From assembly GCA_019056805.1 (NCBI GenBank), contig DXJG01000002.1:166907-198906 (forward strand): a stretch of DNA of 32,000 bases. The letters are read 5' to 3'. This document shows, piece after piece, positions 1 through 32,000 of this stretch. Under the pieces are notes generated by a model. The model worked only from the letters and a program-made list of their open reading frames with translations. It was not told where the DNA came from and searched no databases. Origin of the DNA: Candidatus Baldrarchaeota archaeon. GTDB lineage: Archaea; Asgardarchaeota; Baldrarchaeia; Baldrarchaeales; DXJG01. How positions within the stretch are numbered: the stretch's first letter is position 1; the number at the start of each line of letters is the position of its first letter. Both the position numbers and the translations under genes were made by a program.

Positions 1-1
1 G

Positions 2-253
2 AAAACTAAGGTCGAAGAAATAATGTCATCCCCGCTTATAACAGGTTCCCCTGACATGACTCTAGAAGATGCTGCTAAACTTTTGGTTTTAAAAAGAATT
101 AAAAAACTTCCAATAGTTGAAAAAGGAAAGTTAATAGGCATTATAACACTTTTTGACATTGTTAGATGGGAGCCTCTAGCAGTCAACATTTTAAAGAAAG
201 CTTTAGCAGCAGAAAAACTACCTCCACATATGAAGAAATTTCTGAAAGAATAA
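2..253 (+). CDS. CBS-domain protein (5' truncated by window edge)
   Basis: Frame is open from nt 2 (KTKVEEIMSSPLIT...). It has the CBS pattern V..IM..PLIT..PD.TL.DA..L......LPIV..GKL.GIIT..DI. Confidence 0.85.
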   Translation, partial: KTKVEEIMSSPLITGSPDMTLEDAAKLLVLKRIKKLPIVEKGKLIGIITLFDIVRWEPLAVNILKKALAAEKLPPHMKKFLKE

Positions 254-271
254 TCATTTGAGAGTGATCAT

Positions 272-775
272 ATGCCTCTCATACCATACAAAAATAGATC
301 ACCTAACATAGATAAAGCGATTTTCATCGCATCTAATGCAACTCTCGTTGGACAGGTTACCTTAATGCGTGGAGTTAGCATCTGGTTTGGAGCGGTGCTT
401 AAAGGCGATAGTAAGGAGGTTTTCATAGATGAAAATTCTGCGGTTCTTGAAAACTGCTTTGTCGAAGGATCTACTATAGGAAAAGAATCGCTAATTAGTC
501 ATGGAGCAATTTTACATTCATGCAACATAGGAAATAACGTCCTAGTTGGTATAGGTGCTATCATCCTGGACAATGTTAAAATATGTGACAACAGCATAGT
601 TGCTGCTGGTTCGGTAATTCCACCTGGAATCAAAGTTGCAGAGGGCACCGTAGTTGCTGGTGTACCTGCGAAAACCATTAGAAAAGTAAAGGAAGAAGAC
701 ATCACTAACATTAAAAACTCGCTAAAAACTATTAGGGAGAAAGCATTAGTATATAGTAGAGTTCTGAATATTTAG
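272..775 (+). CDS. gamma-carbonic-anhydrase-like hexapeptide-repeat (left-handed beta-helix) protein
   Basis: Motifs FIA.NAT.VGQV, SIWFGAVLKGD, ISHGAILHSC and VVAGVPAK, plus I/V-G hexapeptide repeats. Confidence 0.85.
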   Translation: MPLIPYKNRSPNIDKAIFIASNATLVGQVTLMRGVSIWFGAVLKGDSKEVFIDENSAVLENCFVEGSTIGKESLISHGAILHSCNIGNNVLVGIGAIILDNVKICDNSIVAAGSVIPPGIKVAEGTVVAGVPAKTIRKVKEEDITNIKNSLKTIREKALVYSRVLNI

Positions 776-789
776 GAGGTGGAAATTAA

Positions 790-1311
790 ATGGATATATT
801 TGAATGTATTAAGGGGAGAAGAAGTATCCGCGCGTTTACATCTGATCCAGTAAGAGAAGAAGACCTTAAAAAAATCTTAGAAGCTGCTATATATGCTCCT
901 AGTGCAGGTAATCTTCAAAGCTGGGAATTTGTCATAGTTCGAGATAAGGATAGAAAGCTTCAATTAGCTCGAGCAGCATTAAACCAGACATTTATTGCTG
1001 AAGCACCTGTAGTAATAGTAGTTTGTGCAAATCTTGCAAGGTCGGGTAGAATTTATGGCGAACGAGGACGAACCCTCTACTGTATTCAGGATACAGCAGC
1101 AGCCATTCAAAACATCCTACTCACAGCTTATGCTCTTGGTTATGGTACATGTTGGGTTGGCGCCTTTAGAGAGGAGGATGCTAGCAAAATATTAAAATTA
1201 CCGCCAGATGTTCGGCCTGTTGCAATCATTCCAATTGGAAGACCAGCTGAAAGACCTGCTCCAAGACCGAGAATGCCGCTGGACAAAGTTGTACACTACG
1301 AAGTATTTTGA
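790..1311 (+). CDS. nitroreductase family protein
   Basis: Motifs [19 protein letters not shown] and [11 protein letters not shown]; GGAGG SD upstream. Confidence 0.92.
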
Positions 1312-1398
1312 GAAAATTAATCATTCAATTACATGCAATCTAAGTAAAATATTATTTATTTTATGAATTAAAAAGGTAAGATTCAAGGTTAACAAGTT

Positions 1399-2088
1399 TT
1401 ATCTTACTTTAATTGCTACTATTCTAACGAATTCAGCTGTGTCTTCGCTAAAATCTGCAATATTTTCAATGCATTCTATAAATGTGTGAAGGGTTATTGC
1501 GTTAAAAGGAGTTTTTAAATAATCCCATGACATCTTTAAGAGATGTTTTCTCACATTCATATGGCTTTCATCTACAACATGCTCTAAACGGTCAACTGCG
1601 TCAGCATATTTGATTATTGTTTCTACAGGATCTTTGCCGAGCCTAATAATCATTTCGTACATCTTATCTACGCAATTAACAACATCCTTTATCATTTTCA
1701 GGAGTTTTTCCTTAAATTCTGCATCTCCGGTAATTATACTTTCATCTAAAAGGTTTAAACGCCTTGCAGCAGCATTTGCAAAATTAGCTACACTATCTAA
1801 TCTTTTAGCAAGATGTGCAAGGTCTTCTCTATGGGCGGAAACTAACGCTCCTTCAGTTAATATTACCATGATTCTTTTTCTAATACTATCAGCTTCACTT
1901 TCAATTTCCGATATTCTTCTAATTCCGAGTTTTGCTTCATCTACTTTTCCATCGCTAAAAAGCTTAATTACTTTTTCCAATTCTAGTACGCAATCATAAA
2001 CCTTTCTAGCATGATCTCTTAGCAATGTTATGATTTTTGCTTCTCTCCTTCCCTTAAGCCATTCCAACAAGCCTGAACTCAATAGCAT
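1399..2088 (-). CDS. DUF47 / PhoU-like helical protein
   Basis: Duplicated E.EAD...  and LE..VD helical repeats, REDL..L...LD.VA, and C-terminal IENIADFSEDTA. Confidence 0.85.
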   Translation of the reverse strand: MLLSSGLLEWLKGRREAKIITLLRDHARKVYDCVLELEKVIKLFSDGKVDEAKLGIRRISEIESEADSIRKRIMVILTEGALVSAHREDLAHLAKRLDSVANFANAAARRLNLLDESIITGDAEFKEKLLKMIKDVVNCVDKMYEMIIRLGKDPVETIIKYADAVDRLEHVVDESHMNVRKHLLKMSWDYLKTPFNAITLHTFIECIENIADFSEDTAEFVRIVAIKVR

Positions 2089-2170
2089 TCACCATACATG
2101 ATTTAAATAATATCTTACGTATACTTTCTTTTTTAAAAGTGTTGGTAAACTATATGTAAAGGGTTAGGCA

Positions 2171-2560
2171 CTACTTTAAGTGACCATATTCTTCTAAAAA
2201 TTCTAACGCTGCCTCTGATAGATTTTCCTGTACAAAATTTACACCTTTCTGAGTTAAATGAGCTCTTACATAAATGGGACCAATAGAAAGCAGCTTTATA
2301 TATCCTTGCTTTTTTAACTTCCTAAGCGAAGTCATAACTAAATTAGTCATTTCCTGATCATTTAACATAGGTTTCCCATCTGGTAACTGAAACATAGAAA
2401 CATGACGTAAAACACGTTTAATACTTGGAAGATAACGCTTTTTGCCTTCATAAGGACTAGCATAAAGCCACAACAATATTATAATATCCACTAATACAAG
2501 TTCAGGATCCAGATTACGGATTCTTTCTATTTTTCGTGCCAATAATTCAACAACAGGCAT
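2171..2560 (-). CDS. hypothetical winged-helix-like protein
   Basis: Likely start is the ATG at 2560 (MPVVELL..., 129 aa). The C-terminal SLRKLKKQGYIKL...AHLTQKG pattern resembles a wHTH wing. Confidence 0.6.
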   Translation of the reverse strand: MPVVELLARKIERIRNLDPELVLVDIIILLWLYASPYEGKKRYLPSIKRVLRHVSMFQLPDGKPMLNDQEMTNLVMTSLRKLKKQGYIKLLSIGPIYVRAHLTQKGVNFVQENLSEAALEFLEEYGHLK

Positions 2561-2710
2561 TCTAACCACAAGCTTTATGTGAGCAACTAAAATTGCACTG
2601 TTTAACATAAAAGGATTAAGTATTTGTAAATTTTTCTTAATACAAAAAATCTTCCATGAGTTTTTCATATTTTTCTCTATTTAATAAGCAAAAGGATTCA
2701 ATGCAAAAAG

Positions 2711-3496
2711 CTACAAGTCTCCTACCCAGAGGAAATAACCCGGTTTTGGTTCTACAAGCAGTCCCTCTAAAAAAAGCTTTCTCATTGCTTCTTCGATTTC
2801 TTCCAAAGCGAAACCTTCACTTGTTAAAGTTTCGGTTAACTCTGCATAACTCGTTGGCTCTTTTCTTTCTCTTAAGATGCTAGCTATTATTTTTCGCAGG
2901 TCTTTCATTTGATATAGTGACTTTTTCTCTCGTAGATGTTTTGTTTTAGGCGTATATCCTTCCACATCTTCTTCACCTATATATTGTAGAAGCCATGGTC
3001 TCGGGAAAATTACCGTCCCCTCTTTTGCAAGTAACTCTAACTGTTCCCTAACCCAATCCCATTCCAAACCATACTTTTTACATAATTTTCCTAATTCATC
3101 AATATTTATTGGATTTGAACATTCTTTCTTTAACATAACAATCATTCTTCTAGCCTTAGATAAACTTACGCTTGTTTCTTCTTCAGGTAATGTTTCAGAG
3201 GTTTGCTCTATCTCTTCAATTAAGTCTAATACCTTTTCTTTTTGAGTTTTTAAAGCCTCAAGATAGCTTTTCTCTCCTCCTTTCAAATTATATCTTTTTA
3301 CAAGGAGGGATGCCCGTTTAGCATCATCAGTAATAACAGCGGTCCTAGGATCTATTCGAATAATTTTGCCACAAAAACTACATAACCTAGTTTTTTGCCC
3401 TAAAGGAGCATACGTAAACTTACCACAAACAGGGCATCTAAAAACAACAAATTTCTTTCTCACAGAATCGCCTCGCAAAGGTATTTTCATAATCAA
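2711..3496 (-). CDS. DUF1922-like zinc ribbon plus two winged-helix-like domains
   Basis: N-terminal FRCPVCG..TYA....KTRLCSFCG, followed by two repeats ending L..EG.(V/L).(F/E)P(R/K)P(W/G). Confidence 0.65.
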   Translation of the reverse strand: MIMKIPLRGDSVRKKFVVFRCPVCGKFTYAPLGQKTRLCSFCGKIIRIDPRTAVITDDAKRASLLVKRYNLKGGEKSYLEALKTQKEKVLDLIEEIEQTSETLPEEETSVSLSKARRMIVMLKKECSNPINIDELGKLCKKYGLEWDWVREQLELLAKEGTVIFPRPWLLQYIGEEDVEGYTPKTKHLREKKSLYQMKDLRKIIASILRERKEPTSYAELTETLTSEGFALEEIEEAMRKLFLEGLLVEPKPGYFLWVGDL

Positions 3497-3582
3497 ATAA
3501 GTTATATGCTATTTTATCTCACTTTACATAGACATCTAGATTTAATATATCAACATTTCCTAAAAATATTGAGGGAACAATT

Positions 3583-4125
3583 TTGAAAACAGAAGAAACA
3601 GAAGAAGAAATTAAAACATTAGCAGACCTGAAAAAATACCTAGAAGATGAATTAGAAAAAAGAAGAAAAGAAATACAACAATTAGAAAAATTTCTTATAG
3701 TTGTTAATACCATGTTAGCGAAACATAGCTTTAAACCCGCAGTAACACTTATAGAAGAGAAAAAAGAACCAACAAAAAAAGAACTAACCTTAAAATCAAA
3801 AAGTGGGAAAACCCTAGCTTACATGAAAATATATCCAACAACAATTAAAATAACAATTCCTGAAAGTTTGAAGGTAAGTCCAAAATCTCCACCTTTTAAA
3901 TCCTTCTTTATAGGGCAAATATTGAGAAAAATGCAGCAAGAAGATCTTGAACTTGTAAAAGAAAGAAAAATACCTAGCGGGAAAGCCTTAGAATATAGAA
4001 TAGAAATTTCAGACGGAAATGTCAAGGAAATTGTTATCAAAAATTATAGAGATGAGGAAAGGTTGAAGGAAATAGAAAGAACAATAAAATGGACACTAGA
4101 AACTATACTTGAGAAAACTAAGTAG
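3583..4125 (+). CDS. hypothetical protein with N-terminal coiled coil
   Basis: 180-aa ORF with a TTG start behind GAGGGA, an E/K-rich heptad N-terminus and codon style typical of this window. Confidence 0.7.
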   Translation: MKTEETEEEIKTLADLKKYLEDELEKRRKEIQQLEKFLIVVNTMLAKHSFKPAVTLIEEKKEPTKKELTLKSKSGKTLAYMKIYPTTIKITIPESLKVSPKSPPFKSFFIGQILRKMQQEDLELVKERKIPSGKALEYRIEISDGNVKEIVIKNYRDEERLKEIERTIKWTLETILEKTK

Positions 4126-4183
4126 TTAAATAAATAATTAACATTTAATAAAGGTAGTTTATGCGATATCTGTCAGTCCACGG

Positions 4184-4477
4184 CTAATCTTGGTAAGTTT
4201 TTACTTCCTCGACAAGCACCCTGCCTGCGACGACTTGGTCAATGGAGTGAATACTTGCACCTAACTTCTCTAGTTCTTGTCTTATTAATTCGTAGTCTAA
4301 ACTGGTTCCTTCAATAGTTATTTTTACGTTTTCGGTGTCTGCATCAACTTCTATAAGAGAAATATTTACTCCTTCAACCCCTGGTAACTTTGCAAGATTC
4401 TCTGCAAGCTCAGGAGCGATAGGACGGTGAGGCTTTAAAACATCAAGTACAAGCCTTTTAATTCCCAAGCTTCCCAT
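4184..4477 (-). CDS. DUF211 family protein
   Basis: Motifs IKRLVLDVLKPH, GVEGVNI...EVD and GASIHSIDQVVAG; GGAGG SD upstream. Confidence 0.9.
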   Translation of the reverse strand: MGSLGIKRLVLDVLKPHRPIAPELAENLAKLPGVEGVNISLIEVDADTENVKITIEGTSLDYELIRQELEKLGASIHSIDQVVAGRVLVEEVKTYQD

Positions 4478-4667
4478 ATTTTTTCAAGACCTCCATCTAA
4501 ACATCGTATGCACTTACTTTTAAATATAACGTGAACTACACTAAAATACCACAAATCCTCAGAAATTCTTGAGTTCTTCATCAACAACTGGAAAGACCAG
4601 CTGACACGCTTAACAATATTCAAATGTACTTCAGTGACAATAAAATATATGGGTAAGGTGTAAAGTG

Positions 4668-5336
4668 ATGCGTAAAGCCACAGCAGAAACATATATCAAA
4701 AAACTGCTAAAAACTGAAAATGGGAAAAAAATAGGAGAAATATTACGAGAACAATACGAAAAATGGAAACGGACTCTTGAGTTAAAGGACTTTCACCACT
4801 TCATTCAGCTAATATGGAAGAAATATGAAAAAGAAATTATGAAAATACTTAAAGGAGAAATACAACTCATTGGACAATTCAGAGCGTTTGCTTTCGAAGA
4901 ATATGTTCATGATCTTATCCTAAGAAAAACAAATCTAAAAAATCTCGGTCTAGATGTATTTTGGAACGAGCCAATAGAGGTTTGGCGGGGAATCATAATA
5001 GATCAAGGAAAAATAGTAGAAGAAACCTACACCACACAATTTGATCTAACAATAGGCAAGAGACAGGAAAATAAAACAATAATACCATTAATTGTAATAG
5101 AAACAAAGGTAGATGTAGATGCTCCAAGACTAAAAGCAGTCATGGCTAACTTTTCTCTCCTAAAAACATTGAATCCCTCCGTGTCTTGCATGTTAATATA
5201 CGTAAATTGGAACGCGAAAAAAACACTAAAACACATAGCAAAAGCGGTAATAAACAACATATACCAATTCAATCCTGAAGAAAAAGATGAAACACAAAAA
5301 TTCATTCAAGACATAAACAATTACTTAACAATCTAA
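4668..5336 (+). CDS. PD-(D/E)xK nuclease, type II restriction-endonuclease-like
   Basis: Order of motifs AFEEYV ... QFDLTIG ... VIETK matches the E...PD...(D/E)xK catalytic layout. No specific family recognised. Confidence 0.6.
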   Translation: MRKATAETYIKKLLKTENGKKIGEILREQYEKWKRTLELKDFHHFIQLIWKKYEKEIMKILKGEIQLIGQFRAFAFEEYVHDLILRKTNLKNLGLDVFWNEPIEVWRGIIIDQGKIVEETYTTQFDLTIGKRQENKTIIPLIVIETKVDVDAPRLKAVMANFSLLKTLNPSVSCMLIYVNWNAKKTLKHIAKAVINNIYQFNPEEKDETQKFIQDINNYLTI

Positions 5337-5420
5337 CAAAGTGCAACAGCAAAATTTCAACTCAACAAACATCCAAATTAATGATAAAATCAATTTCCCA
5401 TAACATAAAAGTAGGATGTT

Positions 5421-5444
5421 GTCGTGAAAGCACACTTTCACGAC
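5421..5444. repeat. perfect 10-bp inverted repeat with 4-nt spacer
   Basis: GTCGTGAAAG-caca-CTTTCACGAC, read directly from the sequence. Confidence 0.9.
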
Positions 5445-5558
5445 TAGTTACTATATGATCTTCCACATAATTAAGCAATGTTTTATCATGTTTTCGGTTT
5501 TATGTTGTTTATGAAAGGTTTAAAATATGGTTGTTATCGCTGATTGATGGTGCTTTGG

Positions 5559-6914
5559 ATGTCAGAACTAAAGTTACCTAAAAGATACGAGTACATAGTT
5601 TCTGTTTTATCTAGGGTTGAAAGGAGAAGAATTCCTCTCAAATCTGGGTTGGAAGATATTTTTTCAGAAGAATCTGTGGATTGGAGAGTTCGTAGCACCG
5701 TTACTGCTCATGTACTTGGAATTTTACGCAACTTTAGATTGATTGACCAAGCTATTAATTTAACCTTGAAAAAAGGATCTATTCATATGTTTAAACCTGA
5801 ACTTAAGAATATTTTGAGAGTTGCAGTTTACGATATTCATATTAGACGAGCAGTCCCAGCTAAAACCGCAACTATGGTTGCGGTTAATTTAGCAAAGAAG
5901 ATGCTTGGTGATAGCATTGCTCGTTTAGTTAATGCATTATTAAGGCAGATAGAGAATTTTGAAATAGAAAAGGTTTTGGAGAGAGAAGATAAAGCTGAGG
6001 TTTTGGCGTTAAAATATTCTCATCCTACTTGGTTTGTCCGCTATATAATCGAACTATTGGGCGAAGAAGAGGCTATAAAACTTCTAAGTACAAACAACTC
6101 TCCTGCACCAGTTTGGCTACGTGTAAACACATTAAAAACAGAAAGAGATAGGTTAATAAAGGTTTTAGAAAGAGAAGGTACGAAAGTTACCCTGGACTCT
6201 GATCTTCCAGATGTACTCAAGGTTATTGAAAGTAGAAAACCACCAGTTAGATTATCTAGTTTTTCTAAGGGCCTTTTCTATATTCAAGATAAAGCTTCCG
6301 TGCTTGCAGGACATGTCTTAAACCCTAAACCTGGTGAACTTATTGTTGACGTGTGTGCAGCTCCAGGTGGCAAAACTTCACATATTGCTCAGTTGATGGA
6401 AAATGAAGGTAAAATTATAGCAATTGACATATCGAGGCTTAGAATAAGAGCTCTTAAAAATAACATGAAAAGACTTGGTGTAAAAATTGTAGAAACCAAA
6501 GTTATGGATGCAAGAAAAATTCCCGAAAAACTTAAGGTAGAAGCTGATCGCGTAATTGTTGACCCGAGCTGTTCTTCTACTGGAAACTTCCGTTCCAGGC
6601 CTGAAGTCAGATTATGGATTAAAAAGAAAGATGTTAAACGATTTGCTAAGCTTCAATGGGAGATATTAAACGCAGCGGCGGAAATTGTAAAGGAGGGCGG
6701 AACACTGATGTATTCTACTTGTTCTTTAACATTAGAGGAAAATGAACATTTAATTAAAAGATTTTTAGACGAGAAGAATACATTTAAGATTACTAAAGCA
6801 GAACCCTTTATCGGAAATCCCGGATTCAGCGATTTAACAGATACACAAAGACTTTTCCCACATATACACGATACAGAAGGATTCTTCATAGCTAAACTTA
6901 TTAAAATGGGATAA
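5559..6914 (+). CDS. NusB-domain RsmB/NOP2/Sun family RNA m5C methyltransferase
   Basis: N-terminal NusB-like region (LRVAVYDI...VNALLR), YSHPTW, FYIQDKAS, DVCAAPGGKT, VDPSCSSTG and YSTCSL. Likely start is the ATG at 5559. Confidence 0.93.
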   Translation: MSELKLPKRYEYIVSVLSRVERRRIPLKSGLEDIFSEESVDWRVRSTVTAHVLGILRNFRLIDQAINLTLKKGSIHMFKPELKNILRVAVYDIHIRRAVPAKTATMVAVNLAKKMLGDSIARLVNALLRQIENFEIEKVLEREDKAEVLALKYSHPTWFVRYIIELLGEEEAIKLLSTNNSPAPVWLRVNTLKTERDRLIKVLEREGTKVTLDSDLPDVLKVIESRKPPVRLSSFSKGLFYIQDKASVLAGHVLNPKPGELIVDVCAAPGGKTSHIAQLMENEGKIIAIDISRLRIRALKNNMKRLGVKIVETKVMDARKIPEKLKVEADRVIVDPSCSSTGNFRSRPEVRLWIKKKDVKRFAKLQWEILNAAAEIVKEGGTLMYSTCSLTLEENEHLIKRFLDEKNTFKITKAEPFIGNPGFSDLTDTQRLFPHIHDTEGFFIAKLIKMG

Positions 6915-6916
6915 TT

Positions 6917-7075
6917 TTAACGAATCTTATATTTTTCCCTAACCACCGGATCTCCTCTACAATTCTTGCAAAGATAAGCCTTAATTTTCTTCCCTTTTCT
7001 TGTATAGATAACTATTGGTTTCTCTCTCTTATCAGAAAGTATTGCACCGCATTCATAACATTTTCTCCTCGACAT
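6917..7075 (-). CDS. small zinc-finger protein, 52 aa (absent from ORF track)
   Basis: Hand translation: MSRRKCYECGAILSDKREKPIVIYTRKGKKIKAYLCKNCRGDPVVREKYKIR*. Two CxxC pairs; starts 5 bp after the KH gene stop. Confidence 0.7.
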   Translation of the reverse strand: MSRRKCYECGAILSDKREKPIVIYTRKGKKIKAYLCKNCRGDPVVREKYKIR

Positions 7076-7080
7076 CTCTC

Positions 7081-7614
7081 TCACATCCACATCTTGAATT
7101 TTTTCATTTTAATGTCTATTCTCTTGCGTTCTAATTCTTGAATCACTTTATTTTGTGGCTTTCCTCTAATAATTTTTAACAGCGCAATTCTAGCAATATC
7201 TGTATTTTCTGGTTTTCCAAGTATACCAACAGTCCCCTCTTCTTCATTTATTTTTATTCTAGTTTCTGTCAAGGCCTCTATTGCTTCTTTTACTTTTCCT
7301 TTTGTTCCAATAAGCCTTCCTAAAGTTCTCTTAAGCTTGTTTCCACTGCCAACCTCTTCTTTAACATCTATTACCTGTAATACTGCATCAGTGTCTATCA
7401 TTTGAAGTATGTCTAGTTCATCGTATCCCATGGAAATTGCTTCAACAACTTGCTTTACCTTCATAGCCACAAAGGGGTCTTCTGCCTCTATTTTAACAAC
7501 ACCACTAGGTTCCAACGTTAATGTTGTTTCCGTCCTTTCTTCTATTTTTTCCTTTAAATTCCTTAACTTTTCAATCATTTTTTCCTCTATTCTTGCATAC
7601 ATTGCAGGTGTCAT
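7081..7614 (-). CDS. KH-domain pre-rRNA processing protein (Pno1/Dim2/Krr1 family)
   Basis: Motifs KVKQVVEAISMG and GRLIGTKGKVKEAIEALT (GxxG KH loop). Confidence 0.85.
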   Translation of the reverse strand: MTPAMYARIEEKMIEKLRNLKEKIEERTETTLTLEPSGVVKIEAEDPFVAMKVKQVVEAISMGYDELDILQMIDTDAVLQVIDVKEEVGSGNKLKRTLGRLIGTKGKVKEAIEALTETRIKINEEEGTVGILGKPENTDIARIALLKIIRGKPQNKVIQELERKRIDIKMKKFKMWM

Positions 7615-7693
7615 TGCTCAGTCCTCAATTATTAGTTCTTTGAACTCTTAGAAAAATTTATTTTTGGATTTTGTGGTTTTAAGCTGGAACATG

Positions 7694-7764
7694 GGTGGCC
7701 GTGAATATGACCTTTGCACTTGAATTTAAGGACTGTGGGGGTGGTATTGGTGGCCACGGCTACC
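7694..7764 (+). promoter_or_regulatory. long G.U-rich hairpin overlapping the SD and likely start codon of tmcA/Nat10
   Basis: GGTGGCCGTG (7694-7703) pairs with CACGGCTACC (7755-7764). Inner arms 7704-7718 and 7734-7748 pair with several G.U and one mismatch. Confidence 0.45.
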
Positions 7765-10170
7765 GACGAAGGAAAAGTTGAAATTAAAACGTGTTCTGAA
7801 AAATTTTTAAACGGTCTTGAGAAAATATCTGAACTTGCTATTAAAACTGCGATACAAAATAACCATAGAAGAATGTTTGTTTTTTGTGGAAGCGACATAA
7901 GAAGAATTGATGCCGCTTATAAGGTTTTTTCAAAATTTATTGAAATTAAAGGCAACATGCAAGTAAGAGTACTTTACGTTGCAGTGGAGGTTTCTTCTGG
8001 AAAAGATAAAGAATTATATACGGAGTTTAAATCAAGAATAGAGAAGAATTTCAAGGACGTTGAAATTAATGGAATCAGTTTTAAAGATACAGATAACGTT
8101 ATGGGTCAAACTTTTGACGTGTTAGTTTTAGATTTAAATAGAGACCTAAACCCCAACGATCTTGGTCGATTAATTGAAACCGTTAGCGGTGGAGGCATTA
8201 TAATAGCAATAACTCCTCCAATGGATAAATGGTTAGTTTTGAAAACACGATTTCACAAGAAACTTATAACCCCCCCTTGGACGATTGACGATATTCCCGG
8301 TAGGTTTAACAAGAGATTCATAAGGAAACTAAAGGAGCATAAGGGAATTTACATTTTCGACGTAGACGAAGAAATTGCTTTAAAAGTTATTAAGGAAGAA
8401 GTTTCTGATAAAGGTAGGATAACCATAAGTATTCCTGAAGAACATCTGCTACCAAGAGAAGTTTATGAATTAGCTTTAACCCAAGGACAAGTTAGAGCTT
8501 TAAAAGTAATGGAAAGGTTCTTAGTAAGAAAGGAGAAAAAACCAGCTATTGTCATGATCGCCGATAGGGGTCGAGGAAAGAGCGCTGTCGTTGGGATAGC
8601 TATAGCCGCGATAGCACATGAGTTAAAGAAAATTTTTTCCTCAGGTAAAGTTTCTGTTCTTGTAACTTCTCCACAAATAGGAAATGTCAGGACACTTTTC
8701 GAGTTTGCCGTCAGGACGCTTAAAAGATTAGGTTATTCACCACAAGTAAAGAAGCGAGACTACGATATTGAGGAAGTAAGGGCTTCAGGTATCAAAATTT
8801 TTTATGAACCTCCATGGGAGGCAATTGAACGAAAAGCTGACATCACTGCCGTAGATGAAGCTGCTGGCATACCAATTCCCTTACTTTTCCGATTCTTAAA
8901 AAGAGCTAAAAGAATTATTTATTCTTCCACTATTCATGGATATGAAGGAGCTGGCAGAGGTTTCTCTATAAGATTTCTGGGCGGATTAAGAGAAATTAAA
9001 AATATAGAGGTTAACATGGTTGAATTAGAAGAACCCATCCGATATAGTGACGGAGATCCCATTGAACAATGGCTCTATGATGCTCTTCTTCTTGACGCAG
9101 AACCAGCTCAACTTTCAGTAAGAGATATTAAACAAATCAAAAATATGCAAGTCGTATTTAAGAAAGCCGATTTAGACAAGTGGTTTATTAACGGTAATGA
9201 GAAAAAACTGAGACAATTTATTGGCATTTATGTATATGCCCACTATAGAAACCAACCAAAAGATGTAGCTCTTTTAGCAGATGCACCTCATCATGAAGCC
9301 TTCATGCTTGAGACTAAAAACGGGAAAATTGTTAACGCTATCCAAGTAGCCTTGGAAGGAGGATTACCTGACGAAGTCATAAAGGAGATTTATAGCGGAT
9401 TTGAACCAGATGGAAACATAATACCAACAATTGTGGAGAAACATTTCCGAGATACTGAATTTCCAAAACTCAAAGGATATAGAATTGTTAGAATCGCAAC
9501 ACATCCGCAAGTTATGAGCATGGGACTAGGAAGTGAAGGGTTGTCAAAACTTTGCCAAGAAGCCGAAAAGAGAGGACTAGATTGGGTTGGAGCTGGTTTC
9601 GGCGCAACACCAGAACTCCTCCGCTTCTGGATAAAAAATGGTTTTATTCCAGTGCATGTTAGCCCAAGGAGAAATCCCATTAGCGGAGAATATTCTACAA
9701 TAGTAATAAAACCTCTTTCTAAGAAAGCAAAAGAAATTACTAAGTTTATCTTTAAAGAATTTAAAATGAAGTTTGTTGAGTGGTTAAGAGACATACATTA
9801 CGACATGGAACCTGAAATAGCCATGTACATCCTTAATTCAAAATTAGAAGATATATCAGAAAGACTTTACGAGTTAAAGCTAACAGAAAGTCAACAAAAG
9901 CGACTCGAAGCATACGTTAAAGGAGTATTATACTATGAAGTTGTCTGTGATGTAATTCGTGAATTGGTAAAAATGTACTTTTTAGATCATACTTCAGAGA
10001 GAACAAAACTTTCTGAGGGAAAAACATTGTTGCTTATCCTAAAGAGTTTACAAGCAAGAAGCTGGAAACAAACTCTGGATGTTATTAATTTAGAGCCTGC
10101 AGCAGCATATACAATGTTTAGAGCGGCAATAAAGAAACTATACAAAGCTTACATCGGGAAAATAGACTAA
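7750..10170 (+). CDS. tmcA: tRNA/rRNA cytidine acetyltransferase TmcA / Nat10 (Kre33)
   Basis: HRR N-terminus, LGRLIETVSGGG, Walker A ADRGRGKS, DEAA, GYEGAGRGF, YRNQPKD and GNAT RIATHP..MSMGLGS. Start is uncertain (in-frame TTG 7714, GTG 7735/7741/7750). Confidence 0.95.
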   Translation: MATATDEGKVEIKTCSEKFLNGLEKISELAIKTAIQNNHRRMFVFCGSDIRRIDAAYKVFSKFIEIKGNMQVRVLYVAVEVSSGKDKELYTEFKSRIEKNFKDVEINGISFKDTDNVMGQTFDVLVLDLNRDLNPNDLGRLIETVSGGGIIIAITPPMDKWLVLKTRFHKKLITPPWTIDDIPGRFNKRFIRKLKEHKGIYIFDVDEEIALKVIKEEVSDKGRITISIPEEHLLPREVYELALTQGQVRALKVMERFLVRKEKKPAIVMIADRGRGKSAVVGIAIAAIAHELKKIFSSGKVSVLVTSPQIGNVRTLFEFAVRTLKRLGYSPQVKKRDYDIEEVRASGIKIFYEPPWEAIERKADITAVDEAAGIPIPLLFRFLKRAKRIIYSSTIHGYEGAGRGFSIRFLGGLREIKNIEVNMVELEEPIRYSDGDPIEQWLYDALLLDAEPAQLSVRDIKQIKNMQVVFKKADLDKWFINGNEKKLRQFIGIYVYAHYRNQPKDVALLADAPHHEAFMLETKNGKIVNAIQVALEGGLPDEVIKEIYSGFEPDGNIIPTIVEKHFRDTEFPKLKGYRIVRIATHPQVMSMGLGSEGLSKLCQEAEKRGLDWVGAGFGATPELLRFWIKNGFIPVHVSPRRNPISGEYSTIVIKPLSKKAKEITKFIFKEFKMKFVEWLRDIHYDMEPEIAMYILNSKLEDISERLYELKLTESQQKRLEAYVKGVLYYEVVCDVIRELVKMYFLDHTSERTKLSEGKTLLLILKSLQARSWKQTLDVINLEPAAAYTMFRAAIKKLYKAYIGKID

Positions 10171-10175
10171 TCAAG

Positions 10176-10802
10176 GTGATATCGTTGCCTAAAAAATTTA
10201 GAAAACATATATTTTTCGACGGAAAATATGCCGATAAAATTCTAAAAGGTGAGAAAACATCAACAATTAGGGTGGGAAAATATTCGATAAAAAAGGGACG
10301 AAGTTTTTATGTCCACGCTCGAGGACACGTACTCGGTAAAGCAGTTGTAACAGATGTTCAAATAAAAAAATTAAATGAACTTACTGATAAAGATGCAAAA
10401 AGAGACGGTTTTAAAAACAAAAAAGAACTTTTAAAAGCTTTAAAAAAACATTACGGAAAACTCGATAAGGATACCCCTGTAACAATCATAGAGTTCAAAA
10501 TACAAGATAAATTTAAGGAAGAAGTAACTTCCTCTGATTTTGCATATGGTGGGTATAAAGCGACAGAGATAGCAAAACTTGCACTTACTCATAATGTTAA
10601 CTTGTCCGAAAAAGAAAGAGAAATACTCAAAACACTTCTAAATACTGGTAGTATTAGAAAAACCGCGAGACAAATTGGTAATTTAAACAAACGATTTATG
10701 ATCAGAAAAATCTTAAAGAAAGTCTTCAGCAACCTAGTTAAAGAGGGAATTATATCACCAAAAATTAAAAGCTACTACGAAGAAAATAATAAAGAAACTT
10801 AA
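10176..10802 (+). CDS. ASCH-domain protein with C-terminal HTH
   Basis: ASCH signature ILKGEKTSTIR (GxKxxTxR), LTDKDAKRDGF, and an HTH-like tail LSEKEREIL....GSIRKTARQIG. Confidence 0.85.
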   Translation: MISLPKKFRKHIFFDGKYADKILKGEKTSTIRVGKYSIKKGRSFYVHARGHVLGKAVVTDVQIKKLNELTDKDAKRDGFKNKKELLKALKKHYGKLDKDTPVTIIEFKIQDKFKEEVTSSDFAYGGYKATEIAKLALTHNVNLSEKEREILKTLLNTGSIRKTARQIGNLNKRFMIRKILKKVFSNLVKEGIISPKIKSYYEENNKET

Positions 10803-10827
10803 ATAAAAACCTATTAGAGGGGTAGGA

Positions 10828-11730
10828 ATGTCCATAAGAGAACCAGCAGCCATAGGTTTTTATCCCTTAGACCCTCAAGAAACGTTAAAAGTGATAGAAG
10901 AATCTTATTTAAGCAAACACGGCCCTGGATCCTTACCAAAGGTTAACAAAAACGGAGAAAGAAGAATAGTTGCAGGGATAGTTCCTCATGCAGGATACCT
11001 CTATTCAGGACCTGTAGCAGCGCATTTTTACTATGAACTTGCAAAAGACGGCGAACCCGAAGTTTTTATCCTCCTCGGTCCAAGTCACACTGGTTACCCA
11101 GGCGTTGGAATAATGACAGAAGGCATCTGGAAAACTTCTTTAGGAGAAATATCAATAGATGAAACTCTCTCGAATACTATTTTAAATAATTGTGACCTAA
11201 TACTTGATGCCCCCGAGGCACATGAAGGCGAACATAGCTTAGAAGTTCAACTTCCATTTCTTCAACACCTCTATGACGCAAAATTCAAGATCGTACCTAT
11301 AGCAATAGGCATGACAGACTTTGAATCTTGCCAAGATGTAGGAATAGCAATAGCAAAAGCTATAAAAACGAGTAATAAGGATGCTGTAATAATAGCCAGC
11401 ACAGACATGACACACTACGGCACCTACTATGGATACACACCAGCTGGTGTTGAACCATTAACCAAAGTTTTAGAATGGATATACCAGACGGACAAACAAG
11501 TTATTGAGAGAATTAAAAGATTAGATGGAGCAGGAGTAATAGAATATGTTTTTGACCAAGGCTTAACAATGTGTGGTTTTGCTCCAGTAGCGACAATGAT
11601 AGAAGCCATTAGAAACCTCGGAAAAATTGAACCAAAAGTATTAAAATATGAAACAAGCTTTGGTATTCGAGGAGGAGATGCTACAGCAATAGTGGGATAT
11701 TTAGCGATGGCTTTTTATAGGGCAGTTTGA
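10828..11730 (+). CDS. MEMO1 family protein (AmmeMemoRadiSam protein B)
   Basis: Motifs REPAAIGFYP, VPHAGYLYSG, LGPSHTG, EHSLEVQLPF, ASTDMTHYG, TMCG and VGY. Confidence 0.95.
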   Translation: MSIREPAAIGFYPLDPQETLKVIEESYLSKHGPGSLPKVNKNGERRIVAGIVPHAGYLYSGPVAAHFYYELAKDGEPEVFILLGPSHTGYPGVGIMTEGIWKTSLGEISIDETLSNTILNNCDLILDAPEAHEGEHSLEVQLPFLQHLYDAKFKIVPIAIGMTDFESCQDVGIAIAKAIKTSNKDAVIIASTDMTHYGTYYGYTPAGVEPLTKVLEWIYQTDKQVIERIKRLDGAGVIEYVFDQGLTMCGFAPVATMIEAIRNLGKIEPKVLKYETSFGIRGGDATAIVGYLAMAFYRAV

Positions 11731-11817
11731 AATCAATAACGCGTAATTTAAACCATTAATTACTTAGAAGTTTAATTTCCAAAATAACTGTTAGCTGACC
11801 TAACGGTGAATGAGGTG

Positions 11818-12255
11818 ATGTTATTGACTGAAAAGTTCATTCCAATTGTTAAATCGCCATCTTGGAAACACGGCACAAGAAAAGGGAAAGGATTTAGCAT
11901 CGGTGAGATTAAAGCAGCCGAGATAGATATTAGTATGGCAGTTAAACTCGGTATACCCATTGATAAAAGAAGAAAAACCGTACATGAAGAAAATGTTGAA
12001 ACCTTAAAAAACTACTACCGCGAATTTGCAAAAGAACTAGGGACGACTTCACTTCCTAAAGTTGACAAAAAAATAATAGAAGAGTTAACTAAAGTTCCTG
12101 GTATAAACATTCATGTTGCACGAATACTTGCCAAAAAAGCTTCAATATCTTCCATAGAAGACCTTATAAACAGTGATATCAATGAATTATCAAAGAAAAC
12201 AGGTTATTCGAAAAACAGAATCAAAAAATGGATTTCAGCTGCAAAAGGGGAATAA
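11818..12255 (+). CDS. rpl13e: 50S ribosomal protein eL13 with C-terminal helix-hairpin-helix extension
   Basis: Motifs RKGKGFSIGEIKAA and GIPIDKRRKTVHEENV. Start could be 11806, 11818 or 11824. Confidence 0.88.
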   Translation: MLLTEKFIPIVKSPSWKHGTRKGKGFSIGEIKAAEIDISMAVKLGIPIDKRRKTVHEENVETLKNYYREFAKELGTTSLPKVDKKIIEELTKVPGINIHVARILAKKASISSIEDLINSDINELSKKTGYSKNRIKKWISAAKGE

Positions 12256-12269
12256 TAATTAAAATAATG

Positions 12270-12420
12270 TGGCACACCTTTTAGCTTCTTTTCATCTCAT
12301 ATTTTCAAAGAAGCCTTCCAGGTGTGCCTCATCGGTGTCCCCCGCTGCGGAGACACGGTATCATCGTATCCGCCGAAGGAAACTCAACCGGCACTGTGAC
12401 TGCGGGTTTTGTCCTCTGCT
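12270..12420 (-). ncRNA. unidentified structured ncRNA candidate
   Basis: 59% GC over 12311-12420 (65/110) in an AT-rich genome. Hairpins at 12335-12356 and 12271-12328 have G.U pairs only on the minus strand. TATA-like sequence lies upstream (about 12432-12450). Confidence 0.6.
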
Positions 12421-12592
12421 AAATATTTACATTTATATAGCTTTAAATAAGCTTTACTAAAACTGGAAAACTATATCATTAGAATTTATCTCTAAAAGTT
12501 AGATGTGAGACACAATATAATTTATAATAAAATGCTAGATATCTCAAGCATGAAGATTATGATGCTTGCATATACCTTTAAGGGGGCTTTTT

Positions 12593-13042
12593 ATGAGTTA
12601 TATCAAGTCGGTGGTTATTGGGACAATTAGTATTTCAATAATATCCTTGTTTGCCATTTTAATGGAAATACTCCCACCTTACGTACTGTATCATTTCCAA
12701 AACGAGTCAACAGGTAATTTTCTTCTTAGTTTGTTTAACTTTGTACTTTTTTATCAAGATGAAGGTGTTTTTCCATGGATACTATGGTATGTTGGTGGAG
12801 TAATAACTGGTTTAGTTGCACGAGGAGCAGTTAAAGGAACATTATCGGCATTTTCGGTGCCTATTATCTTGGTATTTCTCTACTGGATATTACTTATATT
12901 CCCGTTTATTAGTACTCCCACCTCCATCGATATATGGGAAATAGTGGATGAACTTTATTATCTTACGAATATTGCAGTAAAATTTGCATTAATATCTGCG
13001 ATCGGAGGCGTTCTAGGAGGGGCAGCAACGAGGCAAAGGTAG
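12593..13042 (+). CDS. 4-TM membrane protein of unknown function
   Basis: Four hydrophobic segments, GGVITGLVARG and C-terminal IGGVLGG. ATG 12593 sits behind AGGGGG. Confidence 0.7.
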   Translation: MSYIKSVVIGTISISIISLFAILMEILPPYVLYHFQNESTGNFLLSLFNFVLFYQDEGVFPWILWYVGGVITGLVARGAVKGTLSAFSVPIILVFLYWILLIFPFISTPTSIDIWEIVDELYYLTNIAVKFALISAIGGVLGGAATRQR

Positions 13043-13050
13043 GTGCTTTA

Positions 13051-13599
13051 ATGTCAATTAAAAGTTTTGTTTCAAAAATTCTTAACCTGACAATTCCAGC
13101 GTTCATAACTTATCTATGGTCAATTGACAAATACTCTAATGTGAATTATGACTCCTTACCGTTGTTTATTTTCTCAATACTTGAAGACCTTGGTACCCAT
13201 TCGTGGAAAATTTTACTAGCATGGTTTTTGACGGGAATTTTAATTGGAATATTATCGAGAGATCCGCAAAACTTTGTTTCTTCGATTTTAACCACCATTT
13301 TCACTTATCTATTTTTGGAGTTATACATACTTGTTCATTATAACATTGCATCTTGGAATACTCTGCCTCTTATTCAAAGGATTTTTGATGTGTTTCTTAT
13401 GAGTTTTAACCTATTGATAAATGGCGCAATCGCTGCAATTCCAATTATTATAATATATCTATCTAAAGGAAGAAATAGTGTGAAAATTATACGACAGGAG
13501 TTTAAACCTATAAATTGTCCGTCCTGCGGGAAAATTTATTATTCAAATCCTAAATACTGTGCTTTTTGTGGAGCACAAATAAATAAAGACGACGATTAA
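13051..13599 (+). CDS. membrane protein with C-terminal zinc ribbon
   Basis: Hydrophobic segments followed by CPSCGK....NPKYCAFCG. Confidence 0.75.
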   Translation: MSIKSFVSKILNLTIPAFITYLWSIDKYSNVNYDSLPLFIFSILEDLGTHSWKILLAWFLTGILIGILSRDPQNFVSSILTTIFTYLFLELYILVHYNIASWNTLPLIQRIFDVFLMSFNLLINGAIAAIPIIIIYLSKGRNSVKIIRQEFKPINCPSCGKIYYSNPKYCAFCGAQINKDDD

Positions 13600-13718
13600 A
13601 TTAATATCACAAGATATTTTACTTATGTCAAAATTACATACCTCTTTTTTATCCTATGTTTCATTAAGAACATTACAATATTCAAACGAAACATTTAAAT
13701 ACTTCGCAATGTAGAGTT

Positions 13719-13822
13719 GTATTGGCCGAGCCAGTCCTGCAATTGTAGAATGTATTATTTGTCGAATTTTTCGTCCTCGCCCTCCTCCCCTCTCCCCCCA
13801 GGACTGGCAATGAGGCCGGTAC
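13719..13822 (+). ncRNA. K-turn-containing ncRNA candidate with C-rich loop
   Basis: GTATTGGCC-GA-GCCAGTCCTG ... CAGGACTGGC-AAT-GA-GGCCGGTAC. TTTAAAT lies at 13694-13700 and a T-rich tract lies downstream. Confidence 0.6.
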
Positions 13823-13849
13823 CCAATATTTTGATATTTTAACAGAACT

Positions 13850-15601
13850 TTAGTCATGAGTATAATAACATAAAATTTCTTCTTTGGTTATTTCATCTAT
13901 TCTTACAAAACCGAATCTCTCAAACTGAACAATCTGATCAACTTTCAAATCTTTACAGTTTGGTTCTCCTAATCCCGTAGTTTCGTTTCCATCAGGCATG
14001 ATCACCCTTATATTCACGTAATTCTGGCTAGGAACCCAATGAATAATTGGAGCCCTTATTTTTCTAGCTTCTTTGACACTCCAACTAAGAAACTTTCCTT
14101 CAATTATGTCTTTTTTAATCGATATAACTTCAAAATTAAACAAATCTTTTAATCTTATAATCTTCTTACTTTTTAAGAGGTCAAGATCTCTTGAACTTAC
14201 GAATAGATCAACAATTTCATTTTTCACGGTGAGAGGTATATTTCTAAACCCTAATTCCGGCTTTTCTGGGTGAAGTGGAGATTTTGCTACGACGTTTTGT
14301 TCGGGAATATTAATAATTCTTAATTTTATTGGATTGTCTACAAAAAAGTATCTGAGAGCTACAGGGTCGATTAATCTACGGTTATACGCGTAAAGATTTG
14401 AAGGACTGTATTCAATATCTACTATACTTAATCCTAAATTTAAAATAGCCTGTCTAAGAGCTTCAGGTCTTATTCCTCTCTTTGCTAAAGATTGTAGACT
14501 CCAGGTTCTAGGATCATCCCAACCCCTAAAAATACCATTTTCTATCAGTTTTCTGGCCTTCCGTTTACTTAATGTTATTCCCTTAAACAAGATCTTTCCA
14601 TAGTGGATAAACTCCCTTTTAGGCCAGTTAAAAAGTCTCCATATAAATTCTTCCATCATATCTTCTTTTATCAAATCTTTTCCGCGAAGGATATGAGTAA
14701 CACCTAGGAGATAATCATCGATTCCCCAAGAAAACTCTAATAAAGGCCATACTCTATATCGTGTACCAACTCTGGGATGTTCTCTCTCAGATATTCGCAT
14801 AATTACATGATCTCGCATGGCAGGATCTGGATGATCCATTCCCGTTTTTAATCGAACAACCGCTTCTCCTTGCGCGTATTCTCCACTTAACATTCTTTCC
14901 CAGTGTTCTAAGTTTTCTTCAATAGTTTGACTTCTATGCGGACATGGTTTTCCCAGTATCTTATATTTTGTTCTCCACTCTTCTGCATTACATAAACAAA
15001 CATACGCATGTCCCTGTTCTAAAAGTTGTTTACAATATTTATAGAAGATTTCCAAGCGATCAGACTTGTAAATGGTTTTATGCCATTTAACACCTAACCA
15101 CTCTAGTCCCTCCTTAATAAGGTCATATGCTTCCGGGATAATTTTATGCTCTTTTGCCCCTATAGTGTCGTCATAAACTAGAAGAAGTTCTCCATTGTAA
15201 CGTTTAACGTATTCATCGTTAAGAATGGCCATTCTTGCATTACCTATGTGTAGCGGTCCAGATGGAAAAGGAGCCATCCTCATAACGACTTTTCCCCATT
15301 TTTCAACATTGGGTAGTGGCGGTAATTCCTTTTTTTCCTCTTTTTTCTTTTCTTCAAGTAATTCTGGAGCGATTGATTCTAATTTTTTAATTTGCTCTTC
15401 TAATGTAAGCAAATTTACACTTCTTACTACTTCTTTGACGATGCCCACGATTTCACGGGCTTTCGGTCTTAAATGAGGATGTTCTCCCATAACTTTACTT
15501 ATAACAGCTTTTTCATCTGCTTTTCCATTATGTTTTACAGCGTTTGCTAATGCATACCTAATTGCTAAGGATTTTATTTCATCACTAGAATTTATTTTCA
15601 A
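13850..15601 (-). CDS. gltX: glutamate--tRNA ligase (archaeal type)
   Basis: RMAPFPSGPLHIGNAR (HIGH motif), THILRGKD, TLSKR, GWDDPR and QFERFGF. TTG start at 15601 sits behind GGAGG. Confidence 0.97.
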   Translation of the reverse strand: MKINSSDEIKSLAIRYALANAVKHNGKADEKAVISKVMGEHPHLRPKAREIVGIVKEVVRSVNLLTLEEQIKKLESIAPELLEEKKKEEKKELPPLPNVEKWGKVVMRMAPFPSGPLHIGNARMAILNDEYVKRYNGELLLVYDDTIGAKEHKIIPEAYDLIKEGLEWLGVKWHKTIYKSDRLEIFYKYCKQLLEQGHAYVCLCNAEEWRTKYKILGKPCPHRSQTIEENLEHWERMLSGEYAQGEAVVRLKTGMDHPDPAMRDHVIMRISEREHPRVGTRYRVWPLLEFSWGIDDYLLGVTHILRGKDLIKEDMMEEFIWRLFNWPKREFIHYGKILFKGITLSKRKARKLIENGIFRGWDDPRTWSLQSLAKRGIRPEALRQAILNLGLSIVDIEYSPSNLYAYNRRLIDPVALRYFFVDNPIKLRIINIPEQNVVAKSPLHPEKPELGFRNIPLTVKNEIVDLFVSSRDLDLLKSKKIIRLKDLFNFEVISIKKDIIEGKFLSWSVKEARKIRAPIIHWVPSQNYVNIRVIMPDGNETTGLGEPNCKDLKVDQIVQFERFGFVRIDEITKEEILCYYTHD

Positions 15602-15766
15602 CTTTGTTCCTCCCAAGTATCAACATTTTTAACAAATGTATGAGTCGTGAATCAAGTTTCTTTCTTAGACTATGTAAGTTATTTAAAAGTTTTTTAATCT
15701 AATGGCATTTAAAGACGTATAATTGTAACAAAAACTTAATGGCTACTAGTGTATAGTGACGGAGGT

Positions 15767-16513
15767 CTATTTTTGTGTTTTTAGAAATTTTTCAAAGCGT
15801 TTTGCATCTTCACCCATGTATATATTGTTAAATAATATGTAAATATTCTTTACGGGTAAAAGTGTTATTTTAGAAGCTAAATATTTGAAATCTTCCAAAG
15901 AATATTTATATTTATACATTTTTTTGCCAGGAGGGGAACCATGAAGCCTAAAATATGCAGTGTCTTCAATAAAATGTTGGGGGTCCTGCGCAAAGGGGTC
16001 AACTACATGTATCAAGCTTAGTTTTTCACAAATTTTTTTAATTAAATCAGGAGTCCAGCTTTTTCCTCTAGGTTCCCAACCAATAACTATATTATCCCTT
16101 TCAATGGAAGTGAAGAATTCAGTCATATTTTTTAAGTTTTCTTCTTCCGGTTTAAATTTCGCTGGAGTTTGCATTATGCATATTTTGCTTTTTAGAGTTT
16201 TACATATTTTCTTTGTGGTTTCCCATGCTTCAAACACTTCATCGGTAGGTTTAAAAAAACCGTATCTTTCTCTTTTTTGTTCCGATATATCTAATCCAGC
16301 TTTTTTATATGTTGGTGAGGTTGCGGGATGAGTTATTAATTGCCATGCCTTCACTACAAATTCAAAGTCCTCGGGAGCATTTTTTCGCCATTTTTCAAGT
16401 GTATCAAGTTTTGGAGGCTTATAAAATGTTTTTTGAACCTCAACAAGTTTAAATTCTTCAAAATATTTTTTCATACCACCTGGAAAACCACAACAACCAA
16501 TTTTAATATTCAA
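15767..16513 (-). CDS. DUF72 family protein
   Basis: Motifs IGCCGF, VEVQKTFY, FVVKAWQLITH, WEPRG, YFRLHG and LFNN. Confidence 0.92.
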   Translation of the reverse strand: MNIKIGCCGFPGGMKKYFEEFKLVEVQKTFYKPPKLDTLEKWRKNAPEDFEFVVKAWQLITHPATSPTYKKAGLDISEQKRERYGFFKPTDEVFEAWETTKKICKTLKSKICIMQTPAKFKPEEENLKNMTEFFTSIERDNIVIGWEPRGKSWTPDLIKKICEKLSLIHVVDPFAQDPQHFIEDTAYFRLHGSPPGKKMYKYKYSLEDFKYLASKITLLPVKNIYILFNNIYMGEDAKRFEKFLKTQK

Positions 16514-16515
16514 TG

Positions 16516-17043
16516 CTAATAGCCTCCAAAACTAGTTTCATATATAAACTTTGCAAGTTTGAAGAAAACATCATTAACATTCTCACCTGTTTTTGCACTG
16601 GTTCTGTGACAAGGTATCTTAAGCTGCTCTGCAAGCCTCTTTTCTTCAGCTACACTAACCTTACTTTTGTTTGCTAAGTCTATCTTATTTCCTACCAAAA
16701 GTAAAGGAATTTTTCCACAATACTTTTGAATTTCATTAAACCAGCTTTTTAAATTTTTAAAGCTGTCCTTGTTTGTTACATCATAAACTAAGAGTCCACC
16801 AGCAGCCCCCTTATAATAAAGAGGTCTTAATTTTCTAAAACGTTCTTGACCTCCTGTATCCCATATTTGCAATTTCACAGGTTTTCCTATGCCTAGATCT
16901 ACATGTTTTGTTGCTAAATCCACCCCTATAGTCATCTTATAATTTTCAATGAAATATCCATGAGCAAAACGAACTGTTAAGCTGGTTTTTCCAACACCAG
17001 CATCTCCAACAACAATAACCTTAAACAAATAAACTCCAGCCAT
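16516..17043 (-). CDS. Rab-like small GTPase
   Basis: G1 GDAGVGKT, G3 WDTGGQE, G4 NKID, G5 SAK. RabF-like motifs IGVDL, KLQIW, RFRKL, YYKGA and LVYDVT. No C-terminal Cys. Confidence 0.93.
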   Translation of the reverse strand: MAGVYLFKVIVVGDAGVGKTSLTVRFAHGYFIENYKMTIGVDLATKHVDLGIGKPVKLQIWDTGGQERFRKLRPLYYKGAAGGLLVYDVTNKDSFKNLKSWFNEIQKYCGKIPLLLVGNKIDLANKSKVSVAEEKRLAEQLKIPCHRTSAKTGENVNDVFFKLAKFIYETSFGGY

Positions 17044-17171
17044 TATGTAAACCTCTAATTTCCTAAAAATATTTCAACAGAACAATATAAAATTGTTTTT
17101 GATAAGTAAAGATTTTCACAAAATTTTTTATAATAACTTCATGAAAATATTAATGGTTAATATCTTTACGT

Positions 17172-18536
17172 CTAAGCAGCTTTGATGAATTTTTCCTCGT
17201 ACTTTCGTAGAAACTCAGAAGTTTCCTTGATATCCGAGAACAATTTTCGTACTCGTTCAATATCATCAATACTTACTTCCCTTCTGCCTTCTTCCTTTGC
17301 ATTCACAGCCGCTGGTGTGATCAGAAGAGATGCAAATCTCAAAGAACTTTCTACAGCAATGTCTGCTAGTTTTTCTAAAGCATCCTTGTTAAGTTCCACA
17401 CCTTCGGCTTTTGCTCTTATTTTTAAGATCTCTATTACTTCTTCTCGAGAATATGGCCTAGTACAGATGATTAGAAGTCTGTCTAAGAAGTCTAGCGGCA
17501 TTCCCATTGGAGATACATAGTCGGTTCCTCGTATTTTCGTTACTCCACGGTTTGTAGCTAAGATTATAATTGGTGCTAGTTCACTTTCCATCGCTCGTGT
17601 AAGAAATGAAAATGCTTCCAAATCTAAGAGACTTGCTTCATCAATGAATAACACTCCTGGGAGAATCTCTGCTTTTCCTTGTTCGACCCATTCTTTCACC
17701 ATCTCATCGACTTGTTCTCTGATTTCTGGGTCAATTTCTTTTTCTTCTCTTCCACCAAAGAACAAAGAAAGCAAAGTACCACTTGATCTCCTTGCTGTCA
17801 TTTCATCTAGGTCGTTTAAAGTGACTGTGTAAACAAATTCTTTTTCTTTTAATATTGGCCCTGATGGTACCGGAATTATACGTTCAGCTTCAATATCGTA
17901 AGTTTTTTCTCTTTCGGCACTGCGTCCAAGTCTGGTTACCCTTCCTGTTTCAGCATCTATCATTATTATATCACCTTCTGAGATTCCCTGATTTATTAGT
18001 TGCATTGCTACACTTTGTCCTACTTCAAAGGTCTTTGTTTCACTTTTTGTTCTTAATGTAATCCTAGCTGATTCTGGTATTTGCATATAGGGATTGTAGG
18101 GGTTCCTAGTCATTTTTATATTCAGACTTTTCACTTCTCCTTCGTAGATTTTTCTTAGTTCATGTATTCTGATTCCAATGGATTTTCGCATAGCGCTCAT
18201 AAGAATTTCTGTCTTTTTCTTCTCTTCACTATAAATTTCACTGCCAGCAATCATTACAAAGGGTACATCTTCACCTAACTCTTTTGCAATCGCGATGGCA
18301 ATTGCAGTTTTACCTGTCCCAGGTGGCCCGGCTAGAAGAACAGCTCTTCCAGCCATTTTTCCTTCTTTAATCATATTAACTATTATACCAGCCGCTTCTC
18401 TTGCTTCAGTTTGTCCTACCATTCCATCTGCAATAAGTTCAGCTTTTAAATTTTTTAATCCGAGGCCTTTAATATGGCTATGGGCACCAATTCTTTCAAA
18501 TCTGCCTGGTCCACGAACTTCCCGAATTTCCGTCAC
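17172..18536 (-). CDS. RuvB-like AAA+ ATPase TIP49 (RuvBL1/2 homolog)
   Basis: RIGAHSHIKGLGL, GMVGQ.EAREAAG, Walker A GPPGTGKT, GSEIYS, PGVLFIDE, ATNRG and DFLDRL. Confidence 0.95.
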   Translation of the reverse strand: MTEIREVRGPGRFERIGAHSHIKGLGLKNLKAELIADGMVGQTEAREAAGIIVNMIKEGKMAGRAVLLAGPPGTGKTAIAIAIAKELGEDVPFVMIAGSEIYSEEKKKTEILMSAMRKSIGIRIHELRKIYEGEVKSLNIKMTRNPYNPYMQIPESARITLRTKSETKTFEVGQSVAMQLINQGISEGDIIMIDAETGRVTRLGRSAEREKTYDIEAERIIPVPSGPILKEKEFVYTVTLNDLDEMTARRSSGTLLSLFFGGREEKEIDPEIREQVDEMVKEWVEQGKAEILPGVLFIDEASLLDLEAFSFLTRAMESELAPIIILATNRGVTKIRGTDYVSPMGMPLDFLDRLLIICTRPYSREEVIEILKIRAKAEGVELNKDALEKLADIAVESSLRFASLLITPAAVNAKEEGRREVSIDDIERVRKLFSDIKETSEFLRKYEEKFIKAA

Positions 18537-18870
18537 CCCACAACCCTCCCTTTTACTCAGTATTCAGTATTAAATTAAATATTTAAAATTTAAAGTTCAC
18601 GCTAAGGTTATGGTTTTTTTAAAGATTAAAATTTATATTGATTTCTTTGCATCCTTTTTTACTGGAAATAAAAATTTATATTGAAATGTTTTTAAAATGT
18701 CGGGATTTAAAATCATATTAACGTTTATTTTTGAAGCTGATGATTTTTCTAATAACATTGTGATAATTACAAAAATCGATGTAGATATCTTAAAAATTAA
18801 TTTAATAAAACCGTGGTTTTTAATTTTTTTCTAAAGCAAAACTTAAATCTATATGTAGTTACATATATAC

Positions 18871-19012
18871 GCGATATGCGGATAGTATGGAGGAAGGAGA
18901 TAAAAGGGTGAGAGGCTCCGTCAACGTGTGAGTAGGTCTCCCCCCTCCTCCCCCTCGCCACTGATATCACGCATTTGTGGCGTGTTTCTGTTTTTTGACG
19001 GGGCCCGCCAAA
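18871..19012 (+). ncRNA. structured RNA (5' leader or stand-alone) with pseudoknot or alternative pairings
   Basis: Stems 18889-18900/18937-18950, 18914-18924/18995-19005 (11 bp, 1 G.U) and 18956-18961/18977-18982. TTAAAT lies at 18843-18848. Confidence 0.55.
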
Positions 19013-19065
19013 CTTTAATTTACTACTTTTAACATTTTTATCACAATAATTCGGAGGTTCTGATC

Positions 19066-19959
19066 GTGTATCATCACATGCTTATAGGTACAAATATAGA
19101 ACCAGAAGTTTCGCGGATAGAAAACGGGTTATCTTTACATTTTTATAAGTTAGGGGAGGGGAAACCAAGGATTTTTATTACAAGCGGGATTCATGGAGAT
19201 GAACAAACGGGGGTGTATGTGGCAGAGGATCTTCTTCAAAGGCTTGGTAAAATGGAACTCTTTGGTAGTATCACCATTCTTCCAGTTGCGAATCCTCCCG
19301 CTTTTAGATGTAAAACTCGAATTTCACCATTAGACGGTCTAGATTTGAACCGAGTGTTTCCAGGAAATAGTGAAGGTACTGTTACAGAACGCTTAGCTGC
19401 GGAAATATGGGAACAAGCAAGACAAGCAGATTATATAATAGATTTGCACTGCTGCGAGTATGATTGCGTGCCTTACGTATTAGCTTTACATAGAGAATTC
19501 AGTTATGTTAGGACATTTTCTTATAAGCTTGGAATACCTCACATTATCGAATCGACTGGGTTACGTGGACAATTATTTGTTGAGGCAAGTCATGAAGGTA
19601 TTCCAGCAGTAATAATAGAAATGAGAGGAAGTAGATATATTGATTTACAGTCAGCAGTTCAAGTCAGAGAGGTACTCCTAAATTTTCTTACGACATTAGG
19701 TCTAGTTCAAGGTCGTGCATTAGAAAGTAAGTCGGAATTTTATGGAAGAATAACGGAAATAAAGTCACCTGCAAACGGTGTATTTATACCAAAACTTTTG
19801 TGTGGAGCTGAGGTAAACGAGGAAACTTTGCTTGGAGAAATAAGGGGAGGTAGCAAGATACACTCTCCAATTAGTGGATTACTAGTTTACATTGAAAAAC
19901 CAGCATATGTATTTAAAGGCGATAAAGTTGCGGGAGTAGCAGCAAAACTAAAATATTAA
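19066..19959 (+). CDS. succinylglutamate desuccinylase/aspartoacylase family (M14) metallo-hydrolase
   Basis: Zn-binding motifs GIHGDE, DLNRVFPG and DLH, plus a C-terminal biotinyl-like hairpin domain. GGAGG SD upstream. Confidence 0.9.
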   Translation: MYHHMLIGTNIEPEVSRIENGLSLHFYKLGEGKPRIFITSGIHGDEQTGVYVAEDLLQRLGKMELFGSITILPVANPPAFRCKTRISPLDGLDLNRVFPGNSEGTVTERLAAEIWEQARQADYIIDLHCCEYDCVPYVLALHREFSYVRTFSYKLGIPHIIESTGLRGQLFVEASHEGIPAVIIEMRGSRYIDLQSAVQVREVLLNFLTTLGLVQGRALESKSEFYGRITEIKSPANGVFIPKLLCGAEVNEETLLGEIRGGSKIHSPISGLLVYIEKPAYVFKGDKVAGVAAKLKY

Positions 19960-19962
19960 TCA

Positions 19963-20214
19963 CTATGAGCTGGATAACACCATTAGCCATTTAATTACTA
20001 TGATTATGGATATTACAAAAGATGAGACTCTTAATAAAATGGCAACAATTGGATTATTAGATAAGACCGAAGAAAACTTTATCATCAGGAAGAAAGAGAC
20101 AAAAAATGGTATACATGAAATAAATAGACTAACAGCATCATTTGAGACAGCTATTAAGAAAGCATCAAGAAACCAAATAAGCAGTACTATAAAAACAATT
20201 GTAAGTAAATTCAT
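19963..20214 (-). CDS. small 3-TM membrane protein
   Basis: Three hydrophobic segments. ATG at 20214 with GAGG upstream. Confidence 0.5.
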   Translation of the reverse strand: MNLLTIVFIVLLIWFLDAFLIAVSNDAVSLFISCIPFFVSFFLMIKFSSVLSNNPIVAILLRVSSFVISIIIVIKWLMVLSSS

Positions 20215-20473
20215 GTCTATCTTCCTCAATAATTTAGTATCGAAGCTAGGTATATAAAGAAAACATAATTCACAAAATCTAAATCTGAAGTTTTTATATC
20301 ACGAAGTTAATAAGGCTAATGAATAAGCCACCAATTATAATTGATGGACAAAATATATTTAGTTCACGCGAGTTATGTAGAGTAAATGTTAGATATCGGG
20401 TGTTGCAGAAATTTATCCCTTAAATACATTAAATCGGAAATTTATTTAACTATTTATTGGAAGTGACTCAAAA

Positions 20474-21577
20474 TTGTTTAAAATATGGATCGATGTTCTT
20501 ACACCTAAACAACTGTTATTTTTCACAAAAATTTCCGAAAAATTGAAAAATGAAGGTTTAGAAACACTTCTAACTTCGAGAGACTATCAAGAAGTTAACG
20601 ACCTAATAAAACAGAAAAACCTAAATATTCCCGCTATCGGTAAACATGGAGGCTATAGACTTAAAGATAAACTACTAGCAAGTACTGAAAGAATTCTACT
20701 CCTAACCCAATACGTAGATAAAATGCAGCCAGACGCAGCCTTATCTTTTTCCTCGCCAGAAGCAGCACGAGTAGCATATGGACTTAACATACCACATATA
20801 TGCATAAACGATTCACCCCACTCCGAAGCTGTTGCTCGACTAACAATACCATTGTCTAAATTACTTTTCACACCAAAAATAATCCCAAAAAAAGTCTGGA
20901 GAAAATTTGGAATATCTGAACAATATATTATACAATACCGAGCTCTAGACCCAATTGTTTGGCTTAAAGACTTCAAACCAGATATTAAGGTAATAAAAGA
21001 GTTAAAGTTAAACCTAGACCAGCCAATTGTAGTAATAAGACCAGCAGAAACCTATGCAGCCTACCTCAGGGATCAAATATCTGATATTTGTCCAATTACA
21101 GCGAAAATAACACAAAAATTATTAAAAATCTTGAATAGCGATGTTCAAATCGTAATTGTTCCAAGATATAAGGAACAAAGAAAAATGTTAAAGACAAAAT
21201 TTATGGAAAATGTTATAATTCCAGAACATGCCATTGATACAATCAGCTTGCTGTATTATTCCAGCTTACTTATAGGGGCAGGAGGTACAATGAATGCAGA
21301 AGCAGCTCTCTTGGGAAGGCCGGTTATTTCATGTTTTCCCGGAGAAACCACACTTGTTGAACGGTATTTAATAAATAGAAAACTTGTATATAGAGTAAAA
21401 AGTCCAGAAGAAGCAGTAAAATTAGCGTTAAATATTTTGCAAAATGTAGAAAAATTTTTAAACATTCACAAGGAACGAGCACTTAAAATATTGAGCAATA
21501 TGGAAAACCCAGCTGAAGTTATTTCAAAAAAGCTGAAAAGTTATCTAAATAAATATTACAGGACAAGGAGAAGATGA
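20474..21577 (+). CDS. DUF354 family glycosyltransferase-B-like protein
   Basis: Motifs IWIDVLTPKQ, IGKHGG, SPEAARVAYGL, NDSPH and GAGGTMNAEAALLG.P.IS. Confidence 0.88.
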   Translation: MFKIWIDVLTPKQLLFFTKISEKLKNEGLETLLTSRDYQEVNDLIKQKNLNIPAIGKHGGYRLKDKLLASTERILLLTQYVDKMQPDAALSFSSPEAARVAYGLNIPHICINDSPHSEAVARLTIPLSKLLFTPKIIPKKVWRKFGISEQYIIQYRALDPIVWLKDFKPDIKVIKELKLNLDQPIVVIRPAETYAAYLRDQISDICPITAKITQKLLKILNSDVQIVIVPRYKEQRKMLKTKFMENVIIPEHAIDTISLLYYSSLLIGAGGTMNAEAALLGRPVISCFPGETTLVERYLINRKLVYRVKSPEEAVKLALNILQNVEKFLNIHKERALKILSNMENPAEVISKKLKSYLNKYYRTRRR

Positions 21578-21580
21578 ATA

Positions 21581-22585
21581 ATGGTATCATTTTCCGATGT
21601 AATATATGCGGTACTGGGATTTACTGTCTCTTTCGTCGTAACTTTTATCCTAGTACCATTACTAATTCGCAAATTCAAAGAAAAAGGAATAGTAGGAACA
21701 GATATTCATAAATCTGAAAAACCAGAAATACCCGAAATGGGTGGATTAAGTATTTTAATTTCTACTATCATCGCTGGCATCCTGCTTTCTGCATTATACA
21801 GAGAGTTAGCAAATATTTTTATCGTATTTTTAATAGTTGTTGTCGCTGTGGGAATAATTGGAGCAATAGACGATATTAGACCTCTAAATCCGAAATTAAA
21901 ACCGATTTTAACAGCTCTAGCAGGATTACCAATAATACTTCTTGGAACATATGTTCCAAGACCTGTGCTTCCTATAATAGGGAAAACAAGATTAACTATC
22001 GTATATCCACTACTCATTCTTGCAAGCTTTGCTGTATCAACTAATGCTGTTAACATGTTAGATATATTCAATGGTGCTATGGCTGGTACTTGTGGTATAC
22101 TCTTTCTTGCACTGCTAATAGCATCGATTATTTTAGGTTCTGAAGCTGGACTTATACTATCCGCTATAATGCTCGGTTCTTTAATTGCCTTTTACTATTA
22201 CAACAAATATCCGGCCAAAATATTTTCTGGAGATGTAGGATCTCTTGCAGTAGGTGCTGCAATAGCTGCAACTGCAATAATTGGAAGACTTGAGATAATA
22301 ACGATAGTTGCAATGATGCCTCATATTATGAATGGGTTTCATAGCTTAGCAAGTATTGGTGGGCTTTTAGAAAGAAGACAAATAAAGGCAAGACCTACAA
22401 AAATACTTTCAGATGGAAGACTTGTAGCCAATGAAGATCCTAAAGCTCCAATAACGCTTGCCAGGCTAATATTAGCAGGAGGCCCTCTCTATGAATATGA
22501 AATAGTGAAAGTGCTTTTCCTGCTGTCAGCATATAGCGGACTACTTGCTATAATCACCGCACTAATAATTGCATGGGGGTTATAA
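21581..22585 (+). CDS. UDP-GlcNAc:dolichyl-phosphate GlcNAc-1-P transferase (AglH/GPT/MraY family 4)
   Basis: Motifs G.DIHK...IPEMGG, GAIDD, NAVNMLDIFNG and PAKIFSGDVGS. Confidence 0.92.
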   Translation: MVSFSDVIYAVLGFTVSFVVTFILVPLLIRKFKEKGIVGTDIHKSEKPEIPEMGGLSILISTIIAGILLSALYRELANIFIVFLIVVVAVGIIGAIDDIRPLNPKLKPILTALAGLPIILLGTYVPRPVLPIIGKTRLTIVYPLLILASFAVSTNAVNMLDIFNGAMAGTCGILFLALLIASIILGSEAGLILSAIMLGSLIAFYYYNKYPAKIFSGDVGSLAVGAAIAATAIIGRLEIITIVAMMPHIMNGFHSLASIGGLLERRQIKARPTKILSDGRLVANEDPKAPITLARLILAGGPLYEYEIVKVLFLLSAYSGLLAIITALIIAWGL

Positions 22586-22589
22586 ACAC

Positions 22590-22847
22590 TTGAACAATAA
22601 ACATATACTCAATATTCTTGGTATAATGACCTTAGTATGGGTTACAATGTTAATAGGGCTTGTTATTATCTGGAAATTTATTGTCCCATTATCTTATCCT
22701 TCAAATTCTTACCTTATTACATTTTTAATTAGCACTTTCAAAGTTGGAGTTTCTGGTATCTTAGCTTTTATATGGCTCTATCTCTGGAACAAACTTGTAA
22801 AAACATATTTCTGGAAAACACTACGAGGTAACCGTGACAATGAATAA
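22590..22847 (+). CDS. small 2-TM membrane protein
   Basis: Two hydrophobic helices with a basic/aromatic tail. TTG 22590 sits behind GGGGGT; the gene is packed within the operon. Confidence 0.6.
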   Translation: MNNKHILNILGIMTLVWVTMLIGLVIIWKFIVPLSYPSNSYLITFLISTFKVGVSGILAFIWLYLWNKLVKTYFWKTLRGNRDNE

Positions 22848-23517
22848 AGAAAATGAAGGTAGCAATGAAATGAAATCTTACGAATCGAAGTCAATAAGTA
22901 TAAAACTACCGTCAAATTATCCAGAAATCGATCTAAAAGACGTTTTCATAGCTTCATATATTGCTGTTACAAAATTTAATGCAAAAATATTAAAAATAAA
23001 CGAAACAATCAGAAAAGATAATTTAATATCTGGAGAATTACTTTTTAAAATCCCCAAAAATGAAGACATCCTTATAAATATACTGCTCGACGGAACATCT
23101 AAACAACTAATAATAACATGTCAATACGAAAAAACAAATGAAATTGATAACTTGATCCGCGACATTGAGAACAACATATCTTTTCTTGTAGAAAAGTTTT
23201 CAAAACTAAGTGAAGAAGAAAGAACAAAAATAAGAAGAGTAGTTAAAGTATTGAAAGAAATAGATAGAACATCTTTGTCGATCCTAAGCCAAGAAGATGT
23301 TGAAAAAATATACTTTTTACTTTCATTGTTGCGAGAGAGAATATGCGAATATACAAAAAACCTAATAGAAATATCCCTTAAAACAGAGCGGTGGTTAAAA
23401 ATCCTTAATAACCTTAGGACAGAACCTAATACGAAACTCGATAACGATACAGCTAAAAAACTTCTATCAGAATTATCTCATTGGAAAGAAAAGATATGTG
23501 AGAGAATAAAAATATAA
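22840..23517 (+). CDS. hypothetical protein with possible Vps28 C-terminal-like four-helix bundle
   Basis: By-eye similarity of the C-terminal ~95 aa (..IYFLLSLL..ERWLKILNNL..KLDNDTAKKLLSEL) to recalled Vps28-C sequences. Confidence 0.5.
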   Translation: MNKENEGSNEMKSYESKSISIKLPSNYPEIDLKDVFIASYIAVTKFNAKILKINETIRKDNLISGELLFKIPKNEDILINILLDGTSKQLIITCQYEKTNEIDNLIRDIENNISFLVEKFSKLSEEERTKIRRVVKVLKEIDRTSLSILSQEDVEKIYFLLSLLRERICEYTKNLIEISLKTERWLKILNNLRTEPNTKLDNDTAKKLLSELSHWKEKICERIKI

Positions 23518-23531
23518 AGGTGGCAGGCAAA

Positions 23532-23765
23532 ATGGGAAAAGTAAAAAAGGGAGTTAATTGCAGTGTAGCAGGATGTAGCGATCGCGCGATTCAATCGATA
23601 TCCATAGATAAAGTCCAAGAAGCGGCCCAATCTATGGGATTAAAATTCGACACCAAAAAATCAAGAAGAATTTACCTGTGTGAAAAACATTACAAAGAAG
23701 TTAAAAAATATCTTAAAAAAACTAAAAAACTAGAAAAATGGAAACACGGCCTACCATTTACCTAA
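23532..23765 (+). CDS. small C2CH zinc-binding protein
   Basis: CSVAGC ... RRIYLCEKHY with a very basic tail. Confidence 0.7.
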   Translation: MGKVKKGVNCSVAGCSDRAIQSISIDKVQEAAQSMGLKFDTKKSRRIYLCEKHYKEVKKYLKKTKKLEKWKHGLPFT

Positions 23766-23913
23766 TAAAACTAAAAGATATACCAGCCAAAATACGATCC
23801 ATATGATCCTGAACTGTTTCCCAGATAATTTCTAATTCACCAGCAGTTAACCCAATACCGATAAGTGACAACGCAATTGAGATGAATATCAAAGCAATAA
23901 TTTTATCACGCAT
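23758..23913 (-). CDS. small single-TM protein, 51 aa (absent from ORF track)
   Basis: Hand translation: MRDKIIALIFISIALSLIGIGLTAGELEIIWETVQDHMDRILAGISFSFIR*. AGGGTG SD upstream. Confidence 0.55.
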   Translation of the reverse strand: MRDKIIALIFISIALSLIGIGLTAGELEIIWETVQDHMDRILAGISFSFIR

Positions 23914-24027
23914 TTTGTAACACCCTTAAGTTTGCTATGGATATATAAAAGTGATAAATTTAAAATTTATGTATCACCGGTAGTAAACCGTAAAATTTAT
24001 TCCAATGCAACTGTATAGTTAAATTAC

Positions 24028-24099
24028 GCCCGATGACATTGCTCGGCCAGCCTGATGAAGCAGACTAGCTCATGATGAACCTACGCAGGCAGGAAGGGC
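24028..24099 (+). ncRNA. box C/D-like sRNA candidate
   Basis: Terminal GCCC/GGGC stem, C-like GATGA 24032-24036, D' CTGA 24052-24055 and perfect C' ATGATGA 24072-24078. The terminal D box is degenerate (AGGA). Confidence 0.5.
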
Positions 24100-24272
24100 A
24101 TAATTTTTTCTATCCTAATCATTTAATCTTCATACTATATATGTTAGTGAGCAATCAGCATAAATAATATTTTCATTTATTGTCCGCACAAAAGATTTAG
24201 CAAAAAAGATAAAAATAGAACCTTTATTTGATATCAACAAGTATTAAAAAATCGAGTTATGGGAGGAGAAAA

Positions 24273-25211
24273 ATGCAAATTACGGACTTATTACTGGGAC
24301 CATCGATTTGGGTAATAGCCTTCCTTCTACTCATACTAGTGGTTATAGTCCTTTCATGCATACGAGTACTAGCGGAATATGAAAGGGGAGTAATATTCAG
24401 ACTTGGAAGAGCATTACCTGGAGTAAAAGGTCCCGGAATTATATTTCTAATACCTATAATTGACAGATTAGTTAAAGTAGACCTAAGAGAACACTTCTTT
24501 GAAATACCAAGACAAAGATGTATAACCAAAGATAACGCCCCTGTAGACATAGATGTTTTGATCTATTATAAAGTAGTTAACGCGCGAGATTCGGTAATCA
24601 AAGTTAAAGACTTTAAAGGTGCATCCGTTGGAATCGCGCAAACAACACTAAGAGCTGTCGTTGGAGACATTGTTTTAGATGACGTGTTAGCCAAAAGAGA
24701 ATACATAAACACGGTGCTCAGAGACAAACTTGACGAGGCTACAGAAAGATGGGGAGTAAAAGTTACAACAGTAGAAATTAGAGAAATAGATCCCCCAAGA
24801 CAAGTCCAAGACGCGATGATTAAACAGATGGAAGCAGAAAGAATTAGAAGAGCAATGGTTACGGAAGCAGACGGTAAAAGGGAAGCATCGATAAAGGTTG
24901 CTGAAGGTGAAAAACAGGCAGCCATACTAAAAGCAGAAGGTAAACGAAGAGCAATGATTTTAGAAGCTGAAGGTGAAAGACAAGCAGCAATCTTAAAAGC
25001 AGAAGGTTACTCTGCCGCTCTTAATAAAATCTATTCTGTTGCAAAGAACCTTGACTATAAAACAATGGCACTGCAATACCTAGAAACATTGAAATCTCTT
25101 GGAGCAAGCCCATCAACTAAGTTTATATTCCCAGCAGAGTTCATGCAATTAATTGCTCCAATAAGAGAATTCCTAGGCGGGGTTTCGAAGTCTTCAAGTG
25201 ACAAAGAGTAA
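24273..25211 (+). CDS. SPFH/Band 7 (stomatin/paraslipin-like) membrane protein
   Basis: N-terminal TM, YERGVIFRLG, ITKDN, QTTLRAVVG, WGVKVT.VEIREI and AER.RRA. ATG 24273 sits behind GGAGGAG. Confidence 0.95.
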   Translation: MQITDLLLGPSIWVIAFLLLILVVIVLSCIRVLAEYERGVIFRLGRALPGVKGPGIIFLIPIIDRLVKVDLREHFFEIPRQRCITKDNAPVDIDVLIYYKVVNARDSVIKVKDFKGASVGIAQTTLRAVVGDIVLDDVLAKREYINTVLRDKLDEATERWGVKVTTVEIREIDPPRQVQDAMIKQMEAERIRRAMVTEADGKREASIKVAEGEKQAAILKAEGKRRAMILEAEGERQAAILKAEGYSAALNKIYSVAKNLDYKTMALQYLETLKSLGASPSTKFIFPAEFMQLIAPIREFLGGVSKSSSDKE

Positions 25212-25252
25212 ACTACCCTACTACGAAGTTAAAGAAGATACAATAAATAATT

Positions 25253-25573
25253 TCACATACCTTCTTTTATTCTTTCTATTATTTTGTTTAACCTTTCCTT
25301 GTCTTCAGCTGCTATTACAACATTTTTATAGCTTGGAAGAGCAATGGAAACTTCTTTAATGAAAAGTTGTAGAGCTATATGAGCAGGGTGTTCCGAGACA
25401 TCCAGCGATCCGTCTTCGAAAACAAATGACGCTTCCTTCCATGTCTTTTTTTCTTCGTCCACAGGCCATAATGCATAAGCATAATCATCCGTCATAAGCA
25501 CTATTGATGGAGAGCTTTTCCAAGCTTCTTCTACATATTCTAACATTTTTTGGGCATTTTCCTTTTTCCCCAT
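25253..25573 (-). CDS. hypothetical protein
   Basis: 106-aa ORF from ATG 25573 with GGAGGG upstream. Confidence 0.65.
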   Translation of the reverse strand: MGKKENAQKMLEYVEEAWKSSPSIVLMTDDYAYALWPVDEEKKTWKEASFVFEDGSLDVSEHPAHIALQLFIKEVSIALPSYKNVVIAAEDKERLNKIIERIKEGM

Positions 25574-25905
25574 AGCTTTCAACCCTCCACTATTACTCAC
25601 TCCAAATAAGTACAGCAATATTAGTAACGTCCTTACTTTCTTTAAGTTTTCACTAGCTTTTTACTTTCACTTTTATAGTTAAACCTAAATAAACACTATC
25701 ATCGGTACCATCATAACATTTTTCACCTTGCCAAATCAGTAATATTAACTTGGTGTACTAAGTTACTTGAAACCACATTTAAAACTGTATTAAAAGTATA
25801 TTAATTGCAGAGTGTAGAAACTGTCATTTAATCGATCATATATGGTCGTGCTTAACGAGATATTAATTCAAAATAGGGAATGTCGAAACTTAGGAGGCAT
25901 ATGTT

Positions 25906-28900
25906 TTGAAAGCGATGTTTAAGCATGCTTGCCCGAATTGTGAAGGTAAAATTTCTGATGAAAGATTAGCTATGGGAGTACCATGCGAAAACTGTCTGTC
26001 TATAGATATTAATCAACTAAAAAACCTATGTTCAAAAATGAATCCCTTGGAATTTAAAATAAAAATTCTGGACATTTTAAGGGCTCAAGGAACACTAAAA
26101 AAGTATTATGAACTTGTTAAAATCGAAAAAGAATTGGCCGAGTTTGAAGATTTATTTAGAAAGGGAACTGGAAGCAGGCTTTGGAGTGCACAGCGAGAGT
26201 GGGCAAGAAGAGTCTTAAAAGGGGTAAGCTTTGCCATAACCGCTCCCACGGGCATAGGTAAAACAGTATTTGGAATGACTATGGCCATATATCTAAGCAC
26301 TAAAGGCAAAAAATCCTATATTATTCTCCCCACAACAGTACTTGTTAAGCAGACACTAGATAGAATCAAAGAGTTTTTAGAAAAAACAGGAATTCAAATT
26401 AAGGTTGCTGGTTATTACGCCAAACTTTCCAAGGATGAAAGAGAAGAATTTAAGCATATGGTTGAAACTGGAGACTTTAATATACTTGTTACAACTTCAC
26501 AATATCTTGCATTAAAATTTGACGAAGTATCAAAACATAAATTCGATTTTGTATTCGTTGACGATGTAGATGCGCTCCTTAAGTTATCAAAAAACATCGA
26601 TAGAGTTTTGTTACTATTAGGGTTCAGCAACGAAGCTATTAATCTAAGTTTAAGATTAATAAAATTAAAGAAAGCGTATGTACGAGCAAGAGCAAATGAA
26701 ATAGATAAAATAGAACACGAAATAGAAGAAATAACAGAAAAAATAAATTCTCTAAAAGAAAAAACAAAGCCGGGAACATTAATAGTCTCCACTGCAACTG
26801 GTAAAGCAAGAGGCGATCGAGTGAAGTTGTTTAGAGAGTTGTTAAACTTTACAATCGGGTCAGCAAGTGAAGGTTACAGAAACGTTCAAGACCTTTATAT
26901 TCCAAGAGAAAGAAACGTAGAAGAACAGTTACATGCATTAGTTAAAAAACTAGGAGCAGGTGGAATTATCTTTGTCACACTCGAAGAAGGAATAGATTTT
27001 GCTGAAAAAATCGCCAATTTTCTAAATGAAAGGGGAGTTAAAGCTGAAGCTTTCCACGCAGGCAAGAAAAGCCCTGAAATCATAGATCAGTTTTCTAATG
27101 GTGAAATAGACATACTTATTGGGGTTGCAAGTCATTATGGACTTTTAGTCAGAGGTCTTGATCTACCACATCGCGTACGCTACGCTATTTTCACCGGGGT
27201 TCCAAAATTCAAATTCAGCTTAGATGTTAGCGAAGAAACCAGTCCAACAAGAATATACATGCTTCTATCCGAAATATCAGAATACTTACCCAGCGAGGAA
27301 AAAGAAAAAGCCGAAAACTTTCTCAGGAAAATCAGACAATACTTAATGAGACTAACACCAACACAGTTACAACAAATTAGAGATGCACTAACTGCCAAAA
27401 CAAAAATAAATAATACATATCTTCAAAACATCTTAGACCTCTATGTCAACGTCATAAATTTTGTTGATTCCATGCTTAAAAGAAAAGACATTCTTGATAA
27501 GATAAGAGAAAGTCCATTTATATCTCTAGAAAAAATAGACGAAGAACTCTATATACTAATACCAGATGTAAGAACCTACATTCAAGCTTCGGGAAGAACA
27601 TCGAGATTATTTGCAGGAGGAGTAGCTAAAGGGATTTCAATACTCCTAGTAGATAATGAAAAGATCTTCAACGGTCTTGTAAGGCAACTAAGATGGAGAT
27701 TCGAAGAAAGCGAATGGAAACATCTAAACGAAGTAGACCTAACTTCGCTACTTAAAGAAGTCGATGCCGACAGAGAACTTATTTTAAAAATTAAACGAGG
27801 AGAAATAACGATAGAATTAAAAGACCCAGTAAAATCAGCACTTCTCATAGTAGAATCTCCAAGTAAAGCATTTACTATTTCCACATTTTTCGGCAAACCA
27901 GCAAGAAGAAGATTACATGGATTACCAGTCTACGAAGTTGTAACTGGAGATTTAGACTTAAACGTAGCTGCAAGCGGAGGTCATATTTTTGATCTAGTTA
28001 CTGAAGAAGGGTTCCACGGTGTGATGACCGAAAACGGGGTTTTCATACCAATATATACAACAATAAAAAGATGTATGACATGCAGAGAACAATTTGTAGA
28101 AGATGTAGACAGGTGTCCACGATGTAAATCCACAGAAATAAAAAACTCCCTAGATAATGTAAAAGCACTAAGCGAAATAGCCTCTGAAGTAGATATAATC
28201 CTTATAGGAACCGATCCAGATTCTGTTACGGGAGATTCAGAAGTTTTGGTGAATTTAAATGGAAAAGTATTCCTATCTAGGATCGACGAACTATTTGAAA
28301 GATTAAAGAGTTCAAAAGAATTTTACTTTTTCACTAAGAGAAATCATGAATATCTTGAACCAAAAGATAATAGTTATTTAAAAGTATTAGGAGTTGATAA
28401 GCACTTTGACACTCGATGGGTAAATGTAAATTATTTCATTAGGCATAAAGTTCAAAAAGAAATTTATGAAATCGAAACAGCAACAGGCAGAAGTATAAAA
28501 GTGACTGGAGACCACTCCTTATTTACACTTAAAGATTTCCAGCTTCAAGAACTTAAAATAAGCGAAATTAAAATCGGAGATATGTTAGTAGTTCCACGAA
28601 GACTGGTATGTAATGAAAATAGTCTTGAATATATTGACATTTTAGATTTTAAAGACTTAGGTGCGAAAAAAGTAGACGAAAAACATGTTAAGATTGGAAA
28701 AAGTAAACCTATACCAAGATACATAAAGCTTGATAAAATTTTTCTCGAGTTTCTCGGTCTATGGATAGGTGATGGTTCATTCCACAAAGATAGATATGTA
28801 CGCATTTCTGTCATTGATAAAGAGTCAAGAAAAGTTGTAAAGGAAATAGCTAAGAGATTCGGAGCAAAGATATATGAAGAAAAGGACAATGCAACACTTA

Positions 28901-30900
28901 CAATAATGTCAAGGGCTCTTTACCTTATTTTAAAGAAAGTTTTCGGTTTAAAGCATGGTGCAGGTTCAAAAGAAGTTCCATCTATAATTTTTTCTCTTTC
29001 TAAAGAACAAATATCAGCTTTTCTAAGAGGATACATCAGTGCTGATGGTACTGTGTCTAAAGGAGAACCTAATTTTTCAACAAAATCCAAAAAACTCTTT
29101 GAACAACTTAGAACGCTATTTCTAATGTTAGGAATTGTGGTTAAAAAATACGAAGATAACGGGGTTCTTAGAGGATTTATCCATGCAGAGTGGATATCCG
29201 ATTTCATAAATAAAATTGGCTTTCTTCAGGAAAGTAAAAATAGTAAGATAACTCCTAAGAAAGGAATAAGGAATTACATAGATGTATTTCCCGTGGAAGG
29301 GTTAAAAGGATGCATTAAGACGAATCCCAGTTATGCAGAGGCAATATATAGATCTGGGATAATGGGAAGACGGAGATTGGAGAACTTTTTGCCATTTATA
29401 AAAAATGAAACATTGAAAGAGACTGTTAAAAGCGTTCTAAATTCGGATATTATGGTCGAAAAAGTTGTTAAAATTAGAAAAATAGAAAAATTTAATGATT
29501 ATGTTTATGATTTTGATACGGAAACTGATAACTTTATAGCAAACAATATTCTCGCCCATAATACCGAGGGGGAGAAAATTGGTTGGGATATAGCTACTGT
29601 CTTATCACCGTATGCGCACCAAATTAAACGTGTAGAATTTCATGAAATAACAAAAATGGCGATTAGGAATGCGCTTGAAAATCTTAAAGAAATAGATGAA
29701 AACAGAGTATCAGCACAACTGGTACGTAGAATAGAGGATAGATGGATAGGTTTCGAGTTAAGTAGACGTCTTTGGCAAAGATTTCGGGATTATCATCTCT
29801 CTGCAGGCAGAGTTCAGACCCCGGTTTTAGGTTGGATAATAGAAAGATATAAGGAATTTCTAAAAAGTTGGAAATATGTTTTCTGGGTGAAGCTATCAAA
29901 TCAATACATAGTGGAGCTCAGAGATCTTGGGGGAAAGCCTTACGAGATTGCTGAGAAACTTCGCGGTTCAGATGTTAAAATTATATTCCTTGAGGAAACT
30001 TTAGAAGATTTGAATCCACCTCCACCATTTACAACTGATGAAATGTTGAGAGAAGCATCAAGACTCTTAAAATTCGGTGCACAAGAAACTATGATTCTTG
30101 CACAAGCGCTTTTCGAATCCGGTCTAATAACTTACCATAGAACGGATAGTCACCGAGTAAGTAATGTAGGAATAAGAATCGCTAAGGAATACATAACTCA
30201 AGAAATTGGTGAAGAGTATTTTCATGCAAGAAAATGGGGAACAGAGGAAGAAGGAGCTCATGAATGTATCCGTCCAACACGTCCACTAAACGTGGAAAGA
30301 CTAAGAACTCTAATAGAGGAAGGAGTAATAAAAACAGCAGAAACAATGACATGGCAACACTACAAACTATATCAACTCATATTCAACAGATTTATTGCAA
30401 GCCAAATGACACCTGCGAAAATAAAAAGAATGAAGGCAAAAATAAAGTTCAATGAAATAGTTGAGACTGAAATAGAAGGAATTACAGAAATAGTTGAACC
30501 AGGATTTACAACGATACAACCAATAAAAACGATACCCAAATTAAAAGAACCACTAAGCGTAGTTGATGTTAAATTCAAAAAAATACCAACAATAAGTCTT
30601 TATACGCAAGGAGATATTGTTGAACTCATGAAAAAGAGAGGAATAGGAAGACCATCTACGTATGCAACAATAATACAAACATTACTTGAAAGAGGTTATG
30701 TAGAAGAGAAAAACAAAATGTTAAAACCTACAAAACTGGGAATCAAAGTATACGAGTACCTATCAAAATTTTACAGCAACTTAGTATCAGAAGAAAGAAC
30801 TAGAGAACTGGAAAGAAAAATGGAAGAAATAGAAGAAGGAAAGGTAAATCATCAACAAATCTTAAAGGATCTCTACCAGGAAATAAAAAGTCTCAAATGA
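25906..30900 (+). CDS. rgy: reverse gyrase (intein-containing precursor)
   Basis: N-terminal CPNC..C..C Zn finger, APTGIGKT, DDVD, QASGRTSR, TOPRIM IVESPSKA, second Zn finger, catalytic ITYHRTDS, and GIGRPSTYA. Confidence 0.97.
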   Translation: MKAMFKHACPNCEGKISDERLAMGVPCENCLSIDINQLKNLCSKMNPLEFKIKILDILRAQGTLKKYYELVKIEKELAEFEDLFRKGTGSRLWSAQREWARRVLKGVSFAITAPTGIGKTVFGMTMAIYLSTKGKKSYIILPTTVLVKQTLDRIKEFLEKTGIQIKVAGYYAKLSKDEREEFKHMVETGDFNILVTTSQYLALKFDEVSKHKFDFVFVDDVDALLKLSKNIDRVLLLLGFSNEAINLSLRLIKLKKAYVRARANEIDKIEHEIEEITEKINSLKEKTKPGTLIVSTATGKARGDRVKLFRELLNFTIGSASEGYRNVQDLYIPRERNVEEQLHALVKKLGAGGIIFVTLEEGIDFAEKIANFLNERGVKAEAFHAGKKSPEIIDQFSNGEIDILIGVASHYGLLVRGLDLPHRVRYAIFTGVPKFKFSLDVSEETSPTRIYMLLSEISEYLPSEEKEKAENFLRKIRQYLMRLTPTQLQQIRDALTAKTKINNTYLQNILDLYVNVINFVDSMLKRKDILDKIRESPFISLEKIDEELYILIPDVRTYIQASGRTSRLFAGGVAKGISILLVDNEKIFNGLVRQLRWRFEESEWKHLNEVDLTSLLKEVDADRELILKIKRGEITIELKDPVKSALLIVESPSKAFTISTFFGKPARRRLHGLPVYEVVTGDLDLNVAASGGHIFDLVTEEGFHGVMTENGVFIPIYTTIKRCMTCREQFVEDVDRCPRCKSTEIKNSLDNVKALSEIASEVDIILIGTDPDSVTGDSEVLVNLNGKVFLSRIDELFERLKSSKEFYFFTKRNHEYLEPKDNSYLKVLGVDKHFDTRWVNVNYFIRHKVQKEIYEIETATGRSIKVTGDHSLFTLKDFQLQELKISEIKIGDMLVVPRRLVCNENSLEYIDILDFKDLGAKKVDEKHVKIGKSKPIPRYIKLDKIFLEFLGLWIGDGSFHKDRYVRISVIDKESRKVVKEIAKRFGAKIYEEKDNATLTIMSRALYLILKKVFGLKHGAGSKEVPSIIFSLSKEQISAFLRGYISADGTVSKGEPNFSTKSKKLFEQLRTLFLMLGIVVKKYEDNGVLRGFIHAEWISDFINKIGFLQESKNSKITPKKGIRNYIDVFPVEGLKGCIKTNPSYAEAIYRSGIMGRRRLENFLPFIKNETLKETVKSVLNSDIMVEKVVKIRKIEKFNDYVYDFDTETDNFIANNILAHNTEGEKIGWDIATVLSPYAHQIKRVEFHEITKMAIRNALENLKEIDENRVSAQLVRRIEDRWIGFELSRRLWQRFRDYHLSAGRVQTPVLGWIIERYKEFLKSWKYVFWVKLSNQYIVELRDLGGKPYEIAEKLRGSDVKIIFLEETLEDLNPPPPFTTDEMLREASRLLKFGAQETMILAQALFESGLITYHRTDSHRVSNVGIRIAKEYITQEIGEEYFHARKWGTEEEGAHECIRPTRPLNVERLRTLIEEGVIKTAETMTWQHYKLYQLIFNRFIASQMTPAKIKRMKAKIKFNEIVETEIEGITEIVEPGFTTIQPIKTIPKLKEPLSVVDVKFKKIPTISLYTQGDIVELMKKRGIGRPSTYATIIQTLLERGYVEEKNKMLKPTKLGIKVYEYLSKFYSNLVSEERTRELERKMEEIEEGKVNHQQILKDLYQEIKSLK
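28222..29562 (+). mobile_element. intein with LAGLIDADG homing endonuclease (447 aa) in reverse gyrase
   Basis: Junctions GTDPD|SVTGDSEV and ILAHN|TEGEKIG. Block B SIKVTGDHSLF; LAGLIDADG motifs FLGLWIGDGS and FLRGYISADGT. Confidence 0.95.
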
Positions 30901-30941
30901 TTCTAATAGAAATATTTCGAGATAATTTTCACCATCGCTTT

Positions 30942-31496
30942 TTAAGCTCTAAACCACGTAAATACGTAATATATCGGTTTACCGTCAGGACTTATTGTTG
31001 ATATTATGAATTTCTTTCTCACGGTAGTTGCAAGTCTACCGGATCTCACTATTTCTAATGCAGAAAGTTTCGAGTTCATCGGTAAAACATGAACTAAGAA
31101 AGGGGCGTGATCAATTCCAGGACCATGCTCATAAACAGCAAAATCAGCACCAAACTTCATTCCAGGCCGAACAACATATCCTTTCTCCCTAAGATCTTTA
31201 TACACTATGTATTTTTCCTCAAATTTTTCGTGAATTTTTGACGCAATTTTCTTAAATTCTTCAAATGTTAATTCACGGTTCGTCTCCGCATCTATTAAAA
31301 TAAGTCTATTCTTTTCCATTAAATATAACGCTTCTAAAAAAGATAGTTCTAAAGGCTTATTGAAACTAGGGGCTTTCGGCTTTCTGATTCCAAGAGGTTT
31401 ACCATAAAATCCTTCAGCATAAAGTTTTGAGCCTTGTTCAGGATTCCAAACGACAACTCTACTTCCAAGAAATTCTCCTCGAATCTTTTCCGACAT
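30942..31496 (-). CDS. endA: tRNA-splicing endonuclease, catalytic (alpha) subunit
   Basis: Motifs LELSFLEALYL, VYKDLREKGYVV, KFGADFAVY, HAPFLV and RKKF. Confidence 0.93.
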   Translation of the reverse strand: MSEKIRGEFLGSRVVVWNPEQGSKLYAEGFYGKPLGIRKPKAPSFNKPLELSFLEALYLMEKNRLILIDAETNRELTFEEFKKIASKIHEKFEEKYIVYKDLREKGYVVRPGMKFGADFAVYEHGPGIDHAPFLVHVLPMNSKLSALEIVRSGRLATTVRKKFIISTISPDGKPIYYVFTWFRA

Positions 31497-31506
31497 TTTT
31501 TCCCTC

Positions 31507-31998
31507 CTAACCTAACTTACCGACTGCTATGATTCTTACCGCATCCGCTGCATCTTCTGCAATATCAGCAATCTCCTCAATATGCCTAACAAAATCTATC
31601 ACTTTAATTAAGGTTTTTGCGCTTATATCCAAGTTGTAAAGCGTGTGGACAATAACTCTTTGTAGTACATCAACTTTTCTCTCCGATTCGTCAACTTCTT
31701 CAGCTATCTTTATGGCTTTTTCCACGTTTTGAGGAAGCATGAAAATTGCTTCTCTTAATTTTTCAACAGACTTTACAACCCATTCAATGAATTCTCTAAA
31801 CATGTCAGCTAATTCGCCCTGAGGACGCCAATCACGTAAATGTGATAGTCTAAAGCTCGTTGCGTCAGCATAATCAGCTATTTCATCTGCAATAAGACTT
31901 AATCGCATAAGATCTTCTCGCTGTATTAATGTAGCAGCCTTAGAAACCTCATCTAGTAATGCTCTTTTTATTTCATCTGCTTCTTTTTCTAAGGACGA
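31507..31998 (-). CDS. DUF47 / PhoU-like protein (5' truncated by window edge)
   Basis: Frame is open to the window end (..LEKEADEIKRALL..REDLMRL..IADYA..ERKVD..IEEIADIAEDAAD). Confidence 0.85.
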   Translation of the reverse strand, partial: SSLEKEADEIKRALLDEVSKAATLIQREDLMRLSLIADEIADYADATSFRLSHLRDWRPQGELADMFREFIEWVVKSVEKLREAIFMLPQNVEKAIKIAEEVDESERKVDVLQRVIVHTLYNLDISAKTLIKVIDFVRHIEEIADIAEDAADAVRIIAVGKLG

Positions 31999-32000
31999 AA

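Follow-up and report, generated by a model that had tools for sequence, protein, structure and literature searches.

A candidate N4-acetylcytidine writer and remover gene pair, tmcA and a YqfB-like ASCH-HTH gene, in a Baldrarchaeota archaeon

The window, i.e., the whole 32,000 nt stretch of Baldrarchaeota DNA that was analyzed, carries a tmcA gene for an RNA cytidine N4-acetyltransferase, which is followed 5 nt later on the same strand by a gene for a protein with a YqfB-like ASCH domain and a C-terminal HTH (Table 1). With a probability of roughly 0.6, the two genes form one transcription unit for a writer of N4-acetylcytidine (ac4C) and an N4-acetylcytidine amidohydrolase that favors RNA. 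The present analysis established how the genes are ordered and spaced, which domains and conserved catalytic residues they encode, the family to which the protein belongs, and that the linkage recurs and the two genes co-occur. The initial annotation had proposed a genetic coupling between the ac4C writer and a YqfB-like ASCH enzyme, and this is borne out by the family profile, the fold, the residues and the recurring linkage. Its remark that no description of such a pair was known stands in part: the activity of the family has been reported (Statkeviciute et al., bioRxiv 10.64898/2026.02.27.708502, dated February 2026), but the main text of that preprint makes no mention of tmcA linkage. Another preprint (10.64898/2026.08.01.741249) may carry a mention of the tmcA-ASCH pairing.

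Table 1. Features of the tmcA/ASCH-HTH locus (positions in the window).
Feature	Position	Strand	Evidence or details
A/T-rich BRE/TATA-like element upstream of tmcA	7650-7667	+	read from sequence
tmcA, Nat10-type RNA cytidine N4-acetyltransferase	7750-10170	+	Pfam, NCBIfam, Walker A; frame open from 7714
TmcA_N	ORF 7714-10170	+	E 2.1e-49
NAT10_TcmA_helicase	ORF 7714-10170	+	E 2.3e-54
GNAT_acetyltr_2	ORF 7714-10170	+	E 3.7e-45
tRNA_bind_2	ORF 7714-10170	+	E 1.8e-12
Spacer, tmcA stop to ASCH-HTH start	10171-10175	+	5 nt, TCAAG
ASCH-HTH gene	10176-10802	+	GTG start 10176; 208 aa, pI 10.0; YqfB-type ASCH and C-terminal HTH
ASCH domain, aa 13-109	10212-10502	+	PF04266, E 9.5e-20
C-terminal helical HTH	10560-10742	+	helices aa 129-138, 145-157, 160-167, 170-189
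Memo / AmmeMemoRadiSam-B-like gene	10828-11730	+	PF01875, E 1.4e-66

The tmcA gene and its surroundings

The four Pfam domains of the first reading frame (PF08351, PF05127, PF13718 and PF13725) all exceed their cut-offs and make up the full TmcA/NAT10 set, i.e., the four-part architecture of N-terminal, helicase/ATPase, GNAT and C-terminal tRNA-binding domains. The Walker A residues R285-G286-R287-G288-K289 were invariant in an alignment of 20 sequences. TmcA scored 527 bits against the NCBIfam model NF041296 (cut-off 700), a haloarchaeal model that is too lineage-specific to decide. The gene ends with TAA (10168-10170), and its likely start is the GTG at 7750, behind the Shine-Dalgarno-like tract GGGGGTGG. 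This start, given in the initial annotation, is the better choice, since the tract and the GTG are kept in two relatives of the same genus, while neither TTG 7714 nor GTG 7735 has a start codon as its counterpart there. The block around the BRE/TATA-like element is unchanged in two relatives of the same genus, and the element is probably the promoter of the tmcA unit. A scan for sigma-70 promoters and intrinsic terminators, which is ill-suited to archaea, returned fewer sites than shuffled sequence.

The order in which the two genes had been read, with the YqfB-like ASCH-HTH gene 5 bp behind tmcA, was confirmed by the sequence, the Pfam domains and the shared strand, and a second promoter would not fit into the short spacer. 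The Memo-like gene begins 25 nt downstream of the ASCH-HTH gene with its own ribosome-binding site (GAGGGG), and probably shares a transcript with it. The public runs containing the stretch are DNA metagenomes only (subsurface, marine and vent). The host is a heat-loving Asgard archaeon.

ASCH domain and C-terminal HTH

All strings that had been quoted for the protein (ILKGEKTSTIRV, DAKRDG, HY and IEFK) were found in the translation of the ASCH-HTH gene. The octapeptide GxKxxTxR is present as G25-E-K27-T-S-T30-I-R32, aligned to GRKTITIR of YqfB, and K27, T30, R32, D77 and Y93 align with YqfB K21, T24, R26, E74 and Y89. The alignment to YqfB and the conservation in the family thus uphold the reading that the catalytic K, T and R and an acidic residue (D for E) are kept; at the acidic position Asp replaces Glu74 of YqfB, and the family carries Asp or Glu. 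The substrate-framing His70 of YqfB is aligned with D73, which would count against the writer-remover proposal. Nearly all archaeal members, among them those of clades with assayed enzymes, have Asp at this position, and as judged from the alignment it sets the whole family apart from YqfB and is not a defect peculiar to the Baldrarchaeota copy.

Among the tmcA-linked one-domain ASCH proteins, K27, T30, R32, Y93 and D77 (E in one) were kept in 28/28, and the other linked two-domain proteins kept the five residues with single exceptions. The pattern of the 12-sequence alignment that drove the locus search included the DAxxDGF block, and loci L040-L119 were therefore in part selected for D77/G78; loci L120-L199 were found through TmcA and are without this selection bias.

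A search of solved structures with the single sequence gave nothing meaningful; only the family profile reached YqfB, as its best match (9KYF, E 4.9e-9, residues 6-102/103). The AlphaFold model of the protein (pLDDT 96) had 9KYF and 9KYH as its top Foldseek matches (target-normalised TM-score 0.82, rmsd 1.9 Å, 29% identity), followed by other ASCH structures, which supports an ASCH beta-barrel fold. NCBIfam models yielded no match to the protein.

The C-terminal domain corresponds to the 'AAAD_HTH' of archaeal ASCH proteins. A GSIRxAA...LG...R..VR..LR block conserved across 59 sequences marks it as an HTH of about 80 aa that is not in Pfam, and Pfam searches with the domain gave sub-threshold HTH matches only. 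The pLDDT of this part of the model was 92-96, and Foldseek with the HTH alone returned nothing at E 0.001 or better. The computed pI of the HTH core was 11.1, compared with 10.0 for the whole protein. In Pku4ASCH (Pyrococcus kukulkanii) and Afu3ASCH (Archaeoglobus fulgidus), the HTH was necessary and sufficient for tRNA binding, and binding to the DNAs tested was not detected (Statkeviciute et al.). By extension from these two proteins, the HTH of the 208-aa protein would bind tRNA.

The structural neighbors of the C-terminal domain were HTH-type; its fold resembles the DNA-binding sigma-70 region 4, LysR and LuxR-type domains, and this likeness would fit a regulator whose HTH binds the DNA at 7615-7750 and whose ASCH domain senses free ac4C, so that the tmcA operon is autoregulated. 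An inverted repeat (7694-7703 / 7755-7764) that brackets the tmcA start and is conserved within the genus would agree with such a role; it is, however, shared only by near-identical relatives and may act at the RNA level. The catalytic residues, moreover, are kept as in active enzymes. Among the two-domain proteins with a judgeable upstream side, 34/41 are encoded away from tmcA, and the conserved role of the HTH can therefore not be cis-regulation of the tmcA operon. With this distribution, and with orthologous HTHs that bind tRNA and not DNA, the feedback of the HTH on the operon that had been suggested earlier is unsupported, and a regulator of this kind is improbable.

Recurrence of the tmcA-ASCH linkage

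An ASCH gene was found directly downstream of tmcA, in the same orientation, in 16/77 assessable archaeal tmcA loci from several phyla, and the linkage is thus not unique to the Baldrarchaeota genome. The directly linked ASCH proteins of this survey were one-domain; the pooled linked genes comprised 29 one-domain and 5 two-domain forms, and in these 34 non-redundant genes the ASCH HMM envelope starts -25 to +170 nt from the tmcA stop. One-domain linkage occurred in Bathyarchaeia, Nezhaarchaeales, Methanomethylicota, Archaeoglobi and Thermoplasmata, and a two-domain ASCH adjoining tmcA in Asgard lineages only. In the tree, the 208-aa protein groups among the two-domain proteins, with two-domain proteins of Thermococci as its nearest sisters, and the slot next to tmcA is filled by different ASCH subfamilies.

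With 1-4 ASCH genes per roughly 2000-gene genome, an ASCH gene immediately downstream of a given gene is expected by chance in about 0.1-0.2% of cases, as a rough estimate; compared with this expectation, the 16/77 loci show that the adjacency is not due to chance. The neighbors RsmB, a Zn-ribbon protein, a KH protein, Memo and L13e were conserved in same-genus loci only, which places them outside any wider module. Such conservation within the genus (RsmB, the KH protein, Memo and L13e) would agree with tmcA and the ASCH-HTH gene, too, being neighbors without a functional tie. The recurrence of an identically placed and oriented ASCH gene, the different subfamilies that hold this position and the co-occurrence of the two genes across genomes speak against it, and the probability of such a coincidence is negligible. 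Chance adjacency of tmcA and ASCH is effectively refuted by the survey of tmcA loci.

Of 201 Asgard genomes, 18 had a strong ASCH match, and 17 of these also had TmcA; of the 171 genomes without TmcA, one had a strong ASCH match. Thermophily common to the genomes could account for part of this co-occurrence, and relatives do not count as independent samples. Among proteins of 365-2000 aa, neither a TmcA-ASCH fusion nor any other long fusion turned up (weak evidence), and the longer ASCH proteins from the representative search had no further Pfam domain.

The tight or overlapping junctions seen in many lineages would also suit a stoichiometric partner of TmcA, i.e., a non-catalytic RNA-binding adaptor that presents substrates to it, or an ac4C reader without removal. 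Eukaryotic NAT10/Kre33 has such an adaptor in THUMPD1/Tan1. The membership of ASCH in the PUA-like RNA-binding fold (PMC7641849) is compatible with a helper of this type. The catalytic positions, however, are conserved in the linked copies (with single exceptions among the other two-domain proteins) and the orthologues are active hydrolases. TmcA without ASCH occurs in two Asgard families, one with 10 genomes, and TmcA therefore does not require ASCH. A prediction of the complex of TmcA 41-818 with the ASCH-HTH protein scored 0.00 (mark 0.32), which speaks neither for nor against. A purely non-catalytic helper is accordingly rated as very improbable.

That tmcA has repeatedly gained or kept an ASCH gene behind it in several phyla is independent genomic evidence for one pathway, and so is the finding that ASCH, within Asgard genomes, is nearly confined to those with TmcA. 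In the Asgard variant the slot behind tmcA is held by the HTH form, which argues for RNA, beyond the free nucleoside, as substrate.

Characterized relatives and proposed function

Pku4ASCH and Afu3ASCH hydrolyse ac4C nucleoside as well as tRNA ac4C; tRNA was deacetylated in vitro by 19/19 proteins tested, with Afu2ASCH among the most active enzymes (Statkeviciute et al.). As a whole, the ASCH-HTH protein shares 45-49% identity with the Thermococcales protein that matches Pku4ASCH (P0012, 190 aa: 45% identity, E 2.8e-43, query residues 10-195) and 37% with the Archaeoglobus cluster P0050. P0012 and L042 start with MKNLKFDG, as coded by the cloning primer Pku4ASCH_F, while P0050 and P0167 from Archaeoglobus start with MKHLEF and end with RGLI, as in the Afu3ASCH primers; P0012 was equated with Pku4ASCH and P0050 with Afu3ASCH by lengths and primer-coded termini, not by full sequences. 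The termini of the Archaeoglobus tmcA-linked ASCH (MERINF...FEVVK) fit the Afu2ASCH primers.

Pku4ASCH and Afu3ASCH share with the Baldrarchaeota protein the two-domain architecture, the GxKxxTxR motif class, a basic pI and a similar length class (177-190 aa, here 208 aa). In the loci examined from Thermococci and Archaeoglobi, their genes are apart from tmcA, whereas the present gene lies 5 nt behind it, in an Asgard archaeon (Baldrarchaeia). E. coli YqfB (1TE7, 9KYF, 9KYH) is the nearest solved relative by profile and fold and has the same K/T/R/acid/Y positions, but it is a protein of 103 aa without HTH, and its E74 and H70 are both Asp here (the latter Asp73). The E. coli yqfB gene is presumably not adjacent to tmcA. 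The one-domain pairs (e.g., Archaeoglobus tmcA-Afu2ASCH) have the same order, strand, tight junction and catalytic residues, but their ASCH is 105-140 aa long and lacks the C-terminal domain, and its gene in most cases overlaps the tmcA stop. The 208-aa protein comes from another ASCH subfamily, that of the two-domain clade, so the Baldrarchaeota pair is not simply a one-domain pair plus a tail. As orthologues deacetylate in vitro and the pair recurs across archaea, it appears to be a lineage-specific variant of a writer-plus-remover pair.

From the activity reported for its orthologues, the ASCH-HTH protein is predicted to be an N4-acetylcytidine hydrolase; enzyme activity and tRNA binding are both carried over from the preprint of Statkeviciute et al. 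The ASCH domain would hydrolyse the N4-acetyl amide by a YqfB-type mechanism (K27, T30 and D77, with R32 as oxyanion hole), and the strongly basic HTH would anchor the enzyme to structured RNA such as tRNA, so that ac4C in RNA would be the favored substrate. Acetyl groups that are misplaced or have ceased to be needed would be cleared in this way, free ac4C released by RNA turnover would be a further substrate, and co-transcription would couple the amount of the remover to that of the writer. We infer this co-transcription, as well as what the enzyme acts on in vivo and its physiological role. Two points count against the proposal: the two-domain ASCH-HTH genes are mostly unlinked to tmcA, and expressing a writer together with an eraser looks futile, except where post-transcriptional regulation acts on one of the two. 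Deletion of yqfB in E. coli left RNA ac4C levels unchanged (Statkeviciute et al. and their reference 40), which also counts against the proposal and makes RNA erasure in vivo hypothetical for any ASCH enzyme.

The same deletion result would agree with an enzyme that serves salvage only, i.e., that acts on free ac4C nucleoside or nucleotide from RNA decay, releases cytidine and acetate and keeps ac4C out of the nucleotide pool, with RNA-bound ac4C as a non-physiological substrate; co-expression with tmcA would then follow because more writing yields more ac4C waste. YqfB has been described as an ac4C nucleoside amidohydrolase (PMC6972931) for which nucleic-acid binding was not seen (Statkeviciute et al.), EOLA1 is assigned to free-ac4C salvage in a 2026 preprint (10.64898/2026.08.01.741249), the one-domain tmcA-linked ASCH proteins are without an RNA-binding extension, and the one-sided pattern of ASCH nearly only with TmcA suits salvage and erasure equally. 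The conserved, strongly basic HTH of the present protein, however, is at odds with salvage alone, as the HTH of the orthologues grips tRNA tightly and would be superfluous in a nucleoside hydrolase, and tRNA was deacetylated directly by all 19 proteins mentioned above. A role confined to salvage is possible, with perhaps one chance in a few, and the RNA-favoring remover is preferred.

An extension of the preferred reading is that ac4C is truly reversible in archaeal cells, with TmcA and the ASCH-HTH protein as a matched pair that resets acetylation and with an HTH that is kin to the C-terminal helical tail of TmcA; this is rather unlikely. If true, RNA acetylation could be reset, e.g., after a temperature change, the kinship of the HTH with the TmcA tail would let both enzymes recognize the same RNAs, and the different ASCH subfamilies beside tmcA would reflect selection for a writer-eraser circuit.

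Organization of the tmcA-ASCH-HTH gene pair

The window has a G+C content of about 35% and, judging by the database names of near-identical proteins and loci, comes from the Baldrarchaeia (Asgard archaea). The tmcA gene, coding for the RNA cytidine N4-acetyltransferase that writes ac4C, ends with TAA at 10168-10170 and is followed, after 5 nt, by the GTG at 10176 that opens the ASCH-HTH reading frame. The Walker A loop of the encoded TmcA is invariant. GTG 7750 is the likely tmcA start, because this codon and the GGGGGTGG tract are kept in two same-genus relatives, which have no start codon at the positions of TTG 7714 and GTG 7735; the choice of 7750 in the initial annotation is thus likely right.

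Coordinates of the gene pair, its neighbors and the ASCH paralogues of the same genome
Feature	Position	Strand	Remarks
RsmB/NOP2/Sun-type m5C methyltransferase	5544-6914	+	with NusB domain
Zinc-ribbon protein	6917-7090	-	57 aa
KH protein arCOG04150	7081-7614	-	universal in archaea, Pno1/Dim2-like
tmcA	7750-10170 (likely start 7750)	+	ORF open 7714-10170; four TmcA/NAT10 domains, E 1e-12 to 1e-54
ASCH-HTH gene	10176-10802	+	GTG start, 208-aa ORF
Memo-like gene	25 nt past ASCH-HTH gene end		own ribosome-binding site
Ribosomal protein L13e gene	11806-12255		149-aa product
One-domain ASCH gene	locus L002 1480-1821	-	113 aa; G000 contig C17
Two-domain ASCH gene	locus L003 1456-2016	+	186 aa; G000 contig C17

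An inverted repeat, GGTGGCCGTG (7694-7703) and CACGGCTACC (7755-7764), surrounds the Shine-Dalgarno-like tract and the likely tmcA start, and could mask the start codon in the mRNA; it is identical in the two same-genus relatives, which are so close that this conservation says little. The surroundings (5544-7614 and 11806-12255) consist of RNA-modification and ribosome-biogenesis genes in an arrangement conserved within the genus only. The L13e protein comprises a core (aa 8-72) and a helix-hairpin-helix domain (HHH_5, E 2.5e-10), which looks like an unusual fusion for L13e.

The ASCH-HTH protein and its assayed relatives

The Pfam ASCH domain covers aa 13-109 of the 208-aa protein (E 9.5e-20), which is strongly basic (pI 10.0). 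An exhaustive HMMER search yielded 544 relatives; those related end to end form about 80 clusters of 180-210 aa. The aligned full-length relatives share the motif GxKxxTIR, a DAxxDGF block, a conserved Tyr and the C-terminal block GSIRxAA..LG...R..VR..LR. The best solved relative by family profile was the E. coli ac4C amidohydrolase YqfB (9KYF, E 4.9e-9, residues 6-102 of 103). The top Foldseek matches of the AlphaFold model (pLDDT 96.3) were likewise YqfB, free and ac4C-bound, with a target-normalized TM-score of 0.82, an rmsd of 1.9 Å and an identity of 29%. In the profile alignment K21, T24, R26, E74 and Y89 of YqfB correspond to K27, T30, R32, D77 and Y93, whereas H70 is replaced by D73. 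Profile, fold and aligned residues therefore agree with the proposal that the domain is YqfB-like, with K, T and R kept and an acidic D for E. That the catalytic residues are strictly conserved argues against a non-catalytic adaptor, a role considered very improbable.

Statkeviciute et al. (bioRxiv 10.64898/2026.02.27.708502) tested 19 ASCH proteins, all of which strip ac4C off tRNA in vitro; the ac4C nucleoside was also hydrolyzed by the GKTR-class archaeal proteins Afu2ASCH, Afu3ASCH, Pku2ASCH and Pku4ASCH. A new C-terminal domain, 'AAAD_HTH', is present in Afu3ASCH, Pku2ASCH and Pku4ASCH; in Afu3ASCH and Pku4ASCH tRNA binding requires this domain and is achieved by it alone, and it left the tested DNAs unbound. 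The assayed proteins were matched to database sequences via the termini encoded by the preprint's cloning primers. Pku4ASCH shares the N-terminus MKNLKFDG with the relative P0012 and the protein of Thermococcus locus L042 (190 aa each, 45-49% identity to the window's protein), and Afu3ASCH shares the termini MKHLEF...RGLI with the Archaeoglobus proteins P0050 and P0167. By these termini and this identity, the window's protein is a member of the characterized ASCH-HTH family, with P0012 and P0050 equated with assayed proteins by their termini and lengths.

The likeliest reading, with an estimated probability of about 60%, is a bicistronic writer-plus-deacetylase unit with its HTH on RNA. The ASCH domain would remove the N4-acetyl group by hydrolysis, as in the YqfB mechanism, and RNA-bound ac4C would be favored because the HTH would anchor the enzyme on tRNA or another structured RNA, free ac4C being an additional substrate. 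The main rival, a pure salvage role, is possible at clearly lower odds; it is favored by the absence of an RNA phenotype upon yqfB deletion in E. coli and by the title of a second 2026 preprint, on EOLA1 (10.64898/2026.08.01.741249).

Linkage and co-occurrence with tmcA

The linkage was surveyed from the ASCH side (80 genome loci) and from the TmcA side (80 loci, 77 assessable). Among the 80 ASCH loci, tmcA is directly followed by a one-domain ASCH gene in Hecatellales, Methanomethylicota, Nezhaarchaeales, Bathyarchaeia, Nitrososphaerota-labelled bins, Archaeoglobi and Baldrarchaeum yapensis, and two-domain genes do not adjoin tmcA in Thermococci, Pyrodictiaceae, Desulfurococcales, Thermoproteales and Archaeoglobi. 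In the TmcA-side survey ASCH was immediately downstream on the same strand in 16 of the 77 assessable loci: Bathyarchaeia/Bathyarchaeota (5/8), Nezhaarchaeales/-ota (2/2), Methanomethylicota (1/1), Archaeoglobi (4/7), Thermoplasmata (2/2) and unnamed bins (2/5). The pairing, for which the initial annotation had called for a neighborhood survey, thus recurs in several lineages and is not unique to the window. ASCH was not found directly behind tmcA in the examined loci of Thermococcus (5), Desulfurococcales/-aceae (17), Thermofilaceae/Thermofilum, Acidilobaceae, Thermoproteaceae/Pyrobaculum, Nanoarchaeota-type archaea and Sulfolobales. Where the two genes are linked, the start of the ASCH domain mostly precedes the tmcA stop or lies only a few bases from it, so that the genes usually overlap. 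The neighbor comparison found no other tmcA neighbors conserved beyond the genus.

In the pooled, non-redundant surveys one-domain genes were linked in 29 cases and unlinked in 14; two-domain genes were linked in five, at about 1.9 kb in two and unlinked in 34. The linked two-domain genes all come from Asgard archaea (three from the window's genus, one from B. yapensis, one from another Asgard family). That most two-domain genes lie away from tmcA, together with the failure of the orthologous HTHs to bind the DNAs tested, makes the HTH-mediated feedback on the operon, suggested in the initial annotation, unlikely. Looser forms of the association are found at L108 of an uncultured archaeon (tmcA, a one-domain ASCH gene, then an ASCH-HTH gene 1.9 kb downstream) and at L046/L129 of an Undinarchaeota bin (ASCH-HTH about 2 kb downstream of tmcA).

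Among 201 Asgard genomes, 30 from eight families had a clear TmcA (E below 1e-25) and 18 a strong ASCH (E at or below 1e-10). TmcA was present in 17 of these 18, the lone exception being a 73%-complete genome; no strong ASCH was found in the searched genomes of two TmcA-bearing families, one with 10 genomes. ASCH thus occurs almost only with TmcA, and the reverse is untrue, as expected of a consumer of TmcA's product; in these counts related genomes are non-independent and thermophily may confound. Clear TmcA was absent from 19 of the 27 sampled Asgard families, and family f19 (G058, G065, G089, G094, G042, G071) has two or three TmcA paralogues of full length in each genome, measuring about 745 aa and about 820-890 aa.

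Phylogeny, novelty and paralogues

A tree of 98 ASCH domains, short and resolved in part, contains an Archaeoglobi-type one-domain clade, mostly linked; a linked one-domain clade of TACK archaea (Bathyarchaeia, Nezhaarchaeales, Methanomethylicota); and two-domain proteins, among which that of the window is sister to proteins of Thermococci (SH-aLRT 91). The B. yapensis two-domain gene that is linked falls in a different two-domain subgroup, which also holds a second ASCH-HTH from the window's genome, one not linked to tmcA. Forcing all linked genes into one clade cost 241 log-likelihood units (approximately-unbiased test, p 5e-41), a test weakened by choosing the constraint group after the tree was seen. 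Either tmcA captured ASCH repeatedly, or an ancient linkage has broken up many times; either history points to a functional tie between the two genes.

The February 2026 preprint (bioRxiv 10.64898/2026.02.27.708502), whose main text does not mention the tmcA linkage, already describes the enzyme family with its HTH; term counts for the EOLA1 preprint suggest a prokaryotic gene-neighborhood analysis naming tmcA. Specific to the window are the two-domain form, tRNA-binding by orthology, in the tmcA-coupled position in an Asgard lineage, and a coupled ASCH subfamily differing from the one-domain partners elsewhere.

The two further ASCH genes of the window's genome (L002 and L003) lie about 2.5 kb apart, with two CxxCxxCC-domain genes and a radical-SAM/DUF1848-like gene as neighbors. 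Their nearest tree relatives flank tmcA in the sister family (B. yapensis), and ASCH paralogues appear to have traded places beside tmcA.

Follow-up and report, generated by a model that had tools for sequence, protein, structure and literature searches.

A GC-rich island in a Candidatus Baldrarchaeota genome (assembly GCA_019056805.1, here G000) raises the question of what kind of gene, if any, lies in the gap between a ribosomal protein gene and its hypothetical neighbor. Within the window, the 32,000-nt stretch of contig DXJG01000002.1 that was analysed, the G+C content reaches 59.1% over positions 12311-12420 and 50% over 12264-12423, compared with 34.7% for the window as a whole. A sequence-only reading had noted the island and taken it for an unidentified multi-hairpin RNA, separately transcribed from the minus strand and perhaps acting as a modification guide, with a speculative link to the nearby Nat10 gene; as checks it had named an Rfam scan, a search for homologues and covariation, and an antisense search against rRNA and tRNA. 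The results described below indicate that the locus very probably encodes, on its minus strand, an archaeal box H/ACA sRNA with two hairpins.

Genomic setting of the locus

The predicted transcript covers positions 12265-12421 of the minus strand (approximately 157 nt, the ends being approximate). Its 3′ end, an ACA followed by UUAUUUU, is separated by 10-13 nt from the stop codon of a convergent plus-strand gene (11806-12255), and the other flank is occupied by a hypothetical gene (12566-13042). The convergent gene, L13e-HhH, encodes ribosomal protein L13e with a fused C-terminal helix-hairpin-helix domain (HHH_5). Six relatives of it were found, the nearest among public genomes being in a Thorarchaeota MAG, where a similar full-length match has 37% identity over residues 13-146. 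The plus-strand gene for Nat10/TmcA (7714-10170) is separated from the sRNA by 2 kb and three genes, and an ASCH-domain gene and a Memo-like gene are found on the plus strand between Nat10/TmcA and L13e-HhH. The ASCH-domain gene (10176-10802, plus strand, E = 9.5e-20) begins 6 nt past the Nat10/TmcA stop codon. The E. coli ASCH protein YqfB is an N4-acetylcytidine amidohydrolase and, if this assignment of YqfB is right, the two adjacent genes could represent an ac4C writer beside a possible ac4C-binding or -removing protein.

A 171-nt minus-strand stretch across the island folds with a free energy of -59.8 kcal/mol (z = -4.23 versus dinucleotide shuffles, of which 1 in 200 was as good). The minimum-energy fold includes the two elements that the earlier reading had described, the long 3′ hairpin (GGCACACCU/AGGUGUGCC with a 9-bp inner stem), which is indeed followed by a U-rich tract, and an 8-bp hairpin at 12335-12356.

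Conservation and helix support

A BLAST search of 61 related genomes recovered the full length of the sRNA from just two of them, both of the same genus, G001 (89%) and G002 (84%), and a metagenome scan, in which an 18-nt degenerate pattern was followed by a covariance-model filter, added six contigs with full-length covariance-model matches of 169-196 bits. The conserved block, at 84-100% identity across G001, G002 and the six metagenome contigs, has sharp bounds and diverged flanks. The full-length covariance model found no match in G004, which represents the only other family of the class, and a pattern that combines the hairpin-1 guide with CUCC-N(9-11)-ACA occurred across 400 genomes of the phylum no more often than a reversed-pattern control; the one suggestive match, in G352, falls in coding-like sequence and lacks the lower stem. 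The sRNA was likewise not found in the assembly of G003, a genome of the same genus that is the source of the target 23S rRNA discussed below. As known so far, the sRNA is confined to one genus-level group.

The helices were assessed on seven distinct sequences from close relatives, in a model-fitted alignment that leans towards the given structure. In this alignment standard pairs are present in 96.9% of the cells, compared with 45-63% when the partner columns are slid by 1-3 positions. Two pairs change on both sides and eight more on one side via G.U, and none is lost except for one conserved U.U. In hairpin 2, the uppermost pair of the lower stem appears among homologues as U-A, U.G and C-G, and the upper-stem pair beside the G.A pairs of the same hairpin changes from U-A to C-G in five of the seven. 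The stems of hairpin 1 are retained through exchanges of C-G to U.G, G-C to G.U and U-A to U.G. Since the sequences come from close relatives, these helix-preserving substitutions are supportive rather than statistically strong. The comparison with homologues thus bears out a conserved RNA in G001, G002 and the six contigs with its helices kept. The G.A elements of the kink motifs are invariant in both hairpins, with the first base of the GAU bulge in hairpin 1 as the only exception.

Putative promoter, strand and predicted transcript ends

A BRE-like AAAG and a TATA box, TTATTTAAA, are present at 12441-12455 of the minus strand, about 25 nt upstream of the start of the conserved block, where a TATA-like tract had been pointed out before. 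The element, AAAG-N-TTATT(A/T)AAA, is kept in all nine homologous loci, and the sequence between it and the sRNA has diverged; judged by this pattern it would act as an archaeal promoter. The 5′ leader carries an AGAGG (12413-12417, minus strand) that is unchanged in the seven distinct homologues, with variable leader bases adjoining it. At the other end, the UUAUUUU after the second ACA box (12261-12267, minus strand) is a putative terminator; the T-run occurs only in G000 and in the homologue L108.

The G.U and U.G pairs found in the homologues become A.C mismatches when read on the plus strand, and the minus strand is therefore the functional one, as had been concluded earlier from the wobble pairs of this locus. 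Moreover, the homologues differ by 1- and 2-nt indels, which excludes a conserved reading frame, including the 63-codon plus-strand ORF at 12269-12460. With its own TATA element and the architecture described below, the locus fits the earlier suggestion of a separately transcribed multi-hairpin RNA of the modification-guide type, insofar as transcription can be read from sequence.

Architecture of the two hairpins

Hairpin 1 opens with a lower stem in which CCCGC (12402-12406; all sRNA coordinates are on the minus strand) pairs with GCGGG (12341-12345). The stem has 5 bp in G000 and is extended to 6-7 bp in the relatives by added C-G and U.G pairs, with all alignment cells paired. It leads into an internal pocket with the 5′ strand AGUCACAGUG and the 3′ strand UGUCUCCGCA (12346-12355). 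Within these, the predicted 5′ guide is AGUCACAGU (12393-12401), of which GUCACAGU is invariant across all homologues, and the predicted 3′ guide is CUCC (12349-12352). Both pocket strands are near-invariant, the lone change being an A/C difference at the outermost base of the 5′ guide. The upper part of the hairpin (12356-12392), as read from the sequence, holds an upper stem of four Watson-Crick pairs, CGGU/ACCG, with an additional U.U pair. Between this stem and the guide duplexes stand UGU in the 3′ strand and GC in the 5′ strand, 2-3 bases that are unpaired or pair weakly. A predicted K-turn follows, composed of tandem G.A/A.G pairs (12384-12385 with 12361-12362), the 3-nt bulge GAU (12363-12365), the first base of which is A in G002 and the homologue L093, and a distal stem GUUUCC/GGAUAC (12378-12383 with 12366-12371) of five pairs and one conserved U.U, closed by the loop UUCGGC. 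The lower stem is followed in G000 by two unpaired G and the ACA box 1 (12336-12338), an internal, ANA/H-like box that is invariant across all homologues; in L096 the base that precedes it changes from G to A with the box intact.

A 7-nt linker, CCGAUGA (12329-12335), follows the ACA box 1 and leads to hairpin 2, and its GAUGA is invariant in all seven homologues. A third K-turn, made from the AGAGG of the leader and the GAUGA of the linker, was considered and not adopted: by inspection, its distal stem would have just 2 bp and clash with the lower stem of hairpin 2, and the pairing is mismatched in L101 and L096.

In hairpin 2, a 9-bp lower stem forms between GGCACACCU (12320-12328) and AGGUGUGCC (12271-12279). 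The pocket consists of GGAAGG (12314-12319) and the 3′ partner strand CUAAA (12280-12284), and the upper stem CUUCUUU/AAAGAAG with its K-loop (12285-12313) matches the architecture of the Rfam HgcG consensus. The G.A/A.G pairs of the K-loop are formed across the apical loop by GA 12305-12306 and GA 12292-12293, with GAU at 12294-12296. The 3′-terminal ACA box 2 (12268-12270) comes directly after the lower stem and is invariant across all homologues. The stems, the K-loop and the ACA of hairpin 2 are kept among relatives while its pocket drifts, the 5′ strand reading GGAAGG, GGAAAG, GAAAAG or GAACG and the 3′ strand CUAAA, CUGAG or CUGAA.

Two elements of the earlier description take on a different meaning in this fold. 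The 8-bp hairpin at 12335-12356 belongs to the minimum-energy structure, but it is probably not the working fold: it has no covariation and is broken by a C.A mismatch in L096, at a base that is unpaired in the H/ACA fold, and forming it would occupy the ACA box 1 and the 3′ half of the pocket of hairpin 1. Similarly, three GAUGA motifs are present as reported (12361-12365, 12329-12333 and 12292-12296) with no CUGA anywhere, but their likeness to box C does not hold, as two of them are the bulged strands of the kink motifs.

Assignment to the box H/ACA class

Archaeal H/ACA guides contain one to three hairpins, in which the upper stem bears a K-turn with sheared G.A pairs and the lower stem is followed by an ACA (PMC11077068, PMC2377435). 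The same parts are recognizable here. Both hairpins are built of a lower stem, an upper stem and a large internal loop as the pocket, for which the class has strands of about 5-11 nt, the upper stem of each is capped, at the sequence level, by tandem G.A pairs of a K-turn or K-loop, and an ACA trinucleotide stands 3′ of both lower stems. In addition, hairpin 1 has a predicted bipartite target in which an unpaired UN is bracketed by the guide strands, with the U 14 nt from the ACA. By comparison, the terminal motifs of a box C/D RNA, RUGAUGA near the 5′ end and CUGA near the 3′ end, are absent as a pair.

At gathering thresholds Rfam reported nothing in the whole window, and ARAGORN detected no tRNA in it. 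A permissive cmscan search of 401 nt gave a single meaningful match, to HgcG/Pab40 (RF00064), at 21.1 bits (E = 5.8e-4), which is far below the 77-bit gathering threshold of the family, and for that reason the H/ACA assignment rests on architecture. The Rfam check named at the outset thus yielded no strong match. In the sub-threshold alignment, hairpin 2 corresponds column by column to the last HgcG/Pab40 motif, including the GA...GAUGA and the terminal ACA. With this match and the full set of archaeal box H/ACA features, the RNA no longer needs to be called unidentified. It appears to be a previously uncatalogued sRNA gene that falls below every Rfam threshold and was missed by standard pipelines.

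The spacing of the hairpins deserves a closer look. In Pyrococcus, an upper stem of 5-6 bp from the pocket to the kink was found to be functional (PMC2377435). The kink-to-pocket path in hairpin 1 is longer than this, and the upper stem of hairpin 2 has 7-8 bp, compared with 7 bp in the Rfam HgcG consensus (Pab40 motif 3) and 7-8 bp in a Pab40-like hairpin elsewhere in G000. The distance from the ACA to the target U has been given as 14-15 nt (PMC2377435) or 14-16 nt (PMC11077068). A hairpin can fit the 14-15 nt ACA ruler even when its kink-to-pocket path exceeds that of the Pyrococcus rule, which would help programs that search uncultured archaea for H/ACA genes.

The genome also encodes the proteins expected to act with such an RNA, namely Cbf5 (477 bits versus TIGR00425), Nop10 (79.5 bits), Gar1 (46 bits) and two L7Ae-family genes. 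What the sequences show directly is the conservation, the substitutions that keep the helices, the layout of the motifs, the complementarity to rRNA and these four kinds of protein genes; we infer that the RNA is transcribed, bound by the proteins and active in forming pseudouridine. As in the archaeal H/ACA RNPs that have been characterised, L7Ae would bind the kink motifs, a K-turn in hairpin 1 and a K-loop in hairpin 2, and Cbf5, Nop10 and Gar1 would dock at the two lower stems and the ACA boxes that follow them. Pairing of a substrate RNA with the two pocket strands would leave a U-N dinucleotide unpaired between the duplexes, placing its U in the active site of Cbf5 for conversion to pseudouridine.

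Helix 69 as the predicted target of hairpin 1

The target search used a 23S rRNA of 3632 nt from the same-genus genome G003, so that guide and target come from different genomes, and sites were scanned in the form [3′-strand pairing]-U-N-[5′-strand pairing]. The best site for the hairpin-1 pocket is U2147, in the context GGAG-UA-ACUGUGACU, with four pairs to CUCC and nine Watson-Crick pairs to AGUCACAGU, all nine positions being complementary. The site scores 33, the second-ranked site 21, and of 2000 shuffled guide pairs one attains 33; the pocket register was fixed after the match had been seen. The first paired base of the 3′ guide, C12352, is 14 nt from the ACA box 1 and within the published window. 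From a hand alignment to the E. coli 23S rRNA, we take U2147 to be the equivalent of position 1911 in helix 69, and GGAG and ACUGUGACU presumably correspond to 1907-1910 and 1913-1921, respectively. Helix 69 is a universal cluster of pseudouridines. The 9-mer of hairpin 1 fits the helix-69 variant of the genus, CUGUG, better than the CUAUG of G004 or the CUAUA of G005. Registers that place U1915 or U1917 in the pocket leave most of the 5′ guide unpaired when paired by hand and were rejected.

The substrate of hairpin 1 would thus most likely be helix 69 of 23S rRNA, bound through CUCC/GGAG and AGUCACAGU/ACUGUGACU with the 1911-equivalent U left unpaired. The 3′ guide duplex is short, with 4 bp, three of them G-C, and published work gives 3′ guide pairing more weight for activity than 5′ pairing. 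The UGU and GC next to the upper stem could add C-G and G.U pairs around a bulged U.

Psi1911, Psi1915 and Psi1917 have been described as the three conserved pseudouridines of helix 69, and the human 28S equivalent of 1911, position 3727, is modified (PMC2875026). In Haloferax, the equivalents of 1915 and 1917 are made by sR-h45, a guide with two hairpins, and the 1911 equivalent (U1936) is unmodified (PMC7075261). Motif 3 of Pab40 makes one conserved pseudouridine of helix 69, 2016, in Pyrococcus (PMC2377435). A non-systematic literature search found no archaeal guide for the 1911 equivalent; pseudouridine at that position is reported for E. coli and human. Taken together, a tentative proposal, which we hold to be possible without leaning towards it, is that hairpin 1 is a lineage-specific guide for the 1911 equivalent, that together with a Pab40-like guide it provides a full three-pseudouridine helix 69 that is all RNA-guided, and that hairpin 2 perhaps has a non-rRNA substrate. 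If the proposal is true, an Asgard lineage has a three-pseudouridine helix 69 as found in bacteria and humans. The helix-69 prediction for hairpin 1, if it holds, would already extend RNA guidance in this lineage to a conserved decoding-center site that is reported as unmodified in Haloferax, which would bear on the build-up of a eukaryote-like snoRNA modification pattern.

Target search for hairpin 2

For hairpin 2, upper stems of 5-8 bp and an unpaired UN or UNN were allowed, and the guide variants of three homologues were used jointly. No convincing site was obtained in the same-genus 23S rRNA, the rRNAs of G004 and G005, the whole genome, the tRNAs or the GC-rich islands; the 16S rRNA of the genus is unassembled. 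The best candidate in 23S rRNA, the U2496 equivalent (the site of Psi2865 in yeast), reaches no more than 4 + 3 pairs and does not agree with the pocket variants of L108, L096 and G002. A site on contig C6 that fits CUUUUC, the consensus target derived from the pocket variants, is antisense to the 5′ end of 23S rRNA and was rejected as well. The antisense search has thus led from hairpin 1 to helix 69 of the same genus, but gave no target for hairpin 2. This hairpin may serve an RNA that is absent from the assemblies, such as 16S rRNA, or a variable RNA, or it may be an orphan module for RNP assembly.

Alternative explanations

The drifting, targetless pocket of hairpin 2 and the atypical kink-to-pocket distance would also suit an L7Ae-binding K-turn RNA that is not a pseudouridylation guide, but rather a chaperone of rRNA folding or a protein scaffold. 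The two clear kink motifs and the third invariant GAUGA in the linker are in line with such a role, and a precedent exists in Sulfolobus sR666, a K-turn hairpin without a pocket that co-purifies with Cbf5. However, in both hairpins described here the internal loop stays open and the lower stem is directly followed by an ACA, and the near-invariant pocket of hairpin 1 fits helix 69 at the canonical distance from the ACA, so a purely structural role appears improbable and the guide function is preferred.

Two further readings are much harder to reconcile with the data. An adaptor or guide for Nat10/TmcA in ac4C formation, which had been proposed by analogy with U13 and snR45, would draw on the proximity of the genes (~2 kb) and on the GAUGA motifs. 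U13 and snR4/snR45 are eukaryotic box C/D snoRNAs that assist NAT10/Kre33 in 18S ac4C, and they share with the present RNA a small size, kink-turn GA motifs and antisense pairing to rRNA. Nevertheless, they carry terminal boxes C and D and bracket a cytidine, whereas here the box C/D architecture is absent, with no CUGA box D, and it is a uridine that the one clear antisense element brackets; two of the GAUGA motifs form kink strands inside the H/ACA fold and the third lies in the linker, and the sRNA is convergent with the gene row of Nat10, three genes away. Such a role is therefore very unlikely, and the identification as H/ACA removes the speculative link to Nat10. The other reading denies a separate RNA gene and sees in the island a structured 3′ UTR or terminator of L13e-HhH, or the 63-codon ORF listed at the site. 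The 10-13 nt that separate the sRNA from the L13e stop codon would agree with it, but the locus has a conserved minus-strand TATA element of its own, the wobble pairs, the ACA boxes and the kink motifs can be read on the minus strand only, and the indels break the frame, which leaves this explanation with hardly any credibility. A two-hairpin H/ACA guide accounts best for these features.

Comparison with characterised H/ACA sRNAs

Haloferax sR-h45 is likewise a two-hairpin archaeal H/ACA RNA with sheared G.A pairs and an ANA/ACA box in each hairpin, one of which is aimed at helix 69. In sR-h45, however, it is the 3′ hairpin that serves helix 69, at 1915 and 1917 via an unpaired UNUN, whereas the RNA described here would use its 5′ hairpin for the 1911 equivalent, and the linker is 56 nt long in sR-h45 and 7 nt here; the likeness is one of architecture. 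The single-hairpin sRNAs Pab91, Pf9 and Sulfolobus sR115/sR435 consist of the same module, with the ACA 14-16 nt from the target U (PMC2377435, PMC11077068). They differ from the present RNA in that two modules are arranged here in tandem, hairpin 1 has a short lower stem (5-7 bp), and the kink-to-pocket path comprises 7-8 positions rather than 5-6 bp.

Pab40/Pf7/Pho40/Afu4 (RF00064, HgcG) is a three-motif H/ACA sRNA of Thermococcales and Archaeoglobus (PMC2377435). Hairpin 2 matches its motif 3 in stems, pocket, K-loop and ACA, but Pab40 has three hairpins rather than two, the match reaches 21 bits against the 77-bit threshold, and complementarity to helix 69 belongs to hairpin 1 and not to the motif-3-aligned hairpin 2. 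Since a better Pab40-like locus, at 33 bits, is located on contig C6, the sRNA is an additional guide and not the Pab40 orthologue.

This second, Pab40/HgcG-like H/ACA locus lies at C6:189838-190097 of G000 on the minus strand (L163, approximately 1500-1760); its 33 bits are also below the threshold, and the locus is present in G001, G003 and G004 as well. By hand pairing, the pocket of its last hairpin (GUUACU, GCUGAGAGAG) is complementary to the flanks of the helix-69 loop (AGUAAC, CUCUCUUA), leaving UGUGA, the 1915-1919 equivalents, unpaired and 15 nt from the ACA. The arrangement resembles the UNUN pocket of Haloferax sR-h45.

Observations on the ribosomal RNA genes

The Rfam LSU search reported no rRNA match in G000, despite a 5′ fragment of 23S rRNA at the edge of contig C6. 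There, on the minus strand of C6:1-540, the first ~345 nt of 23S rRNA reach the contig edge, and a tRNA-Ala-like sequence, identified by eye and unreported by ARAGORN, is located about 120 nt upstream of the fragment. AT-rich non-rRNA sequence follows, and 16S rRNA is apparently not linked upstream. In G003, the 23S rRNA of locus L033 (contig C116, minus strand) has 3632 nt compared with the 2987 positions of the model. Approximately 10 nt past helix 69, CUCUCUUAA is not continued by the GGUAGCC of the conserved sequence; instead, an inserted sequence starts with CGGGAGAGUC, a complement of the helix-69 3′ strand. The departure looks like an rRNA intron or insertion adjoining the predicted target.
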